This document shows, one piece after another, positions 1 to 64,000 of a stretch of DNA of 64,000 nt. The stretch is taken from contig CAWFFH010000004.1 of the NCBI GenBank assembly GCA_963815095.1, positions 32,001 through 96,000 on the forward strand. The letters run 5' to 3'. Within the stretch, counting starts at the first letter, position 1, and the number at the start of each line of letters is the position of its first letter. The stretch comes from Candidatus Bathyarchaeota archaeon (GTDB taxonomy: Archaea; Thermoproteota; Bathyarchaeia; Bathyarchaeales; Bathycorpusculaceae). Both the position numbers and the translations under genes were made by a program. The notes under the pieces were generated by a model. It saw nothing but the letters and a program-made list of their open reading frames with translations. It was not told the origin of the DNA and ran no database searches.

Positions 1-626
1 TCCCATAAGCCTACTGCAGTATGCTAAACGAGACCTCGACACATCCCTAGCCGTTCAAGTGCTCTACTACAAAGGCGCCTTCGCAACAGCAACCGACATT
101 CTAAGCCTAGTCTATAACTACATGCGCATAGCCAAAGCTTCTGTCAGCTGCGAGATCGACGACGTCATCAAAGCATCGCTTGAGTTGATCGGACAAAATG
201 TTACCCCAGGCACCAGCAAAATCGCCGACGCAACCTACACCGATCACGTAGGCGCGGTAGCTTTCAATGAAACTGCAGTAACCATAGGCGCGACAACAGA
301 AGACCGAGTAATCGGCTGGAAATTCGATATTGTCAACAACCCCAAACAGGTTCCGGTAATTCGAAGTGCTAACGGCTACTTGGCAAAATACGTGCCCTTT
401 GGGAAACGTCAGCTTAGTGGTGAAGTGCGCTTCGAATTTGAAAGCATGACAGAGATGGCCGCAGTTCTCGCAGACACTCAGCAAAATATCGCATTCGGTT
501 TAGGCGGCGCCGTCTATTGCAACTTTTCAAAACTGTAAGTGGTCAAACGTCACTCATTCCAAGTGGCTCGACGACCTAATCCAGTGCACGGCAACCTTTG
601 ATGCAACAAGCCTAACTATTGTGTGA
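1..626 (+). CDS. Phage tail tube protein (5' partial, frameshift near 527)
   Basis: ORF 59-538 (WKFDIVNN...GKRQLSGEVRFEFES) resembles tail tube beta-strand motifs. It continues in another frame (NCKWSNVTHSKWLDDLIQCTATFDATSLTIV*) to TGA 624-626 and lies just before the tail chaperone. Confidence 0.65.
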
Positions 627-670
627 TATGTGAGGTTTTAAAAACAAAACTCTTAGACATCCTGTAATAG

Positions 671-1048
671 ATGGTTGAAATGGAAACGCAAACAGTAAAG
701 ATTGACAAGCGCTTCGGGAGCCAATTTGAAGGATCCTATGAGTTTCGCCAAATTACACAAGGCGAGTATGAGAAGGTCCTCGTAGGCTACATGGATGCAG
801 TGGGCAAGGTTGCCAAGCAGGATATTTTGAAACTTAATCGGGAGTGCCTCTGGAATTCCCTGGTAAGTCAGCCTTCCTCGAAACCGTTGACTAAAGATAT
901 CGTAGTTCAAGGGCGCCTTCCCTATGGTCTAAGCCTCAAACTGCAGGGAATATACGACAAAATTAACGGCATAGACATGGAAGAAGAACGTTTTTTACCA
1001 TCGCCATCACAGGAAAGCGCCCCCACGCCAAACTCACAAAGTTCATAA
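671..1048 (+). CDS. Tail assembly chaperone (lambda gpG-like)
   Basis: 125 aa, directly after the tail tube gene, with an in-frame slippery heptamer near its 3' end. Confidence 0.75.
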   Translation: MVEMETQTVKIDKRFGSQFEGSYEFRQITQGEYEKVLVGYMDAVGKVAKQDILKLNRECLWNSLVSQPSSKPLTKDIVVQGRLPYGLSLKLQGIYDKINGIDMEEERFLPSPSQESAPTPNSQSS

Positions 1049-1209
1049 TGTGCGAGCGATTCGGCTGGACAGAAAAAGAGTATGACGAAACCTCAAGAAA
1101 GACGCTCATCGAGTTCACTCTAATCCTACGTACACTCGATAAAATGGCACAAGAGGAAGCAAAGAAGGCGCAACAAGAACAGGAGTCGCATAAGCCCCAT
1201 GGCAGTTGA
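991..1209 (+). CDS. -1 frameshift extension of the tail chaperone (gpGT-like); slippery site T TTT TTA at 991-997
   Basis: Heptamer is in X XXY YYZ phase (CGT TTT TTA). The -1 frame stays open to TGA 1207-1209: FTIAITGKRPHAKLTKFIMCERFGWTEKEYDE... Confidence 0.75.
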   Translation, partial: FFTIAITGKRPHAKLTKFIMCERFGWTEKEYDETSRKTLIEFTLILRTLDKMAQEEAKKAQQEQESHKPHGS

Positions 1210-1567
1210 CGTCTACCTAAACATTGACGGTACAGAAGAGTTTGTCCAGGCAATCCAGCGTTTTGATGTTGCGCTCCAGGAGAAAGTCCGGGAGTGGCTA
1301 TATAATTGGGCGCAGCGGGTAGCCTCTGAGGCAAATCGTCGAGCTCCGGAACGAACAGGGTACCTCAAAAGCGCAATCTATGCAACTGTCCAGGAATGGG
1401 TCGCTTTGGTTGGGGCAAGGGCAGCCTATAGTTATTTTGTTGAGTTTGGGACTCGCTACATGATGGCTCAGCCGTTTCTGTATCCAGCAGTTCAGGAGTA
1501 CCTTCCTGAGCTCGAGACAAATATTATAGGTGCAATCGAACAAGCAAAAACTGAGGCTGGGCTATGA
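1199..1567 (+). CDS. HK97 gp10-family tail completion/morphogenesis protein
   Basis: Motifs APERTGYLKSAI and YSYFVEFGTRYMMAQPFLYPA. Confidence 0.85.
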   Translation: MAVDVYLNIDGTEEFVQAIQRFDVALQEKVREWLYNWAQRVASEANRRAPERTGYLKSAIYATVQEWVALVGARAAYSYFVEFGTRYMMAQPFLYPAVQEYLPELETNIIGAIEQAKTEAGL

Positions 1568-2107
1568 GTTTCCGAGAAATCGTATGTTCCATCCGAGCGG
1601 TGAATCGAGCTAGTCATGAATTCAATCGCATTCAAACAGACGCCGAGTCAATGGCTGCAAGAATCAAATCTTTAGGGTCTGCGCTAGCCGGGATCGGTGC
1701 TGCAGGCGCCTCCGTGGGATATCTCGCTAACATGTTTGGAATCCTAAACGACGAACAAGCCAAAGTTTTCAACGGCACAATGATGTTGATCTCCGTTGTC
1801 GGTGTACTTATGAGGACTCAAACTGGCTTGGCTATAGCTCAAAAGGTCTATGCTGCAGCCTGCGCTTTTGCAACTGCAGTGCAAAATGCCCTCAACATCA
1901 GTTATGGCACCTTTCTCGCATCTGACTGGGGTTGGTATTGCAGTGATTGCGGCTGCTGCAGTTGCAATGTATGCTTTCGCTAACAGTATGAATATGGCAA
2001 CGGCTAAGCGTGCAAAACTTCAACTCTTCTGCCGCTCAAACTCCTGCTCGCGTTAAAGGGCATTATCGAGCGGTGACGCTGGGTTGCTACGACGAGGGAT
2101 AGAATAA
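1564..2107 (+). CDS. Short tape-measure-like protein (~180 aa, interrupted by at least 3 single-base indels)
   Basis: Ala/Gly-rich amphipathic sequence (IRAVNRASHEF...LTGVGIAVIAAAAVAM...GLLRRGIE*), reconstructed across ORFs 1564-1983 and 1850-2056 to TAA 2105-2107. Confidence 0.55.
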
Positions 2108-2109
2108 AA

Positions 2110-4940
2110 ATGGCAGTTGTCGAACCTGCAGCTCCAGCAATCGGCTTAATTTTTGGCGCCGTAGCCCCCCCAAACTGACGTTGTTGAACTCTTCGTGCAC
2201 TTCGGCTGCAGCAAAGAAGTAAGCAGCTATGAGGTGAAACTCATACAATTGGAATGGCAAATACAGCCCCAGCTGGAGCCTACCCAATTACAGTGGGAAT
2301 GAGATGGCTCAATCTCCCTAGGGCAGAACCCCAAACATGCCTCTAGCTTATGACGCTGCGAGTGGAAAACGTCAAGTACCACGTCAAGCCCAGACAGAAA
2401 ACTACGTCATTAGTTTCTGGTCGCTGCTGGGGTGAGCGCCTATTCCGCAGGACAGTAACTGCAAACTATACGCTCATAAAAGGCGAAGAGATCGTCAAAG
2501 ACTTGATGGATTATTATGCAGGCCTCAGCCACGTTAGAGGCGCCGTGCAACTTGTAGAAAACACAGATACAACTTATAGCTCAGTAGCTCGAATACGAGG
2601 ATTCGCCAGTATGGGATATCCTCAAATATATAGCAGAAACAGCCGACAAATCAGGAGTTATAGGCTTTGATTTCAGAGTCGCGCCGGACGGCAAATTTGA
2701 GTTTTTCCCCAAGCTACTCCAAAACAAACGCAACAGTAATAGTCGAAAACATTGATGAGTCAGCTGTGTATGAAATAGATATCATCCGAATAAGAAACAA
2801 AGTCACTGTCTATGGGTTAGCCGATAAAAGCATCCCAACGGATAAGGTATCCTGGACACGCAGCCTAACTCCCTCAGATGGCGACTGGCAGCGAGACACA
2901 GGCGCCTAACTCAATAGATGCAACAGGAGCTCCAGACGGCGGTCCATGCGTCAAAGTTGCTGTTGCCTCCAACTATTGGGGAGGCGCCTACTCTTGAGCT
3001 TCACGCAGGCAGCGAAGTAAACACAAACAAGTATCCTACCCTGGACCTGCAGCTCAAAATGGCAGACACCTATTCTGGCACAGGGGAGCTTACCATATTT
3101 GACAGCTCTCTAAGGTCAGCAGCCAAAAATATCTCAGTTTCTCCAGACGTAACTTGGCATACTCTGGAAGTAGGCGTCGGCGCAGCCTATGCTAACCAAT
3201 GGGAATTTGTCGACCCAGCTTTTGATTGGACACGTGTAAAAACCGTTCGAGTAACCTTGTATTTTCCTTCAGGCGTCGGTAGCGGAAACTTTTGGATACA
3301 TGGTCTCTATTTTGGTGGTGCTCGCTACTCTGCAGTCGTTGAAGATCTTGCAAGCCAAGCAGCCTGGACAGACGGAGAGGCACGGGAATATTCTGAGACT
3401 GATGAGGAGCTCTGGAGCGACGAGGAATGTGAACGCCGAGCAGCTTCTCTTCTGGCATATCTCAAAGACCCAGCCGAATACGTTCACGTAGTAAGTACCA
3501 TTCTAGACTATGGAACCTCGCCTATCTTGGGAGGTGATGAATTACACGTCCATCTTCCAAACGAAAAAGTAGATAGTGACTTCCGGGTGGAAAGCGCTGA
3601 ATACAGAGTACCTCAAGAAGACCCTCTAACACTCGAAATTACCTTGGATCTCGGAAAGGAACCTCCACAACTTGCCGACTTTCTATATGGCCTACGTTGC
3701 CATTCACCAAACGTGGAAAAACTTAGCAGAACCAAACTGGGCAAAAGAGGAGTTCCAATTACCTCGAACGGTAGTGGTGGCAATGGCAGCTCTATTTTTT
3801 ACAGTAACGTTGAAGTCGACAAGACAGCACCCGTGTATAATTTGTTGACTGGTCGCACGCTCAAGGCTGCATTTGGGCATGATGGCGCCAATACTTTCTT
3901 AGTTGCATATTTGGGCAGTATTGTGTTAAGGGCTCCTACGGGGCATATTTTACCTGATGATGATGGTAGCCTTGATTTGGGTGATACGTCTATAGGTAAA
4001 CGGTTTGGTTCATCTGCACCTTAAAAATGATCTTTGGGTAGCAGGGGTTCAAACTGTAGACACTTTTGGTCGTGTAGCTCTGAATAGTTTTCCAAGAGAT
4101 GATGCAGGAAAAGTGCTTGAGGCTCAAGGTACTAACTTTGCTCCAATGTACGTTGATCCAAACAACCGTTATGTTCCAGCTGCACATACCCATGAAAGCC
4201 TTGTTAGTGGTACTAGACACGTTGCGATTGACCCAGATAATGCTGTCTTGAACTTTTATGATGACGCAAACTTAAAAGGTGCCATAGGGCACGACGGAGC
4301 AAACTTTTTCGTAGTCGCATACGACGGCAATCTCATTCTCTATTCAGCAACAGGTAAGATTCTGCCCAATACTGACGGCGGCGAAGACCTTGGAACAACG
4401 AGTTCCGCTAAACGGTTCGGCTCGCTACACCTAAAAAATGACCTCTGGGTTGCAGGCGTTCAAACAATCGAGACAAGCGGCAGAGTCAACATGGCTGGAA
4501 TGCCACGAGATACAGCAGGACTGATCATAGAAGCTCAAGGCGCTGGGTTCTATCCAATGTACGTCAACCCCAACGGCAGATATACTCCTGCAGCTCACAA
4601 CCACGCCAACATATATCCTGCAGGAGGCAATAACACCGGGTCATGTGGGGACACATCGAATTATTGGCATGTAATGGCGGGAGATAGCGTCTGGTACAAT
4701 GCCCTCGGCCACATGGACTACATGGATGACTTAGCCGTTATCAAACGAATTAAAATGAGTAAAAAAGTCGATGCTCAGGGCGTTCCATTGATCGATAATA
4801 AGAGCTTGCCTGAGGAGATGCGCTCCAAATCAGGTCTTGTGCACGGTGGGCATCTTTTGGGTTTAGCGATTGGGGCGATTAAGCAGTTGAATGCGAAAGT
4901 CGAGTTTCTAGAAAAACAGTTATCAAACGCGAGTGGTTAG
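2110..4940 (+). CDS. Large baseplate hub / tail fibre protein with internal duplication and C-terminal chaperone-like coiled coil (split by indels into ORFs 2350-2670, 2667-2909, 2918-4024, 4005-4940)
   Basis: Hub-like N-terminal part (SGRCWGERLFRR, IRNKVTVYG). A ~105-aa repeat GHDGAN...HLKNDLWVAGVQT...PMYV.PN.RY.PAAH occurs twice, and the first copy straddles the ~4012 frameshift. C-terminus LAIGAIKQLNAKVEFLEKQL. Confidence 0.6.
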
Positions 4941-4953
4941 GAGGTGAAAATGA

Positions 4954-5274
4954 ATGGATTTGCAGATTCTGCTCGGTCCCTTTTTTCCCTATGTGGTCTC
5001 TATCGTTATCACATTGATGTATTCTACACTGGGTAAGACGTCCAGCGGGGAACCTTTCGATGCGAACAAGTTTTTGACGACTTTAGGCGTGCAAGTGGCT
5101 GCCCTGGTCAGCATCGGCTTTGCAGGTGAACCAAACATTACGGCATTAGCGCCCTCGGTTGTAACGGTGCTGTTCATGAAGGCATATAGTATCCACAAAA
5201 AGCGGAACGCTAGCCCAAAATCGTCACCGACTACGGTATCGATCTCGTACCAAACAGAAAAGACTACTATTTAG
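4954..5274 (+). CDS. Small membrane protein, holin-like
   Basis: 106 aa, 2-3 hydrophobic segments, basic C-terminal tail, GGAGGTGA RBS, last gene of the structural operon, followed by T-rich run. Confidence 0.45.
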   Translation: MDLQILLGPFFPYVVSIVITLMYSTLGKTSSGEPFDANKFLTTLGVQVAALVSIGFAGEPNITALAPSVVTVLFMKAYSIHKKRNASPKSSPTTVSISYQTEKTTI

Positions 5275-5453
5275 CAGCTCTTTTCTCTTTTTTTGCCATC
5301 TGATTATATCTAGTAACTGTAACAAATCGGTCATTTGAATTCACTGGCTTTCTCTTTTCATCTGTTTAAGGATATAACATTTTTCAAGCAATTTATCGAA
5401 GCAAAAACTTAAAGCTAAAAACTACAATAGATTGAGAAAAAAGGGGAAACGGA

Positions 5454-7349
5454 TTGGCTGAACTTTTGGAGTTGGATAATTTGTACGAACATCTTGAAGA
5501 GAGAGCCATCGATTACAAATATCGAGATATCGCCAACCTTTTCCAAAAAATACGCGATAAAAAGCATGTGGCGAAAAAGCCTGATTTAGAGGCAATAGCT
5601 CAATGGGAAATGAATGTTTTCAATTTCTCCGTTGCCCAAAATGTTGTTAGTCCATCTTGGACTTTTCCTGACTCGGAAGGAAAACTGGTGAGCCACCCAA
5701 CATACGATGATTTTGTTCCTACATCATATGATTATATTATCAGAAGACTCGAATCAACAAACAACCCGATGCTCAAGGCAAGATACGCTCATGTATTGTG
5801 GTTTAGCCCTAAGAAACACGGCAAATACGCACTTTTAGCAGCAGATAAGTATCTTGAACTAATTAAGTTCTACGAACAGAAAGACAAAGAAAATCCGCAA
5901 AAATACTTTGGTTTCGATGTCTTAACTGCTGTAGAAAACGCTATTCTCATTTCAAGAAATATTAATGATACGACCAGAACAGACTTAGCAAAATCGGAAG
6001 TGAAACGTCTGATTTTCAATTTCAATGCAGAAAGCACTTGTTTGTTCAGGGTTCGCTCAGATTTGTTTGGATTAATGATAAGGGAGAAAACGATATTTTC
6101 AAAAGATGATTTTACTGGCATTGGAGAACTATGCTTCAACTTTTCTAAATCATTGGGAGATCCGCATCAAGCGATCTCTATTCTGAAACTTGGCAAAATG
6201 GTTGAAGAAAAAGCAGGAATAACCATCTACAACTGGGACGAATTGATTGCGGAATCATATGAAAAAATGATGAACGCGAACCTACAAAATAACAAACATG
6301 TTGCCATTGAATTTTGTGGCAAAGCGTTAGAGTATTACCAGCTTGCAAAAAATGAAAAGAAAAGCGAAAAACTAGAAGCTATTTACACAGAATTAAGCGG
6401 AAGCCTTGAATTCCCAAAAATTGAGGTTGAGATTGACCTTAAAGAATACATCGTTGACTGTGAAGAAAAAGTAACAAAATTGATGAAGTTTACATCTGAA
6501 CAAATAATTGGCTTCATTATGACGGATAAAAACTTGCTACCCGATTATACCGTGACAAAAGAGTTAACACAGAAAATCTTAAAACAGTTTCAGATGCAAG
6601 CTATTCTTCCAATAACTCTTACCGATGAGCAGGGACATACCGCTCAATGCTTCACAACAACACAAGAAATTGAAGTCTATCATACACTTCATCAATATCA
6701 TATGATTCTTGAGAACTATTGTTTGCGCTTTCTAAATATGGTATTCATTGAAGGATTGAAAGAGAACAAAATAACATATGAAGCGCTTATGGAATTTTTT
6801 CAAAAGTACAGCTGGTTCGGCAAAACTATTCCTAAAAAAAGATTCAATAAAGAGGTTCCAGACAATTGGTTAAGCTTGTTAGCGCCATCATTGTTTGAAT
6901 ATTTCGCTCAAATGGATTATTGGAGGGTTTCGGGAAATTATCCAAACTTAGTCTTGTGCATCGATTCATTGGTATTAAAGATTGAAGGATTACTTAGAGA
7001 AATGTTCTTTTTCAATGGTATAGCCACTTTTACTTCAAAGGCAGACAAGAAACATGGAAAGAGAATTACTTATGAAAAGGAATTAAATGCTCTTTTGAAC
7101 GAGAAAAGAATAAGCGAGTTGTTTGACCCTGATGACCTTTTGTTGTTCAAATTTGTACTCATAGAAAAAACAGGATACAATTTAAGGCATAAGATAGCGC
7201 ATTCCTTGATGCGTAGTGTTGAATATCAAATTCACTACATGCATCTCTTGATACTCATACTGCTGAAACTCAGCAGTTACAATCTAACAATAACGAGAAA
7301 AACTGAATCTAAAGAAAAATGTGAGTCAAAACCGAGTGAATCTAATTGA
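5454..7349 (+). CDS. DUF4209-like protein with C-terminal HEPN-type RxxxxH motif (putative defence moron)
   Basis: 631 aa, AT-rich, own promoter (AAAAACTTAAAG ~5403). LVLKIEGLLR...GYNLRHKIAHSLM matches DUF4209/HEPN motifs. Confidence 0.7.
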   Translation: MAELLELDNLYEHLEERAIDYKYRDIANLFQKIRDKKHVAKKPDLEAIAQWEMNVFNFSVAQNVVSPSWTFPDSEGKLVSHPTYDDFVPTSYDYIIRRLESTNNPMLKARYAHVLWFSPKKHGKYALLAADKYLELIKFYEQKDKENPQKYFGFDVLTAVENAILISRNINDTTRTDLAKSEVKRLIFNFNAESTCLFRVRSDLFGLMIREKTIFSKDDFTGIGELCFNFSKSLGDPHQAISILKLGKMVEEKAGITIYNWDELIAESYEKMMNANLQNNKHVAIEFCGKALEYYQLAKNEKKSEKLEAIYTELSGSLEFPKIEVEIDLKEYIVDCEEKVTKLMKFTSEQIIGFIMTDKNLLPDYTVTKELTQKILKQFQMQAILPITLTDEQGHTAQCFTTTQEIEVYHTLHQYHMILENYCLRFLNMVFIEGLKENKITYEALMEFFQKYSWFGKTIPKKRFNKEVPDNWLSLLAPSLFEYFAQMDYWRVSGNYPNLVLCIDSLVLKIEGLLREMFFFNGIATFTSKADKKHGKRITYEKELNALLNEKRISELFDPDDLLLFKFVLIEKTGYNLRHKIAHSLMRSVEYQIHYMHLLILILLKLSSYNLTITRKTESKEKCESKPSESN

Positions 7350-7852
7350 ACGATTTAATCTTCAAATGCAAAAAATGCGGTACTTGCTGCCGAGGTCTTT
7401 TTGTCGAAGAATTTGGCATGTTGCAGGGATTGTGCTTAACTGAAGAAGAGACGAAAGAGTTTGACTCAAAATTCATTATGCCTTACATCGCTATTGGTTA
7501 TAAGGAACCAACAACCATCGTATATTATCAGCTTATCCTTGCGGATTGCCCACATCTAAATGAGAAAAATGAATGCAAAATTTATGAAAAAAGACCCCTA
7601 ATTTGTAGAGTGTTCCCTATTCACCCTGATATTAATCATACCGTAATTCTACCGAAATGCCCTCAAATTGAAAAGCATTGGAGCCGAGAAGGGGAAATTT
7701 GCCCTGTAGCTATTGAGGATGATGAGATAGAAGGCGCTTTAACGAGGTTGAACATCCGTTCCCTAACTCACAGGAAAGAATGTTTAGAGAAGGGTTTGCA
7801 TTTCTGGTATTTTGATTTGGCGACGAAAAAATGGAATTCATCAAATAAATGA
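7346..7852 (+). CDS. YkgJ-family CxxCxxCC cysteine-cluster protein
   Basis: CKKCGTCC...CPHL...CKIYEKRPLICRVFP. Confidence 0.85.
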   Translation: MNDLIFKCKKCGTCCRGLFVEEFGMLQGLCLTEEETKEFDSKFIMPYIAIGYKEPTTIVYYQLILADCPHLNEKNECKIYEKRPLICRVFPIHPDINHTVILPKCPQIEKHWSREGEICPVAIEDDEIEGALTRLNIRSLTHRKECLEKGLHFWYFDLATKKWNSSNK

Positions 7853-7886
7853 GGATAACTTTTTGAATATTCCGCTGAAGCACGTT

Positions 7887-8276
7887 TTAGTCTCTTAGGC
7901 GTTTTTGTGCTTCCTGGCTGACTTGGAAGCTGTAGGTCACGTAGGTATAGTAGCGTACATTGCTGTAATCGGTTGATGAATCTACGTCTTCGCGATTGTA
8001 AGCAGCTAAAATAGTTTCTAATTCGTCTAGTAGCTTTTGCCCTGCCTCTGAGGTTCTAATAGTGGTGAAGCTGGAATCAGGGGCTATTCTCTCTTTTCTA
8101 TATGGCTGGAAGTCTTTGGGGATTGCGGTAACTTCGATTTTTATGGAGCTATAGTGTTCGGTGACTACGCTGACTTTGATTTCAGGGTGCTTTTCGCGGA
8201 TTTCTGCTTTGACTTTTTTGGCGATTTCTTTTAGTGGTAGATGCTTGGTTCCTTGGTATTGTAAGCCTTCAAACAT
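7887..8276 (-). CDS. LPD29-like (large polyvalent protein domain) early protein
   Basis: IAKKVKAEIREKHPEIKVSV...YNREDVDSSTDY pattern, as recalled for LPD29. Confidence 0.55.
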   Translation of the reverse strand: MFEGLQYQGTKHLPLKEIAKKVKAEIREKHPEIKVSVVTEHYSSIKIEVTAIPKDFQPYRKERIAPDSSFTTIRTSEAGQKLLDELETILAAYNREDVDSSTDYSNVRYYTYVTYSFQVSQEAQKRLRD

Positions 8277-8619
8277 TAGAATCTTCTCCGTTTAGTTGCG
8301 GATATTTGCCGTTCTCGTTTGCAATGCAGCTTGGGCATTTGGACATATAATGTAGAAATTTGGAGTGGTCGAATGTAATTACGCAAACTTGGAGTCCCCC
8401 GTTTCCGTCAGGGCTAACTTGATAGTATTTGTCGTCAAGATCAACAACTACTGTTATTTCTTCATGGCTTGTTTCTTCGCTACGTGGAATAACAAGGTCA
8501 AAATCGCCAAATATGCGACTGATATTGGTGAACTTTTTTGTACTTTCACGGTATTGTGGGAAAGATTGGTATTCAGTGAAGAATATCGGTTTATTTATTC
8601 GGTTTTCTGTTTTATTCAT
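8269..8619 (-). CDS. Hypothetical viral protein
   Basis: 116 aa, overlaps the next gene by 8 bp, C-terminal CPSC. Confidence 0.55.
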   Translation of the reverse strand: MNKTENRINKPIFFTEYQSFPQYRESTKKFTNISRIFGDFDLVIPRSEETSHEEITVVVDLDDKYYQVSPDGNGGLQVCVITFDHSKFLHYMSKCPSCIANENGKYPQLNGEDSNV

Positions 8620-9063
8620 TTTTTTCGCCTTCTTTTCCCCAGTTAGGCAAGCTAGCTGAGGTTGAAAAGAAACGTAAAACGTGATGACTTCTCTAAGAGT
8701 CTGAAAGTTGTTAGACGTCTGTTGATAACTTTTAGCTTAACTTACTGGAAAAGCATGTTTTTTCTAGGCTAAGCTTGATGAGAGCTTGCTTTGAAAGGGT
8801 ACTTTTTATAAAAATATAAAATAGCTGAGCGTTTTTTCTCTTAAGTTATTTTTTAGCTAAAACGTTATTTCTAGTCTAGCATCTAGGCGCCGAAGAGAGA
8901 TTTTATTGCTAAGCTTAGCTCTAGTCTTTCTAGTAAAAGTTTTTAGAGTTTTTATTAAGCGTTAAAGTATTAAATCTAACTAGTAGACTAGTTCTAGCCT
9001 TAGACTTTCTAAAAAAACTAGCCTTAACGCTTAAGCTTAGTCGCTCTCTTTTTCGCATAATCT

Positions 9064-9080
9064 TACTGTAATTTACAGTA
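9064..9080. promoter_or_regulatory. 17-bp palindromic operator (distal) TACTGTAA-T-TTACAGTA
   Basis: Perfect palindrome matching the three sites at 9803-9951; abuts TATA-like TTATAAG 9082-9088. Confidence 0.75.
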
Positions 9081-9149
9081 GTTATAAGCTTTTGTCAGCA
9101 AAACAGGATAAAGATTAAGCGGTAAAACGGGCACATAGCAAGCGGAGAC

Positions 9150-9305
9150 TTGATTGTGGAAAGCGACTATAAGTGCAAGAAATGCGGTTTTACGTTCCCC
9201 AAAGAAGGCGCCAACATCAGCGGCGGAGAGAGCTATCTCTACGGGTTCCATGTGCACTGCCCAAAATGCGAAGCAGTTGTAGAGCAGTTTGTTAAGCCTA
9301 ATTAA
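9150..9305 (+). CDS. 51-aa zinc-ribbon protein (below ORF track cutoff)
   Basis: TTG start after GGAG; MIVESDYKCKKCGF...HVHCPKCEAVVEQFVKPN*. Confidence 0.65.
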   Translation: MIVESDYKCKKCGFTFPKEGANISGGESYLYGFHVHCPKCEAVVEQFVKPN

Positions 9306-9517
9306 TTTTCATAAAAGTTAAATGTTGAATGCTCAAATCAAAGAGTAGAGGGCGATAACTCAGTTGAGCAACTTAAAACTTAGAGGTAGTTTTAATTCTC
9401 ATCATACTGTTATGCAAATAACGATTCTATTCTGGTTAACTGCCCCGTTTTTTGGGCTAGGTGTTGATGATTTTGCTGGGGGGTATCTGTTGGATCATAA
9501 ACACTTGAGAGATCTGT

Positions 9518-9646
9518 TTGCACGACAATAACGAAGTTGAGCTTGAAATCACCGAGGATTTATACAATAAAATTGAGGATTGCGCAAAATCTAAGGGTTT
9601 AAGTGTTGATGATTTCCTTTCATCTGTTCTTCGACCACCTGGTTGA
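9518..9646 (+). CDS. 42-aa RHH-like protein (below ORF track cutoff)
   Basis: MHDNNEVELEITEDLYNKIEDCAKSKGLSVDDFLSSVLRPPG*: strand-helix-G-x-S-helix RHH pattern. Confidence 0.55.
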   Translation: MHDNNEVELEITEDLYNKIEDCAKSKGLSVDDFLSSVLRPPG

Positions 9647-9785
9647 GTTGATAGGTGACGTAACCGGTGAAACTGTTGATGCCTTTTTTTATTAGCCATT
9701 CTTTTTGGGCTTTTTTATACTGGTTCATAAAATAATCGTAGACGTCTTTTTTGACAGTTATGCTCATGTAGCCTTTTTCAGGCAA
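9591..9785 (-). CDS. RHH-like regulator, leftward member of switch (putative repressor)
   Basis: MPEKGYMSITVKKDVYDYF...KGINSFTGYVTYQL; divergent from 9982 gene. Confidence 0.7.
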   Translation of the reverse strand: MPEKGYMSITVKKDVYDYFMNQYKKAQKEWLIKKGINSFTGYVTYQLNQVVEEQMKGNHQHLNP

Positions 9786-9802
9786 TTATCTCGCTTCCCT
9801 TC

Positions 9803-9819
9803 TACCGTAATTTACTATA
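9803..9819. promoter_or_regulatory. Operator TACCGTAA-T-TTACTATA
   Basis: Matches consensus TACYGTAA-N-TTACRGTA; overlaps expected start of leftward transcript (minus-strand TTTAAATA at 9839-9846). Confidence 0.7.
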
Positions 9820-9880
9820 TAGAAATTTACGTTTAGAGTATTTAAAGAATATTACTTTTTTCTCAAGATATCACGCTCAC

Positions 9881-9897
9881 TACTGTAAGTTACGGTA
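9881..9897. promoter_or_regulatory. Operator TACTGTAA-G-TTACGGTA
   Basis: Near-perfect palindrome directly upstream of rightward TATA CTTATAAA 9901-9908 (BRE position). Confidence 0.75.
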
Positions 9898-9934
9898 AAC
9901 CTTATAAAGAAAACTCTCCCAATTAGCAAATAAC

Positions 9935-9951
9935 TACCGTAACTTAAGGTA
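9935..9951. promoter_or_regulatory. Operator TACCGTAA-C-TTAAGGTA
   Basis: One mismatch from palindrome; at expected rightward transcription start. Confidence 0.75.
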
Positions 9952-9981
9952 ATGGAAGAGAGAGAAACGAGGTAAAAAACA

Positions 9982-10164
9982 ATGCCTGTGGAAGGTTTCA
10001 AAACTATAACGGTCAGCCAAGAAGTCTATGATAAAATAGAAAACTTTGCTGAAAAAACACATCGCAGCGTTCCCAAGGCAGTTGAGTTTCTTATGGAAAA
10101 AGCGGATGTAGCCCGTAGACGACAAGAAAAACGAAACGCCCAGGAGAGTCGGACTAACGGTTAA
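9982..10164 (+). CDS. RHH-like regulator, rightward member of switch (putative Cro-like)
   Basis: MPVEGFKTITVSQEVYDKIENFAEKTHRSVPKAVEFLM; GAGGT RBS; first gene of the operon ending in the integrase. Confidence 0.75.
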   Translation: MPVEGFKTITVSQEVYDKIENFAEKTHRSVPKAVEFLMEKADVARRRQEKRNAQESRTNG

Positions 10165-10295
10165 GCAGGCGAATTCTTGGGGAACAGGTTTGTTGAGGAC
10201 ACCACCTTTAGAGCGGCCAGCTTTAAGCTCGCTTTCATACTCCTCCGCCGTCCTAAACAAGAATTCTGCTTTAAACTTGGAAGGTTGGAACTTTC

Positions 10296-10484
10296 ATGGA
10301 AAAAACCGCTGTTATAGAAGAGAGTAAGGGGTTTTCTCAGCTTTTAGATAGGGTTTGGTGCCCTATTTGTGGCGGAGAATTAGAAGTCAAGAAAATCGAT
10401 GGTAAGCGTATTCTAAATTGTACCAGGGATGGAGCGATGAAGGCTTACCTTGACAAAGACCCAAAAGTTGGAAGTGAGAGTTGA
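10296..10484 (+). CDS. Small Zn-finger-like viral protein
   Basis: CPICGG...C motif, operon-coupled. Confidence 0.55.
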   Translation: MEKTAVIEESKGFSQLLDRVWCPICGGELEVKKIDGKRILNCTRDGAMKAYLDKDPKVGSES

Positions 10485-10708
10485 TGCCTGAAGAAATTCT
10501 GCTAAAATATGCTGGACAGTCAACGACTAAGCGGAAGGATAAAGAAGGCAACATAATTTCCGTGCATACCGTGCGCCTACAGGACGATAGAAAACACTTT
10601 AAACTAAGCATTAGTAGCGGCGACGAATCGCTCTTTGAGCATTACGATGAAGACTGTGAACTGCCGATTATTCTGGGAAAAAGCAGCCAAACAAAGCTAA
10701 CGGAGTAA
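10481..10708 (+). CDS. Hypothetical viral protein
   Basis: 75 aa, coupled stop/start, C-terminal QTKL. Confidence 0.55.
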   Translation: MMPEEILLKYAGQSTTKRKDKEGNIISVHTVRLQDDRKHFKLSISSGDESLFEHYDEDCELPIILGKSSQTKLTE

Positions 10709-10710
10709 TT

Positions 10711-10923
10711 TTGTTGTCGGCGTCCTCTGTTAAGTCTGAGAGTTTGCTTGATTTTCTCAGGCCTCAAAAGCACAAAACACCGAATTCTGGGTCTGAATCG
10801 AGTAAGCTCAGAAAACAGTTTTTTATAAATGCGGAGTGCCGCCAATGCCAATACAAAGGTTCTCAATACTGCTGGAATACTTGTTCCATTAATACTTTGA
10901 AGAAATCGGGAGGCGCCTATTAG
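10711..10923 (+). CDS. Small Cys-rich viral protein
   Basis: CRQC...CWNTC. Confidence 0.45.
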   Translation: MLSASSVKSESLLDFLRPQKHKTPNSGSESSKLRKQFFINAECRQCQYKGSQYCWNTCSINTLKKSGGAY

Positions 10924-10924
10924 A

Positions 10925-11290
10925 ATGCCCCGAAAGCCACTTTGGGTTAGGCTGCTGTTAATGCCGTTTCTTTTGCCTCTTGCTGGGGTGGGCTGGGTAA
11001 TGTTCTATTTTGGCTCTAAAAAAACGGAAGCTGTGGGTGGAGTGGATAAGACTTTACCGCCTTGCGCGAGAGGGAGCTTTGACTGCAAAAACTGCCCTAA
11101 GCCCATGGTAGCTCTAAGCGGAAGCGGCGATTTGGCGCCTTGCGATGGAACGATTTATTTCTGCAAGTTTGCCACAGCCAGCACCACGACTCCAGCTTGT
11201 CCTCGGTATAACCTACAAAATTATGCTTGCACGCATGGCGGGGGATCTTGCGTAGGATACAAGAAAAGGAGAAATTACTATGCCTTTTAG
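10925..11290 (+). CDS. Membrane-anchored Cys-rich viral protein
   Basis: N-terminal TM segment followed by many Cys. Confidence 0.5.
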   Translation: MPRKPLWVRLLLMPFLLPLAGVGWVMFYFGSKKTEAVGGVDKTLPPCARGSFDCKNCPKPMVALSGSGDLAPCDGTIYFCKFATASTTTPACPRYNLQNYACTHGGGSCVGYKKRRNYYAF

Positions 11291-11513
11291 CATTGACTTT
11301 TCAAAAGATAAACCTACCCAGGACAAATTCAAGCAAGATTTAGGTTTCTGTCCGCGATGCAAAGACCCAATTCAGCCAGAGCATATCGAAGGTTATGCAA
11401 GCCGATCTGTCGACGGAGTGTTGTTCTGCACTCTTTGCGCTTGGCACCTCGAAGGCGATCCAAACGAACGGAAAAAATGGGCAAAATTGGCAAAAGCGGA
11501 GGCTTCTATTTGA
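11280..11513 (+). CDS. Zn-finger viral protein
   Basis: CPRC...CTLC. Confidence 0.6.
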   Translation: MPFSIDFSKDKPTQDKFKQDLGFCPRCKDPIQPEHIEGYASRSVDGVLFCTLCAWHLEGDPNERKKWAKLAKAEASI

Positions 11514-13405
11514 TGGCTAGTGAGGAGGGAAAAGTTGGCTTGCATTCTAAGAGCTTTCGCCCACGCAAAGCCGGTGAGGATAGTTGCAAGTCAGTTACTA
11601 CCATAACTGCCGGCGCCAGCTCCCAAATCCTCAAATCTGTTTATGTCAGGTATAGAGACCACGCCTTTTTCAGGAATGTTCAGTCACCCGTAGTTGAAGC
11701 GGTAATTCGGGAAGCGTTGGGCTGGGTTAAAAAAGAGAATGATGAGGTTATGCTTATCGAGTGTGATAGACCTCTTCTGGAGGGCTTCAGTGGCTTTAAT
11801 GGTGTGGTTATTCTTAAAAACTGCATCGTTTCCATGGTTGAGTTGCCGCTGGACCGTTTTTCAAGTGGAACTTTAAATTGTTCGGCTGTTAAAGAGAGAG
11901 TGAGTACTGCGCTTCTAGCCAAAAGAAGCGAAAAACTCACCCCTAAAAACAAGCGGAAGGGGCAAGAATTGATAGAGCGAAAAACGCAACCTATAGTAAT
12001 AGAGCGAAAACGTAACCTCACCGTTGATGACCTAAAAAAACTCAATCTGCCACTGCAATTCCAAGGCAAATTCGTCATTATCGAGAAAACCTTGAACAAC
12101 ATACGACTGCAAAATCCTCTTAGCTTAGAGCTCAGCAAAATCTTAGCAACCGGAGAAACAGGACTCGTAGACTACATCATACGCAGCTGCCTCAACAAGT
12201 ACCCCAACATTATTCCCTACATCTTTGAACATCAAAGCATGGTAAGGATGTCCCGGCACTTTCTACGTTACTGCTGCGGTTCTCTTGAGAGCTGTCCCAC
12301 ATATGCACTGCGATTCAAAAAATATGCTGACTGGCTCGGATACAGCCCTGATTTAATCATCCAAGATGTCAAACCTGTTGGCGCAATTCCCGATCCCCTA
12401 AAAGTGCAAAACCACTGTGGATTCTTAAGCGACTACTTAGCCGCCCTACAAGACAGCGATCTTAAGCCAGGCGCAGTCTGCAACTACATTAAAACAGTCA
12501 AAACCTTCTATCGCACCAATGGAGTAAAAAAAATTGAACTAGACGAACCCTTGAGCCGAAAAGTATCTCACAAAGACAGAGCACCCAAACCCGAGGAACT
12601 CTCGGTAATGCTAGATAAAGCCGCTACCCGTGAAAGCTTTGTCATCGCAGGCGTTGCAACAGGAGGCTTCAGAGAAGGCACCTTTTCCAAACTGAAATAC
12701 CGCCACGTCAAAGAAGACTTAGAAGCCGGACGCGTACCCATCCACATCCATATCGAAGCCAGCATTACCAAGGGTAAATACCACGATTATGATACATTCC
12801 TGAACGCTGAAGCCAGTCATTTCCTCAGATTATACATAGAGGAAAGAAGACAAGGCACCGATGGAATGCCGCCAGAAACAATTACCGACGAATCGCCACT
12901 GGTAAGAAACAGCCACGTCGCAAACAGAGTCTTAGCCGTCAGCGAAAAAACCATCCGAAAAATCGTCCATGACTCCGCTGTCGAAGCAAAGGTCGCAAAA
13001 AAACTACCTAACAGCTGGATGTATAGCGTTAGAACCCATAGCTTAAGAAAATTCTTCAGAACCCAATTAAGCGCGGCAAAAATCGACGACGAAATCATCA
13101 AGTACATGATGGGAAAAACAATCGATACCTACGAAGATGTTCAGAGCTTGGGCATTGAAACCCTTAGAAACCTATATTCAGCCGCAGGATTAGCCATCAG
13201 AGCGAAAACCAAAGTAAACCGCATTGATCAACTCAAAGAAATCATACGCGGCTGGGGAGAAAACCCCGAGGAAATTCTCGCCAAAGATATCTTGATACGT
13301 AGCAATCAGACGGTCGAAACAGACGAACAGATTCAGAACCATCAGTTATCCGTTCTAGCAACCGAACTTAAGCAGATTATCCGCAAGGAGGTTACGGAAA
13401 AATAA
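11513..13405 (+). CDS. int: Tyrosine recombinase/integrase with ~150-aa in-frame N-terminal extension (likely starts: ATG 11513 and TTG 11969)
   Basis: GFREGT (R), TKGK (K), HSLRKFF (HxxR), YMMGK...DTY (Y); adjacent to att. Confidence 0.9.
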   Translation: MASEEGKVGLHSKSFRPRKAGEDSCKSVTTITAGASSQILKSVYVRYRDHAFFRNVQSPVVEAVIREALGWVKKENDEVMLIECDRPLLEGFSGFNGVVILKNCIVSMVELPLDRFSSGTLNCSAVKERVSTALLAKRSEKLTPKNKRKGQELIERKTQPIVIERKRNLTVDDLKKLNLPLQFQGKFVIIEKTLNNIRLQNPLSLELSKILATGETGLVDYIIRSCLNKYPNIIPYIFEHQSMVRMSRHFLRYCCGSLESCPTYALRFKKYADWLGYSPDLIIQDVKPVGAIPDPLKVQNHCGFLSDYLAALQDSDLKPGAVCNYIKTVKTFYRTNGVKKIELDEPLSRKVSHKDRAPKPEELSVMLDKAATRESFVIAGVATGGFREGTFSKLKYRHVKEDLEAGRVPIHIHIEASITKGKYHDYDTFLNAEASHFLRLYIEERRQGTDGMPPETITDESPLVRNSHVANRVLAVSEKTIRKIVHDSAVEAKVAKKLPNSWMYSVRTHSLRKFFRTQLSAAKIDDEIIKYMMGKTIDTYEDVQSLGIETLRNLYSAAGLAIRAKTKVNRIDQLKEIIRGWGENPEEILAKDILIRSNQTVETDEQIQNHQLSVLATELKQIIRKEVTEK

Positions 13406-13440
13406 CCCACAAAAATAGTACTTACGCCCATATAACACTG

Positions 13441-13458
13441 CGAGTCCCTCCGGACCCG
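13441..13458 (+). repeat. attR core, copy 1: CGAGTCCCTCCGGACCCG (tRNA T-arm/acceptor 3' end, Arg-like)
   Basis: 35 bp after integrase stop; matches tRNA 3' pattern CGA(A/G)TCCC-TC-CGGACCC-G. Confidence 0.7.
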
Positions 13459-13517
13459 TTGCTGTCCTAAGAATTTATACTGAATAAATCAATAGTACAA
13501 ATGCTCTTGCACAGCAA

Positions 13518-13535
13518 CGAATCCCTCCGGACCGC
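13518..13535 (+). repeat. Second degenerate att/tRNA 3'-end copy: CGAATCCCTCCGGACCGC
   Basis: Direct repeat of 13441-13458, 77 bp downstream. Confidence 0.65.
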
Positions 13536-13638
13536 TCAATTTTCTTCTCACTTGTTATTGCGTTTTGAAGTCACATACAGTAAATAATCAGGTCCCCGTC
13601 TTTTATTTTGAGTTTTTGTTGGATGCAATCTCAGGTTT

Positions 13639-14265
13639 TTGGCGGTTGCTTTGAATAAGAAGGTTTTTTCTCGGTTCCGAAAAGATAGGGAGGAAGCTCT
13701 TACTGACGGCATATTTGCAACGGTCATGACTATTTTAGTGCTTAGTTTGGTGGTGCCTACCGTAACGGGCCCAAACGCTTCTGCAACATTACAAGCCGAC
13801 GTTTACAATCTTATACCAGACCTGCTTGCTTATATTGTTACTTTTGTTTTTCTTGGTGTACTTTGGATAAGCCACCAGAATATGTTTAGTCACATCGAAA
13901 TCATTGATCTTAGAGTTTTATGGATAAACATATTTTTGCTGCTTAGCGTTGCGCTTGCCCCTTTTTCAACTGCGCTTCTTGGCAGATATCCTCTGCAACC
14001 TATCGCGGTCCTTGCTTATGGGGTAAATGCATTGGCAGTTTCAATATTATTTAACATTCTATGGTTCTATCCGCGAATTCAGCACTTGACGCATGAGGAA
14101 CCAAACCAAGAAGTTATTTTAAAAAGGAGTCGAATTGTTATTGTTGGGCCTTTCGCTTATAGTTTAGCTATTATTTTCTCCTTTGTGGCGCCTGTGGTCA
14201 GTTTGGGATTGTATGCTTTTGTGACGGTATTCTACCTTATTTTCGGAGGAAGATATTTCCATTGA
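13639..14265 (+). CDS. TMEM175-family potassium channel
   Basis: REEALTDGIFATVMTILVL, W...HQ, LWINIFLL motifs. Confidence 0.85.
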   Translation: MAVALNKKVFSRFRKDREEALTDGIFATVMTILVLSLVVPTVTGPNASATLQADVYNLIPDLLAYIVTFVFLGVLWISHQNMFSHIEIIDLRVLWINIFLLLSVALAPFSTALLGRYPLQPIAVLAYGVNALAVSILFNILWFYPRIQHLTHEEPNQEVILKRSRIVIVGPFAYSLAIIFSFVAPVVSLGLYAFVTVFYLIFGGRYFH

Positions 14266-14374
14266 CAAAATCCGCTTTTGCAATAAACCAAAAAACAGTT
14301 AATCTGTATCTATTGGCTTAGCAAATCTTAAATCTGCCTTCCTTTGCATAAGGAAGTGAGAAGGAAGCGATATC

Positions 14375-15325
14375 ATGGTAGATATACTCTTAGTCTTAGC
14401 AATAGTTGTCCCCTTAATTGTAGTTGTATATGCATTAATTTCGTCTCTGCGAATTGTTAGGCCAACCGAAAAAGGTTTGGTGGAGAGGCTTGGCAAATAC
14501 CGCCGGTTTGTCGAAGGAGGCGTAACATTTCTTTTTCCCTTTATTGATCGCATAATAAAAGTTAACGTTACCGAACGGATGACTCCTGTTCAGCGCCAAG
14601 ATGTGATTACCAAAGACAAAGTTTTCATGGGCGTAGATGCCGTCGTATTTTACAGAATCAAACCAGACGAAGTATCAGTTAAGGCGTCACAGTATGCTGT
14701 CGCAAGTTTTGCTGCTCAAATTGACACTCTTGCACGAACAGTTCTAAGAGACATCATAGGCGGCATGGACATGAGCGTAGCCAACACATCGCGACCCATA
14801 ATCAATGCCAGCCTAAAAACAGCCCTAGACGAGCAGACCGAAAAATGGGGTATCGAAATAGTAAGGGCAGAAATCAAGGACCTTGAACCCCCAAGAGAAC
14901 TCATCATATCAATGGAGTCCGTGCTCAAAGCAGACAACGACCGCCAAGCAGCCGAGAAAACCGCCATAGCACAAGCTACATTGGCAGGAGGACAGAAAAA
15001 CGCAGCGATTCAAGTTGCTGAAGGACAAAAACAAGCGGCGATTCTTCAAGCTGAAGGCCAAAAAACTGCTACAATTGCTATAGCTGAAGGCGACGCCCAA
15101 GCAACCAAACTACGCAACGAAGCATTAACCACCTACTTCAAAGATAGTGCCATAACATTCAAGCAGCTGGATACGATTTCCGCATCATTGCAAAACAATA
15201 CAAAGATAATTGTTCCAGAAGGGAAAGCTATTTCACTGATACTCAATGAGCAGGAGAATCTTACAAAAGCAACCATCCTCCCAATACCCCCACCGCCGAC
15301 TCAGAAAAGCAGCAAACAAATGTAA
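14375..15325 (+). CDS. SPFH/band 7/PHB domain protein
   Basis: N-terminal TM, VERLGKY, QDVITKD, WGIEIVRAEIKD, AEG repeats. Confidence 0.9.
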   Translation: MVDILLVLAIVVPLIVVVYALISSLRIVRPTEKGLVERLGKYRRFVEGGVTFLFPFIDRIIKVNVTERMTPVQRQDVITKDKVFMGVDAVVFYRIKPDEVSVKASQYAVASFAAQIDTLARTVLRDIIGGMDMSVANTSRPIINASLKTALDEQTEKWGIEIVRAEIKDLEPPRELIISMESVLKADNDRQAAEKTAIAQATLAGGQKNAAIQVAEGQKQAAILQAEGQKTATIAIAEGDAQATKLRNEALTTYFKDSAITFKQLDTISASLQNNTKIIVPEGKAISLILNEQENLTKATILPIPPPPTQKSSKQM

Positions 15326-15357
15326 AACCGCTAAATACGGCTTTTTTTAGAAGCCTT

Positions 15358-15774
15358 TTACTCTTTTTGTTTTTTAACGTAATCTTTTATCATTTCTTCA
15401 TGTTCAAAAGCCAAGGGCTGGGGAAGATCGTTCAAGCTAAAGAGCTGTATTTCTTGGACTTCGCTATCTTGCTTTTTGATTTCTCCGCCTACAGGTTTTA
15501 GTAAAAAACATGTAGGGTAATACTCGTATTCGATGTCATCTTTGACACCTTTTTCAACATATTCGCCAACCTTGTTCATAATTGCTACGTCGAGTCCTGT
15601 TTCCTCCTTAACTTCCCTAATAATGGTTTGTTCGACGGTTTCGCCAGGGTCCATTCTACCCCCCGGCAACGCCCAGTAACCAACGAATGGACGAGTGTTA
15701 CGTTTAATCAGCAAAATCTTGTTACTTGGAAACGGTATTATGGCGGTTGAGGTTTTACCAGTATACTTTTTCAA
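15358..15774 (-). CDS. NUDIX hydrolase
   Basis: GGRMDPGETVEQTIIREVKEETGL Nudix box. Confidence 0.95.
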   Translation of the reverse strand: MKKYTGKTSTAIIPFPSNKILLIKRNTRPFVGYWALPGGRMDPGETVEQTIIREVKEETGLDVAIMNKVGEYVEKGVKDDIEYEYYPTCFLLKPVGGEIKKQDSEVQEIQLFSLNDLPQPLAFEHEEMIKDYVKKQKE

Positions 15775-15788
15775 TTTTTAAGCGCCCA

Positions 15789-16574
15789 TTATGTTGTTAA
15801 TTTCAATCTCCAATTTATTACAATCGTCACAACGAAGATTGTTACGCCTGCGAAAACAACCATTGGTCCAGGAGGAAAACCCAGATAAGCGGACAACAAT
15901 ACTCCCGAAAAGGCTGATATCGACCCAAAGATTGCACTAAATAGTGCATATCTTCTCATTCCTGAGCTTAAATTTTTTGAAGCTACTGCTGGAACAATAA
16001 CAAGGAATCCAACCAACAATGTTCCAACTATGCGAATACCAACAGCGACTACAAGTGATACAAGAAACAGGTAAGCCAGATTGGTTAGGGCAACATTTAT
16101 GCCTTTAGAGATTGCAAGGTCCTCCGAAATCATGGTCAGAACTAATTTCTTATAAATTAATTTTGTAAGCAAAATCGCTGCAATCGAAATTATTATTGCT
16201 ATAACCGCATCAATCATACCTACTTGAGATATATCACCAAACAATGCCTCAAGCAAATCCGTTTGCGGAATTATCAATATGCCGATAGCTAACGCGAGGG
16301 TAAACATTACGCCTACCAAAGCTTCAAAAGAAATCTTAGTGGTTCTTTGTAACTGCCAAATTATGACCGCTGAACCAAACAGAAACGCGAATGCTCCTAA
16401 AAACTGGTTAAAATGAAATAGTATGCCTATGGCAATACCCGGTAGTGCCACATGCGACAATGCATCTCCAACAAGCGCCATTTTCTCTAAAACCATCAAT
16501 GAACCTAAATAACCTGCTGATACTCCAACAAAAACTGCAACTAAAGCACTGTAAATAAGTGTTTCAATTATAAT
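15789..16574 (-). CDS. Zn/Mn ABC transporter permease (ZnuB-like); true start uncertain
   Basis: GDALSHVALPGIA, LFGDI. Frame is open upstream of TTG 16499 to ~16598 with a further TM helix but no canonical start. Confidence 0.85.
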   Translation of the reverse strand: MIIETLIYSALVAVFVGVSAGYLGSLMVLEKMALVGDALSHVALPGIAIGILFHFNQFLGAFAFLFGSAVIIWQLQRTTKISFEALVGVMFTLALAIGILIIPQTDLLEALFGDISQVGMIDAVIAIIISIAAILLTKLIYKKLVLTMISEDLAISKGINVALTNLAYLFLVSLVVAVGIRIVGTLLVGFLVIVPAVASKNLSSGMRRYALFSAIFGSISAFSGVLLSAYLGFPPGPMVVFAGVTIFVVTIVINWRLKLTT

Positions 16575-16576
16575 TT

Positions 16577-17344
16577 CTAGTTCTCTCCTCTTTCGGTTTC
16601 AACGCAAACTGTTTCGCCATAGATTTGTCTTTGAATTTCCGGTTGCACAATTTGACCTGCTGGTCCGCAGAAGGTAACGCACTTGTTTATCGCAAGCAAA
16701 GCGTCGGCGTATTCTTGGACAATATGGATGTTGTGAGTTATTAAGAAAATCGTTATTTTCTGGGTTTTCTTGATGTCGTTGAGCATTAGGTATATTGGTT
16801 CTTCACTGTCCATGTCCACGCCCGTGGTGGGCTCATCCAAAAGCAACACATTGGGATTATCATTTAATGCCCACGCGATTAGAACCCGCCGAAGTTGTCC
16901 TCCAGAGAGAACCCCTAACCGCTTATCTAAGATTGTATTATCAAATAACCTAACTTTTTTCAGTGAATTCTCAACATCCAATCCGTTTCCAATAGACAGG
17001 AATTCTCTAACTGACATTGGAATATCGGAGACAGCAACATATTGCGGGACGTAGCCAATTTTCACTTTCCCTGTCCATTCGATTGAACCTGTATGCGGAA
17101 TAAGATTTAGTAGAGTTTTAAGAAGAACAGTTTTTCCTGCACCGTTTGGTCCTAGTATGGCTAAGGTTGTTCCTTTTTCAACGTTGAAATTTATATGGTC
17201 AAGTAAAGTTTGATTTTGTAATTTTACTCCAAGATTTGAGACTTTCAATATGTAATCGTTACTGCCTTCAACCACAACTTTCACACCATAAATAACAGTA
17301 CTGATGTACAAATTGTATGCAATAAGTATTTTGAACAGCAACAC
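16577..17344 (-). CDS. Zn/Mn ABC transporter ATP-binding protein (start likely ~17287)
   Basis: GPNGAGKT, LSGGQ, LLLDEPT. Confidence 0.9.
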   Translation of the reverse strand: MLLFKILIAYNLYISTVIYGVKVVVEGSNDYILKVSNLGVKLQNQTLLDHINFNVEKGTTLAILGPNGAGKTVLLKTLLNLIPHTGSIEWTGKVKIGYVPQYVAVSDIPMSVREFLSIGNGLDVENSLKKVRLFDNTILDKRLGVLSGGQLRRVLIAWALNDNPNVLLLDEPTTGVDMDSEEPIYLMLNDIKKTQKITIFLITHNIHIVQEYADALLAINKCVTFCGPAGQIVQPEIQRQIYGETVCVETERGEN

Positions 17345-17346
17345 AA

Positions 17347-19011
17347 CTATCTTACTCGGTTAAGCAAGGTTTGCTGCTCATTGGCAGAGAACCAGCCCTC
17401 ACCTTTAAGGTACGATAAGCCTTTCTCAACGTTTTCCCTGAATTCAACGTTATCTAAGAGGTTGTTTCTTTTTACTAAATCATAGAGTTGACTTTCAAAC
17501 ATGCTTTTTTGTTTAGCTTGGTCTTCAACTTTTGAGATTAGAGCCGTTATTACTTTGAAGCGGGGCACAAGTAAATCTTTAATTTTTGATAAGCCAAATG
17601 CTCCCTTAATTTTTGCTGAAAAATCAAAGAGACTAATTATTGAAGGCGAGAGCATAACGTAACGTCTAGATAAGTCTGTCTCATAACAAACAACAAGAAA
17701 AGGTACATAGAACAATGCGGGGCTGTTCAAGAATTGATCTCTAAAGCCAAGTGCTTCAAAATTGGCATTGAAAGATTCCCTCAACGTAAGGCTCGTGGTT
17801 AAATCTTCAAGCACTGGCCTCTCAAGCCTAAACAGCTTTTTCGCTTCTACTGTAAAAACACGGATTTTAGTTTCACGGGCTGCTTGGAGATTAAGGATAG
17901 GTTGCCGTTTCAACTTCGTTTCTGATTCGAGCTGAAGGTTTAATTGTGAACTTTCTTGGGTCTTCTTTTTGCTTAATTTTTTAGAATTGTCTTCTATTGT
18001 GCTCAAGTCTTTTTTTAGTTCTTTAATCTTTTTTTGGGTTTGCTTGATTTTCTCTTTCCATCTTTTCTCGTAGATAGCATGATTCTTTGTTGCTTGGCTT
18101 TTTGCTTTGCGTTCGAAATCCTTTATCTTGTTTTCATTGTTTTCGATGTTTTTTTTTGTTTTTGCATTCTTTTTTTGCAGGCGATGAAGTTCTTTATCGA
18201 AGCGATTTGCTAATCTGCCTATTTTCACTTTATAATCTTTGTTAAGTTTCGTTATTTGGGGGTTTACGAATTCTTCCAAGGCCCTTATTTTAGCGTTCAT
18301 TTCTTCGGTAACTGCTTTGGCTTCATAGTCGAGTTCGGTTATGTATTGCTCAGTTGTCTTGTTTACGAAGTTTATGCATTCGGGCAGTTTTATTGCTTCG
18401 TCTGTAGATGATAATCGTAATTTTTCAAAGTCGGAAAGCATCATTGTAATCGTTGACTGTTCAAGAACGGAAGGAAGCAAAGCTACATTGATTTGCCCTG
18501 TTATTTCAGCAGCCTCTTTACGGTAGCCAGTAAATTCTTTGTTAAAATCCAAATTTACTATTAAATTTCTGAAATCAAATTGTTTTTCCTTTGTTGATTT
18601 CTGAAAATAGTTGGTGTGATTTAACAGGAATGTGTAGTAGTTTTCTTTGGGTTTCGAATTTGTCTCTAAACTTTCCATATACTCTTTGACCGATGGAGCC
18701 TCAAGGAAAGAAACATTTAGTGATGAATCGTTAAAGCCGTCAAATACAAAGATTAAGTCGTTTTTGGGAGCTAACCACAAAGGATAGCCGACTTTTGATA
18801 GACACACGAGTTTTTCTTCAGGTTGCCTTGCGATAAATCCGCCGCCTTTTTCACGCTTAAATTCGGCAAAAGCGAACGTAGATGCTGCCTCAACCTCAGT
18901 TGAACTGGTTTTCGAGTTTGAGAAAGGAAGGATAAACCGTTTGGGTGGAGAGTTTAACATTGCAGCATCAATGAAGGTATAAAGGATTGGTTTTTTAAAA
19001 CTTGTCCTCAA
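17347..19011 (-). CDS. Conserved hypothetical coiled-coil protein
   Basis: 554 aa with long Lys/Glu-rich central coiled coil. Confidence 0.7.
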   Translation of the reverse strand: MRTSFKKPILYTFIDAAMLNSPPKRFILPFSNSKTSSTEVEAASTFAFAEFKREKGGGFIARQPEEKLVCLSKVGYPLWLAPKNDLIFVFDGFNDSSLNVSFLEAPSVKEYMESLETNSKPKENYYTFLLNHTNYFQKSTKEKQFDFRNLIVNLDFNKEFTGYRKEAAEITGQINVALLPSVLEQSTITMMLSDFEKLRLSSTDEAIKLPECINFVNKTTEQYITELDYEAKAVTEEMNAKIRALEEFVNPQITKLNKDYKVKIGRLANRFDKELHRLQKKNAKTKKNIENNENKIKDFERKAKSQATKNHAIYEKRWKEKIKQTQKKIKELKKDLSTIEDNSKKLSKKKTQESSQLNLQLESETKLKRQPILNLQAARETKIRVFTVEAKKLFRLERPVLEDLTTSLTLRESFNANFEALGFRDQFLNSPALFYVPFLVVCYETDLSRRYVMLSPSIISLFDFSAKIKGAFGLSKIKDLLVPRFKVITALISKVEDQAKQKSMFESQLYDLVKRNNLLDNVEFRENVEKGLSYLKGEGWFSANEQQTLLNRVR

Positions 19012-19013
19012 GC

Positions 19014-20357
19014 TTAGCCCATAAAGAAATCCGATATCCTCTTTTGAAACAGAGCCTTTTTTAATAATTCACTCTGTTGTATCCAGCGTTGCATCGGAAT
19101 CTCAAATCTGCTGCTGATGAATTGGAGGGATTCGGCGAGGTTTTTGAACAGGTGGGGTTTTTGGTGCATGGCGTTGCGTACATTTTCACGGACTTGCCAC
19201 ACCCCAATGGGCATGATGTAACCCGGTCGGGCTTCTCTTAGTACTATAGCGATGGCTTGGCGGCGTTCTTTTTGAAGTTGTTCGCAAATAGCCAAGCGAG
19301 CGGAATAGTAGCAGCCTCCAATTTGGGCATAGGTGGTGCGTCCGCTATTGCCTTCCCAATCGCTAAATATTGCAATGTTTGAGCCTGCAGGGTTCCAAAC
19401 GGTGCCCGGCCACCATGCTTCCATCGATTCATAGCTCCATTGAGCCGGAATCATCAAAATCTCAAAAACGTTATCCATGTAGATAGATTCGTAAACTCGG
19501 TACTCGTTGATTTCGGGAAAAGTTTTGACTTTTTCTCGGAGATTCTTGGAGATAATGTCATCGACGGCTGTAATGCTCCATCTGGTTGGGACAAGACGAC
19601 GTTTCTTTTCTACTCCGAAGGCGCCGACGCTGAAAGCTTTCTGAATCTTACTGACCATAACGCCTCGGTTGTAGAGCTCAACCACTGCATTGGTTGCCTT
19701 CAAATCTGTATCATAGTAGGCTCTCTCGATTTTGTCATCGTAGCGTGCGTTTCCGACATGGAGGTCGCGGATTGGTGCTGATGGACCAAATGGCTGTATA
19801 TCATCATCTAAGTAGATGGACCCTTGAGGCTTTTTTGTGAGGTTAAGTTCAATGTCTACGCAGCTATCGGCGAGGGCTAATTCCCGAGTCTGATCCAAGA
19901 TTTTACCTCCTTCCATAAACTTTTGTACGTTAACCCTGTGCTTGCCGCGAACAAGCAAACTGCGAAAACCAACAATCTCATCCATTGACTTCCCAAACCA
20001 GCGCTCAGGTAAATCATAAATCTCTGTGTCCTCATGAACAGGCGGTACAAGCGGTCCTGCGTAAACGTTAGGGTACCCAATTCTTCCGATAAATACGCTT
20101 GGCGGAGACATGCCATCGATGTCTTCGCGGGACATTAGTGGGACGCTTTTGAGAAAGTAATTGACTTTTACCATTATTGGGCAACGGGTTTTGCCGCATA
20201 ATGCTCGGGCACCCTTACAGAGGACGCATACGCTGTCTTTGCTGGCACGGGTGGTGATTTGTTGCTGATCGATGGCGTTGCCGTTTATTTTCTTTATTAC
20301 GTCTACTAGCCAGTTATCGGGTTTTGTTGTCGCTTGGGTTTTTTGGATGAGCGTCAT
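19014..20357 (-). CDS. nreA: Archaeal DNA repair protein NreA
   Basis: CVLCKGARALCGKTRCP, RRLVPTRWSITAVD, GGCYYSARL, C-terminal PIP box QKRISDFF. Confidence 0.9.
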   Translation of the reverse strand: MTLIQKTQATTKPDNWLVDVIKKINGNAIDQQQITTRASKDSVCVLCKGARALCGKTRCPIMVKVNYFLKSVPLMSREDIDGMSPPSVFIGRIGYPNVYAGPLVPPVHEDTEIYDLPERWFGKSMDEIVGFRSLLVRGKHRVNVQKFMEGGKILDQTRELALADSCVDIELNLTKKPQGSIYLDDDIQPFGPSAPIRDLHVGNARYDDKIERAYYDTDLKATNAVVELYNRGVMVSKIQKAFSVGAFGVEKKRRLVPTRWSITAVDDIISKNLREKVKTFPEINEYRVYESIYMDNVFEILMIPAQWSYESMEAWWPGTVWNPAGSNIAIFSDWEGNSGRTTYAQIGGCYYSARLAICEQLQKERRQAIAIVLREARPGYIMPIGVWQVRENVRNAMHQKPHLFKNLAESLQFISSRFEIPMQRWIQQSELLKKALFQKRISDFFMG

Positions 20358-20434
20358 GTTCGCTGTGATAATTATGTTGTTGTCTCATATGTTTTTTTCT
20401 ACATGAAAATGTATAAAACGCCCTTTTTTTAACT

Positions 20435-21013
20435 TCATCTATCATAAAGTAGTCGTGTAATCTTTTTTATGAACAACATCAAACGTTTCGGAAGTTTTGG
20501 TTTGGCCTCATCCACCATTTTCCACACAGTGGGAAGCGGAAACGGAGTTATGTTTGCGTCTATAATTTTTAGTTCCCCGTCGATTCTCTTAAGGTTGTCT
20601 GCTTTAATGTCAAAGAGACCATACTTGTACACAATCCCTCTTAAATTATCCAATTCCTGTTGGGAAACTATCGCAGGAGACCCATACTGCTGCAACAGGC
20701 AGTATTTAGTGTGCCAAAAAATTTTAGCAAACAGTTGATGCCTCTGACTCTCAGGGACTCGCTTGTAGGCCCGATGGTCATTCTCAATACTCCTTTTTGC
20801 CCCAACTTTGAGAACGATTCCCTGATCTTCTGAGTGGATTCCGAAAACAATTTTGTGCCAACCAAAATTTTTAACATAAAAATCCGGAAACGCCTTCAGG
20901 ACTAATTCCTTTAATTCTTCTTGAGAAATAACCGATGTTACGTTTGAGTGCATGTACAGGTCTATTAAATGGTCGATTTGCCTGGCTTTATAATGGAGCA
21001 TTTTGTACTTCAA
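20435..21013 (-). CDS. Protein-kinase-like fold protein
   Basis: VLKVG, DIKADN catalytic-loop-like and IID metal-binding-like motifs. Confidence 0.5.
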   Translation of the reverse strand: MKYKMLHYKARQIDHLIDLYMHSNVTSVISQEELKELVLKAFPDFYVKNFGWHKIVFGIHSEDQGIVLKVGAKRSIENDHRAYKRVPESQRHQLFAKIFWHTKYCLLQQYGSPAIVSQQELDNLRGIVYKYGLFDIKADNLKRIDGELKIIDANITPFPLPTVWKMVDEAKPKLPKRLMLFIKKITRLLYDR

Positions 21014-21179
21014 GGTTTAAGCGCTCAAAAAATTCTATATATCATTAGACCATAGGCGAATAATAAACCTAAAACGCTTTTTCATGTAATCCATACTCCA
21101 TGCATGAAAAGAATTGGCTCAGTCTCACAATAGACACTATTTTATCCACTCAGTTTCACCTGATTGGTTGCTGTATTGG

Positions 21180-21760
21180 AGGAAGAACAAAAACAGTTGA
21201 AGAATTTTGTTTGTTGTTGTTCATTCGACTGGAAACTAAATCGTAATGCTTCAAGATGATGCTTTGTCACGAGTTGTTGAAGACAACAACATTTTGCCCG
21301 TGTGGACACCTCCCAAAAAGGCAGAGTGACCACTGCTCTTAGAGCTAACAGTCACGTTGTGGGATATATGGGCGAAGGAATTAATGATGCTCGGTCTTTA
21401 AAAACTGCAGATGTAGGCTTATCGGTGGAAAACGCGGTTGATGTTGCCAAAGATCTGCTGACTTTATCCTTTGACATCTGACTTAACCGTTCTAGGCCAA
21501 GGTGTTTGGAATGCAGAAGACCTTCGGCAACTCCATGAAGTACATCATGATTGGGGTAAGTTCAAACTTTGGTACAATGTTTAGCGTTGCAGGAGCATCC
21601 CTGTTCCTAAACTTTCTGCCCATGACGGCGATTTAAATCCTCCTAAACAACCTATTGTACGACCTTTCAGAAGAACCATATCAACAGACAACGTTGACGA
21701 TGAGTATATAGAAAAACCCTAAAAACTGGTTATTTACTACATAAGAAGAACTAATCACCT
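21180..21760 (+). pseudogene. Degraded fragment of Mg2+-transporting P-type ATPase (MgtA-like)
   Basis: GYMGEGINDARSLKTADVGLSVENAVDVAK, MKYIMIGVSSNFGTMFSVAGAS, LLNNLLYD, with several stops and frameshifts; no N-terminal half. Confidence 0.8.
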
Positions 21761-21852
21761 GTAGATGCTTTACCTAAAACGGATTAGTATTCAAGATTCT
21801 TTGTGTGTTCTGAATAATCGTGTATTTTTTAACATTTAACGATAAAAGTAAA

Positions 21853-21930
21853 TGGCGCCCAGGCCGGGATTCGGACCCGGGTCCTACGGGCGACAGCCGT
21901 ACATACTAGACCGAACTATACTACCTGGGC
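21853..21930 (-). tRNA. tRNA-Asp(GTC), CCA encoded, no intron
   Basis: Acceptor GCCCAGG/CCTGGGC, anticodon arm TACGG-CTGTCGC-CCGTA, T-arm CCGGG-TCCGAAT-CCCGG. Confidence 0.95.
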
Positions 21931-22108
21931 ATAAGCGCCGCAACAATACTGACAACTTTAGCTAATTAACCTTTCTCGGATTAGACGTTGAATAGTTTGT
22001 TTATAACGTGGCTGTTTCTTATTGGAGCACGTTTGTTAGATTTTTATTTGGTTTAGCGACATTTTAATACTGTTTAGAATTATTACTGGGTATAATGTTT
22101 AAGGGTGG

Positions 22109-24017
22109 GTGAATCAAGTTCCTAAAAACTGATGGCAATGCAGTTCTACAGAAATATTGGGTTCCCATAGTCCTGCTGATGTTGACAGCAGCTGCGTTTG
22201 TCTTCGGCGACATCGGCATCTTCACCGCGTTGGTCTTCACTTTTTTAGTACCAGGTTTAATTGCACACAGATTTTTCAATTTAAAGCCGCATGAAATCTG
22301 GGCTTTCGTACCCATCTTCAGCATTTTAGTCTCCGTTACTCTAATTTACTATCTGTCTTTGTCCTTTGGATATTCACAGAACACCATAATTTTCAGTTTT
22401 CTCGCCTTAACCTCAATCTACGCGTTGGTAGTTTACGAGAAAGGCGAACCAATACAATTCCCCAAGTTTCGCAAACTAAAACAGATTAAAAAGACCAATT
22501 TATTGATTTTTGCGATTATATTTCTCGTCAGTCTTGCGGTCCTTTACCAAAGCGTCTGGCGCAGCGACCAATACGGCATTGTACTCACGGGGTCGAATTG
22601 GCAAGACACACCCTTCCATTACGAAATAATCGAATCCCTCAACCAAGGTAACTTCCCACCCCAAACCCCCAACTACATCGGCACCCCTATGACGTACCAT
22701 TACTTTGTAGATTTTCACACTGCTATCATTGAGAAAATGTATGGATATTTGCCCGGGTTGTTGCCTGTTTTAAATGCCTTGTTCATTTTGGTGTTCGGAG
22801 TATCGATTTATGCTTTGGCGCGACCTTACGGCAGAAAAGCTGCGGTTATCGCTACGATTTTAGCAGTTTTTGGTTGGGGGCTAAGCTATTTTGGCTTGTT
22901 CTCTACTCTGTTTAATGGGCAGTTTGATCCGAACCAAAATTACATTTACCAGTTTGGCAAGTTGTTTGGGTTGCCGTCCATGTTTGATAATTTGCTCCAG
23001 CAGCGTCCGTTGCTGGTTGGGTTGCCAGCGTTTGCGTTTGTGTTGGCTTTGCTTAAGGATATAGGTAACAAAAACCGCTTAATCCTTGCAGGCATACTCA
23101 CGGGGTTGGTATATCAGTTCCATAATGTGGCGTTCTTCTGTTGCTACGTCGTCTTCGCTATCTGTCTCATCCTAAACGTTAAACGGATCAAATTCAGCTA
23201 CTTGTACTTCTTGATTCCAAGCGTGTTTGCTTTGCCGTTTATTTTTGGCGGCGGTCCACCGTTAACGCTTGCTTTTAGTACCTCTTTTATTGCCCAGTTT
23301 GCCCAGAACCCCTTCATCTATTACTTCCTTAACCTCGGCATTCCATTCATACTAGCGATTGTCTCGTTTATCAAGCCTGGACACGAATACCTGAAGATAA
23401 CCTTCCTGCTATTGGTTTTGATTCCAAACATTTTGCTGTTAACGCCTTGGGTTTGGGATATGTACAAGTTTTTCATGTTTGCATGGATACCCATCGTGGT
23501 TTTAGCTGGTATAGTTTTGGCTAAAACGCCACGTATCGTTATAGTTACTTTGGTTTTGCTTTCAATAATCACATCAGCCAGTGTAATCATCTACAATGTT
23601 GAAACAAACTATTCTGGAGCAACTATGAGCGAGTACCAGTTGGGGTTGTGGGTTCGTGATAATACACCGCAGAACTCGGTGTTCTTGACTTACTATGGGA
23701 TTCATGAGCCGCCCAGTATGATTGGCGGTCGGTTACGGGTGACGTCATATTTCTATTGGCCATATGGTCATGGAATTCCGATGGATCAGGTTTTCCAGAG
23801 AGCTCATGATGTCGATGTGGCATACACGGGCAACGAAACACAGTTGGTAGGGGTGGTTCGCGAATACAATGTATCATATGTTTATGTTGGAAATGAAGAG
23901 TTGAGCAACTACCCCAATTGCGTTGCGCATTTCAATTCGATTCGGTTGCTTACGCAGGTTTATACGAATGAGAACTTGTTAATCTATCAAGTTGACTGGT
24001 CGCAAATGGGCACCTAG
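22109..24017 (+). CDS. Polytopic membrane protein, GT-C glycosyltransferase-like
   Basis: More than 12 TM segments, WQDTPFH...NFPPQTP...YHYF, C-terminal W..NTP...YNVSYVYVG domain. Confidence 0.65.
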
Positions 24018-24086
24018 CATTTACAATGGAGGTCCATATAGCATCTCGACAAGTCTTAAATACAAAAAACAATAAAAATACAACCC

Positions 24087-24506
24087 ATGACAACTAAATC
24101 AGCCAGCAAAATCTCAATCCACAAAATCCTCGTGCTATTCATTATCATTAACATCATCGGAGACCTCGGCAACGTTGCATTCTGGTGGGCAAGCATTTCT
24201 TCGCGAGAAGCATCCCTAAACACAGGATACATCGGAGTCGCTTTAGGCGTCAACAATGCCCTCACTATAGGCACAGTAGTTCTCCTAGTTGTTGCAGTCG
24301 CCTACATTGCAGCGTTTTTCGGCTTAATGAAGCAGATGAAGTGGGCGCTGCCATTAGTCATCGCCATCTCCATAGTGAACCGCGGACTTGCGCTAGTTCT
24401 CTACTTCGTCAGCCCCGCATTTGCTTTCTGGGCAGTCTGGACAATAATACTCGTAGCCCTTGCATACCTTGATTGGCGAAAGATGAACACCACAATGTCA
24501 CAGTAG
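24087..24506 (+). CDS. Hypothetical membrane protein
   Basis: 4 TM segments. Confidence 0.65.
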   Translation: MTTKSASKISIHKILVLFIIINIIGDLGNVAFWWASISSREASLNTGYIGVALGVNNALTIGTVVLLVVAVAYIAAFFGLMKQMKWALPLVIAISIVNRGLALVLYFVSPAFAFWAVWTIILVALAYLDWRKMNTTMSQ

Positions 24507-24535
24507 CGACACACGCATACATTTCCTAAATTTTT

Positions 24536-25024
24536 TTATTTCTGGCTTACTGGTGCTTGATGTTTTTTGCCTGAAATGTAATCTATGTCTATTCTTCCCA
24601 TTGTTGTATAAGTGAGTTTTTCAGGTTTAATTTTGGCCAGTTTCGCTTCAGGGTTGAGGGATACTTGCCGAACAAGCACTTCCATTGCGTGCTTTTTCTC
24701 ATTTAAATCGGAAATTAGACACAGTTTGCCGCTAAATTGAACCGATGTATACGCATAATCGCATTCTTCAGTTACCCCAAAATCTAGCAATGCTTGTCCC
24801 CAAACGTTGGGGTTGGCTTTTCCGTAGATGAGTTTTTTACCTTCAGGTGCGCAGTGGAAATAGAGGCAGTTTTTGGTTTGATCGTATCCGTGGCTTAATG
24901 AAACAAGATAAGGTTCGTTTTCCATGCAGAGGGCAACTGTTACATACTTGGTAGCTTTGAGAACCTGACGCATCTCATCAGCGTCGGTGATTTCCCGTTC
25001 TTTACGTCTAACATGAAAAGACAT
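24536..25024 (-). CDS. Pyridoxamine 5'-phosphate oxidase-like (NimA-type) flavin-binding protein
   Basis: RRKEREIT, PYLVSL, LYFHCAPEGKK, ISGK. Confidence 0.85.
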   Translation of the reverse strand: MSFHVRRKEREITDADEMRQVLKATKYVTVALCMENEPYLVSLSHGYDQTKNCLYFHCAPEGKKLIYGKANPNVWGQALLDFGVTEECDYAYTSVQFSGKLCLISDLNEKKHAMEVLVRQVSLNPEAKLAKIKPEKLTYTTMGRIDIDYISGKKHQAPVSQK

Positions 25025-25051
25025 GAATGCATTTTAAGCGAAAAGGGAATA

Positions 25052-25576
25052 TTAACTTTTTTCGCGCCGCAAGCCATGGTAAGCATTAACCACTTCTGCC
25101 TTGACGAAACACACGACGTCGGGTGTAAAAATAGCTAGCGATGCCAAGAGGAAGTTGAGAGGGAAAACAAGTGGGGATTCAAAAAGGTTACCTCCGTAGG
25201 ATCCATTGATGTTTTGCATGTAGCCCCAGAATTGAAACAGAGACCAACCAGCGGTCCACAGCCACGCACCACCAAGCCGTGCCAAAAACTTCCGCCTTCC
25301 ATTGAACCCTTCGCTGTGTAGATTGGCGTATAGGATTTCTCCTGCGATTGCACCTGCGCCTCCGGGGAAAAACGCGTTAACTAGAACTTTCTCCACAATA
25401 TTTCCGGGAACATATGGGGTAACCCATGGAACCATAAACATGCTCAAGATTGGCAGGTGAATGTTGCCTGTTACAAGCCTAATCGTTGCAGGTATAGAGT
25501 AGATGAGGGCGGCGCAAATTTGCCAAACCCAAAACCGCCTGCTTCGAAGCATGTTTACAATGGCTCTTGTATACAT
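25052..25576 (-). CDS. Hypothetical membrane protein
   Basis: Hydrophobic 174-aa ORF. Confidence 0.65.
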   Translation of the reverse strand: MYTRAIVNMLRSRRFWVWQICAALIYSIPATIRLVTGNIHLPILSMFMVPWVTPYVPGNIVEKVLVNAFFPGGAGAIAGEILYANLHSEGFNGRRKFLARLGGAWLWTAGWSLFQFWGYMQNINGSYGGNLFESPLVFPLNFLLASLAIFTPDVVCFVKAEVVNAYHGLRREKS

Positions 25577-25768
25577 AGCCTTTAAAGAATTCTTGATGTA
25601 TTAAAAATCTTTTCAAAATAGCTGAATTAAGTTTAACGGAACCTCTTAAATAGAAAGGCTTAAGGTAGACAGACTATGCCTTTGAATATTAATAATTTTC
25701 ATGTTCGGAGATATGCCTTTAAGCAGCTTCTCTTGTTTTGGGTAAATTGAAATTGTGTTGATGAATTA

Positions 25769-28333
25769 ATGCGAGATATTGATGTTGACTCAGTAACAGG
25801 ACTTTCAAGCGCTGAGGTTTCCCAAAAATTAAAAGAAGATGGCTACAATGAATTGCCCTCTTCCGGAAAACGAACCGTATTCAGCATAGCGTTCAGTGTA
25901 TTAAAAGAACCAATCTTCCTGTTGCTTGTTGCAAGCGGTAGCTTATACTTCATTCTTGGCGACGTCACCGAAGGCATAGTGCTTTTGAGCTTTGTTTTCG
26001 TCATCATCGGCATCACTGTTTACCAAGAACAAAAAACTGAAAATGCATTAGATGCACTAAAGAATCTTTCAAGCCCCAGGGCTCTGGTAATTCGGGATGG
26101 TGTGCAAAAGAGGATTCCTGGACGCGAAGTTGTTTCAGGCGACATAATTATCCTATCTGAGGGCGACCGTGTTCCTGCCGATTGCCTTCTTTTGACCTGC
26201 AACAACCTGATGATTGATGAAGCACTTCTTACTGGCGAGTCAGTTCCAGTGCGTAAGGTTGCTTGGGATGGTGAAGAAAAAACTTACCGAGCAGGCGGCG
26301 ACGATTTGCCTTTTGCCTATTCTGGTACCCTAATAATTCAGGGACAAGCCATTGCCGAGGTCAAGAACACGGGGTCAAAGACTGAAATGGGCAAAATCGG
26401 GGTTGTTTTGCAGAAAGTAGAGCGGGATGAAACTAGGCTAAAGCAAGAGATTAGTCACATAGTGCGAAACAGCGCCATCGTGGGTCTTAGTTTATGTGCC
26501 ATAATAATAGTTGTCTACGGCTTCACACGTCTGGACTGGATAGAAGGTTTCTTAGCAGGTATAACCTTGGCTATGGCAATTTTGCCTGAAGAGTTTCCTG
26601 TTGTCCTAACCATTTTTCTTGCGTTGGGCGCTTGGCGTATGTCTAAGAAAAACGTACTTACCCGACAAGTTCATGCCATAGAGAACCTAGGCGGCGCCAC
26701 AGTTCTCTGCGTAGACAAAACAGGAACATTAACACAGAACAAAATGTCTGTCCACAAACTATTTTCTAATGGTAAATTGTGCGAAATAGAGTCCCATGTA
26801 AAGTTACCACCTGACTTTTGCCATGAACTCGTAGAGTTTAGCGTCTTAGCCTGTAAAGAGGACCCGTTTGACCCAATGGAGAAAGCAATTAAAAGTTTCA
26901 CTGAAGGCGAATTCGCCAAAACTGAGCATGTTCACGATGATTGGCAATTAGTGCAGGAATACCCACTTTCCCAAAAACTGCTTGCAATGTCTAACGTTTG
27001 GATTTCGCCAAGTGGGGACGATTACATAATTGCGGCGAAGGGAGCACCAGAAGCCATAGTTGACCTCTGCCATTTCGATTCCGCTAAAGCAAAAGAGTTG
27101 TCTGTTCACATTCAAGCGATGGCTCAGGAAGGCCTAAGAGTACTCGGAGTAGCGAAGTCATCGTTTAAGAAAACTGATTTGCCGCATGAACAACACGATT
27201 TCGCTTTCAGCTTTCTGGGGCTTATTGGGTTCGCTGATCCCATAAGACAAAATGTCCCAGGCGCCGTTAAAGAATGCTACAGTGCAGGTATTCGTGTAGT
27301 TATGATTACGGGAGATTACCCCTTAACAGCCCAAAACATTGGCCGCCAAATTGGTCTTAGGTCGCCTGAAAACTTCATTACCGGGATAGAACTAGACCAG
27401 ATGTCCGATGAAACTCTGAAAGAACGAATTGGGAATGTTAACATTTTCGCTCGTGTAGTTCCTGAACAGAAACTTCGCATCGTAAATGCTTTCAAAAGTG
27501 CTGGCGAAGTTGTAGCAATGACTGGAGACGGCGTAAACGATGCACCTGCGCTTAAATCGGCAAATATCGGCATAGCCATGGGTGGACGTGGCACTGACGT
27601 TGCGCGCGAATCTGCTTCGATGGTGCTTTTGGATGACGATTTCACATCCATAGTAAGCGGAGTACGGATGGGACGTAGAATATATGATAATCTAAAGAAG
27701 GCAATTGCCTACATCTTCTCAATTCATATTCCTATCGCTGGCATGTCAGTTATTCCTGTGCTGTTTGGGTGGCCACTAATCTTGCTTCCCTTGCACATTG
27801 TCTTTTTAGAATTAATTATTGATCCTGCATGTTCCGTAGTTTTTGAAACTGAAGGAGAAGAAGCCAATATAATGGCTCGTAAACCCCGTAGTATGGATAA
27901 GAAACTTTTCAATAGGGAAGCCGCAATAGTTGCTTTCTTACAGGGTTTTGTTGTTCTGGTTATTGTGGCTCTGATATTCGTAAGTATCATAAATCGAGGA
28001 CTCGGAGAACAAACCGCTCGAACAATGGCTTTCGCAACCATAGTCACCGCGAATCTCGCGTTAATTTTGGCAAACCGCTCATGGGCTCACACAATCATCG
28101 GAACACTCAGAAAGCCCAACAAAGCTTTCTGGTGGATAATAGTAATCGCAATGTCTGCGCTGATATTAGTTATCTATGTTCCCCAGCTTAGTGGGCTCTT
28201 CGCCTTTAGCCCTCTGAACCCGATAAACCTCTTCATCAGCATAGCTGCAGGATTAGCAAGCATAATCTGGTTCGAAATATACAAGGCAGCTAAAATCTTC
28301 AGAAATCGTGAGGACTCAAAAATTTTCAAGTAA
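25769..28333 (+). CDS. Cation-translocating P-type ATPase (P2A-like)
   Basis: LTGES, PEEFP, DKTGTLT, MITGD, TGDGVNDAPALK. Confidence 0.95.
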   Translation: MRDIDVDSVTGLSSAEVSQKLKEDGYNELPSSGKRTVFSIAFSVLKEPIFLLLVASGSLYFILGDVTEGIVLLSFVFVIIGITVYQEQKTENALDALKNLSSPRALVIRDGVQKRIPGREVVSGDIIILSEGDRVPADCLLLTCNNLMIDEALLTGESVPVRKVAWDGEEKTYRAGGDDLPFAYSGTLIIQGQAIAEVKNTGSKTEMGKIGVVLQKVERDETRLKQEISHIVRNSAIVGLSLCAIIIVVYGFTRLDWIEGFLAGITLAMAILPEEFPVVLTIFLALGAWRMSKKNVLTRQVHAIENLGGATVLCVDKTGTLTQNKMSVHKLFSNGKLCEIESHVKLPPDFCHELVEFSVLACKEDPFDPMEKAIKSFTEGEFAKTEHVHDDWQLVQEYPLSQKLLAMSNVWISPSGDDYIIAAKGAPEAIVDLCHFDSAKAKELSVHIQAMAQEGLRVLGVAKSSFKKTDLPHEQHDFAFSFLGLIGFADPIRQNVPGAVKECYSAGIRVVMITGDYPLTAQNIGRQIGLRSPENFITGIELDQMSDETLKERIGNVNIFARVVPEQKLRIVNAFKSAGEVVAMTGDGVNDAPALKSANIGIAMGGRGTDVARESASMVLLDDDFTSIVSGVRMGRRIYDNLKKAIAYIFSIHIPIAGMSVIPVLFGWPLILLPLHIVFLELIIDPACSVVFETEGEEANIMARKPRSMDKKLFNREAAIVAFLQGFVVLVIVALIFVSIINRGLGEQTARTMAFATIVTANLALILANRSWAHTIIGTLRKPNKAFWWIIVIAMSALILVIYVPQLSGLFAFSPLNPINLFISIAAGLASIIWFEIYKAAKIFRNREDSKIFK

Positions 28334-28493
28334 AATCTCATTGCAGATTTTTGAAAAAGCTTGTTGGACTAATGTTGTAGGGAAAGTAGCGGGAACCTTA
28401 AACTACAACTTTTGTTAATTTCTAAAATAGACAAGGCAAGAATCAATAAATATAAAATTCTGTAATTGAGCGAGTATGTTGTTTATGTGGCTG

Positions 28494-28614
28494 TAGTCCA
28501 AAAGGAAGAGTTGAGCGGACCAAGCCATACACTAACCAAGACAAGGCCTAAAAATCGGGTGGGCAACGGCCTTTTCTTGGTTAGAAGCCAAATCCGCTCA
28601 ACTTTTGTTGGCTA
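28494..28614 (+). ncRNA. Putative structured ncRNA (long interrupted hairpin)
   Basis: 28509-28519 pairs with 28593-28603 (11 bp); 28532-28548 pairs with 28568-28584 (16/17); upstream TATA-like 28445-28457. Confidence 0.4.
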
Positions 28615-28825
28615 TCCCTTGCATTCCTACTTAATGGTAAGTCGCCGGAAAATATAAGCCGATGTTGGTTACATCCTGATGTTACAAGTTTGAGAAAAGT
28701 GATTTTTCTGAATATATTTTCCATTATGATCCAAATATACCCGAAAACGAAAGACTAAGGTAACAAGGGTGAGCGAGTGTTTAAAAGAATAATCACCTCA
28801 TCTTAGTTATCTTGGAGATCACTGC

Positions 28826-30100
28826 ATGCCATCTTTCCAACCTGTCCGCGGAATGAGAGACCTAATCGGTGAAGAAGCCCAAACCTTCACATACATTATC
28901 AACAAGGCACGGGAAACCGCCTCCCTTTATGGCTACAAAGAAGTCATAACACCACACGTGGAACCCCTCGAATTGTTGAGTGCTAAGTCAGGCGAGGAAA
29001 TTAGGCAACGCATGTTTATTTTCAAAGACCTTGGCGATCGATTAGTCGCTTTGCGTCCAGAGTTTACTGCCTCAATTGCGCGGTTAGCAACAACTTCGCT
29101 GAAGAACGAGCCTAAGCCGCTCCGCATGTTCTCTGTTGGCACCGTTTACCGATACGATGAACCCCAACGTGGACGTTACCGCGAGTTTTGGCAATCAAAC
29201 TTCGAATTAATGGGCTCAGCCAAACCCGAGGCCGACGCCGAAATTGTTTTGCTTACAAATAATTTTATGAAATCATTGGGTTTGCATAATTACGCCTTCA
29301 AAATTGGCCACATAGGCGTGATTCGAGGAATCCTCAGCCAAGAAGGCGTAGAAGAGAAAACCCAGAATGCCGTTTTGCAACGGATGGATAAAAAAGAGTA
29401 TGATGAGGCGCTCAAACTTCTGGAATCGGAGAAGTGCCGAAGCATGCTGAGAGGATTAATTGAAATCAAGGGTAACGATTGGCTTGACTCGGTCGAGCAA
29501 ATCCAAAAACATGTTGCAAGCTGCGAAAAAGCCAAAGCTGCCGCAGAAAACCTCGCTGAAGTTATAAAACTCATAGTGGAAAGCACAGAGCTATCCATTA
29601 TTGTTGAGCCAGCATTCGCCCGAGGATTAGAATACTACACTGGCATTATTTTTGAAATCTACATTCCTGGATTGGAAATTGCGTTAGGTGGTGGCGGACG
29701 ATACGACAAGCTTATCGAAACCTTCGGCGGAGAACCTACACCAGCAGTTGGTTGCGCCCATGGAATCGACCGTGTTGCAATTGCCTTGCAAACCCAAAAG
29801 ACCCCTCTTACCCCAAAAAAAGAAAAGAAAGTTGCAGTTTTACCCATCACTGAAGCGATGAAGTTGGAAGCGCTCAAGATTTCTCAAGAATTACGTGCAG
29901 CGGGGATTACCGTTGAGTTTGAGGTTATGGGCAGAAAAATGGCGAAAGCCCTTGAAGATGCAGACAAACGCAAAGTAGACTTTGCCGTTATCGTTGGTGA
30001 ACGAGAACTCAAAGAAGGCGCCGTCGTACTCAAGGATTTAACTAAAAGGGAACAAAGCATAATCCCAATCGATAAACTGGTCGAAAAAATTAAAAACTAA
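28826..30100 (+). CDS. hisS: Histidine--tRNA ligase
   Basis: RGMRD, LRPEFT, RYDEPQRGRYREFWQ, RGLEYYTG, GGGRYD. Confidence 0.97.
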   Translation: MPSFQPVRGMRDLIGEEAQTFTYIINKARETASLYGYKEVITPHVEPLELLSAKSGEEIRQRMFIFKDLGDRLVALRPEFTASIARLATTSLKNEPKPLRMFSVGTVYRYDEPQRGRYREFWQSNFELMGSAKPEADAEIVLLTNNFMKSLGLHNYAFKIGHIGVIRGILSQEGVEEKTQNAVLQRMDKKEYDEALKLLESEKCRSMLRGLIEIKGNDWLDSVEQIQKHVASCEKAKAAAENLAEVIKLIVESTELSIIVEPAFARGLEYYTGIIFEIYIPGLEIALGGGGRYDKLIETFGGEPTPAVGCAHGIDRVAIALQTQKTPLTPKKEKKVAVLPITEAMKLEALKISQELRAAGITVEFEVMGRKMAKALEDADKRKVDFAVIVGERELKEGAVVLKDLTKREQSIIPIDKLVEKIKN

Positions 30101-30145
30101 AAAGGAAAAATAGATTGTTGAAGCCTCAAAAGAGGCTTAATTTCT

Positions 30146-31510
30146 TTAGAGACGTTTAATGTAGCGGTTAACTTCCCACTCGGTAACTTGGGTGCGGTAT
30201 AGATCCCATTCGTTGCGTTTCTCTTTGAGGAAGTTCTCGAATGCGGTTTGACCGAGGGTTTCCTTCATTAAGTCGCTGGTTTCGAATTCGTCGAGGGCTT
30301 CTTTTAGTGACTCTGGCAGTGAAACGATGCCGCGGGCTTTGCGTTCTTCGTAGGTCATATGATAAACGTTTAGTTCTACTGGGTCGCCTGGGTCGATTCT
30401 GTTCTTGATCCCGTCTAAGCCTGTTGCTAAGAGCACAGCGAATTGTAAATATGGGTTGCCTGAACCATCTGGACAGCGGATTTCGCATCTGGCTGCGCCT
30501 TTTCTTCCTCCGAAGTTGGGTACGCGGATGAGTGGACTGCGGTTCTTGTGTGCCCATGCAAGGTAGACAGGTGCTTCGTAGCCCGGTACTAGGCGTTTGT
30601 AGCTGTTAGGCCATGAATCTAGAACTGCTGCCATTTTTCGTCCATGGGCAAGTTGTCCTCCGATGAAGTTTCTGGCTATGTCTGAGAGGAAACCGTTCTT
30701 TTCGTCATCTGAGTAGAACATGTTTTGGGTTATGTCTTTGTTCCATAGGCTTTGGTGAACGTGCATGCCGCTGCCGTTGATGCCTTGGAAGGGTTTAGGC
30801 ATATAGGTGGTCACGTAGCCTGCTCGTGCCGCAACTACTTTCCCGCACATCTTCATGGTTATGGCGCGGTCAGCAGTAACTAGGGCTTCTCCATATTTGA
30901 AGTCAATTTCGTTTTGTCCCAACGCGACTTCGTGGTGGCTGAGCTCGATTTCTATGCCAAAAGCTTCTGCCGTATCGGCAATTTCTCGTCGTAAATCATC
31001 GGTTAAGTCGCTAGGGTGGAAATCGAAATAGCCTGCTAAGTCAATGGGAGTTGGTAAGCCACCAGTTTCGCTCTCTTTCACTATGAAGAATTCTAGTTCA
31101 GGAGCACAAATGAAAGTGTAACCTGCTTTTGCGGCTTTTTCTACGGTGCGTTCAAGGACGTAGCGTGGATCGCCTTCGAAGCGTTTGTTCTGTGGAGTGT
31201 ATATGTCGCAGAGGAGTCTGCAGGATGATTTCTCTTTTGGTCTCCAAGGTAGAATTGCAAAGGTAGTTGGATCTGGGAAGAGAACCATGTCGGATTCTTC
31301 GATTGGCCTGTAACCTGTGATTGAGGATCCGTCAAAGGATTGGCCGTTTTCAAAGATGCTTTCCATGTTTTTGGAGCTGACAGCAATGTTTTTCAGCATG
31401 CCGTTTATGTCGGTGAATTGTAGTCTAACGAATTTTATTTCTTGCTCTTGAATTTGTTGGATAACTTTGGATACTGCTTCTTTCCACGCGGGGTTTTTGA
31501 AATTTTTCAT
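30146..31510 (-). CDS. glnA: Glutamine synthetase type I
   Basis: FDGSSI, HHEVA, PKPFQGINGSGMHVHQS, YKRLVPGYEAP. Confidence 0.95.
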   Translation of the reverse strand: MKNFKNPAWKEAVSKVIQQIQEQEIKFVRLQFTDINGMLKNIAVSSKNMESIFENGQSFDGSSITGYRPIEESDMVLFPDPTTFAILPWRPKEKSSCRLLCDIYTPQNKRFEGDPRYVLERTVEKAAKAGYTFICAPELEFFIVKESETGGLPTPIDLAGYFDFHPSDLTDDLRREIADTAEAFGIEIELSHHEVALGQNEIDFKYGEALVTADRAITMKMCGKVVAARAGYVTTYMPKPFQGINGSGMHVHQSLWNKDITQNMFYSDDEKNGFLSDIARNFIGGQLAHGRKMAAVLDSWPNSYKRLVPGYEAPVYLAWAHKNRSPLIRVPNFGGRKGAARCEIRCPDGSGNPYLQFAVLLATGLDGIKNRIDPGDPVELNVYHMTYEERKARGIVSLPESLKEALDEFETSDLMKETLGQTAFENFLKEKRNEWDLYRTQVTEWEVNRYIKRL

Positions 31511-31730
31511 TTTTTCTTATTCTCCTTGTGAGGCTTGGCTTTAGTCTCCATATGTTATGGAAATCAGATTAAACGTAAACATATATAAATTTATCGCTTT
31601 GAAATTATAGATAAATGTTCATTAATTATGCAAATCAATGAAATAATGTGCAACAAACACTTGCATTATGCACTGCAAAAAAATGTTGAAAAAAACCATT
31701 TAACTAGTCAAATAACCAAAAATTCAACCA

Positions 31731-32204
31731 TTATCGCTCTCTTCGCAGGAAATCACCAATATCCAATACGTTTTTAACCACAATTTTATTACCAACAACG
31801 GAATCGCGCAGGTTTTCAACAATTCTGCCGAAACCTAAACATTCGCCAAATTCATTGAACACCAACGTATTAGTCTCCTTCCTGCCTGGGCCTTGAACAC
31901 GCACAATGCTTTTCCTCAAAACATCCCTGCCACAAATAAAAAGCCACGCAGCCTTCTTATCCAATATGACTCGATAAGCTTCTTTTTTAGCAAGCATTCC
32001 CAGCAGGTAAAAGCTTGGAAAGAACTTACCCTCCTTCGCTTTCCCTAAATAAACTCCTGCAGAAAAGAAATTTTCCACAATCATGGGCTTCAAAGCGGAA
32101 TTTACTAGGTAAAAACGCCCAGTGTTCTCAACCATCAAATCCAAATTCAATGCAATTTGAACTCCGAATTGGAAGGCAAAGTCTGTAATAGCCCATGTGT
32201 TCAT
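31731..32204 (-). CDS. NIP7/PUA-like ribosome biogenesis protein
   Basis: AWLFICGRDV...CLGFG...KNVLDIGDFLRRE; operon with the RsmB/NOP2 gene. Confidence 0.65.
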   Translation of the reverse strand: MNTWAITDFAFQFGVQIALNLDLMVENTGRFYLVNSALKPMIVENFFSAGVYLGKAKEGKFFPSFYLLGMLAKKEAYRVILDKKAAWLFICGRDVLRKSIVRVQGPGRKETNTLVFNEFGECLGFGRIVENLRDSVVGNKIVVKNVLDIGDFLRRER

Positions 32205-33091
32205 GGTTTTGAACTCCGTTTTTTCAATTTACATACGAAGAAACCTTGATTTTCACCGGGCCAAAGTCGCCTGCAATTTTTAATCGAAGGGTCTAATTGC
32301 TTTCCAAAAACGTTAATTAACCCTTTTTCCCCGCTGCAATATATTTCTTCAGTTTGGAGGTTGAGGTTTCTTATTGCCCAATCAATGTTTAACTCATCTT
32401 CTTCAGGTTCAAGCGAACAAGTAGAGTAAACTAATTCACCCTCATCACTCAGACATTCAACTACTTCCGTTAGAATTTCCCGTTGTAGGCCAGCGTTACG
32501 CTCTACGTCCTTTAGGGTTCGGTTTGAGAACCAGTTTTTGTCTGATGCAAAATTGCCCGAGCAAGGTGCATCAACTAGCACCCGATCAAACTTTAGGTTT
32601 AATGTGGAGGCTTGTCTTGCATCCAACATATAAACCACTGTATTGCTAACGCGGCAACGCTCCACATGGTTAACTAACGCATTCAACCGCCACTTATCCA
32701 CGTCCAAAGCTACAATCACACCCAAGTTCTCCATCAAATCAGCTAAATGTACGGTTTTGCCACCTGGAGCCGCGGCTGCATCGAGTACTTTTTTTCCTTT
32801 TAGATGTGTAAAAACGGAGACTGGGATTTGAGCGGCTGCCTCTTGAATAGAATACATGCCCAGAAGGTATTCGGCTGTTGCGCCAGCGGAAACTTTTGAT
32901 TCCTGTACCCAGTAGCCTGAGTCGAGGAATGGGATTTTTTGTAGGTGTACGCCTAAATCTGCAAGCCTTTGAATGAGTTTTTTTCCTTTTGCATTAGTAT
33001 TGTTGATTCTGACCGCTTGCTTTAACGTAACCTCTTGGTATTGCCAACCTAACCGTTCATAGCGGTCTGTAAAGAATTCTTTGCCCGACAT
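32201..33091 (-). CDS. RsmB/NOL1/NOP2 RNA m5C methyltransferase
   Basis: AAAPGGKT, DRVLVDAPCSG, VYSTCS. Confidence 0.92.
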   Translation of the reverse strand: MSGKEFFTDRYERLGWQYQEVTLKQAVRINNTNAKGKKLIQRLADLGVHLQKIPFLDSGYWVQESKVSAGATAEYLLGMYSIQEAAAQIPVSVFTHLKGKKVLDAAAAPGGKTVHLADLMENLGVIVALDVDKWRLNALVNHVERCRVSNTVVYMLDARQASTLNLKFDRVLVDAPCSGNFASDKNWFSNRTLKDVERNAGLQREILTEVVECLSDEGELVYSTCSLEPEEDELNIDWAIRNLNLQTEEIYCSGEKGLINVFGKQLDPSIKNCRRLWPGENQGFFVCKLKKRSSKP

Positions 33092-33143
33092 CAGCCTTAG
33101 ATGGCTAAATCAATGATAAAAACTTTTCAACAGACTTCCTATT

Positions 33144-34214
33144 TTAGGTGGTGTTCATCGGTGGCTGCGATGTTTGGTTAAATGGGTCCAGCTTGTCGTA
33201 TTTTTTGTATCGCCAGTAACCAAGTGAAGCGATCCAAGATAAAATGAAGATGCCGATGATTCCGAAGCCTATGATTTCAAAATCTATGGCGTTTAGCCAG
33301 CTCCAGAATAAGCCGTTGAGGTTTAGTTCTGTGGAGAGAACCTGTAGAAGTTCTATAGTACCTATTGCCCAAGCAACTAGAACTGAGATGACTGTGACCG
33401 TTAGGTTGTAGTATATTTTTCTGATAGGGTTTAGGAATGCCCAGCCGTACGCAACTCTCATGGCAACTCCGTCTGCTGTGTCAACGGTTACCATGCCGCA
33501 GGTGAACAGCAATGGAAGGATAAGGATGTAGTAGAGAGGAATGCTTGTGGAAACTCCTATCCCGACGCTTATGGCTATTAGTGCGACTTCGCTTGCCGTG
33601 TCGAACCCTAAACCAAAGAGAACGCCTACTGGATAGATGTGCCATGGTTTGTTTATGACTTTGAAGAGGGGACGGAAGAAACGGTTCAAGAACCCGCGAT
33701 TTTCAAGCAGGTTGTCGAGCTCTTCTTGATTGAGTTTGCCCCGTTTTAAGGTCTGAAAAATCTTGTAAATACCTATAACGATGACCGCGTTTATGAAGCC
33801 TATGATCCAAAGGAAGCTTCCTGAAACCAAGGTTCCTACAACTGCGCCTGTGCTTTGAAGGGTAGGAATGTCAGCTGCAACAGCTCTTGTTGCAAATATT
33901 AGAGCGATTATTAGTGCAACTACAACTGTAGAATGCCCCAGAGAGAACCATAATCCAACTGTGTAAGGGCGTTTTCCATCTTGCATAAGCTTTCTTGTTG
34001 TATTGTCGATTGCGGCTATGTGATCGGCGTCGACTCCGTGGCGCAAACCGAAGACGTAGGCGACGATGCCCAAACCGCCCAGGACCACGGCGATTTTTCC
34101 GATTACAAAAGCTGCTGAGAATCCAACAGCTGTTATGGTTATGAGTACTGAGAAAATTATTGCTATCTGTATTTTTTCGTTGCGTGAGAGATTGATTGCG
34201 GTTTGATTTCCCAT
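33144..34214 (-). CDS. High-affinity nickel/cobalt transporter (HoxN/NixA, NiCoT)
   Basis: GLRHGVDADHIAAIDN, FSLGHSTVV, LFGLGFDTASE. Confidence 0.95.
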   Translation of the reverse strand: MGNQTAINLSRNEKIQIAIIFSVLITITAVGFSAAFVIGKIAVVLGGLGIVAYVFGLRHGVDADHIAAIDNTTRKLMQDGKRPYTVGLWFSLGHSTVVVALIIALIFATRAVAADIPTLQSTGAVVGTLVSGSFLWIIGFINAVIVIGIYKIFQTLKRGKLNQEELDNLLENRGFLNRFFRPLFKVINKPWHIYPVGVLFGLGFDTASEVALIAISVGIGVSTSIPLYYILILPLLFTCGMVTVDTADGVAMRVAYGWAFLNPIRKIYYNLTVTVISVLVAWAIGTIELLQVLSTELNLNGLFWSWLNAIDFEIIGFGIIGIFILSWIASLGYWRYKKYDKLDPFNQTSQPPMNTT

Positions 34215-34229
34215 CTTTACCTGCCCTCA

Positions 34230-34257
34230 GTAACACTATCAAGAAAAATCGTGTTAC
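34230..34257. promoter_or_regulatory. Putative NikR operator GTAACAC-N14-GTGTTAC
   Basis: 28-bp inverted repeat between the NiCoT TATA (34262-34271, minus strand) and its start; same overall length as E. coli NikR box GTATGA-N16-TCATAC. Confidence 0.7.
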
Positions 34258-34386
34258 GATTCATATAAAAGCTTTTAGGCGGTTTTGTGAACTTCTCGTC
34301 ATCCATGTATCTTATTCATAGTTTTTTTGTCCATGTGAAAAATCGTCACCTAACTTTTATTTTTTCTATTTTCAAATTTAGTTTTC

Positions 34387-34998
34387 CTATGGCATTGGAA
34401 CCTTTGCCATAAAATTATCTGAAATAGCATCTTCATTGAAAAACTTGTTATCTCGAAGAAAAGCCTCTTTCAATGCAGTAGGAACATAAACTGGGGTTTT
34501 TTGATGTTCATACGACTGGGTCGTAACCCCATCTTTTACTTCTGCTCTAACCCTCTGAACTACATGGGGTTGTGCTGTTGCTTGATATAATTTATCAAGA
34601 CTATATGCTACCTCATCGAGAGCAAAAACAAATTCTCCAGTGTTTATGTCAAACCCTGCTTCTCCAAAACGCATTTTACCATATGCAAGACTAAGACTCT
34701 CAATAAAAGCCTTCAATCGCTCATCAGTCAACAATAAATCAAAATAACCAATTCTTGCTTTTCCACGTTTCAATAAATCGGGCAAGTAATGAATACCTTT
34801 GCTTTTATTATCTAAATGCAGAATGGCTTTGATAAATAATTCAACCGATTGTTCGGCAAGCAAACAACTCGGATAAATCATTCCTTGCATAAAGGAAACT
34901 CTTGCCATAACATAGTTTTCACGAGCGATATGCCATGCCAACAAGAAAGAAATAGGCTGTTTGACTTCTCGGATGGTTAGAAAATTATTCTTAGACAT
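34387..34998 (-). CDS. HEPN-domain protein (transposon cargo)
   Basis: SCLLAEQSVELFIKAIL...HYLPDLL...MRFG pattern. Confidence 0.7.
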   Translation of the reverse strand: MSKNNFLTIREVKQPISFLLAWHIARENYVMARVSFMQGMIYPSCLLAEQSVELFIKAILHLDNKSKGIHYLPDLLKRGKARIGYFDLLLTDERLKAFIESLSLAYGKMRFGEAGFDINTGEFVFALDEVAYSLDKLYQATAQPHVVQRVRAEVKDGVTTQSYEHQKTPVYVPTALKEAFLRDNKFFNEDAISDNFMAKVPMP

Positions 34999-35088
34999 AA
35001 TAGAATACCCATTCGTTATTTGTTTGGATAAGGTATTTAAAATAAATGAAAAACTGATTCCTCATTTTTCTTTTGAGGGTGATATTGT

Positions 35089-35289
35089 TTGAGTTATGCT
35101 GAAAGAAGTAGGCATTGTTATGGTGGAAATATCAGAAAAGCAAAACGGGTTCAAGCTAAACGGAGTGATTGGGCTAAACATATAGATTCTAAACTGAAGG
35201 CACCTAAAGCTAGAAGTGTTGACCAATGGTTGAGTGCGCCTAACCGATTTGATTTATCGAATGTTGACATCAATAAAAAACGTCAATAA
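35089..35289 (+). CDS. Small basic hypothetical protein (cargo)
   Basis: 66 aa, GAGGGTGA RBS. Confidence 0.5.
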   Translation: MSYAERSRHCYGGNIRKAKRVQAKRSDWAKHIDSKLKAPKARSVDQWLSAPNRFDLSNVDINKKRQ

Positions 35290-35471
35290 CTTTCTTTTTT
35301 TCTATTGAATGTCAATCGCTGAGAAACTTGGAATTACTAATTTGGACAACGAAGGAAGATTACTCGCTTATTGGCTTTTAATCGTAATTGCTTCTTTCCT
35401 TTCTTTTGTGACTTTAAACAAATTACATCTTCTAAACGAATTTACATTCATTTTTTTGGTTGTTTCTAGTT

Positions 35472-35912
35472 TCAGTTCTTCTTTTTGTGTTTATAGAACT
35501 TTACAAACAAGTCCAAATACACCAAACCAGCAAGAGCAGAACCAATTGCGAGATTAACCCAAAAATCTTTACGGTAAATTGACCAAAAGCTTGCAATATT
35601 GTCCGTTAGTTCATTTACTAATAAGGTAAGACCTAAAATAGTTCCAAAAAAAGCTAAAAACCCGTAACCTTGTGGTATTGTTAGATTCCCGTTTGCAGTC
35701 ACTTGACAAATTCCATTTCCCCCTCGCATAAAAAGTGGTGTTAAGAAATCTGAAGCTATGAATGCGATTATTGTAACGATAAATAATGTTGCAATTTGTG
35801 TTCCATGAAACCAAAACAAAAAAGCACCAGATAAGATAGCAATTAAGGGAACAGTAAAAAGTGGAAACTTGAAAATTGCCCAAATAGTCTTTAAAAGCGA
35901 TTTTCTTCTCAA
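35472..35912 (-). CDS. Membrane protein (cargo)
   Basis: 4 TM segments. Confidence 0.55.
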   Translation of the reverse strand: MRRKSLLKTIWAIFKFPLFTVPLIAILSGAFLFWFHGTQIATLFIVTIIAFIASDFLTPLFMRGGNGICQVTANGNLTIPQGYGFLAFFGTILGLTLLVNELTDNIASFWSIYRKDFWVNLAIGSALAGLVYLDLFVKFYKHKKKN

Positions 35913-35958
35913 TTACATCAGACCTTAATGTTCTTGTTTTATTGTGAAAAAAGACACT

Positions 35959-36141
35959 TTATCGTACTTCTCCTTTTTGCGGTTTAACGATGATTACTAT
36001 TTCACTGCCTTCTGCTTTCAAAATCCACTCTAATTTATCATATTCAGTTAATCCGAATTGCTGTATTATGCTTCGTGGAACTGTTGTTCTCAGGGATTCT
36101 GTTTTTGGTGAGGCTTTGTTTAGGTATGTTATTTCGCCCAT
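35959..36141 (-). CDS. AbrB/MazE/SpoVT-like small regulator, divergent from the transposase
   Basis: SLRTTVPRSIIQQFGLTEYDKLEW. Confidence 0.8.
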   Translation of the reverse strand: MGEITYLNKASPKTESLRTTVPRSIIQQFGLTEYDKLEWILKAEGSEIVIIVKPQKGEVR

Positions 36142-36256
36142 TTTGATACCTTCGTATAGGCATATTAATGAGTCAAGGGGTATTTCAATATACCTATACT
36201 TATGCCTAAAACCTTATTAGGCAGTATAGCTTTAGGTATAAGCAGAGGTATAAGCA

Positions 36257-37387
36257 ATGATGGCGGCACAAACAACCGAAAGACAAGAAAAAGGTCAAAC
36301 AATCGCACATCTAACCAACCAAATACAAAGATTCGACAACTACCACTATGTAGTCAAATCACAAAGCAGTGAAGCAAGCTATAATGTAAACAAAGAATAT
36401 GGTTCATGGAGATGCAACTGCCCCGATCACTTCTACCGACACGTAAAATGCAAACACATCTATGCCGTTGAATTTTCAAATGAACTAAGACTAAAAGTAG
36501 AAGCCAAAAGAATAGTACCACTCGGCAACCTATCAAGCTGTATCCACTGTGGCTCAAGCAACATCGCAAAAAAGGGCTTACGCAAAAACAAATGTGGCAA
36601 CCTTCAGAAATTCTATTGCCTCGACTGCAATAAATGGTTCACTTTCAACATTGGCTTTGAAAGAATGAAACACAATCCTCAAGCAATCACCTCAGCAATG
36701 CAACTCTACTTCAGCGGAGAATCACTTAGAAATACAGCCGAATCACTCAAACTCTTAGGCGTAGAAGTATCTTATCGAACAATCCTAAACTGGATAACAA
36801 AATACGTCAAACTAATGAAAGAATACACAGAAAAAATAACTCCTGAAGTCAGCGACACATGGAGAGCAGACGAACTCTGGATAAAGGTCAGTGGAAACAT
36901 GAAATACCTCTTCTCAATGATGGATGATGAAACAAGATTTTGGATAAGTCAAGAAGTGGCAGAAACAAAAGACAAACACGATGCACGAAAACTGTTACGC
37001 ATGTCAAAAGAAGTTTGCGGAAAAACACCTAAAACCTTCATAACTGATGGGTTAAAATCCTACCATCAAGCATTCAAAAAAGAATTTCAATCATCCGCAA
37101 ACTCAGAAAACAAACATATCAACGAAATCATGCTCAAAGGTTCAGTTCACAACAATAAAATGGAGCGCATGAACGGAGAAATCAGAGATAGAGAAAAAAC
37201 CATGCGAGGACTAAAAATTAACGAAACATCAATTCTCCAAGGAATGCAACTTTATCACAACTACATTAGACCGCATATGGCATTAGACGGCAAAACCCCA
37301 TCAGAAGCATGTGGAATCACGATTGAAGGCGAAAACAAATGGAAAACCCTAATACAAAACGCAAGCCGAAACAACCCAAAAACTTAA
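36257..37387 (+). CDS. DDE transposase (IS6/IS240-like) with SWIM Zn finger and Zn ribbon
   Basis: CNCPD...CKH (SWIM), CIHC...CLDC, WRADE, ITDG, NNKMER, YHNYIRPH. Confidence 0.88.
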   Translation: MMAAQTTERQEKGQTIAHLTNQIQRFDNYHYVVKSQSSEASYNVNKEYGSWRCNCPDHFYRHVKCKHIYAVEFSNELRLKVEAKRIVPLGNLSSCIHCGSSNIAKKGLRKNKCGNLQKFYCLDCNKWFTFNIGFERMKHNPQAITSAMQLYFSGESLRNTAESLKLLGVEVSYRTILNWITKYVKLMKEYTEKITPEVSDTWRADELWIKVSGNMKYLFSMMDDETRFWISQEVAETKDKHDARKLLRMSKEVCGKTPKTFITDGLKSYHQAFKKEFQSSANSENKHINEIMLKGSVHNNKMERMNGEIRDREKTMRGLKINETSILQGMQLYHNYIRPHMALDGKTPSEACGITIEGENKWKTLIQNASRNNPKT

Positions 37388-37421
37388 ACATAGAACGCTT
37401 CTAAAATCAACAAGGATTCGC

Positions 37422-38288
37422 TTGAGGACAAATTACCTCTTCCTAAAATACAGAATTATCAAACACAAGAGAGCCCTAAAGTCGGCTGGTTTTGTTGTTT
37501 TGTTGGCAATAATAATAATTGCTGCTTTTGCAGTTACTGTAAATGTTTTAGAAATAGAAACACCATACTTCAACCCACCACCAGAAACAGTTTGGCGCTA
37601 TTTCACACTTACTTATCCACAAAATAGTCCTAATGGTCAACCTCTCACCGTATCAGTAAACTTGACAACACGAGGCGATTTTGCTGTGGGACAAAAAACA
37701 TACATGTATGTAAGCGGCAGTTTAGCAAACAATCTTTTTCAAAATTTATCATTTGTATATCCTTGGGGTTATCAACCAGACAACAATAGCCTCGCATATC
37801 TTGGAGCTATTTCAAATTTAACTGGTATTATGGTAGGATTTGCTGGTGCACCAATATCGACCAATGCAATAGGGTTGCTGCCCTATTTAGCCAATCTGCC
37901 ACCTGATATTCCTAGTCCCAATTTTAGCACATATAGTCCTGTTGGAACAGCAGTACAGCTTATCGCAAATTACACGAACCCTAATTTGCAACAAGGAAAT
38001 AGCTTCGGTAATAATGGAATGTCTGTGGGGGCTCTTACGCAAGAATTAACTTGGACAGCTCAAGGAGATTATCACCCAGAAATTACCTTTTACACAGGCT
38101 CAACTTGGCAAAATGTGGACACTGTTTACAGCAATATCGACATCCATATTGATTCATCAGACGTATTGACTACAGCACGATATAATCGAATAAGTGAAGT
38201 TCTGACAATAGTTCTAGTTATCTTTGCTTTTGTAGAGGCAATTAAGCTAATTCATGAAAACTTCGTAAAACATTACCCAATGAGTTAA
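37422..38288 (+). CDS. Extracellular protein with N- and C-terminal membrane anchors (cargo)
   Basis: Two terminal TM segments around an Asn/Ser/Thr-rich domain. Confidence 0.65.
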   Translation: MRTNYLFLKYRIIKHKRALKSAGFVVLLAIIIIAAFAVTVNVLEIETPYFNPPPETVWRYFTLTYPQNSPNGQPLTVSVNLTTRGDFAVGQKTYMYVSGSLANNLFQNLSFVYPWGYQPDNNSLAYLGAISNLTGIMVGFAGAPISTNAIGLLPYLANLPPDIPSPNFSTYSPVGTAVQLIANYTNPNLQQGNSFGNNGMSVGALTQELTWTAQGDYHPEITFYTGSTWQNVDTVYSNIDIHIDSSDVLTTARYNRISEVLTIVLVIFAFVEAIKLIHENFVKHYPMS

Positions 38289-38512
38289 TTGTCGTTCCAA
38301 TACCAATAAGCAATACCTATACAGACACCAGCGGCAATCATAAAGGCAAGGATAATCAAACCGAATATTTCTGGAACAGAATTACCACTGCTTAAAGGAT
38401 GGTAATAGAAAACACAAAGAACTATACAGAGAACAGCTAACACTCCAAAAATTGTTCCGAGCCAAAACCATCCCTCTGCAGCTTGACTATCATACTTTCC
38501 CATCTTATGCAC
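38285..38512 (-). CDS. Small 2-TM protein (cargo)
   Basis: 75 aa, GAGGAG RBS. Confidence 0.5.
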   Translation of the reverse strand: MHKMGKYDSQAAEGWFWLGTIFGVLAVLCIVLCVFYYHPLSSGNSVPEIFGLIILAFMIAAGVCIGIAYWYWNDN

Positions 38513-38680
38513 TCCTCATAATAAAAAAGAAAAACCCCTCAGAGCCATACTTTTCTTTTAAAATAAGTTAGCCCGAATGCCTCAGATGACGACTTTTCAC
38601 AACGAGATAAGATTTGAAAGATAAAAGTTCAGATGACGAGAAGTTCACAAAACCTTTTAGGCACAACAAACAAATTCTAC

Positions 38681-39100
38681 ATGGGACCAACAATGGCAAA
38701 AGTAACACGAATAGGCGTAACATTCCCACCCGAACTCCTCAAAGACTTCGACGAAATCACCACAAAAATGGGCTACGAAAGCCGTAGCAAAGCCATCCAA
38801 GACGCCGTTAGACTCTATGTTTCCGAGCGCAAATGGGTTAAAGAAGAGAATGCCCAGCAAACAGGCGTTCTATTGATGGTTTACGACCACGACACAAAAG
38901 GACTAGAAAGCGACCTTACCGAAGCACAGCATCACCATACAGAGATGATTACCTCAAGCATGCACATACACCTCGGCGAGCACGACTGCCTCGAAGTCAT
39001 CGCCGTTAAAGGCAAGGGCTCAGAAATCAGGCACCTAAGCGACCACTTAGCCTCAAGAAGAGGAGTAAAAATCCTCAAATCAATGATAGTTTCCGTTTAA
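38681..39100 (+). CDS. nikR: Nickel-responsive regulator NikR
   Basis: RIGVTFPPELLKDFD...SRSKAIQDA, QHHH, HIHL...CLEVIAVKG; the ORF-track start 38633 lies inside the TIR. Confidence 0.93.
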   Translation: MGPTMAKVTRIGVTFPPELLKDFDEITTKMGYESRSKAIQDAVRLYVSERKWVKEENAQQTGVLLMVYDHDTKGLESDLTEAQHHHTEMITSSMHIHLGEHDCLEVIAVKGKGSEIRHLSDHLASRRGVKILKSMIVSV

Positions 39101-40008
39101 CTCTTCACTTCAAACATTCGTTCCAACGAAGCGCGAGCTTTCTTGGCAACTGCTTCAGAAACATTAACCACATTCTTTTCCTCTTTTAAGGCCGAATAGA
39201 GCCTGTCAAGAGTGGTAAGCTTCATGTTGGGGCAGACGGCGCCTTCGTAGGCGAGATAGAAGTTCTTCTTTGGGTTCTCTTTGCGTAGGCGATGAAGTAT
39301 GCCTTCTTCGGTACCGATGATAAAGTCTTTGGCAGGGGATTCTTTGGCGTAACGGCATATTTTGGAGGTGCTGCCTATGAAGTCGGCTACTTTGCGCATT
39401 TCTGAGCTGCATTCAGGGTGAACTAAGGCTACTGCGTTCGGATGTTGCATCTTTAGAACTTTTACATCTTCAGGTTGAAACAGAAGGTGAGTTGGGCAGA
39501 ACCCGTTGGATGGAATGGGTATTAATTTTTTGCCTGTTTTTTCGCTAACATACTCTGCTAGGTTTTTGTCAGGGCCAAACAAGATTGTGTCGGCATCGAG
39601 GGAATTTATGACTTCAACTGCGTTGGCGCTGGTGCAGCAAACATCGCATTCAGCTTTGCATGAAGCCAACGTGTTAACATAAAGCACTACGGGCGCGTTT
39701 GGGTATTGTTTTTTGGCGCGTTTAATTTCATCGACAGTTAACATCTGTGCCATTGGACAACGTGCGCCTAAACATGGCAAAAGCACTTTTTTGCTGGGGT
39801 TTAAAATTGCTGCGGATTCAGCCATGAAATCTACTGCTGAAAAAACAATTATTTCAGCTTCCTTTTCTTCGGCGGCTTTGCGGCTGAGTTCGATGCTGTC
39901 GCCTACATAATCGGCTATATCTTGGATTTCTGGACGCTGGTAGTTATGAGCCAAGATAATGGCTTTTTTTTCTTTTTTGAGTTTTTGGATTTTATCCGAT
40001 AAATCCAT
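39097..40008 (-). CDS. nadA: Quinolinate synthase
   Basis: ILAHNYQ, FMAESA, CPMA, VHPEC, CPNMK. Confidence 0.95.
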   Translation of the reverse strand: MDLSDKIQKLKKEKKAIILAHNYQRPEIQDIADYVGDSIELSRKAAEEKEAEIIVFSAVDFMAESAAILNPSKKVLLPCLGARCPMAQMLTVDEIKRAKKQYPNAPVVLYVNTLASCKAECDVCCTSANAVEVINSLDADTILFGPDKNLAEYVSEKTGKKLIPIPSNGFCPTHLLFQPEDVKVLKMQHPNAVALVHPECSSEMRKVADFIGSTSKICRYAKESPAKDFIIGTEEGILHRLRKENPKKNFYLAYEGAVCPNMKLTTLDRLYSALKEEKNVVNVSEAVAKKARASLERMFEVKS

Positions 40009-40426
40009 GTTTTCGCCTTGTTTAGAATTAAACGTGAAAAAATAGAAGGGAGAGTTAAAAGATATATGCTTTTACCCTCTTAGGTGGACTTTGAACCCTA
40101 AAAAGCATAGAAAATTGTTCTGCTAGTCTTTTCTGCGAAAGGGTTTATCAAAAACCTCTGCTAACAAAAAGTGGAGCGCCCATTACCTTATATTTAGAAG
40201 GCATCTTTACTGAATAATAGGTTGATTGGTTTGACTGTTGATGCAACTAGAACAAAAAAGCCAAAGCTGCCTAAGAAACGGTTACTGAAAAAAATTAACC
40301 GCAGATAAGCATCATTGAGAATTTTCATGTTTCATTTGTTTTGAAAATATATTGGCGAGGCTGTCTTCCAAAAAATTTTTGCAATAAGAAAGAAAAAATA
40401 ATAAAAATGGTTTTTGGGTCAGCTTA

Positions 40427-40942
40427 CTATTTGGCAGATGCTAAATACTTTAGGTGGAAAGGTTTAATCACTATTCCGCCCTTCAAATCCGCATTGAAAG
40501 TTTGGCTTTCAACGACCCAATTCGACATTTCTGAATCAAGAGACCTGATAAACCCGGCGAAGTTTTCAAAGTTTTCATGAAGCGAAATGCAAACTGTATC
40601 CCACCCCATGCCTCTGCCGTCTAAAGCTAGAATCACGTTGGATTGTTTCTTGAACCATTCTTTCATACTCTTTAATGCCTCAGTCTTCTCCTCGCCAGTT
40701 GCATACTTTAGTTTGCTTTTCAAAAATGTTATAGCGGCAATTTCAAACCCTATTTGGCCAAATTTGGGGATAACTGTGTACCCTTCGATAAAGTTTTCTT
40801 CCAACATGGCTCTTCTGCGGGTCACTGTGGGCTGAGAAACACCTAAGGCTTTTGCAAGCTGCCTGTCGCTTCTGTGTGAATCCTTCATAAGCTCGAACAG
40901 AATCTTGTAATCTATTGGTTTTAGCTCTTTCATTACAATCAA
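40427..40942 (-). CDS. Lrp/AsnC-family regulator
   Basis: DYKILFELMKDSHRSDRQLAKALGVSQPTV. Confidence 0.85.
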   Translation of the reverse strand: MIVMKELKPIDYKILFELMKDSHRSDRQLAKALGVSQPTVTRRRAMLEENFIEGYTVIPKFGQIGFEIAAITFLKSKLKYATGEEKTEALKSMKEWFKKQSNVILALDGRGMGWDTVCISLHENFENFAGFIRSLDSEMSNWVVESQTFNADLKGGIVIKPFHLKYLASAK

Positions 40943-41094
40943 CTTTAACGATTTTTACTATCCATAGCACTTTTTGACATCATATATAAACATCATTGTT
41001 GAATAACCAAAAAACTATCCAAGTGCAACAGGGAGACAACAACAGGAACTCTTAAGAGAAAAAACCGCTTTTAAGTTGCAGGAGCCCCAAAAAG

Positions 41095-42453
41095 ATGCCA
41101 ATTCAAATGTTAGATGAAGTAGAAAAGGAAATTACCCATTTTCTAAGCGATTTAATTCGGATAAACACAACTAATCCGCCAGGCAATGAGACGGCAGCTG
41201 CCGAATTCATCGCCCAATACTTGGCACAGGAAGGTTTTAAAACGGAAATTATCGAGTCAGCACCAGGCAGGGGCAGTGTAGTAACTCGGCTTAACGGCTC
41301 AGGCGAAAAACCTAACCTTCTTCTTCTTTCACACATCGATGTTGTGGCAGCAAACCCGGCTGAATGGACAGTTGATCCGTTTGCTGGAATAGTAAAGGAC
41401 GGCTACGTTTATGGTAGAGGCGCTTATGACATGAAAGGCATGACCGCCATCGAAGTTTTAACTCTCTTGCTTCTCAAAAGAAACAAAGTTCCGCTTAAGG
41501 GTGACGTTGTTTTAGCGGCGACTGCTGATGAGGAAAAAGGTGGCGAAGAAGGAGCAGGGTACCTTCTTAGGAATCATAGAGAAAAAGTTTGGTGCCCGTT
41601 CATCCTCAATGAAGGCGGAGGACTAGCAATTCCACAGAAAAACGGTAACGTTTACCCAGTTCAGACGGCTGAAAAGGGAATTTTATGGTTTAAAATTAAA
41701 GCCAAAGGCACCCCTGGACACGGATCTACGCCAAATATGGCAGACAACGCCATTTTACGCATGAACAAAGTCATAACTAAACTTGGGGAATACCAGCCTG
41801 AAACATTATACGTGCCCACACTTAAGCGCTATTTAGAAGAAATAGCAAAAATTAACCCTGAGCTTGAACCCTCTTTTTCACGTTTACTAGGAAACCCAAA
41901 GCAAAGCGAACAAATCCTCGATGAATTGGCAAAAACAGACAAAGCGTTAGCTGAAGAAATCAGACCCAGAACCAAAACCACTCTGACTCCAACTATTATT
42001 CACGGCGGAATAAAAGAGAACATTATTCCTTCTGAGTGTGAGGCAGTTTTTGATTGCCGAGTTTTGCCAGGTCAAAGCGTAGATGAAACGCTTAATCAAA
42101 TCAAAGGGTTGCTGAAGGATGTGGGCTTGGACAAATTAAGTTTTGAAATCATCCAAATGCATGACGGTAACGAATCCACTACGCAAACGCCCCTCTACAA
42201 TGTTATTGACGATGTTTTGCGTGAGTTTGAACCTTGCTGTGGGGTGACGCCGACGTTGACAACGGGTGGGACTGATTCTCGCTTCTTTAGGGAAACGGGT
42301 AGCGTATGTTACGGTTTTCATCCGATGCGACCAGATGAGCCTAATAATTTGCTGGAAAAGCGGATGCATGGCATTGACGAACGCATAACTATCGAGAATC
42401 TTGTTTTTGGCACGAGCATCTTCTATGAGACTGTTAAGAGATTCATGACTTAA
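41095..42453 (+). CDS. M20/M25/M40 metallo-hydrolase
   Basis: HIDVV, GRGAYDMKG, DEE, GGTD, HGIDE. Confidence 0.92.
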   Translation: MPIQMLDEVEKEITHFLSDLIRINTTNPPGNETAAAEFIAQYLAQEGFKTEIIESAPGRGSVVTRLNGSGEKPNLLLLSHIDVVAANPAEWTVDPFAGIVKDGYVYGRGAYDMKGMTAIEVLTLLLLKRNKVPLKGDVVLAATADEEKGGEEGAGYLLRNHREKVWCPFILNEGGGLAIPQKNGNVYPVQTAEKGILWFKIKAKGTPGHGSTPNMADNAILRMNKVITKLGEYQPETLYVPTLKRYLEEIAKINPELEPSFSRLLGNPKQSEQILDELAKTDKALAEEIRPRTKTTLTPTIIHGGIKENIIPSECEAVFDCRVLPGQSVDETLNQIKGLLKDVGLDKLSFEIIQMHDGNESTTQTPLYNVIDDVLREFEPCCGVTPTLTTGGTDSRFFRETGSVCYGFHPMRPDEPNNLLEKRMHGIDERITIENLVFGTSIFYETVKRFMT

Positions 42454-42543
42454 CAATTCTCCCATCTTCTTTTGATTTCTTAACAGTTCAATATTTATTC
42501 TCATTCAACATAATACAAGCCTGTTTGAGAGGTAACCCTAACA

Positions 42544-43086
42544 ATGCTCGGTGGACAAGCTTTAGTAAAAAAGGAACTCCCAAACTTAAAAGCCTCTAAA
42601 ACTATCGGTTTAATTTCAGACACTCATGTTCCCAAAAGAGCTTTAGGTATTCCGAAGAAAGTTTTTGAAATCTTTGAAAGCGTAGATTACATTATTCATG
42701 CTGGCGACTTGGTTGAGTTGGCTGTGGTGGATGAGTTGGAGCAGATTGCACCTGTTTTAGCGGTACACGGCAACATGGATGGGTTAGAAACCGCAAATGC
42801 CCTTCCAACGCTTAATTTCCTAAACGTCTTCGATTGGAAAATTGCAGTTTCGCATGACCAGAACGCTTTTCAGGAACTGAATAAAACAAGCCAAACATCT
42901 GGAAAAATTGGGTTTGATGTTTTTGTTTACGGGCATACACATGTTGCGAACATTAGGTGGGAAGGAAGACTCCTCTACATTAATCCGGGTAGCCCAACTG
43001 ACCCCTCCTCTGTTATGGGTAAGCCTTCAGTGGGATTGCTAAAAATAACTAAAGAAGCAATAACGCCGCAAATAATTGACCTTTAA
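42544..43086 (+). CDS. Metallophosphoesterase (YfcE/MJ0936-like)
   Basis: SDTH, HAGD, GNMD, GHTH, INPGS. Confidence 0.92.
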   Translation: MLGGQALVKKELPNLKASKTIGLISDTHVPKRALGIPKKVFEIFESVDYIIHAGDLVELAVVDELEQIAPVLAVHGNMDGLETANALPTLNFLNVFDWKIAVSHDQNAFQELNKTSQTSGKIGFDVFVYGHTHVANIRWEGRLLYINPGSPTDPSSVMGKPSVGLLKITKEAITPQIIDL

Positions 43087-43541
43087 CGCAAAAGAGGTCC
43101 AATAAAAAGTGCATAAAGCGTTATTCCAAAGATTAGAGCGGTAACCCAAATTGTGAGGGTTTTTAGCATAAATTTTTTCCTTCTAATGCATCCTTGGATG
43201 TTCTTTTTAAATCGCCAAGAGGCAACTATCCAAATACCCAACGATAAAGCTGAGGCTCCGAGGATTCCATGAATTATCCCAATGATCGACACTGCTCCCA
43301 GGGGGTTTTTAAAAATGTATTGTGGTATCACAGCAAGAACTAAAGAGGGAATCATGATAGCAAAAACCGTTGAAAGATGCAAAATAAGGGCTGTTGCCAT
43401 GGTAAGTCCATGTTGTCTAAACTTTAATTTTTTCTTCAAGAAGTAGCCATAGCTGAGCAAAAATAGAACAATAATTTGAATTATTAAACTTGACGTGATG
43501 ATGAGAGCGGTAGGGTTATTTAAGAGGGTCATTAACGCCAC
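43083..43541 (-). CDS. Membrane protein (DUF420-like)
   Basis: 4 TM segments with conserved-looking His. Confidence 0.55.
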   Translation of the reverse strand: MALMTLLNNPTALIITSSLIIQIIVLFLLSYGYFLKKKLKFRQHGLTMATALILHLSTVFAIMIPSLVLAVIPQYIFKNPLGAVSIIGIIHGILGASALSLGIWIVASWRFKKNIQGCIRRKKFMLKTLTIWVTALIFGITLYALFIGPLLR

Positions 43542-43665
43542 AGCGTATCAATAAAAAAATCTATGTATAAAGATTACTTTCACTTACCTCTCCCCAGAAA
43601 CAAACATAAGTTTCGGCAACCACCTTAAAAGCAAAAACAGCAAAAGGGGTGTTGAGGAAAAATAC

Positions 43666-43803
43666 ATGGAACATTGTAAAAACCCCTGGAAAGACACCTG
43701 CACAAGCGAAAACATAAAACTCTACATCCAACTAAAAGGCGAAAACTTGCCCATATGCCAACAATGCTGGAGCAAAATTGCAGAACAAGAAGAGGAATGG
43801 TAA
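43666..43803 (+). CDS. 45-aa Cys-rich protein (below ORF track cutoff)
   Basis: MEHCKNPWKDTC...LPICQQCWSKIAEQEEEW*. Confidence 0.6.
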   Translation: MEHCKNPWKDTCTSENIKLYIQLKGENLPICQQCWSKIAEQEEEW

Positions 43804-43805
43804 AG

Positions 43806-44045
43806 ATGGAAAACTTCAGCGCCAATAGTGCAAGGTCTTTCATTGGAAGAAATGTGAACCTGCACCTAAAAGATGGGGCGGTTATAATAAACGTACAATT
43901 GACGAAAATTCACAGAGGCGTAGGAAAAAACAATAATGTAATAGAGTACTCTTTATCCGGTAACCACAAAGTTACTCGTGTGCCACTTAGAAACATTGCA
44001 TGGGCAGAAATGCTTAATATGAACTTTATGAAAAACCCCGCCTGA
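43806..44045 (+). CDS. Small hypothetical protein (Sm/SH3-like beta pattern)
   Basis: FIGRNVNLHLKDGAVIINV; coupled to the upstream gene. Confidence 0.55.
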   Translation: MENFSANSARSFIGRNVNLHLKDGAVIINVQLTKIHRGVGKNNNVIEYSLSGNHKVTRVPLRNIAWAEMLNMNFMKNPA

Positions 44046-44100
44046 AAATTCTCAAATTATAGATAAAAACACAAATACTCGCCATAACATTCATCCGTTT

Positions 44101-44481
44101 ATGCGCTGCTCAAACTGTGGAGTATGCTGCACAGAAACCGAAATGCTGCTCTCCAAAAAAGACATTAAACGCTTAGAAAAGAAGGGTTTTAGCCAAAACC
44201 AATTCGTAAACTACGATGAGCAAGGCTACGCAGTGCTAAAAAATCGTGATGGTCACTGTGTCTTCTATGACCTTAAAAATCGTCAGTGCAGCGTTTACGT
44301 GGACCGACCCGCAGGATGCAGAGTTTATCCAGTGATTGTTCATGAAGAAAAGGGAATAATTTTAGATAATATTTGTCAATCAAGAAAGTCGATAACTCAA
44401 TTGGAGAAAAATTTTAAAGGGAAACGGGTAATTAAGTTACTTGAAGAGATTGATGCTGAAGCATTAGAAAGGCGTTCTTGA
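44101..44481 (+). CDS. YkgJ-family cysteine-cluster protein
   Basis: CSNCGVCC...CVF...CSVYVDRPAGCRVYP. Confidence 0.85.
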   Translation: MRCSNCGVCCTETEMLLSKKDIKRLEKKGFSQNQFVNYDEQGYAVLKNRDGHCVFYDLKNRQCSVYVDRPAGCRVYPVIVHEEKGIILDNICQSRKSITQLEKNFKGKRVIKLLEEIDAEALERRS

Positions 44482-44488
44482 AAGTTTC

Positions 44489-44668
44489 TTATGATCTGTG
44501 GTTTGTAGCGTTTGCTTGTTTGCATTGCCAACATGCTACAATTGTGTGTTTTTGAGCGTCCACGTCATTATTTGGTACCATGCTTGTTCTTACAAGGTTG
44601 CCACAGTAGTCGCAAATGAGTTGTATTTCGGCAACGCGTTCATTGTTTTGAAGAACTTTGATGGGCAA
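44489..44668 (-). CDS. 59-aa zinc-ribbon protein (below ORF track cutoff)
   Basis: MPIKVLQ...ICDYCGN...ACWQCKQ; follows the RHH gene by 4 bp. Confidence 0.6.
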   Translation of the reverse strand: MPIKVLQNNERVAEIQLICDYCGNLVRTSMVPNNDVDAQKHTIVACWQCKQANATNHRS

Positions 44669-44672
44669 AAAT

Positions 44673-44819
44673 TTACTTTCCTGATTTGGTGGCTTTTTCG
44701 TTTGCCATTAGGTACTCGATGTATTCTTTTATTGTGCGGTTTGTTTCTTTTGCTTTTCTTCTGATGTCTTCATGGAGTTTATCGGTAACAGTTATGCATT
44801 TGTATCCTTTTCGTGGCAA
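44673..44819 (-). CDS. 48-aa RHH-like protein, homologue of proviral 9982-10164
   Basis: MPRKGYKCITVTDKLHEDIRRKAKETNRTIKEYIEYLM; 14/38 identical ungapped; GAGGAG RBS. Confidence 0.7.
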   Translation of the reverse strand: MPRKGYKCITVTDKLHEDIRRKAKETNRTIKEYIEYLMANEKATKSGK

Positions 44820-44861
44820 AAAATATCTCCTCATGTCCTTTTTCTTTGGTGACGGATATTA

Positions 44862-44878
44862 AGCCGTACTTTACGGTA
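44862..44878. promoter_or_regulatory. Operator-like AGCCGTAC-T-TTACGGTA
   Basis: 13/16 match to the proviral operator consensus; lies between the two RHH genes. Confidence 0.55.
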
Positions 44879-44998
44879 CTTAACCATTCTATAAATATAT
44901 AATTAGCGGTGAGTTAGCGATGTATTGTTGCTACTGTTATTTTGTCAAACTTTAAATAAATGTACGTTCGGTAACTATGATTTAGAGAGGGAACCTGA

Positions 44999-45181
44999 AC
45001 GCCGAAGAAAGGCTATAAAAGCATCACTGTGAAGACCGAGGTTTACGATTACTTTTTTAATGAATGGCTCAAAGTCAAAGATGAATACGCAATAAAAAAG
45101 GGCATACATAGCTTCTCAGCCTATATCACTTACCTTTTGGCTCAGCTGATAAATGAAGACAAAAAATCTTCCAAAGAATAA
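44999..45181 (+). CDS. 60-aa RHH-like protein, homologue of proviral 9591-9785; begins with ACG
   Basis: (T)PKKGYKSITVKTEVYDYFFNEW...KKGIHSFSAYITYLL; 30/53 identical ungapped; in-frame TGA directly upstream. Confidence 0.7.
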   Translation, partial: TPKKGYKSITVKTEVYDYFFNEWLKVKDEYAIKKGIHSFSAYITYLLAQLINEDKKSSKE

Positions 45182-45243
45182 ACCCCAGAAAATCCCTACA
45201 ACTTTAAATAAGCCTTGAACTGACTTAGCAAAGGTGAAAAGTT

Positions 45244-46248
45244 ATGTCTTGCTCAGTAATTGTTGGCGCCTTCTGGGGAGACGAAGGCAAAGGAAAAATA
45301 ATCTCGTACTTAGCACTAAAAGATAACCTTGATTTCTGTGTTAGAACTGGCTCAGTTAATGCTGCCCATACGGTTTGGTTTGAAGGCAAAAAATATGCGT
45401 TACACATGGTGCCTGCTGCGTTTATAAATCCCAAAACGCGTTTGCTGATTGCTGCAGGTGCAAACGTTGATGTTAAAACATTTTTTGATGAAATGGCGCT
45501 TACCCAAGTCGACGCAAAACGGATGGGCATAGATCAGAACGCTTCCATAATTGAGCAGAAACATTGTGAACAAGACAAGGCGAGTGCTGTTAACAAGGGC
45601 ATTGGAACTACAGGCAGGGGTGTTGGACCTGCGTTGGAGGAGCGGGTTAGGCGCACGGCTAAACTTGCCAAAGATATTCCTGAACTCAAACCCTATCTTG
45701 CCGATGAAATAGGTGAAGTTAATGATGGGTTGGATGCTGGCAAAAGTGTGCTTCTTGAAGGTACTCAAGGCTTTATGTTGTCGCTTTTCTTAGGCGGCGG
45801 CTACCCTTACGTGACTGGACGAGACACAGGTGCATCTGCTATTGCCTCTGAAGCTGGTGTTGGACCAACAAGAGTTGACGACGTCATCATAGTTTACAAG
45901 TCCTTCATGACCCGTGTTGGTGCTGGACCTTTACCCGGCGAAATAACCAAGGAAGAAGCTCTGAAGCGAGGTTGGTTTGAGGTTGCTGCTGGAACAGGCC
46001 GCGACCGACGCAGCGCACCATTTGACTTTGACTTAGCCAAGAAAACTGCAAAAATAAACGGCGCCACCCAAGCTGCTATGACAAAACTCGATTGCATTTA
46101 TCCAAGCTGTAAAGGTGCCCGAAAATACAATGACCTACCCAAAGAGGCAAAGGATTTCATAAAAGAAGCAGAAACCCGAACCGGTGTCCCCATTGTCTTC
46201 ATCGGAACAGGACCAGATGCCCTCGACCTAATAGACCGCAGGCCATAG
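45244..46248 (+). CDS. purA: Adenylosuccinate synthetase (short archaeal type)
   Basis: WGDEGKGK, GTTGRGVGP, EGTQG, TRVGAGP. Confidence 0.95.
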   Translation: MSCSVIVGAFWGDEGKGKIISYLALKDNLDFCVRTGSVNAAHTVWFEGKKYALHMVPAAFINPKTRLLIAAGANVDVKTFFDEMALTQVDAKRMGIDQNASIIEQKHCEQDKASAVNKGIGTTGRGVGPALEERVRRTAKLAKDIPELKPYLADEIGEVNDGLDAGKSVLLEGTQGFMLSLFLGGGYPYVTGRDTGASAIASEAGVGPTRVDDVIIVYKSFMTRVGAGPLPGEITKEEALKRGWFEVAAGTGRDRRSAPFDFDLAKKTAKINGATQAAMTKLDCIYPSCKGARKYNDLPKEAKDFIKEAETRTGVPIVFIGTGPDALDLIDRRP

Positions 46249-46293
46249 CAACTTTTATTTTCCTATTTGTTAATCCTCTTTCGAGGCAAAGTC

Positions 46294-47451
46294 ATGTTAA
46301 CGTCTAATGGGACCAGCAAAGCCTCAGCCAGCATTCTCATAATGATCTTCGTTGCAGGATTGCTCGCTGGAGGATTATTGTTCTTTTATATTAATTATCA
46401 GCAGGTTTCTACTCTAAACCGTTTGCAAAGTGAGGTTTCAGCTCTGCGAGGTTTCCAAAATGCTACTACTCAAAACATCACCATATTAGAGAATGGAACT
46501 TCGCTATCGGATCTTTACGCTAATTTGCGGTCGTCAGTGGTTTTGGTTCAGGGTGATACAAGTGATGGAGGCGTTCAGGGCTCAGGCTTTGTTTACAACT
46601 TTGCTGGCCAAACCGTTGTTTTAACCAATTACCATGTTGTTCAAGGTACATCCAATTTAAGCGTGACTTTTTCCGATGGTCATGGTTATGGAGCTACTGT
46701 TTTGGGAACTGACTCTTATTCCGATTTTGCAGTTGTTTCCGTAAATGATGCCCCTGCCTCTGAGTTTAAGCCCATCACGATTGTCAGTTCTTCTGGTTTG
46801 CGTGTAGGCGAACCAGTCATTGCTATTGGAAATCCCTATGGACTCGTTGGTTCCTTAACCACAGGCGTTGTGAGTGCAACAGGCAGAACAATCACGGAAA
46901 ATGCTTCGGGCGGATTTGCAATCGCCAACATAATCCAAACTAGTACTCCTATTAATCCTGGAAACTCGGGTGGTCCACTGCTCAACTCCGTTGGAGATGT
47001 CGTAGGTATAACCGCTGCGATTGTTTCTGACTCTCAAGGGTTAGGTTTCGCTATCCCCTCGGATACAATCCTAAGAGAAGTGTCATCTTTGATTACAACA
47101 GGCTCCTATCGTGGGCACTCTTATCTGGGCGTCATTGGAACTGACATGGATTATAGTACTGCTCAAAAACAAGGTGCAAGCGTTACTTATGGTTGGCAAC
47201 TTTCTAGTATAAACAGCGGAGGACCATCAGACGGAAAATTACTCGTGAATGATATCATAATCGCGATGGGCGTCCAAAATGCAAATGGTTCCGTTACAAA
47301 CCAGCAAACCATTAAAAATAACGATGACTTAGCAAGCTACTTAGAACAAAACACCCTTCCGGGCAACACTTTAGTTTTAAAGGTTGTTCGGGGAAACAGC
47401 CAGATCGATGTCACTTTGACATTGGGAACTCGACCTGTACCGGCAAGTTGA
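46294..47451 (+). CDS. HtrA/DegP-like serine protease with PDZ domain
   Basis: GSGF, TNYHVV, INPGNSGGPL. Confidence 0.92.
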   Translation: MLTSNGTSKASASILIMIFVAGLLAGGLLFFYINYQQVSTLNRLQSEVSALRGFQNATTQNITILENGTSLSDLYANLRSSVVLVQGDTSDGGVQGSGFVYNFAGQTVVLTNYHVVQGTSNLSVTFSDGHGYGATVLGTDSYSDFAVVSVNDAPASEFKPITIVSSSGLRVGEPVIAIGNPYGLVGSLTTGVVSATGRTITENASGGFAIANIIQTSTPINPGNSGGPLLNSVGDVVGITAAIVSDSQGLGFAIPSDTILREVSSLITTGSYRGHSYLGVIGTDMDYSTAQKQGASVTYGWQLSSINSGGPSDGKLLVNDIIIAMGVQNANGSVTNQQTIKNNDDLASYLEQNTLPGNTLVLKVVRGNSQIDVTLTLGTRPVPAS

Positions 47452-47598
47452 TTTTTTTTATTACTTTCTTTTTAGAAGAAGTATTGATAATCAATATTGA
47501 TGTATGGAAAGATACATTAAGGCTTACCAGTGCAAGGATAGATTTAACACTGCTATGTAAGAGGACACGTTGGCAGCTATAGCGAGGGGGAACATGAG

Positions 47599-49272
47599 AT
47601 GGATGAGTTAGAGGGTGTACTGAAAGGACAGAAAATAGCCTATTTCTCTATGGAAGTGGGCTTAACAAGTGAGATTCCCACATATGCGGGCGGTTTAGGC
47701 ACATTGGCAGGGGATGCTATCCGTTCAAGCGCAGACCTAAAACTTCCCCTCGTTGCGGTTACGTTAATCAGTAAACGAAATTATTTTAAACAAACCCTTG
47801 ACCAAAACGGACGACAATTCGAGCAACCTCGAGAGTGGAATCCTGAAAAATTCATGACTCTTCTTCCAAACGAAGTTTTCGTCCAAGTTGAAGGGCGCAC
47901 AGTTAAGGTTAGAGCATGGCTCTACAAGTACCGAAGCATCATTGGTGGAGTAGTTCCAGTTCTGTTTCTTGATACTGATTGTGAAGGAAACACCCCTGAA
48001 GATAGGGAGATAACCTTTTACCTCTATGGCGGAAATGAGCGGTACCGTCTCAAGCAGGAGGCGATTTTGGGGTTTGGTGGGGTGCGGATGCTTGATGCTT
48101 TGGGTTTTAAGGTAAGAAAATACCACATGAATGAAGGACATTCTAGTCTTCTGTCGGTTGAGCTTTTATGTAAGTGCGGAGGGGACGCAGATAAGGTTCG
48201 AGAACTATGCATTTTCACCACACACACCCCGGTGGAAGCTGGGCATGACAAATTCGGCTACGATTTAGTGGCGGAAGTTCTGCAGACCGCTGATTTAGCT
48301 ATGTTAAAAGAGTATGGCGGTTGCGAGCGGCTGAACATGACCTCCTTAGCGTTGAATTTGAGTAACTATGTTAACGGCGTAGCTAAGCGTCATCAAGAAA
48401 TTTCGAGCAAAATGTTCGCGGGCTACGAAATCCATGCTGTAACCAACGGGGTTCACTCTTTTACTTGGACCGGGGAGAGTTACCGTAAAGTTTTTGATAA
48501 ATACTTGGTTGGTTGGGCAATTGAGCCTGAGTTGCTGGCGAAAGTGGACATTATTCCTGATTGTGAAATTTGGCAAGCCCACGAAGAACAAAAACAAGTC
48601 TTAATTGATTATGCAAACCAAGCTACAAACGCCAATCTGGGCGTAGATGTGTTAACTTTGGGGTTTGCGCGAAGGGCAACTGAGTACAAGAGGCCAACTT
48701 TGCTGTTTTCAAATCTTGACAGGCTACGTGCGATCAGCCGAAAAGGGAAGTTTCAAGTTATATTTGCTGGCAAAGCGCACCCCCGAGATGAAGGTGGAAA
48801 ACGGCTCATCGAACAAATCTACAGTTACGCCAAACAACTCAAAGATGACATTGAAATTGTGTATTTGGAAGATTACAGCATGAACATCGCATCCAAGATG
48901 GTTGGAGGCGTTGATGTTTGGCTTAACACTCCCTTGCGTCCGATGGAGGCTTCTGGAACTAGCGGCATGAAGGCTGCCCACAACGGCGTCATAAACTTCA
49001 GCGTCCTCGATGGCTGGTGGATTGAAGGCTGGATCGAAAACCTCACCGGTTGGGCAATTGGACCCCACTCCACCGAAAACATAGGCAACCAAGACCTCAC
49101 CTCAAAAGAAGCCGAAGACCTCTACAACAAACTAGAATACGTCATCACCCCCATGTTCTACGACCGGCACGACGAATGGATAAAGATGATGAAGAACTCC
49201 ATCGGCAAAATTGCGTATTACTTTAACAGCCATCGAATGATGCGTCGTTACGTAACCGATGCATACCTATAG
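47599..49272 (+). CDS. glgP: Alpha-glucan phosphorylase
   Basis: AYFSME, GGLG, HMNEGH, EASGTSGMKAAHNG. Confidence 0.92.
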   Translation: MDELEGVLKGQKIAYFSMEVGLTSEIPTYAGGLGTLAGDAIRSSADLKLPLVAVTLISKRNYFKQTLDQNGRQFEQPREWNPEKFMTLLPNEVFVQVEGRTVKVRAWLYKYRSIIGGVVPVLFLDTDCEGNTPEDREITFYLYGGNERYRLKQEAILGFGGVRMLDALGFKVRKYHMNEGHSSLLSVELLCKCGGDADKVRELCIFTTHTPVEAGHDKFGYDLVAEVLQTADLAMLKEYGGCERLNMTSLALNLSNYVNGVAKRHQEISSKMFAGYEIHAVTNGVHSFTWTGESYRKVFDKYLVGWAIEPELLAKVDIIPDCEIWQAHEEQKQVLIDYANQATNANLGVDVLTLGFARRATEYKRPTLLFSNLDRLRAISRKGKFQVIFAGKAHPRDEGGKRLIEQIYSYAKQLKDDIEIVYLEDYSMNIASKMVGGVDVWLNTPLRPMEASGTSGMKAAHNGVINFSVLDGWWIEGWIENLTGWAIGPHSTENIGNQDLTSKEAEDLYNKLEYVITPMFYDRHDEWIKMMKNSIGKIAYYFNSHRMMRRYVTDAYL

Positions 49273-49354
49273 TTTACTATTGGCGACAAAGTTTTTTTTC
49301 CATTTATATGTATATTTTTGACGGTTGTCTTGCAACACTTTTTTTTGTTTTCAA

Positions 49355-49510
49355 TTGTTGTTGCAACTGGCCTGCAGAATGCAGCAGCAACAACAACAAC
49401 AACTTCTCTGGCTCTAAACGGCTCAAATTAATGCTGTAATTTGAATTAGTTTTGATAGATGATGCTGTTGATGTGCAAATCGTTGTTGTATCATCATTAT
49501 CATCATCTTC
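49355..49510. repeat. Low-complexity trinucleotide tract (CAA/GCA/GAT/CAT runs)
   Basis: GCAGCAGCAACAACAACAACAAC, GATGATGCTGTTGATG, CATCATTATCATCATC. Confidence 0.6.
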
Positions 49511-49710
49511 TCTTAGCTTATATTATTAATTAGCTGTTAAGTCTGAGGTCTAGAAGTTTTTGAAAGAAGAAGGACATTTTCCTGTAGGCACAGCAGTTCT
49601 TCTTCTTTTAACTAAATAGTCAAAAACCAAATTAGCTCTTTTGTTGTTTGTTTGGGTGTGTTTTGCGAATATTTTAAATAGTTGTAAATCTGATTGTATT
49701 TACAGAGCGT

Positions 49711-50194
49711 TATGGCACCAACTTGTTCCATCTCCTCACCCTTAAGTCAAAGCCAAAGAGACATTTGGCAACTAATCAGTACAGGCCTTTCCGTAACCAA
49801 AATCGCTGAAAAACTCAAAACCACCCGCCAATACGTCAACCAAACCCGAATAGCAACAGAAGCTAAACTAGCAACAACCCTTCTAGACGTCGCACAAGTC
49901 AACGACCTCCAAATAACAAAACTATACCCCAAGCAAGCCATACTCCTTGGCTACCACCCGGAATTAAAAAAGAAAGCCATTATTACCTACACCACCAGCC
50001 ACGGGCTCAAAGTATGGTACTGGCACGACAACCCTCAAGAAGTCACAGACACAACCTTCCTAAACCAAACAAGACAATACCTAATCGATATCGCTAAAGA
50101 ACGAGGAATAGAAATCGACGGCTCTAAGTCAATTCATCCTGCCAAACTAGCACACATGATTTTCTCACAACTTATTCCAGAGTTGAAAACATGA
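49711..50194 (+). CDS. HTH (sigma-4/LuxR-like) transcription regulator
   Basis: LSQSQRDIWQL...GLSVTKIAEKLKTTRQYVNQT. Confidence 0.7.
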
Positions 50195-50500
50195 CAGTAA
50201 AGAAGAGTTTGGAAAATCGCATTCGAGGTTGGTTTCCCAAAGAGCCCGTCTTTGGCAGCACTCAAACCAAGAGTAACGCACATATTAGCAAAGAAATTAC
50301 GGAAACAAAAAGAATCGGTTTAAGGATTCTTGACGTTATCGGAATTACTCTGTTGGGATTCTCCAATTTACGTTTATTTGGTTGACACTCATGCATGGCG
50401 TCTGGCATGGGTTACGAATGTGTCTTTTGTTGTTATCGGAGTAATTGCAATCGCTTTGACTATTTTCATTTGGGGAAGAGCCCGAAGACAAATGAGTTGA
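50191..50500 (+). CDS. Membrane protein with N-terminal RIRGWFPKEP motif (frameshift ~50362)
   Basis: ORF 50191-50385 continues in another frame: PIYVYLVDTHAWRLAW...WGRARRQMS* (TGA 50498-50500). Confidence 0.55.
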
Positions 50501-50504
50501 AAAC

Positions 50505-51482
50505 ATGAACCTGAAGAGCAGCATTATCAATTTTATTCGAGGATGGCTTCCCCAAGAACCAATTTTGCCCGCCCACGCTCTGCCAAACCAAAAGAAAACA
50601 GGCAGAATACGATTAATTTTGCTAAACGTGTTGATATGTTTTCTAGCAATTGCTGGTTTGTTGTCAGCTATGATACTTATTGACTCATGGATAAAACTTG
50701 TCCTTTTAGGCTCAATTTTGGTTGGCGGATTAGTTTGGCGTTTCACTCATGGAAACGTAAAGAAACCCCTAAAATTTTTTGTAATTGTAGTCCTTATTTT
50801 CTCGATAAGTTTTACTGCTGTTGAATTCAATTTGACTTGGAATGCGGGTTATCCGCCTACTTATACATTAGCTCAACCGGGTATCACTATTTCAAAAGCA
50901 AATATTCTAAACACCTCTCTAACCCAGATTGTGCAAGACATCGAAAGAACACCTGCCTACGAGCTTCTAACAATCCAATTTGGAGCTACGACCGCTGAGA
51001 CAATCAAATTGGACACAGCATTTCCTTCTCGTGGTGGATTGGTCCAAGTGGATTTTTACGGAAAGAACTCAGACGCATATTTTTACTTCAGTTCAAGTTC
51101 TGGTAATCCTTACCATGTGAACGTTGGCAGTTCCAAAACTACTTTGACCACTAGATTCCATCCGCAAGCACAGCCAGCCAAAGACTCATTTTCTCAAATT
51201 GATGACTTAGGTCTTCAATGGTTCTATGATCGCTCCTTAGAGATAGCCCAAAACAGAACAGGCAGCATTCCAAAAATCGATGCGCTGTCCTTCACGATGA
51301 CATTTGAAGACAATGGCTACATTGGCTTTGACAGAACACACATAAGCTATGAAGGCATAACAGTACAAATCACCGGAAGTCAACAAACAATCTTGGCAGA
51401 TGGAAGTATAACTGGTCACGGGGTTCTAATTGCAGATTTTGAGCCCAACGGAACCCTAATTTACATGTCACAACCACAATAA
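50505..51482 (+). CDS. Membrane protein with N-terminal FIRGWLPQEP motif and extracellular domain
   Basis: 3 TM segments followed by ~210-aa S/T-rich domain. Confidence 0.7.
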   Translation: MNLKSSIINFIRGWLPQEPILPAHALPNQKKTGRIRLILLNVLICFLAIAGLLSAMILIDSWIKLVLLGSILVGGLVWRFTHGNVKKPLKFFVIVVLIFSISFTAVEFNLTWNAGYPPTYTLAQPGITISKANILNTSLTQIVQDIERTPAYELLTIQFGATTAETIKLDTAFPSRGGLVQVDFYGKNSDAYFYFSSSSGNPYHVNVGSSKTTLTTRFHPQAQPAKDSFSQIDDLGLQWFYDRSLEIAQNRTGSIPKIDALSFTMTFEDNGYIGFDRTHISYEGITVQITGSQQTILADGSITGHGVLIADFEPNGTLIYMSQPQ

Positions 51483-51579
51483 CCAAATCTTCTTGGGTAT
51501 CAAGGACGATTTTAGAAAGAATTCTTATCTTCATCAGTCAATCCTCACTTTTCCGATTCTCACCATGACTCAATTGTAA

Positions 51580-52920
51580 AACTTGTTAATGTCCAGTTCC
51601 AAACTCTTTTCTCTATCACTTTTTAGACTATATGAAAGACGAGTGAGAAAGTAACTCTTGCTGGCTAGTCCGGTGCCTTCTTGGCCCTTGCGGCCGATTT
51701 TTAGACTGGGCTTGACCTGAGCTGCTATAGAACTGGGCATTCGCCCGTATGAGAGATTGCAGCCTGAAAGCCAGCAGGAGAAAGAAAAAAAATGGTGAGA
51801 TATGTAGGAGTAGATGTTGGCAAAGCCAAATGCAGAGCAGCAATAATGAATCAAACCGGCGCCATCGAGAGCGAATTCTTCTTTGAAAACAACACTAAAG
51901 GAATAGAGTCTTTGACGTCTATGCTAACTGTTGAGGATCAGGTTGTTATGGAATCTACAGGGAATTTGTGGCTAAGCATATACGATGCATTGGATAATAG
52001 AAGCATTAAGGTAGTGCTGGCTAATCCATTGAAGACTAAAGTGATAGCTTCAGCGAAAATAAAAACTGATAAGGTGGATGCTAGGATTTTGGCGCATTTG
52101 CTGAGAGCTGATCTTGTTGCTGAAAGCTATGTTCCGCAAGGAAGCATACGTGAAATGCGAGGTTTAGTTAGGCATAGGCTGAGCTTGGTTAGAATGCGCA
52201 CGGCTATAAAGAACAAGGCACATGCAATCGTTGACAAGTATAGTTATCGTTGTGAATTCTCAGATATGTTCGGTAAAGGTGGAATTGCTTGGATGAGGTC
52301 ACTGATACTTAATGAGCTTGATAGACTGATTTTGGAAAACCATCTTTCGCTGATTGAATCTATTAACTTGCAGGTCGGGATGGTGGATAAAGCTATTCGA
52401 AAAATCGCTTGTGAGGATGAGGATGTTCGGTTGCTACTTAGCTTGACTGGTGTTGATGTTTATGGTGCATTGTTGATTCATAGTGAAATTGGTCCGATAA
52501 CGCGGTTTAGTAGTTATAAGAAGTTGATTTCTTGGGCTGGTTTGGCTCCGTCGGTGCATCAATCTGGGAATGTTGAGTATACTGGTAGGATTACTAAGCG
52601 TGGTTCTAGCTTGTTGAGGTGGGTTATGGTTGAGGCTGCGAGGACTGCTGTGCAGTATCATGAGAAATTGGCTGGGTTTTATGAGCGTGTGAGGGCTAGG
52701 CGTGGTGATCAGAAGGCTGCTGTTGCTGTTGCTTGTAAGATGCTTAAGATTGTTTGGTTCATGCTAAGTAGGCGTGAGGTCTATAGCTGTGCTAATACGA
52801 GGCGTTATGGAGAAAAGCTAAAAAAGATTGGTGCGTAGTTTGGTTTACTGGCTTTCAGGATAAGTTGGTCGCTGGCTTAGAGAACCGTCTTTCATGAGAG
52901 AAGGCATCGAAAAAACCGCT
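51580..52920 (+). mobile_element. IS110-family element (boundaries approximate)
   Basis: Transposase plus structured non-coding flanks; no TSD found. Confidence 0.75.
51792..52838 (+). CDS. IS110-family DEDD transposase/recombinase
   Basis: GVDVGK, VMESTG, KTDKVDA, GLAPSVHQSG, ITKRGS. Confidence 0.95.
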   Translation: MVRYVGVDVGKAKCRAAIMNQTGAIESEFFFENNTKGIESLTSMLTVEDQVVMESTGNLWLSIYDALDNRSIKVVLANPLKTKVIASAKIKTDKVDARILAHLLRADLVAESYVPQGSIREMRGLVRHRLSLVRMRTAIKNKAHAIVDKYSYRCEFSDMFGKGGIAWMRSLILNELDRLILENHLSLIESINLQVGMVDKAIRKIACEDEDVRLLLSLTGVDVYGALLIHSEIGPITRFSSYKKLISWAGLAPSVHQSGNVEYTGRITKRGSSLLRWVMVEAARTAVQYHEKLAGFYERVRARRGDQKAAVAVACKMLKIVWFMLSRREVYSCANTRRYGEKLKKIGA

Positions 52921-53044
52921 GATTAATTCAATGACCTTTTTAACGTAGGCTGTTATAATTCTCTTTTGTCAAGAAATGTTGACTTGGATTAGTCAAGATT
53001 TCTTTACGAATAATCTTTTATGTAATCCAAATTTGTTATTAATT

Positions 53045-53778
53045 ATGAGCAATTTAACTAAGAGTTTCTCGTTGCTAATTATACTAGTTTTAGCAGCGTC
53101 AATAGTGATCATAGTTAAACCTTCAAGTGCTCAAACAGCCACTTCTATGCCTTCAAATATTCCTATACCTGTAAGACCAGAGTTTACCTTACAACTTATT
53201 GGTCCGCCTTTTGTTGAGAATACCACTTATTCATTAGACCCCAATACGGGACAAATTGTTGCAAACATTGGCTACACTAACCCATTCAGCATTGTTGAAA
53301 TAATTATCAAGAATCAACCTTTTACTCCATTTAACGACAATCAAGGTAATCCTATTTCAATGTTCTATAATGTTCAAGTGGCAGTTCATAACCAAACAGA
53401 TAGCTGGATTAGTCTTTATGACCCGATTCTGGCGACCTTGCACCAAGCACTGCTGATTCTGATTACACCAATATATCATTGTGGTTGAATAACGGTCCGC
53501 TTCCTGTCGGAACTACTAATATTGATGTTCAAGTCGAGGCATTCATAGGTTATGTTCATAAAAGTAATGAGGGATATCTTGCGGGTTGGGTATTTACTGG
53601 TGAATCAAACGGTTGGAACACGCAAACAGTAACTGTACCTTCTAACACTCCCTTAAGTGTTAATTCACCAAACACAACTAACTCAATTGGCAACCTAATC
53701 ACTATACCTTTGAGTACATTAATTGCGATTTTTACAATATTCTTAACCATTATCGTTGTTCTGGCACTTGCTTTTTAG
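53045..53778 (+). CDS. Secreted/membrane-anchored protein (frameshift ~53425)
   Basis: Signal peptide, PEFTL, IIIKNQPF, GESNGWN, C-terminal TM. Confidence 0.55.
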
Positions 53779-53877
53779 AAAACATCGAAACCCAGATAAA
53801 GTAAATCACCCGACCTTTTCCCATTAGTTCTAAATTCTTTTAAGCAGAATCACGTAATTATTTATTGATTATTCGGG

Positions 53878-54132
53878 GTGCAACTCTTGGACAAAAAAAA
53901 CCTTTTAAACCGTTTAGTTGGAGGTTTGGGTAGTTTAGGAATATCTTTCATGTTTTTTGGTATTTTTTTCTGGTTATTTACAAACCTCAGTTTTTCATAT
54001 TGTATTACATTTGAAATTATCGGCATTAGTCTATTGTTGGTGACTATCGTTCTATACTTTGCAAGACGTGATTTAATAATGTCTGAAACAAAACAGACTC
54101 CTTCCTACAATTCCCCTCCTCCACCCATTTGA
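53878..54132 (+). CDS. Small 2-TM protein
   Basis: 84 aa, ends in PPPPI. Confidence 0.5.
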   Translation: MQLLDKKNLLNRLVGGLGSLGISFMFFGIFFWLFTNLSFSYCITFEIIGISLLLVTIVLYFARRDLIMSETKQTPSYNSPPPPI

Positions 54133-54228
54133 GAATTTATCCTTAGAAATATTACCTCAAAAAATATTACCCAATCTGTTACAAGCGGGAGCGCAGCAAG
54201 CAGGTAGATGCACCCTAACTGTACTTGG

Positions 54229-54560
54229 CTAACGACGAGTTTTCTTTAATTCTTCTTCGGCTTTTTTAGCTTGATATTCTACTTCCGTTGCATCCGCAAA
54301 ACGGTACAAGCGGCTATAGAGGTTATAACGTTGATAATCGCGCATCTCTTTTCGGTAATGTTCTCTTTTTCGTTTTTTTATCTTCTGAAAGGGAATGTCC
54401 CAAATTGTGGAGCCACAATAAACGATAGAAGTAATAACCTGCATAACAGGAAAAAACAAAAAAAAACAGCACTTAAAACAATCCCTAAAATCGTATTCAT
54501 CAAAAAGAAAACGACAGCTGTGGGCAGCCAAATCGCTAAACATAAGCCGCTCAGAGCCAT
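54229..54560 (-). CDS. Membrane protein, probably frameshifted
   Basis: TM part in ORF 54378-54599 and charged C-terminus in ORF 54229-54543. Confidence 0.4.
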
Positions 54561-54802
54561 GTTCAATTTTTTGTATCCCATAACTTTGTTGATAATCACA
54601 ACTTGCTTTTGAAGTTAATCCTGCAGCGACCCTTTAAGTCACTAGTTTGTTGTCTGCTTGGAATCAAAGTTAGTTCGGGTTGATTTTTTATGTACCGACA
54701 CGACCGTACCATGGTCATTGTTAGGACACATACAACCACTAAAATGAGCAATCAAGTTAGTTAGCCAATAAAGCAGCGTATTTTACAGAGTTGTTTCAAG
54801 CT

Positions 54803-55147
54803 TCATGTTGTCCAAAAAGAAAATACTTCCAAATTCTCTTTTTCAAATTGCTTTTTCAGAAATGCCTTAACCTCGTCCTCGTCCAAGTTCAAAATTCCAT
54901 TCTTGTCTTTATGTAAAGGTATACCAGTTTCTCTTAATGTTCCACCCTTTGGAAAATCAAAAAACATAAAATAACGCTTATCATGCAACATTATAATTCT
55001 CAGTGTTGAAAGTTCTCTGTTTGGAGAGAGGCCATTTTGCTCAAGAATAAAAGTTATTGACAGCGGTTTCTTTTCCCTAACTAGTCGTTTGTATTCTTCC
55101 CAATCTCTTATTCTTACATGACCTTCATCCATCTGATTCGCCATCAA
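54803..55147 (-). CDS. Conserved hypothetical protein in ars operon
   Basis: 114-aa ORF co-oriented with arsC. Confidence 0.6.
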   Translation of the reverse strand: MMANQMDEGHVRIRDWEEYKRLVREKKPLSITFILEQNGLSPNRELSTLRIIMLHDKRYFMFFDFPKGGTLRETGIPLHKDKNGILNLDEDEVKAFLKKQFEKENLEVFSFWTT

Positions 55148-55342
55148 TAGTCAGCTTAACCCTCGCCACAAGCAACACCGCAATCCATGGCGTTCACGTA
55201 TTTTTCAGCGTCTTTTCCTTGTTCTTGAAAGGACCATAAATAATTTCGTATTGAGGGTGCGTTTCCTTGTTAGGCTCTATTTCGCTATCAAATACGGTAG
55301 GTTTAAATTTTTCTTTTAATCCAACGTACAGCTTCATGATTG

Positions 55343-55744
55343 TTACTCTTTGAGTTCTGTAATTAGCGCCCGAACTTGGGCCTCGATTTGGTCTCTGATT
55401 TCTCGAACTTTCTCTATCGGCTTTCCTTTTGGGTCTTCAAGGTGCCATTCGATTGTTGGTTTAAAGAAGGGTCCAGGGCAGACTTCTTGGTCGTTGCAGC
55501 CCATTGTTACAACCAGGTCTGCCTCGTTTGCCATTTTTGCGGTTATTAGTTTTGGCTTATTCATTGAGATGTCGATGCCTTTCTCCTTCAAGACCTCTGC
55601 TACTACAAGGTTAACTTTTTCTGCAGGCTTGTTGCCGGCACTGGACGCGATTACTTTTTCGTTTCCGTATTTGGTGGCGAAAGCCTCTGCCATTTGGCTT
55701 CTACCCGCATTCTCCACACAGACGAACAGTATTTTTTTCATCAT
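55343..55744 (-). CDS. arsC: Arsenate reductase (LMW-PTP type)
   Basis: FVCVENAGRSQMAE, TMGC, EDPKG. Confidence 0.9.
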   Translation of the reverse strand: MMKKILFVCVENAGRSQMAEAFATKYGNEKVIASSAGNKPAEKVNLVVAEVLKEKGIDISMNKPKLITAKMANEADLVVTMGCNDQEVCPGPFFKPTIEWHLEDPKGKPIEKVREIRDQIEAQVRALITELKE

Positions 55745-55862
55745 TCATTCTCCTTACCTTTGAAATACTTCTTTCTTGTCCAGAATGCGACGTTCACAAG
55801 CTTATCATGACATGTACTTCTATTAGCAGTCCGATGACTGCTGCGAAGGCGATTTGTGAAGA
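55740..55862 (-). pseudogene. acr3: 3' remnant of Acr3 arsenite efflux gene
   Basis: SQIAFAAVIGLLIEVHVMISL/VNVAFWTRKKYFK resembles the Acr3 C-terminus (AAVIGPLVEVPVM); the rest is deleted. Confidence 0.7.
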
Positions 55863-55900
55863 ACGATAGATGCGGCTTAGGTTCAGAAGGTACACACATG

Positions 55901-56208
55901 TCAATTGCCTGAGCGCGTTTCTTTCAGTTTTCTAATTAATTTTCGGGTTTCTATTTTCGAGGGGTGTGTGATTGCTTTTGCAGGGCATATTTCATCGCAA
56001 CCGTTGCAGAGAACTACGCAATTGTTTGGATTTTTCACGACAGGTATTTTTTTGCCTTTGTTTTCTTCAAATGTATATGTGCCTAATTTGCAGTAGTCTA
56101 CACATTTTCCGCAGCTCACACATTTTTCATAGTTTATTGTTGGAAACCAAGGTATCTTGCTTCGAGGGATTCCGTGCCATGTCTTCTCGGGCATGCTCGT
56201 AACTTCCA
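55901..56208 (-). CDS. 4Fe-4S dicluster ferredoxin
   Basis: CVSCGKCVDYC, CVVLCNGCDEICP. Confidence 0.85.
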
Positions 56209-56268
56209 TTGCTACTTCATTACAATATAGCAACTTTTAAATATTGTTATAGATTATAAATAATAAGC

Positions 56269-56598
56269 ATGCCCAATAACTCGGAAAACAATTACCGATT
56301 TAAATCGACAGTTTTTCATGCCCTTGCCGATCCAGTAAGACTGGAAATACTAGCCTATCTTAGGGATGGAGAAAAATGCGTTTGCGAGATATCCCCTCAC
56401 CTTAACCTTATTCAACCGCTTGCTTCACGTCATCTAAAAATCCTCAAAGACGTTGGAATAGTTAGATGTCGAAAAGAAGGAACAAAACGAATGTATTCAA
56501 TCGTAGACTCCAAAATCTACAATGTAGTGGACGCATTAGAATCTGGTCTTGTTAATACCTTAACCAAGGAAATATTTGAAAAAATAACCTGCACTTAA
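56269..56598 (+). CDS. arsR: ArsR/SmtB regulator
   Basis: ALADPVRLEIL, CVCE, SRHLKIL. Confidence 0.9.
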   Translation: MPNNSENNYRFKSTVFHALADPVRLEILAYLRDGEKCVCEISPHLNLIQPLASRHLKILKDVGIVRCRKEGTKRMYSIVDSKIYNVVDALESGLVNTLTKEIFEKITCT

Positions 56599-56610
56599 GA
56601 GGTAAATGAT

Positions 56611-57366
56611 TTGAAAAAAAAAGAAGTTAAGAAAGTCGTTCAAAAGGCATATTCCAAAATAGCCACAAACAGCAATTCTAGCTGCTGCCAATGTGGTTGC
56701 GGAACCTTAGATGAAAAAACTATCAAAAAATTGTCTAAAAGCGTCGGGTACTCTGAAGAAGAAATGAGCGCTGTTCCAGAAGCTAATCTTGGTTTAGGTT
56801 GCGGTAACCCAACTGCTTTTAGCAACATCAAAGAGGGCGATATTGTGCTTGATTTGGGTAGTGGCGCTGGATTTGACTGTTTTCTATCCTCAAAGAAAGT
56901 GGGCAAAACAGGTAAAGTCATAGGATTAGATATGACTGAAGAAATGGTGACTAAAGCAAGGAGTCTTGCAAAAAAACATCAATACTTGAATGTTGAATTC
57001 AAGCTTGGTGACATCGAAAAAATGCCCCTTGATAATGACTCAGTTGACGTAATAATTAGCAATTGTGTCATTAACTTAGCCCCCGACAAGTTAAAGGTGT
57101 TCAAAGAAGCTTATCGTGTCCTTAAAATCGGGGGCAAAATGTACGTTTCCGACATCGTTCTTCTGGGTAAGCTTACTGAAGAGCAATTAAATAATGAAGA
57201 CTTGCTTTCGGGTTGTGTTGCAGGTGCTTTGCAGAAGGAAGATTATCTGAAAAAGATTGAGCTGGCAGGTTTTAAGGTAAACGTTATCTCTGAAGACAAG
57301 GAAATAAGCAAGACCCAGTATAACGGAATAGCTCTTGAGAGTCTAAAAATTGAAGCATTAAAGTAA
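56611..57366 (+). CDS. arsM: Arsenite methyltransferase
   Basis: [35 protein letters not shown]. Confidence 0.92.
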
Positions 57367-57553
57367 TCCAGCCTTTATTTTTATTATAAATAATTGTGCC
57401 CTTGACAATGAAGGTAAAATTCGAAAAAGCGATGCTTCCTCTCGATTAACTAAAAGGAAAACAAAGCTCCTAAATCAGCTAACCCTTTTCCATTGAAACT
57501 GGTTTTGCGAGTTCTTTGAGTAATCTTTTGCATCCAACGAGTAGTTCTTGGAG

Positions 57554-58138
57554 CTACACATCTTCGTCTTCTTCTTTCTCTTGCTTAATTTTGCTGAAGC
57601 TTAACGGGGAAACTGAGTAATGAACGACTTCGCCGCGCCGATTCATCACAGCTAAGATTAGTTCTTTCTTTTGGCTTTTACATTTGGATAGTGCATCTGC
57701 TAGGTCGTTTACAGGGACTGGTTTGCCTTCTTGGGTAATCATGATGAGGTAGGGTGCGGTATCTTTGCCATAGGTTCCTCGTTCGTATATGCGGAAGTCG
57801 ATGGCGCCGCCGAAGCCTTCGCGAACGACGTAGCCGCGGCCTCGGAGGTCACGGTAAACCAGATAGTTAACCCAGGCGTTGTCGTTTTGTGCTTCGTAAC
57901 AGTGCAAAAGGCTTTGAAAATCGGTGGATTTGCCGTTTTCGTCTTTTACTTCAAGCATGGCTTTGTCTAGAAGGTACAGCGACTCGTAGAAGGTGAGTGT
58001 GAAAACTTTATTCTCCAATGTGCCGTAGCCTCTTGAAGAGAGCGCGTCGATGTTGCTTTGTTCGGAAACGATGACGCCTTTCTCAGCGAGGATACCGTTG
58101 GTTCGGAATTCCACTGGAGCCTTCTTGAATTCACTCAT
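57554..58138 (-). CDS. endA: tRNA-splicing endonuclease subunit (probably structural)
   Basis: YLVYRDLRGRGYVV...DFRIYERG; expected catalytic His position reads DTAPY. Confidence 0.8.
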   Translation of the reverse strand: MSEFKKAPVEFRTNGILAEKGVIVSEQSNIDALSSRGYGTLENKVFTLTFYESLYLLDKAMLEVKDENGKSTDFQSLLHCYEAQNDNAWVNYLVYRDLRGRGYVVREGFGGAIDFRIYERGTYGKDTAPYLIMITQEGKPVPVNDLADALSKCKSQKKELILAVMNRRGEVVHYSVSPLSFSKIKQEKEEDEDV

Positions 58139-58166
58139 TGCTTAGTCTCATCTTTACTCTTTTATG

Positions 58167-59189
58167 CTATACTTTTCCTTTTCTAAATTCGCTGAAGTCT
58201 TTGCTATAGATGACGCGGTCCTCTGTTATGATGGCTGTGACGTATTTGAGGGGGGTTGCGTCGAAGGAGGGATTCATGACTGTTACGCCATCGGGGGCGG
58301 TTTGTTGACAGCCTACGTGTGTGACTTCTTCGGCCTTGCGTTCTTCAATTTCGATGTCTGCGGCTTTGCGAGTTAAATCAAAGGTAGATTTGGGCGCGGC
58401 CACATAGAAGGGAATTTTGTGTTCATGCGCCAAAACAGCAACGCTGTAGGTGCCGATTTTGTTGAATACGGCGTCCTGCACAATGCGGTCGGCGCCTACT
58501 ATCACTAAGTTAATGAGTCCTTTACTCATGACGTAGCCCGCCATGTTATCCGTAATCAAAGTGACCGGGATTCCATCGCGTTTAAGCTCGTAAGCCGTGA
58601 GCCTTGCACCTTGCAGAAGCGGCCTTGTTTCGTCAGCTATTACTTTGATTTTTTTGCCCTCTTCACAAGCCGCGCGAACGACCCCTAAAGCGGTTCCGTA
58701 TTCAACGGTTGCAAGCTCGCCTGCGTTGCAATGGGTTAAAATGGTGTCGTCATCTTCAATCAAGATAGATCCGTTTTTGCCGATAGCGCGGTTTTGCGCT
58801 GCGTCTTCGTCGGCAATCTTTTGCGCCTCCGAAATAACCGCCGCTTTGAGCTCTTCAACGGTTCCCGAAACAGCTTTGACTTTGTTAAGAACTCGGTCGA
58901 CGCCCCAAAACAAGTTCACGGCGGTTGGTCTTTGACGTTTAATAACTGTGCCAGCCGTTTCGAGTTCAGCTAAGAATTTTTCTTTGGTTTTTGCATGTGA
59001 ATTGTAAGCTGCTAAAGCCATGCCGAACCCTGCGGCTGCACCCAAAAGTGGTGCACCTCGGACGCGTAGCATTTTTATGGCTTCAGCCATTTGGTCAACC
59101 GTTTTGATTTCGAGGGTGACTTCTTGGAGGGGAAGTTTGGTTTGGTCAGGTGTTATGACTGTTCCGTTTTGCCACTTAATCATCCGCAT
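58167..59189 (-). CDS. mtnA: S-methyl-5-thioribose-1-phosphate isomerase
   Basis: VRGAP, RPTAVNL, THCNAG, ETRPLLQGARLT, NKIGTY. Confidence 0.92.
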   Translation of the reverse strand: MRMIKWQNGTVITPDQTKLPLQEVTLEIKTVDQMAEAIKMLRVRGAPLLGAAAGFGMALAAYNSHAKTKEKFLAELETAGTVIKRQRPTAVNLFWGVDRVLNKVKAVSGTVEELKAAVISEAQKIADEDAAQNRAIGKNGSILIEDDDTILTHCNAGELATVEYGTALGVVRAACEEGKKIKVIADETRPLLQGARLTAYELKRDGIPVTLITDNMAGYVMSKGLINLVIVGADRIVQDAVFNKIGTYSVAVLAHEHKIPFYVAAPKSTFDLTRKAADIEIEERKAEEVTHVGCQQTAPDGVTVMNPSFDATPLKYVTAIITEDRVIYSKDFSEFRKGKV

Positions 59190-59335
59190 GTTAATACCTC
59201 AAACGTGAATGTGATACCGCATAGTTGTGGGCGGTTGTGTTAAAGATTTTCGATCCCTAACCCTTGAATTATAGAAGTAGTCGTCCTAAGGCCCCTACCG
59301 CCTACTACTTCTAAGTACGTTAAAGATTTTCTAGC

Positions 59336-59737
59336 CTAACGCTTGAAGCGCTGCACCAAATCAAACAGGTTCCCATACAAGTCCTCTAAAACCACATCCA
59401 CACCCCACTGTTGCACTTCGGGTTTGCCGTAGAATTTTATACCTTTCGCCTTTAGTGCCTTGTATTCTTTTCTACAATCATCCGTTTCCAAAGTGAGGAA
59501 AACATGGTCTCCCGCCTGCTTACCCACAGCTTTGCGTTTGGGTTCGGTGTTCGCCACAACTAAAGTCAACTCAAGGTCTGCTTGGTCCTTCGGCGAAACA
59601 GTAACCCACCGAACGTTTTCTGCGATGATTTGGTCTTGGCGTTTTTGGAATCCGAGTTTTTCGGTGTAGAATTTTAGTGCTTCGTCTTGGTCTTTTACAA
59701 GCAGGGTTATGTGGCCTATTTTGTTCATGGACTTCAC
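59336..59737 (-). CDS. VOC/glyoxalase family protein
   Basis: VKDQDEALKFYTEKLGF...DLYGN. Confidence 0.9.
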   Translation of the reverse strand: MKSMNKIGHITLLVKDQDEALKFYTEKLGFQKRQDQIIAENVRWVTVSPKDQADLELTLVVANTEPKRKAVGKQAGDHVFLTLETDDCRKEYKALKAKGIKFYGKPEVQQWGVDVVLEDLYGNLFDLVQRFKR

Positions 59738-59779
59738 TTTGCTAAGTTAATGAAAAGAAAAGGGTTGCTTAAGTTTTGC

Positions 59780-60532
59780 TTAAGAAGAAGTGTCAAAGGG
59801 GGATTTTAGGTGAGTGACGACTTCAACAGGGGAGTCTTCGCCTGATTTCAGACGTTTCTTCCATTCTTCGCCGACAGCGATGAGCGAGAATATGCCGGAA
59901 ACCTCAGCTTTGGATTTCTTCACCAAGTTGACGAGGGCTTCTTGGGTTTCACCGCTCTTAATCATGTCATCCACCACAAGCACTGAGTCGCGTTTTTTGA
60001 TGGATTCTTTGGGGATATAGAGAGTGACGGTTACTCCTGAATCTCTACCTAAAATATAAGTTTCCTCGAGGAACGCTTTTACACCGACTTCTTTGTTACG
60101 TTTTGCAACAATAAGGTTAACACCCAATGAATTTGCGACCATGGTGGCCAATGGGATACCATCGACGGCTGCAGTCAAAACTTTTGTTACCCGCTTACCC
60201 GCAAAATTTGCCAATGCGTGGTTTGCGGCTTGCTGGAGAATGTTGTAGTCTCCAACGATTTCGGTGTTATCAAAGTAGCCTATATCGTCGAATTTTATTC
60301 TGCTTCGAAGTTCCGCCTCTAAGCCGACGAGTTTGGTTAGAACGCGCCAGAGTTGTTTGGCTCTGGTTGTGTTTGGCAACACGTGACCTTTGGCGTAGCG
60401 GCTTAGAACTGTGACTGGTAAGCCTGTTTTTGTGGCTAATTCCCGATAGGTGATGTTTCGCTTGTACTTTGCTGTACGTAAAAGTTCGATTGTCATTAAG
60501 CGAAGTTTTAAATCTTCTGCGTGAGTGCTCAT
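59780..60532 (-). CDS. HTH-phosphoribosyltransferase (PurR-like/APRT-like)
   Basis: N-terminal HTH, GHVLP, VLVVDDMIKSGET. Confidence 0.85.
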   Translation of the reverse strand: MSTHAEDLKLRLMTIELLRTAKYKRNITYRELATKTGLPVTVLSRYAKGHVLPNTTRAKQLWRVLTKLVGLEAELRSRIKFDDIGYFDNTEIVGDYNILQQAANHALANFAGKRVTKVLTAAVDGIPLATMVANSLGVNLIVAKRNKEVGVKAFLEETYILGRDSGVTVTLYIPKESIKKRDSVLVVDDMIKSGETQEALVNLVKKSKAEVSGIFSLIAVGEEWKKRLKSGEDSPVEVVTHLKSPFDTSS

Positions 60533-60713
60533 TTTCCCTTACCCCTTTTTTACATTTATTAGTTAATTATTATATGCTATTGCATATTGTATCTTGCCAA
60601 TTTATAACTTTCCATTAAAATTAAATTGAAACAAACGTTAAAATTAACTGATGGGCGCTTTCAACATTAACCTTTTTAGATGCAACATTAACTGCTATAC
60701 TAAAAGGGGACAC

Positions 60714-61266
60714 TTGGACGCAGAGAATTCAACGACTATTCATAATTGCGCTCTTCGGATCCATAATCTTCGTCACCAACGTGTTTTTGCCGCCCCCACT
60801 AAACTATCTAATCATCGTCGTCCAAGCAGTCCTACTCGCTTTAAGCGGATTATTCATTCCAAAAGTAGGAGCCATGTATGTGGGCGCGGTGGGAGGTCTC
60901 TTAACGGCGCTGGTTAGCCCAGCTTTGGGTCCATTCACGTTCTTCTTCGCATTCCTCTTCGGCGTGTTCGTGGACGTATTCCTGTTCATTTTCAAAATCA
61001 AGGCTTCGCACCAAGGAGTAAACCGCAACCGACTGATAGCGGCAATGGCCCTGGCCACCCTGCTCATTGCCATTTCAAGCTACTCCGCATTCGCCATTTT
61101 CCCAGCCTACATCAAAGCGCAGGGGTTCTCGATTGTTAGTTTGTTTGTTCAAAGAAGCACAATGCTTGACGTGCTAGTGTTGTTTATGGGTCCAGCGACG
61201 GGTGCTGTGGCGGGTTACGCCTCTGCGTACCTTTGGAATAAGTATCTTCGTCACGTTAATGTCTAA
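60714..61266 (+). CDS. ECF-transporter S-component-like membrane protein (indel near 60720)
   Basis: MDA/RIQRLFIIALFGSIIFV...; 5-6 TM segments. Confidence 0.55.
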
Positions 61267-61541
61267 AGCGGCAGTTCTTTGATTTTCTGGTCAACGAGTT
61301 TGGCAATAATCAAATTAGAAATAAACACGCATTTGACTCCTAATAATTCGGCGAGTTCAGCGGGTTTCTGGTCCTGAGTCACCAAAATCAGATTGTTTTT
61401 GCCAGCGTATTCGACGACGTCGCGGTCTTTAGCACTCTTCAAACCTGTTTCTTGAGCTGTTAAAACCTCGTAACCTAATGTTTCCAAATATTCTTTCAAG
61501 CCGGCGTACATTTCGTCAAGAAGAATCTTCATGCTTTCCAA
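61263..61541 (-). CDS. DUF5615 PIN-like protein
   Basis: ILLDEM...DRDV...ILVTQD. Confidence 0.75.
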   Translation of the reverse strand: MESMKILLDEMYAGLKEYLETLGYEVLTAQETGLKSAKDRDVVEYAGKNNLILVTQDQKPAELAELLGVKCVFISNLIIAKLVDQKIKELPL

Positions 61542-61588
61542 GTTGTGCAGCTAAATTATTTAGCTTTTACCTATTTTGAAAAAATTTC

Positions 61589-62224
61589 TTAGTCGATTAG
61601 GAGTATTGCGAATGATTCTGGGTTTTTGGCGAAGGGAAAAGTAACTGTAATCCCTGCATTTGCGGCTGTTTTCTTGACGTTGACGCCAATTGCATCTTCG
61701 GACCAGCGTGCCAAGTTGGGGTGTGCACAAATTTTGGTTTCAATGTTGCATTTTTCGCAGAGTTGACAGTGACCGGAAACAAACGATATGGCTAAACTGT
61801 AGCCTTTGTTCATAGCTGCTTTTTCCAAATCCACAACGCTTTGGAGCATTTTGCGTTTGTCATCTTTCCAGTCTTGCCAGAACTTAGCGGCTTTTTCTTT
61901 GATTTCTTTGGAGACAGTTTGGTCGGTTTCGGCAACCATGAGTTTAGATAAAACTTCAGGTTCAGCTTGCGCATTTGAGATGAACTTCATAAACATAGCG
62001 TAACTATATTCAGTGACGATTTTGCGGAATTCCTCTGCACTGGGCGTGTAGGGTGGGCAGGCGAGGGTTTTGCCGTAGTGGTTGCAGCCGACTTTGCATT
62101 TGAGTACTACACGGTCTTCCACGACAACTTTGCTCGTGGGAATTATTTTGGCGTCGGTAGCCCCATTTTCAAGAGCTAGTTTGACTAGAAACTGGAATTT
62201 TTCAGCGCCACTTTCAGATGACAT
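61589..62224 (-). CDS. DUF2284 metal-binding protein
   Basis: KCKVGC...CPP, GHCQLCEKC, GVNV. Confidence 0.8.
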   Translation of the reverse strand: MSSESGAEKFQFLVKLALENGATDAKIIPTSKVVVEDRVVLKCKVGCNHYGKTLACPPYTPSAEEFRKIVTEYSYAMFMKFISNAQAEPEVLSKLMVAETDQTVSKEIKEKAAKFWQDWKDDKRKMLQSVVDLEKAAMNKGYSLAISFVSGHCQLCEKCNIETKICAHPNLARWSEDAIGVNVKKTAANAGITVTFPFAKNPESFAILLID

Positions 62225-62517
62225 TATTTCACTAACCTTCTTGCCCAGTCGTTTTCTTTTGATATAAAGCTTCTTTAGCTAAACGCTGTAACAGCTGATG
62301 GTTTAATTATTTTTGACAAAAGGGATTCTTTGTTTGTGAATGACAAAAATTTGTTCAGAGTTAGTGTATTGATGCATGGGACAGTTAGCAAATCGCAGTA
62401 TAGTAAGCGTAAGAATAATATAGCTAATCCATAAATGATGTTTGCACTGAGGGTGCGGTTGGTATCAAAAGCAAAATCAGTTCTATCGGTTATGTTAATA
62501 AAATCCAAGAAAACATT

Positions 62518-63618
62518 ATGAGTATCCGAAAAAAGGAACTTGCACCCCTCTACGAAGATTTGAAAGCTGCAGATTGCGTTATCTGTGGAGGGTCAGGACG
62601 CTCACTTTATTCACTTAACGCTGCCATGAGCCAGATTGCACTTAGCCAAGCAGGCTGGAGAAATAAAGTTGTTTTAACACCCGACGACCCGGGTTTTCCG
62701 GGCAAAAGCATGTATGACGCTGCAGCCGATCTGGAACGTCGCTACAAAAAAACCTTGCTTCTCATGAATTCAGGCAGCGGCTACAGCGACGACCCACTTG
62801 TCATGGCACAGGACCTAGCAAAGTATATTGAAGAAAAAAAATCGACCCATTTCTCTATGGGACTCTTCACATCAGCACTTTCTTCACCTTTAGCAGATGT
62901 AACCAGCAAATACGGCAATGTAGTTCAACTTAAAGGACGCGGCAAATCCAAACCCGGCACAGAATACGCTGAAACGGGCATGATGGGCGACATCTTCGAA
63001 CTCGGTACCCTTGAACTTTTAAACAGCATGATTGAATCCATCTTCCGAAACCTCGAAGTCGGCGACGTCTTCCGCCTATGCGAAGAAGAATTCGAGAAAG
63101 TCGGCGACATGATAGACAACAACGTTAACTCAGAAACCTACACCCAACTTGTCGATATCATGGAAAAACGAACAAACGTGTTCCTTGGCGGAAAAGGAAC
63201 TGGAAACGAAATCGCAAAGATGACAGGTGTCCGTCTTTTCCACATTAAGAGTTTCCTTGGCGATAACGTTTACATTACAAGAGGGGTCAACACTCCGCAC
63301 CCAAGAGCTGGAGACCTAGAAATTTTGTTGTCATTCTCGGGTGAAACGAGGCCAGTTATCATTTGGGCGGATGTGCTCAAAAAATTCGGCGGAACGGTCT
63401 TCGCGATAACAGGCAACGCAGATTCAACTTTAGCTAAAAAAGCCGACCTCAAAATCATCCTGCCCGAAGAAGTCAAGCCATCCACTCCAAGACGATTCTA
63501 CACCAGAGCAGCCTACGTGCTAAGTCCATTGCCGGTGAAGCTCGCGGAACGTCTCGGCGAGCGAGGACTTAACCTGCCCGAATACATCATCAGCTGGTAC
63601 CACTCCGTTACGCAGTAA
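62518..63618 (+). CDS. Tandem SIS-domain protein (hexulose-phosphate-isomerase-like)
   Basis: GSGRS, SGSG, GDIFE, SFSGET, AITGNADSTLAK. Confidence 0.75.
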   Translation: MSIRKKELAPLYEDLKAADCVICGGSGRSLYSLNAAMSQIALSQAGWRNKVVLTPDDPGFPGKSMYDAAADLERRYKKTLLLMNSGSGYSDDPLVMAQDLAKYIEEKKSTHFSMGLFTSALSSPLADVTSKYGNVVQLKGRGKSKPGTEYAETGMMGDIFELGTLELLNSMIESIFRNLEVGDVFRLCEEEFEKVGDMIDNNVNSETYTQLVDIMEKRTNVFLGGKGTGNEIAKMTGVRLFHIKSFLGDNVYITRGVNTPHPRAGDLEILLSFSGETRPVIIWADVLKKFGGTVFAITGNADSTLAKKADLKIILPEEVKPSTPRRFYTRAAYVLSPLPVKLAERLGERGLNLPEYIISWYHSVTQ

Positions 63619-63622
63619 GAGG

Positions 63623-64000
63623 TTAATTTTTTCCTCTTTTTTCCAACATAACAATCATTGCATCCATTGAACCTTCAACAGAGAAAAGAGGCATTGGTAG
63701 TACTGGTCCTCTTTTGAAGTTGGCATCAGTAAAATACTTGTCGATGGCTTCCTTAGTTATTGGGTTGAATTGGTCATGAGCCGACGAGGTACTTTTCCCT
63801 CTAATTAAAAGTCTGCCCCCGTTTTTTAGAACCCGAAAAACTTCCAAGGCATATCGCGGTCGGTCATTGTCATCAATAAGATGGAACAATCCCCGATCAG
63901 TAACTAAATCAAAATGATGGTTTTGAATAGGTAGCTCCAAAATGCTCCCTCTTACCCAATTAATTTCAACATGAGCTTTTTTGGCTCTTTTTTCAGCGAT
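63623..64000 (-). CDS. Class I SAM-dependent methyltransferase (5' partial)
   Basis: FDLVTDRGLFH...RVLKNGG. Confidence 0.8.
   Translation of the reverse strand: MAEKRAKKAHVEINWVRGSILELPIQNHHFDLVTDRGLFHLIDDNDRPRYALEVFRVLKNGGRLLIRGKSTSSAHDQFNPITKEAIDKYFTDANFKRGPVLPMPLFSVEGSMDAMIVMLEKRGKN

What the first reader, a model, noticed from the sequence alone, without database searches (positions are those of the whole stretch)
44489..45181. Chromosomal copy of the proviral switch next to purA: domesticated immunity or cross-talk module
Seen: three genes missed by the ORF track form the same divergent module ~35 kb from the provirus among housekeeping genes, with no viral genes nearby. 44999-45181 is 30/53 identical (ungapped) to the leftward proviral regulator. 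44673-44819 is 14/38 identical to the rightward one and is likewise followed by a Zn-ribbon gene. The intergenic region has AGCCGTAC-T-TTACGGTA (13/16 to the viral consensus, right half exact) and half sites (TACTGTTA 44932, TTCGGTA 44967). A YkgJ gene neighbours both loci. Inference: either the host captured a viral repressor module that could silence related proviruses or incoming viruses, or the virus hijacked a host regulon, coupling induction to host state. The shared recognition strands (SITVK in both) predict cross-binding.
Basis: partly seen in the sequence, partly recalled or inferred. Interest (0 to 1): 0.85.

Follow-up and report, generated by a model that had tools for sequence, protein, structure and literature searches.

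The report
Captured viral switch with ACG start
A three-gene DNA switch beside purA is a long-kept chromosomal relative of the control switch of the virus integrated 35 kb away, and one of its genes seems to start translation at the unusual codon ACG.

Summary
Between a YkgJ-like gene and purA lie a Zn-ribbon gene (44489-44668, -), a ribbon-helix-helix (RHH) gene R (44673-44819, -) and a divergent RHH gene L (44999-45181, +). L is 52.5% identical to the leftward regulator of the tailed provirus at 1-13.4 kb, and R is 37% identical to the rightward one. It is not a scar. The cassette sits at the same YkgJ|purA junction in two genera, with dN/dS of 0.11, 0.21 and 0.27. It was lost several times and has copies at other chromosomal sites. 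The 7-bp palindrome TACNGTA is 44-fold enriched in cassette intergenic regions and marks the viral operators. Outside these two genera, the four relatives whose flanks I annotated lie beside portal or head genes, or an integrase. This favours capture of a viral switch by the host. Cross-binding is predicted from identical DNA-facing residues but is untested. New here: L has no canonical start. Its first codon is ACG in 82 of 99 loci (ATG 13, TTG 1, CTG 1, GCG 2) and never ACA, ACC or ACT. A GAGGG Shine-Dalgarno-like motif lies 6-11 nt upstream in 94 of 99. In 67 of the 82 ACG loci an in-frame stop lies upstream with no canonical start after it. This points to a conserved ACG initiation codon.

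The parts
44489..44668 (-). Zn-ribbon gene (59 aa, TTG start), 4 nt downstream of R and co-oriented with it. Four invariant Cys (CxxC...CxxC).
   Evidence: alignment A3, 31 orthologues: C19, C22, C46, C49 invariant. dN/dS 0.27. Pfam gives only sub-threshold Zn_ribbon_3. In another genus a Zn-ribbon is fused to the C-terminus of R in 2 of the 4 R ORFs I read out.
44673..44819 (-). R: minimal ribbon-helix-helix protein (48 aa from TTG 44819). A G000-only upstream ATG at 44834 is probably not used.
   Evidence: TTG at this position in 61 of the 67 loci where my pattern found R. Pfam hits are sub-threshold: ParD_like 20.5 bits against cut-off 23, and RHH_5. 37% identical to viral R. dN/dS 0.21.
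44862..44879 (.). Operator-like element O1 (AGCCGTAC-T-TTACGGTAC). It holds the perfect heptad TACGGTA at 44872-44878 and lies where the R transcript should start.
   Evidence: CCGTACTTTACRGTAC is nearly invariant in the 20-locus alignment. TACNGTA is present in 56 of 64 cassette intergenic regions. Its position relative to the TATA box is read from the sequence; the start site is inferred.
44888..44901 (-). A/T-rich TATA-box-like element for R (conserved block ATATATAATTAACGGT).
   Evidence: Conserved in the alignment. Assignment as a TATA box is inference from archaeal promoter architecture (recalled).
44951..44959 (+). TATA-box-like element for L (TTTAAATAA).
   Evidence: Conserved as CTTAAATAA or CTTATATAA in the alignment. 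Promoter function is inferred.
44961..44975 (.). Conserved element O3 (TGTACGTTCGGTAAC) between the L TATA box and the Shine-Dalgarno-like motif.
   Evidence: conserved in orthologues. GTACGTTCGGTWAC occurs only twice in the genome.
44987..44991 (+). Shine-Dalgarno-like GAGGG, 7 nt before the ACG.
   Evidence: An SD-like motif lies 6-11 nt upstream in 94 of 99 loci. The 16S rRNA 3' end reads GGATCACCTCCT.
44996..45001 (+). In-frame stop TGA (44996-44998) directly followed by the proposed ACG initiation codon (44999-45001).
44999..45181 (+). L: ribbon-helix-helix protein with long helices (60 aa), paralogue of R and homologue of the provirus's leftward regulator.
   Evidence: 52.5% to viral L. 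(hhalign L family vs R family: 97.6%, E 2.9e-12). (AF2 pLDDT 93.6; extended N-terminus plus helices 13-34 and 39-59). (best structural matches are RHH proteins, Z up to 6.7). dN/dS 0.11.
45244..46248 (+). purA (adenylosuccinate synthetase). It is the flanking housekeeping gene with its own TATA-like element at 45202-45211, and is not part of the cassette.
   Evidence: NCBIfam NF003295, 450.7 bits against cut-off 368. The purA promoter region persists in genomes without the cassette.
44101..44481 (+). YkgJ-like CxxCxxCC gene. It is the left flank of the insertion point and is not part of the cassette.
   Evidence: Pfam PF03692, 57.1 bits. It stays adjacent to purA in 6 genomes with an empty site.
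9591..9785 (-). Viral L (64 aa, TTG start).
9803..9951 (.). Viral divergent control region with 17-mers at 9803, 9881 and 9935. It holds four TACNGTA heptads at 9803, 9881, 9891 and 9935.
9982..10164 (+). Viral R (60 aa, ATG start). It is followed by the viral Zn-ribbon gene at 10296-10484 and, further right, the integrase.
   Evidence: RHH_5, 22.6 bits, below cut-off; integrase PHROG.

Best explanation
The locus is a working three-gene regulatory cassette.
- **Anatomy.** Two paralogous ribbon-helix-helix DNA-binding proteins are transcribed divergently. L stands alone. R is followed at 4 nt by a Zn-ribbon protein. Conserved operator-like elements lie over both core promoters, one of them built on the 7-bp palindrome TACNGTA.
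- **History.** The cassette belongs to a switch family that head-tailed (pro)viruses and integrated elements of Bathyarchaeia carry. One lineage was most likely captured by the chromosome before two genera split and became fixed at the YkgJ|purA junction. It was copied to at least three other sites, kept under purifying selection, and lost repeatedly.
- **Predicted working (inferred, not shown).** L and R repress each other's or their own promoters by sitting where transcription starts. L is held at a low level because it starts at a conserved near-cognate ACG codon behind a good Shine-Dalgarno motif; R and the Zn-ribbon gene use TTG.
- **Predicted cross-talk (inferred, not shown).** Host L and viral L have the same four residues on the predicted DNA-facing side of the beta-strand (Y6, S8, T10, K12), and the same heptad marks both control regions. 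Host L is therefore predicted to occupy the provirus's operators, and viral L the host's. That would give immunity or cross-talk.
- **Shown:** homology, anatomy, conservation, selection, distribution, start-codon pattern.
- **Inferred:** DNA binding, which protein binds which site, direction of capture, cross-binding.
For: **Homology and fold**
- Similarity to the proviral pair, unique in the genome.
- L and R families are paralogues (hhalign 97.6%).
- RHH-type model (pLDDT 93.6), and the list of structural matches is dominated by RHH proteins: ParB of pCXC100 Z 6.7, TacA, TraM, NikR, PutA, SvtR Z 4.5, Arc Z 4.1.

**Conservation**
- L found in 16 of 24 genus genomes. In a family-wide sample it was found in 64 of 88 and 16 of 26 genomes of two genera, and in 0 of 186 genomes of 68 other genera.
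- Order p96-YkgJ-Zn-R-L-purA-HtrA holds in 65 of 99 parsed loci, including 12 loci of the second genus.

**Selection**
- dN/dS is L 0.11, R 0.21, Zn 0.27, against YkgJ 0.13 and purA 0.055.

**Dispensability**
- 6 empty sites, 1 locus that also lacks YkgJ and 1 decayed copy among 8 recovered purA loci of genomes without an L match.
- The seven loci without the cassette (6 empty plus the one lacking YkgJ) are scattered on a purA tree. At least 6 changes are needed, and 3 are forced by well-supported branches.

**Paralogous sites**
- Other copies lie at conserved sites with no viral neighbours.
- The copied unit is about 460 bp: R, the intergenic region and L, with or without Zn.

**Cis element**
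- TACNGTA occurs at 0.157 per kb in the genome and 6.99 per kb in 64 cassette intergenic regions. The 196-bp viral control region holds 4.
- GTACNGTAC lies just upstream of both genes in distant relatives too.

**Viral context elsewhere**
- The window's element has tail, neck and integrase PHROG hits.
- Related proviruses carry the pair: L030, L031, L032, L118.
- In other families of the class, L129, L132 and L133 lie beside portal or major-head genes and L130 beside an integrase and a ParB-like gene.
- Monophyly of 28 sampled chromosomal copies is not rejected (p-AU 0.675).

**ACG start**
- Codon 1 is ACG in 82, ATG in 13, TTG in 1, CTG in 1 and GCG in 2 of 99 loci. There is no ACA, ACC or ACT.
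- The invariant Thr at codon 10 uses all four Thr codons (ACT 70, ACA 11, ACG 10, ACC 8). ACG makes up 11.8% of Thr codons genome-wide.
- 67 of 82 ACG loci have no in-frame ATG, GTG or TTG after the nearest upstream stop, and 6 have the stop directly before the ACG.
- An SD-like motif lies 6-11 nt upstream in 94 of 99 loci.
- Divergent family members show ACG, ATG, GTG or TTG at the same position.

**R-Zn link**
- R is fused to a C-terminal Zn-ribbon in 2 of the 4 R ORFs I read out in another genus.
Against: - No binding, expression or phenotype data exist for any of these proteins.
- The host control region holds only one perfect heptad. Its partner 10 bp away matches 4 of 6 positions, against paired heptads in the virus.
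- The full 13-mer CYGTAMNTTACRG is present in only 39 of 99 cassette intergenic regions.
- The L trees rest on about 60 columns, most forks are unresolved, and the roots are midpoint roots. The direction of capture therefore rests mainly on distribution.
- I annotated the context of only 4 of the 8 distant loci fetched. One distant L is fused to a receiver domain, which looks like a cellular regulator.
- Some 'chromosomal' extra copies may sit in unrecognised mobile DNA. By my reading of the ORFs, not by any family search, a transposase-like gene lies beside L024 and an integrase-like gene 4 kb from L025.
- 15 of 82 ACG loci do have an upstream in-frame canonical start, and 2 loci have GCG, which is not near-cognate.
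- The genome has an ordinary initiator tRNA (CAU), so ACG would be read only by mismatch.
Confidence: 0.55

Rival explanations
1. An ordinary cellular pair of RHH regulators with no present interplay with viruses. The likeness to the proviral switch reflects old common ancestry only. The two systems are insulated from each other by flanking bases of the operators, by the R proteins or by protein levels.
For: - Host and viral L are only 52.5% identical, and the R proteins 37%.
- The viral L sequences form a separate long branch (SH-aLRT 100).
- The host operator differs from the viral consensus at 3 of 16 positions and has one perfect heptad.
- The cassette is present in many genomes that show no virus-type L with the same query. 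For example, 11 of the 17 matching genomes have a single match.
Against: - The predicted DNA-facing residues of L are identical in host and virus (alignment, with the model).
- The heptad is shared across the whole family, including distant viral members.
- The cassette shows accessory behaviour: repeated loss, several copies, decay.
Confidence: 0.25
2. A selfish or addiction-type small cassette, like a type II toxin-antitoxin module. An RHH protein would act as antitoxin-repressor and the Zn-ribbon protein as the harmful partner. This would explain multiple copies and patchy presence.
For: - Many of the closest structural matches of L are RHH antitoxins: TacA, ParD, Rv0298, CopA-SO.
- R gives a sub-threshold ParD_like hit.
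- There are up to 4 copies per genome with patchy distribution, and the copied unit is short.
Against: - No toxin family was found in the Zn-ribbon protein, and there is no PADLOC or NCBIfam hit.
- R and a Zn-ribbon are fused into one polypeptide in relatives, which is unlikely for a toxin with its antitoxin.
- Two RHH genes in divergent orientation match a switch, not a toxin-antitoxin operon.
- Many cassette copies showed no Zn-ribbon hit with the G000 query.
Confidence: 0.07
3. A dedicated regulator of purA or purine metabolism, given that L sits 62 nt upstream of purA in the same direction.
For: - L-purA adjacency is conserved in 65 of 99 parsed loci.
- I see no oligo-T stretch between the L stop and purA (read directly).
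Against: - purA keeps its own TATA-like element and sits directly after YkgJ in 6 genomes without the cassette.
- Paralogous cassettes lie beside unrelated genes.
- There is no TACNGTA between L and purA (position list).
Confidence: 0.05
4. L is not started at ACG. Either the mRNA is edited C-to-U at 45000 to make AUG, as happens in plant organelles (recalled), or L is started at varying upstream or downstream codons, or it is not translated.
For: - 15 of 82 ACG loci have an upstream in-frame canonical start.
- G000 has GTG at codon 11.
- ACG is not among NCBI table 11 start codons (tool description of the ORF listing and translate).
- No RNA or protein data bear on L.
Against: - The upstream extensions vary in length and frame and translate promoter, operator and SD DNA.
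- Codon 11 is GTG in only 25 of 99 loci, and starting there would delete the beta-strand.
- The third base G is invariant at codon 1, while synonymous sites vary freely elsewhere.
- dN/dS of 0.11 from codon 2 onward shows the protein is made.
- Editing is not excluded by any of my data.
Confidence: 0.12
5. A decaying, strain-specific prophage scar.
For: - It resembles a proviral control region.
- Decayed copies exist in a few genomes: G014, a premature stop in L014, and several hits with stops.
Against: - It holds the same site in two genera.
- ORFs are intact in 99 of 99 parsed loci.
- dN/dS is 0.11-0.27.
- There are no viral genes in the flanks.
Confidence: 0.01

Closest known systems
Ribbon-helix-helix (Arc/MetJ/CopG) transcription factors, including those of archaeal viruses and plasmids (SvtR of SIRV1, ORF56 of pRN1)
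   Same: - Short N-terminal strand plus two helices.
- Structural matches to ParB of pCXC100 (Z 6.7), NikR, PutA, SvtR (Z 4.5), Arc (Z 4.1) and ORF56 (Z 3.9).
- Small size, and repeated short palindromic sites in the promoters.
   Different: - L matches no Pfam, NCBIfam or PDB sequence profile.
- L has a 22-residue first helix and a 9-residue insertion relative to R.
- Dimer formation and DNA binding are untested.
Divergent two-repressor lysis/lysogeny switches of temperate viruses (lambda CI/Cro; in archaea SSV1 F55 and SNJ1 ORF4; all recalled, not looked up here)
   Same: - Two small DNA-binding proteins are transcribed divergently from a short region with repeated operators.
- In the provirus, R leads into the rightward genes and the integrase while L stands alone.
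   Different: - Both proteins here are RHH paralogues.
- The chromosomal copy controls no viral genes.
- Bistability and mutual repression are untested.
Repressors retained from cryptic prophages that give superinfection immunity (recalled concept from bacteria)
   Same: - A viral control region is kept without the rest of the virus.
- It is under purifying selection and shows accessory presence/absence.
   Different: - It is fixed at one site across two genera and copied to further sites as a roughly 460-bp unit.
- There is no flanking viral remnant or attachment site.
- Immunity is untested.
Genes throttled by a non-canonical start codon (E. coli infC AUU, recalled; near-cognate initiation sites seen by ribosome profiling in Haloferax volcanii, PMC7261190, one passage read)
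   Same: A near-cognate codon sits at a conserved start behind a normal Shine-Dalgarno motif, in a regulator whose dose should matter.
   Different: - The codon is ACG, which is not in NCBI's table 11 start list.
- It is conserved in 82 of 99 loci across two genera and in diverged paralogues and one provirus copy.
- The Haloferax paper set such sites aside without analysing them.
Type II toxin-antitoxin RHH antitoxins (ParD, TacA, CopA-SO)
   Same: The fold matches, the genes are small, and the distribution is multi-copy and patchy.
   Different: - No toxin partner was found.
- There are two RHH genes in divergent orientation.
- The Zn-ribbon is fused to R in relatives.

Membership tests
Ribbon-helix-helix superfamily | N-terminal beta-strand followed by two alpha-helices | tested here: met
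   - AF2 model of L from a 33-row alignment: pLDDT 93.6, residues 1-12 extended, helices 13-34 and 39-59.
- VIA-align against 48,161 chains: the top rows are almost all RHH proteins, best Z 6.7, rmsd 1.8 over 51 residues.
- The Z values are below 8, so the strength lies in the consistency of the list, not in any one match.
Ribbon-helix-helix superfamily | Match to a curated RHH sequence model above threshold | tested here: not met
   - Pfam for L: no family.
- Pfam for R: ParD_like 20.5 bits (cut-off 23) and RHH_5 13.3 bits (cut-off 26).
- Pfam for viral R: RHH_5 22.6 bits (cut-off 26).
- NCBIfam: none.
- PDB profile search: nothing below E 0.19.
- The L and R profiles match each other (97.6%).
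Ribbon-helix-helix superfamily | Obligate dimer whose paired strands read the major groove of repeated sites | not testable with these tools
   - No dimer model was made.
- Repeated TACNGTA heptads 10 bp apart in the viral region fit a dimer-of-dimers arrangement. This is inference.
Temperate-virus divergent repressor switch | Two divergently transcribed DNA-binding genes sharing an operator-bearing intergenic region | tested here: met
   Intergenic length is 119-183 bp in 62 of the 67 loci where R was found.
Temperate-virus divergent repressor switch | Located in, and controlling, a viral genome | tested here: not met
   - The flanks are M20 peptidase, YfcE phosphodiesterase, YkgJ-like, purA and HtrA.
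- No provirus protein of the window matches the flanks of the extra copies.
- The proviral homologue at 9.6-10.5 kb does meet this feature.
Temperate-virus divergent repressor switch | Mutual repression and bistability | not testable with these tools
   This needs binding and reporter assays.
Type II toxin-antitoxin module | A toxin gene of a known family co-transcribed with the RHH antitoxin | tested here: not met
   The Zn-ribbon protein gives only sub-threshold Zn-ribbon Pfam hits. It has no PADLOC or NCBIfam hit.
Known anti-phage defence systems (PADLOC) | Match of any component to a defence-system model | tested here: not met
   0 families at E <= 0.01 for all 8 proteins tested.
Non-canonical (near-cognate) initiation codon | No canonical start available; near-cognate codon at a fixed position behind a Shine-Dalgarno motif; nucleotide-level conservation of that codon | tested here: met
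   See the counts in the For line.
Non-canonical (near-cognate) initiation codon | Protein N-terminus or initiating ribosome mapped to that codon | not testable with these tools
   No proteome or ribosome-profiling data are available for this organism.

The most novel reading that the evidence does not exclude
The chromosomal cassettes are domesticated viral immunity switches. Host L, kept scarce by a conserved ACG initiation codon, sits on the TACNGTA operators of resident and incoming head-tailed viruses that use the same switch family. In this way it sets whether they stay silent. Because ACG initiation depends on how strictly the cell picks start codons, the amount of L would follow the state of the host's translation machinery. 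That would link viral induction to host physiology. It would also be the first conserved ACG start codon described in Archaea.
Probability: 0.2. Interest if true: 0.85.

Novelty: new variant of a known kind. Interest (0 to 1): 0.65.

Why it matters
1. It gives a concrete, cheap test for how lysogeny is controlled in Bathyarchaeia, an abundant uncultured group whose viruses are known only from sequence. The test needs four proteins of 48-64 residues and a handful of 17-bp sites, all of which can be synthesised.
2. It is a clear case of a viral control module kept by the host for a long time (two genera) and multiplied. This is the raw material for immunity or for new host regulation.
3. The conserved ACG start, if real, shows that archaea can fix a near-cognate start codon as a regulatory device.
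4. It also exposes a systematic annotation error. Of the 120 best database homologues, 67 carry N-terminal extensions that I read as translated promoter and operator DNA. In this genome the gene is missed or truncated.

Tried and rejected
- **Complex prediction.** Two copies of R plus one Zn-ribbon protein, both given as alignments. The result was 'no answer' (score 0.00, mark 0.32). It counts neither for nor against binding.
- **RNA evidence.**
  - No run held half of the sampled words.
  - Four metatranscriptome runs with small shares were laid. X6 and X7 gave identical results and may be one data set, as may X8 and X9.
  - Contigs of depth 2 cover 44373-44523 and 44663-44813 at 100% identity, that is the end of YkgJ, the Zn gene and most of R. 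One further contig comes from a relative, and one lies in purA.
  - These are contigs from RNA libraries that may contain DNA, so transcription is not shown. There was no cover on L or on the intergenic region, which says nothing.
- **Foldseek against PDB.** No match at E <= 0.001. The best TM-scores were RHH proteins, so I moved to VIA-align.
- **Profile search of PDB sequences.** Nothing useful (best E 0.19, unrelated).
- **Rfam on the whole window.** Only the tRNA-Asp at 21856-21930.
- **Bacterial-type promoter and terminator scan.** Uninformative for an archaeon.
- **Special initiator tRNA.** I looked for a tRNA with anticodon CGU that could read ACG. The only tRNA-Thr(CGU) looks like an ordinary elongator.
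- **Ungapped consensus of upstream regions.** Blurred by indels, so I rely on the MAFFT alignment of 20 loci.
- **YkgJ as part of the module.** Rejected.
- **Literature.**
  - 'ACG start codon' with 'archaea': 1 irrelevant paper.
  - 'non-canonical start codon', 'archaea' and 'ACG': 5 papers, none on an archaeal ACG start judging by title and abstract.
  - A five-term search on near-cognate initiation led to PMC7261190, of which I read one passage.
  - 'Bathyarchae', 'provirus' and 'ribbon-helix-helix': listing only. In PMC10848311 I read six passages by term search; RHH, ribbon and repressor do not occur in its main text.
  - The statement that no archaeal ACG start or Bathyarchaeia RHH switch is in print rests on these searches only. 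Supplementary tables were closed and may hold relevant gene lists.
- **Rows dropped.**
  - Of the 113 loci held, 10 were left out: L021-L023 (no L) and L030-L032 (virus-type), plus L006, L017, L018 and L019, which duplicate L033, L028, L024 and L027.
  - Of the remaining 103, 4 could not be parsed for the start codon (L014, L029, L078, L107).
  - In one search one 'R' (L089) was a false pattern match.
  - The tree used a random 28 of the chromosomal rows.
- **Not used.** The search of protein representatives, the protein-atlas search, the search for related loci and search_dna_similar.
Full report
**What is there.**
- Between a YkgJ-like CxxCxxCC gene (44101-44481, +) and purA (45244-46248, +) lie three small genes.
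  - A Zn-ribbon gene at 44489-44668 (-).
  - A 48-aa gene R at 44673-44819 (-), 4 nt upstream of the Zn-ribbon gene.
  - A divergent 60-aa gene L at 44999-45181 (+).
- The window's left 13.4 kb is an integrated tailed virus. It has PHROG hits to a minor tail protein, a Neck1/tail-completion protein and an integrase.
- The provirus has a divergent pair at 9591-9785 (-) and 9982-10164 (+), followed by a Zn-ribbon gene at 10296-10484.
- The flanks of the host locus are housekeeping genes: M20 peptidase, YfcE phosphodiesterase, purA (NF003295, 450.7 bits) and an HtrA-type protease.

**Check of the observation.**
- In a tblastn of all nine small proteins against the 2.69-Mb genome, host L and viral L find only each other (52.5% over 59 aa, E 6e-18). 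Host R and viral R match at 37% over 43 aa (E 4e-5). The two Zn-ribbon proteins do not match.
- The YkgJ-like genes are 26% identical (E 2e-4). The host gene has 5 further hits at E < 1e-3, and its best one is not the viral gene, so that coincidence carries little weight.
- The site AGCCGTACTTTACGGTA (44862-44878) matches the viral consensus at 13 of 16 positions. Only 32 genome positions do as well: 4 in the provirus, this one, and 27 others.
- The 13-mer CYGTAMNTTACRG occurs three times in the genome: twice in the provirus and once here.

**Fold and family.**
- Pfam gives nothing for L and only sub-threshold RHH-type hits for R and viral R. NCBIfam, PADLOC and a PDB profile search give nothing.
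- A profile of the L family matches a profile of the R family (hhalign 97.6%, E 2.9e-12). L carries a 9-residue insertion relative to R.
- AlphaFold2 on a 33-row alignment gives an extended N-terminus and two helices (13-34, 39-59) at pLDDT 93.6.
- Foldseek finds nothing significant.
- An all-against-representatives structural search lists almost only ribbon-helix-helix proteins: ParB of pCXC100 Z 6.7, TacA1, TraM, NikR, PutA, SvtR of virus SIRV1 Z 4.5, Arc Z 4.1, ORF56 of pRN1 Z 3.9.
- I file L and R as RHH proteins by fold. They are not members of any curated sequence family.

**Not a scar: conservation, selection, loss.**
- L was found in 16 of 24 other genomes of the genus and in 0 of 16 genomes of 11 other families of the order.
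- In a sample of 300 genomes of the family it was found in 64 of 88 and 16 of 26 genomes of two genera, and in 0 of 186 genomes of 68 other genera. There are up to 4 copies per genome, and several are visibly broken.
- Of 99 loci that could be parsed, 65 keep the order p96-YkgJ-Zn-R-L-purA-HtrA, including 12 loci of the second genus.
- Pairwise Nei-Gojobori dN/dS among the syntenic copies is 0.11 (L), 0.21 (R) and 0.27 (Zn), against 0.13 for YkgJ and 0.055 for purA. dS is about 1.2-1.5, so these ratios are rough.
- Eight purA loci were recovered from genus genomes without an L match.
  - Six have YkgJ running straight into the purA promoter.
  - One lacks YkgJ too.
  - One (G014) holds frameshifted remnants of all three genes.
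- On a purA tree the seven loci without the cassette are scattered. At least 6 changes are needed, and 3 are forced by well-supported branches.
- The simplest reading is one old insertion before the two genera split, followed by repeated loss. A single-gene tree is only a proxy for the species tree.

**A small family of cassettes.**
- About 34 of the parsed loci are not at purA.
- They fall into further conserved sites.
  - One lies beside what I read as a flavin-reductase-like gene, a PAS protein and a glucan phosphorylase.
  - One lies beside glyoxalase-like and Rieske-like genes.
  - A more diverged group (about 50% to host L) lies beside what I read as ribosomal proteins S12 and S7.
- Apart from the glucan-phosphorylase match to a window ORF, these neighbour names are my own reading of the ORFs. 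No family search was run on them.
- No protein of the window's provirus matches their flanks.
- The DNA shared between sites is just R, the intergenic region and L (about 460 bp), with or without the Zn gene, at 78-88% identity.
- How such a unit is copied is unexplained.

**Control region.**
- A 20-locus alignment shows four conserved blocks.
  - CCGTACTTTACRGTAC next to the R start.
  - An A/T-rich block, ATATATAATTAACGGT.
  - CTTAWATAAA followed by TGTACGTTCGSTWAC.
  - A GAGGG motif before L.
- Read as archaeal promoters (my inference), the two operator-like blocks lie between TATA box and coding start of R and of L. A bound protein there would block initiation.
- The common denominator with the virus is the 7-bp palindrome TACNGTA.
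  - It occurs 423 times in the genome (0.157 per kb).
  - It occurs 62 times in 8.87 kb of 64 cassette intergenic regions (6.99 per kb). 56 of the 64 have at least one.
  - It occurs 4 times in the 196-bp viral control region, and twice 10 bp apart at 9064/9074.
- Distant relatives in another family have GTACNGTAC directly upstream of both genes.
- In the model of L the strand residues alternate. I9 and V11 face the core, and Y6, S8, T10 and K12 face outward. These four are identical in host and viral L, and the only strand difference (K7/M7) faces the core.
- The R strands differ at three of the four outward positions.
- I therefore take L as the likelier reader of the heptad and predict cross-recognition. 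This step is inference.

**The start codon of L.**
- In G000 the frame opens with ACG right after a TGA. The first canonical codon (GTG, codon 11) would delete the DNA-reading strand.
- Across 99 parsed loci the first codon is ACG in 82, ATG in 13, TTG in 1, CTG in 1 and GCG in 2.
- No locus has ACA, ACC or ACT there. The invariant Thr at codon 10 uses ACT 70, ACA 11, ACG 10 and ACC 8, and ACG is the rarest Thr codon in the genome at 11.8%.
- In 67 of the 82 ACG loci no in-frame ATG, GTG or TTG lies between the nearest upstream stop and the ACG. In 6 the stop is adjacent.
- An SD-like motif lies 6-11 nt upstream in 94 of 99 loci. The 16S rRNA ends in CCTCCT.
- Diverged members show ACG (a provirus copy L032, the S12-site paralogues, L119), GTG (L030, L117), ATG (L031, L118) or TTG (the window's provirus) at the same position.
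- Among the 120 best database homologues, 36 begin M-P-K-K-G-Y. In 67 a T precedes P, after extensions of 1-39 residues that translate the SD, operator and TATA DNA (for example M-Y-V-R from the conserved ATGTACGT).
- The genome has a normal initiator tRNA and no initiator-like tRNA with anticodon CGU.
- I conclude, at about 0.85, that L is initiated at ACG by mismatch pairing, which should keep it scarce. R uses TTG in 61 of the 67 loci where it was found.
- My literature searches found no described ACG start in Archaea. A ribosome-profiling study of Haloferax volcanii notes that about 30% of putative alternative start sites were near-cognate codons and set them aside (PMC7261190, one passage).
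- C-to-U editing of the codon is not excluded by my data.

**Where the family lives otherwise.**
- Virus-type pairs sit in related proviruses.
  - G011 (L030): L 84%, R 93%, integrase 60% identical to the window's.
  - G004 (L032): what I read as terminase-like and integrase-like genes nearby.
  - G002 (L031) and G289 (L118).
- A profile search of 401 genomes of the class finds the family in 8 of 131 genera.
- I fetched 8 loci from other families and annotated the flanks of 4. L129, L132 and L133 lie beside portal and/or major-head genes, and L130 lies beside an integrase and a ParB-like gene.
- In that group R carries a C-terminal Zn-ribbon in 2 of the 4 R ORFs I read out. This fusion ties the separate Zn-ribbon gene functionally to R. 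One L is fused to a receiver domain.
- In trees of about 60 columns, four viral L sequences form a long separate branch (SH-aLRT 100). With a midpoint root, the distant viral and mobile-element sequences lie outside. Monophyly of 28 sampled chromosomal copies is not rejected (p-AU 0.675).
- Distribution and tree thus favour capture of a viral switch by the ancestor of the two genera. They do not prove it.

**Verdict.**
- The 'scar' reading is refuted.
- The 'domesticated viral switch' reading is the best supported, at about 0.55 for the whole chain including predicted cross-talk. It is about 0.95 for a real, selected regulator cassette.
- A plain cellular regulator pair without viral interplay is the main rival (0.25).
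- The conserved ACG start is the most unexpected result and is directly testable.

Noticed in passing
L033 (G015, purA site) and L047 (G315), intergenic region between R and L: In these two genomes a segment of about 650 bp with no ORF over 52 aa is inserted between the R promoter block and the L promoter block. Both genes stay intact (intergenic 791 and 763 bp against the usual 119-183 bp). It may be a small non-coding mobile element.
   Followed up: partly
L129 and L132 (family f24, genus g119): R-type RHH proteins carry a C-terminal CxxC...CxxC Zn-ribbon in one polypeptide. This is a fusion of what are two adjacent genes in the window.
   Followed up: partly
L136 (family f34) and L135 (family f33): L-type RHH domains are fused to longer C-terminal parts. 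In L136 this is a CheY-like receiver domain by eye. In L135 it is a Cys/His-rich domain. No domain search was run on them.
   Followed up: no
window 9064-9080 and 9150-9305: A perfect 17-bp palindrome TACTGTAATTTACAGTA lies 70 bp upstream of a second small Zn-ribbon ORF in the provirus. A 102-aa ORF with a similar C-terminal Zn-ribbon lies in the provirus of G004 (L032).
   Followed up: partly
window 13576 and 13758: Two further TACNGTA heptads lie just right of the integrase gene (end 13405), near the likely right end of the provirus. The provirus ends and attachment sites were not mapped.
   Followed up: no
L024 (G015) and L061 (G305) intergenic regions: The block AATTGAATATATAATTAACGGTGAA (R promoter plus half-site) is repeated two to three times in tandem-like fashion. 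This lengthens the control region to 228-238 bp.
   Followed up: no
Database homologues P0011 and P0066: Some close homologues of L (78-85% identical) are labelled by their source as Chloroflexi or Candidatus Limnocylindrales MAGs, while others are labelled Bathyarchaeia. This probably reflects binning or labelling errors in public MAGs.
   Followed up: no
L014 (G019) and L022 (G014): These show natural decay stages of the cassette at the purA site. L014 has a stop at codon 4 of L (T-P-K-stop). In G014 all three genes are frameshifted remnants.
   Followed up: partly
window 5454-7349 and 7346-7852: Inside the provirus a 631-aa ORF without any PHROG hit is followed by a YkgJ-like CxxCxxCC gene, which is an unusual cargo for a tailed virus.
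   Followed up: no
L061 (G305) and L110 (G255): Two otherwise intact L genes have GCG at the start position, which differs from AUG at two bases. Either they are freshly silenced copies, or initiation tolerates even more mismatch.
   Followed up: no

Follow-up and report, generated by a model that had tools for sequence, protein, structure and literature searches.

By its features, the locus at 51627-52898 of the window (the whole stretch of 64,000 nucleotides that was analysed) belongs to the IS1111 type of the IS110 superfamily; the genome is that of a member of the Bathyarchaeia. The explanation that best accounts for the observations below, and that we hold to be probable, is an IS1111-type element with a complete guide RNA in its left end and, in its right end, two modules competing with P1, the closing stem of this RNA. 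The RNA-guided insertion sequence is itself of a known kind; the addition made here is the right-end modules that pair with the closing stem. Bridge/seek-RNA recombinases are under development as programmable genome-writing tools. All features are given on the plus strand.

Relatives used for comparison

Relatives were sought by tblastn, taking the best 80 of 130 matches of a genome scan and the best 80 of 493 matches of a metagenome scan. Among the best 80 of 130, the closest public-genome relatives were Bathyarchaeia MAGs. The matches fell in 159 loci. Of these, 45 combined an identity of 56% or more with both end motifs and a left flank of 18 nt. Alignment A1 consists of the 43 unique elements out of these 45; loci cut by contig ends, loci below 56% identity and two duplicates were left out. 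Since the 43 sequences are related, the permutation counts given below overstate independence.

True ends and target site of the element

The genome (2.69 Mb) holds four copies of an element of 1274 bp plus a 2-bp core, AG. Their identity to one another spans 51619 to about 52914, which overshoots the element. The element proper extends from 51627 to 52898, with one core AG on each side (51625-26 and 52899-900), which gives a left end (LE) of 165 nt (51627-51791) and a right end (RE) of 62 nt (52839-52900). The initial annotation had placed the limits at 51600 and 52915, but the outer segments are host target DNA: the left target flank LT, CTTTTT (51619-51624), is common to the four copies no further than the guide dictates, and the right target flank RT, AAGGCATCGAAAAA (52901-52914), is the match of the right-target guide.

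The position of the core was deduced from the relatives. The first loop of the left-end RNA (see below) matches both flanks: its 3′ side repeats, in sense orientation, the segment directly left of (T)TATGAAAGAC, and its 5′ side is the antisense of the segment directly right of CATGAG. The match of the second-loop 3′ side (AUGAG-AG) shares precisely 2 bases with that of the first-loop 5′ side (antisense of AG-AAGGCA). These bases are AG in this element but TG in a different subclade, and the partners all change in concert, so that the core is AG or TG in step across the LE tip, the RE tip and three guides. A two-base overlap of guide matches is how the core dinucleotide behaves in the bridge-RNA systems described by Durrant et al. 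(2024, PMC11208160), hence the assignment of the core to AG at 51625-26, where the left-donor and right-target guide matches overlap by 2 nt, and at 52899-900, where the element ends.

Four independent checks agree on these ends. A metagenomic relative, L106, whose protein is 98% identical, shares the right side only up to ...CATGAGAG. Unoccupied sites, which the initial annotation had proposed to look for, exist in the genome and support the AG-bounded ends: RT AAGGCATCGAAAAA adjoins TTTAG without an element at C4:5454-73 and C6:95306-25, the sequence at the former being CTTTT-AG-AAGGCATCGAAAA, and the left and right flanks are contiguous there. Copy L004 is without 3 nt inside the apparent right end, a difference that keeps the frame of a 468-codon host ORF, which reads LLLFRRRK, not LLLFRRHRK. 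Finally, a contig from another study has the same right flank, then diverges. The possibility that the flank-matching segments are element DNA and donor guides was discarded, as the strand rule does not fit and unoccupied sites exist; it is also contradicted by the in-frame difference of L004 and by the divergence of L106 after CATGAGAG.

Several observations concern the insertion sites. Three of the four copies (L002, L003 and L004) are inserted 10-14 codons before the stop of ORFs of 355-468 codons. Their insertion point is in a basic tail (...LLLFRRHRK) past a C-terminal hydrophobic helix, and the insertion swaps the host tail for RLYERRVRK-stop. A near-target, TTTTTAGAAAACATCGAAAC (window 53772-53791), stands at the end of ORF 53479-53778. 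The guides of L106 are those of the window copy, and its right flank, CAAGGTTTGAAAGC, is a poor fit to the right-target guide; this looks like a half-match or off-target insertion. The right flanks of L001, L004, L086, L090 and L091 share a loose motif beyond the guide-specified target (window 52915-52960), made of AACCNCTAAC... and, ∼30-45 nt after it, AGACCTTTT. This motif could be a common 3′-UTR/terminator or another small repeat. A 41-nt stretch of the right flank (window 52959-53000) recurs at 93% identity on G000:C8:18654-18694 and is unrelated to the element.

A guide RNA in the left end

The same fold was obtained from RNAfold on this copy, from RNAalifold on the 43 left ends and from RNAalifold on whole elements. 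The closing stem P1 (51655-66 with 51769-80) bears two units, 51667-51712 and 51721-51763, in a three-way junction. For the left-end structure and the inverted repeat together, 95.8% of 1887 cells were paired in A1 (43 relatives), compared to 90.7% in shuffles, none of which reached the observed value (0/500), and 33-44% with slid partners; 18 pairs were changed on both sides. Within P1, the 5′ strand, A (51655-51666), makes 12 pairs with 51769-80, 90.9% paired, and 7 pairs are changed on both sides. The 3′ strand, B (51769-80, with GGAG at 51777-80), forms with a linker the segment 51763-51780, of which nucleotides 51763-74 are complementary to right-end module A′ (see below).

The first unit (51667-51712) holds the target-binding loop, and its two stems are 93.7% and 99.5% paired. 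The right-target guide (51671-81) is on the 5′ side of the loop, the left-target guide (51698-707) on the 3′ side, and a hairpin (51682-96) stands between them. Over the 43 elements, the longest exact match between guide and flank was 8.60 for cognate versus 4.35 for non-cognate combinations on the left, and 6.16 versus 3.64 on the right. The second unit (51721-51763), with the donor-binding loop, has both stems 100% paired. Its right-donor guide UAUAG (51726-30) follows the NNNTA at 51628-32 in relatives, UANNN tracking NNNTA (CTATA/UAUAG here, CCTTA/UAAGG and GTTTA/UAAAC in relatives); a hairpin (51734-47) comes next, then the left-donor guide AUGAGAG (51749-55), which as AUGAG[A/U]G follows the RE tip in relatives. 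The guides thus covary with flanks and ends, as the initial annotation had suggested examining, with a donor signal that is weak by longest exact match (7.44 versus 6.18, and 3.93 versus 3.63). That annotation had drawn two stem/internal-loop/hairpin units in the left end: the one at 51721-51763 was retained, whereas the one at 51627-51670 gives way to the real unit at 51667-51712. Among the motifs that it saw recurring at both ends, ATGAGAGA corresponds to the left-donor guide and its donor, and TA(T/G)AGAAC is without covariation.

With both guide loops and the covarying P1 wholly in the left end, the predicted bridge/seek RNA is complete in this upstream non-coding region, and not split between the two ends as first supposed. 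An Rfam search of the locus gave nothing relevant, only 3 chance matches with E from 0.3 to 5. The match of the left-target guide (51698-707 versus 51620-51629) does not stop at the core but covers it and the first 3 nt of the element (ACU = 51627-29), as it does in most relatives, which recalls the 'handshake guides' of IS621. Of the 43 elements, 25 have the Shine-Dalgarno (SD) motif nearest to the start fully in B, 6 have it partly there and 6 outside, and in the remaining 6 no such motif was found. It is conceivable that the left repeat, TTTATGAAAG, also serves as a TATA box from which transcription would begin near 51655. From an estuary metatranscriptome comes a contig of 151 nt that matches window 51676-51825 with 2 differences and 1 insertion; it covers the 3′ part of the guide RNA and the start of the ORF, and may be DNA carry-over.

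Family placement

The transposase gene (51792-52838) encodes 348 aa, with DEDD_Tnp_IS110 (PF01548, 4.6e-28) followed by Transposase_20 (PF02371, 1.2e-21), both above curated cut-offs. NF033542 (NCBIfam, IS110 family RNA-guided transposase) scores 243 bits, for a cut-off of 140. These matches agree with the IS110 identity given in the initial annotation. The RNA hallmark of the superfamily, loops complementary to target and donor around a shared core, was found over the 43 elements. In plasmid relatives, the transposases are annotated merely as 'IS110 family transposase'.

In the account of Siddiquee et al. (2024, PMC11187229), IS1111 elements differ from IS110 by their subterminal inverted repeats (7-17 bp), by a transposase of 330-350 aa with the motif GL-P----S(t)G, by a non-coding region (NCR) usually located downstream, and by a seekRNA whose top-strand match is 5′ of the bottom-strand match. 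Here the repeat has 10-12 bp, and up to 16 bp in relatives; the protein, of 348 aa, has a C-terminal GL-P----SG read as WAGLAPSVHQSG / AGLAPSVHQSG in translation; and the guides are in the IS1111 order, 51671-81 being antisense to RT and 51698-707 the sense of LT. There is no long downstream NCR, as RE is shorter than LE (62 versus 165 nt) and the guide RNA is upstream; the same authors mention an upstream NCR in 'a few' IS1111 members, e.g. ISMtsp17. We conclude that the element is IS1111-type by its repeat, protein motif and guide order, an assignment by features and not by tree placement.

With the seekRNA-bearing ISEc11, ISPa11 and ISKpn4 described in PMC11187229, the element shares these traits of its DEDD transposase, its repeats and its guide order, as well as a specific target and the lack of duplication beyond the core. 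Unlike them, it has its guide RNA upstream of the gene, an archaeal host, and a short downstream region with two modules complementary to the closing stem. The bridge RNA of IS621, as presented by Durrant et al. (PMC11208160), is likewise an upstream RNA with target- and donor-binding internal loops, in which the left guides are directed at the bottom strand and the right guides at the top strand. The differences are that here the loop sides are swapped, with the right guide 5′ and the left guide 3′ in each loop, that both loop units are on one closing stem, and that the repeat has 10-12 bp, not 2-3 bp, with a core AG/TG. The loop sides and the repeat length set the element apart from the IS621-like IS110 group.

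Complementarities between the two ends

A scan of one end against the other returned 51763-74/52848-59 (12 bp, perfect), 51632-41/52886-95 (10 bp perfect, 11 with a G-U) and 51671-82/52898-909 (12 bp, one of them a G-U). When the right end was shuffled 2000 times with dinucleotides preserved, Watson-Crick helices of 12 bp or more appeared 3 times, and two helices of at least 10 bp once. As a set, the left/right complementarities are not chance, and they are four different things. The initial annotation had taken them together as RNA pairing that encloses the ORF, and one of its four helices can be kept as such: 51763-74/52848-59 is conserved, plus-strand-specific and covarying in the 43 elements. 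The 51671-81/52899-909 match exists in the letters, but it opposes the right-target guide to host DNA kept at the junction, an ordinary guide-to-target recognition of the sort already described, and is no end-to-end RNA. The complementarity of 51632-41 and 52886-95 is also real, but is the conserved subterminal inverted repeat of IS1111-type elements: the left repeat TATGAAAGACG (51631-51641) makes 11 pairs with 52886-96, 7 of them invariant and the other 4 covarying, with 96.6% paired over the 43 elements, and in the right repeat CGTCTTTCATG (52886-52896), TTTCATGAG is invariant in the 43 elements. The last helix, ∼51698-51717/52867-83, is a chance match, its variants being paired in just 50-76% of cells among the 43 relatives. 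As for the pseudoknot, it came from mixing the DNA inverted repeat with the guide-to-target match, and is without meaning as RNA.

The guide fixes ∼20 nt of the target, so that copies share host flank sequence; as a result the apparent ends overshoot, and guide-to-flank matches mimic end-to-end RNA helices. The lesson for annotation is that the apparent ends of guide-targeted copies can overshoot the true ends.

Two right-end modules complementary to P1

Module A′ (52848-52859) begins 9 nt past the stop codon, in the 3′ UTR, and is complementary to 51763-74, i.e. to the linker and the first half of B. Module B′ (52871-52882), missed by the initial annotation, is complementary to A (51655-65). 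In this copy B′ is weak (CUCU/AGAG plus GCUGGC/GCUGGC with two G-U), and it is absent from the junction MFE of this copy. A′:B, A:B′ and the repeat are nested, and both A′:B and A:B′ exclude P1.

Cognate ends pair better than non-cognate ones. In the 43 elements, duplex energies for cognate versus non-cognate combinations were −22.20 versus −19.59 kcal/mol for A′:B, −14.23 versus −10.90 for A:B′, and −17.97 versus −15.25 for P1 (A:B), with 0/5000 permutations in each case. Among 20 representatives with less than 80% ORF identity, each of the three gave 0/20000. The three controls A′ × B′, A × A′ and loop × B′ had no cognate advantage (counts of 1486, 1685 and 4795 among them for 5000 permutations; 2180-14729 of 20000 with the representatives). 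By this measure the two pairings covary between the ends, and a right-end hairpin A′:B′ was rejected for want of cognate advantage. Folding favours the plus over the minus strand in 38/43 elements for A′:B, 37/43 for A:B′ and 42/43 for P1, and the A columns 45-50 paired to B′ display 4-5 pair types per column. By raw alignment columns A′:B is only 81% paired, partly via a gap shift, and an ungapped column-diagonal scan, hampered by gaps, was used as a lead only. Duplex z-scores computed for 60 × 60 nt in every clade told us nothing, since chance alone yields loop-rich duplexes. Judged by its letters and their variation, the right end does appear to carry two modules that compete with both P1 strands.

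Predicted folds and other clades

The circle-junction RNA was folded as the sequence from the stop codon to the core, joined to the post-core sequence through the start codon, with a per-sequence MFE. Of these 43 junction folds, 38 contained A′:B, 30 contained A:B′ and 29 had the two pairings together; P1 was formed in 3 and a repeat hairpin in all 43. In full-length linear folds, where an MFE over 1.2 kb is unreliable, A′:B was found in 20/43, P1 in 11/43 and neither in 12/43. The RNAalifold consensus picks P1, not A′:B, for the junction alignment as well as for the whole element. A search for a read or contig across the RE|LE circle junction found none; stretches without contig cover carry no weight here.

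A sister clade from metagenomes (L165-L175, 43-47% aa identity) has the same layout with different sequences. Its repeat has 16 bp (TATGAGAAACGTTTTC / GAAAATGTTTCTCATA), its 17-bp P1 swallows the RBS, and an A′-like module stands directly 3′ of the stop codon. An A′:B-like pairing is kept in 3 of the 8 folded loci, and P1 in 5 of 8 junction folds. Three haloarchaeal relatives, examined as single sequences, had the repeat only and no A′/B′-type pairing. These elements (L186-L188, on haloarchaeal plasmids, 40-46% aa identity) have NCRs of ∼200 nt both up- and downstream, and repeats of 13-15 bp; they fit the 'NCR at both ends' type recorded for ISHvo10 (PMC11187229).

Discussion

The conserved complementarities suggest an RNA with two mutually exclusive states. 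In state I, the folded guide RNA with P1 would occlude the SD sequence. In state II, made of A:B′ and A′:B, the 3′ UTR would invade P1, tie the transcript ends together and free the SD sequence; in a circle-junction transcript, the same pairings would instead close the RE|LE RNA into a rod. The comparisons establish the limits of the element, the identity of its guides, P1, and that A′:B and A:B′ are conserved and covary; we infer that A′:B and A:B′ form in vivo and that they have a regulatory role.

There is a precedent in ISPpu9, where the RBS is buried in a structured 5′ UTR and translation rises when an RNA pairs with this UTR (Gomez-Garcia et al. 2021, PMC8450116; PMC12288879). According to these sources, ISPpu9 resembles the present element as an IS110-family member with a long structured 5′ UTR that holds the bridge RNA, with an AG recombination site, and with an RNA gene downstream of the transposase gene, which we count as a likeness. 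It differs in that its opener is an antisense sRNA acting in trans, Asr9, and that the downstream Ssr9 pairs with that sRNA and not with the UTR, whereas here the putative openers would be 3′-UTR segments acting in cis and pairing with both stem strands. Since P1 usually hides the SD sequence, and given this precedent, a cis-acting 3′-UTR antagonist of P1 is the reading that we favour: the right-end modules may act against P1 so as to expose the ribosome-binding site. P1 does not hide the SD motif everywhere, however, as the motif is outside P1 or was not found in 12/43 elements.

Other readings of the modules were weighed against this one. The functional guide RNA might be assembled from both ends, either as a junction transcript, in the order A′, B′, repeat hairpin, A, loops, B, or through a right-end fragment clamping the left-end RNA. 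The prevalence of A′:B, A:B′ and the repeat hairpin in junction folds and the covariation of both pairings speak for such an assembly, as does the fact that in IS1111 elements the seekRNA is normally where A′ and B′ sit here, and that a long seekRNA, whose role is unknown, is reported in PMC11187229. We nevertheless find it unlikely, as both guide loops and the covarying P1 are in the left end alone, consensus folds prefer P1, no junction contig was seen, no known promoter stands upstream of A′, and a left-end RNA alone suffices in IS621 and ISEc21 according to PMC11208160 and PMC11187229. Another way of giving the junction a role would be that the modules make the fold of the guide RNA report the template from which it was transcribed. 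A transcript starting in the integrated left end would fold P1 first, and one crossing the junction would meet A′ and B′ first and form the RE|LE rod, whose third arm would be the junction hairpin. Such a directionality switch is distinctly improbable in our estimation.

The matches could also act as DNA, as extended end-recognition sites or as structure in a single-stranded top-strand intermediate. The subterminal repeat is indeed a DNA feature of IS1111 elements (PMC11187229), and one proposal for an IS110 is a copy-out, top-strand route (bioRxiv 10.1101/2025.10.25.684509). Yet G-U pairs are common (e.g. U-G in 30/43 at alignment columns 168/1290), the minus strand pairs worse for both modules, as it does for bona fide RNA stems, and A′ and B′ are 40-50 nt inside the end, beyond the repeat, so this reading is very unlikely. 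Slimmer still is the chance that the modules are kept for some other reason, such as a transcript 3′ end or a protein site, and that the complementarity to P1 is a by-product of GCUGGC. This motif, which can pair with itself through G-U, is present at 51660-65, 52849-54 and 52871-76, and makes up much of A:B′ in this copy; but covariation is found outside this core, in the A columns 45-50, and A′ × B′ and A × A′ are without cognate advantage.

In the literature searched, to which supplementary data did not belong, we found no description of right-end modules complementary to the closing stem. The extended data of Durrant et al. and the supplementary phylogeny of Siddiquee et al. could already show IS1111 elements with an upstream NCR, or right-end features.

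The element documents an archaeal IS1111-type lineage with an upstream guide RNA, and it bears on the natural control of guide-RNA folding, transposase translation and reaction direction. If the directionality switch were true, the two folds would differ in translation or in excision-versus-insertion activity, and the element would have built-in directionality. If the antagonism to P1 is true, a conserved pair of 3′-UTR modules directed against both strands of the closing stem would be a simple, transplantable control element.
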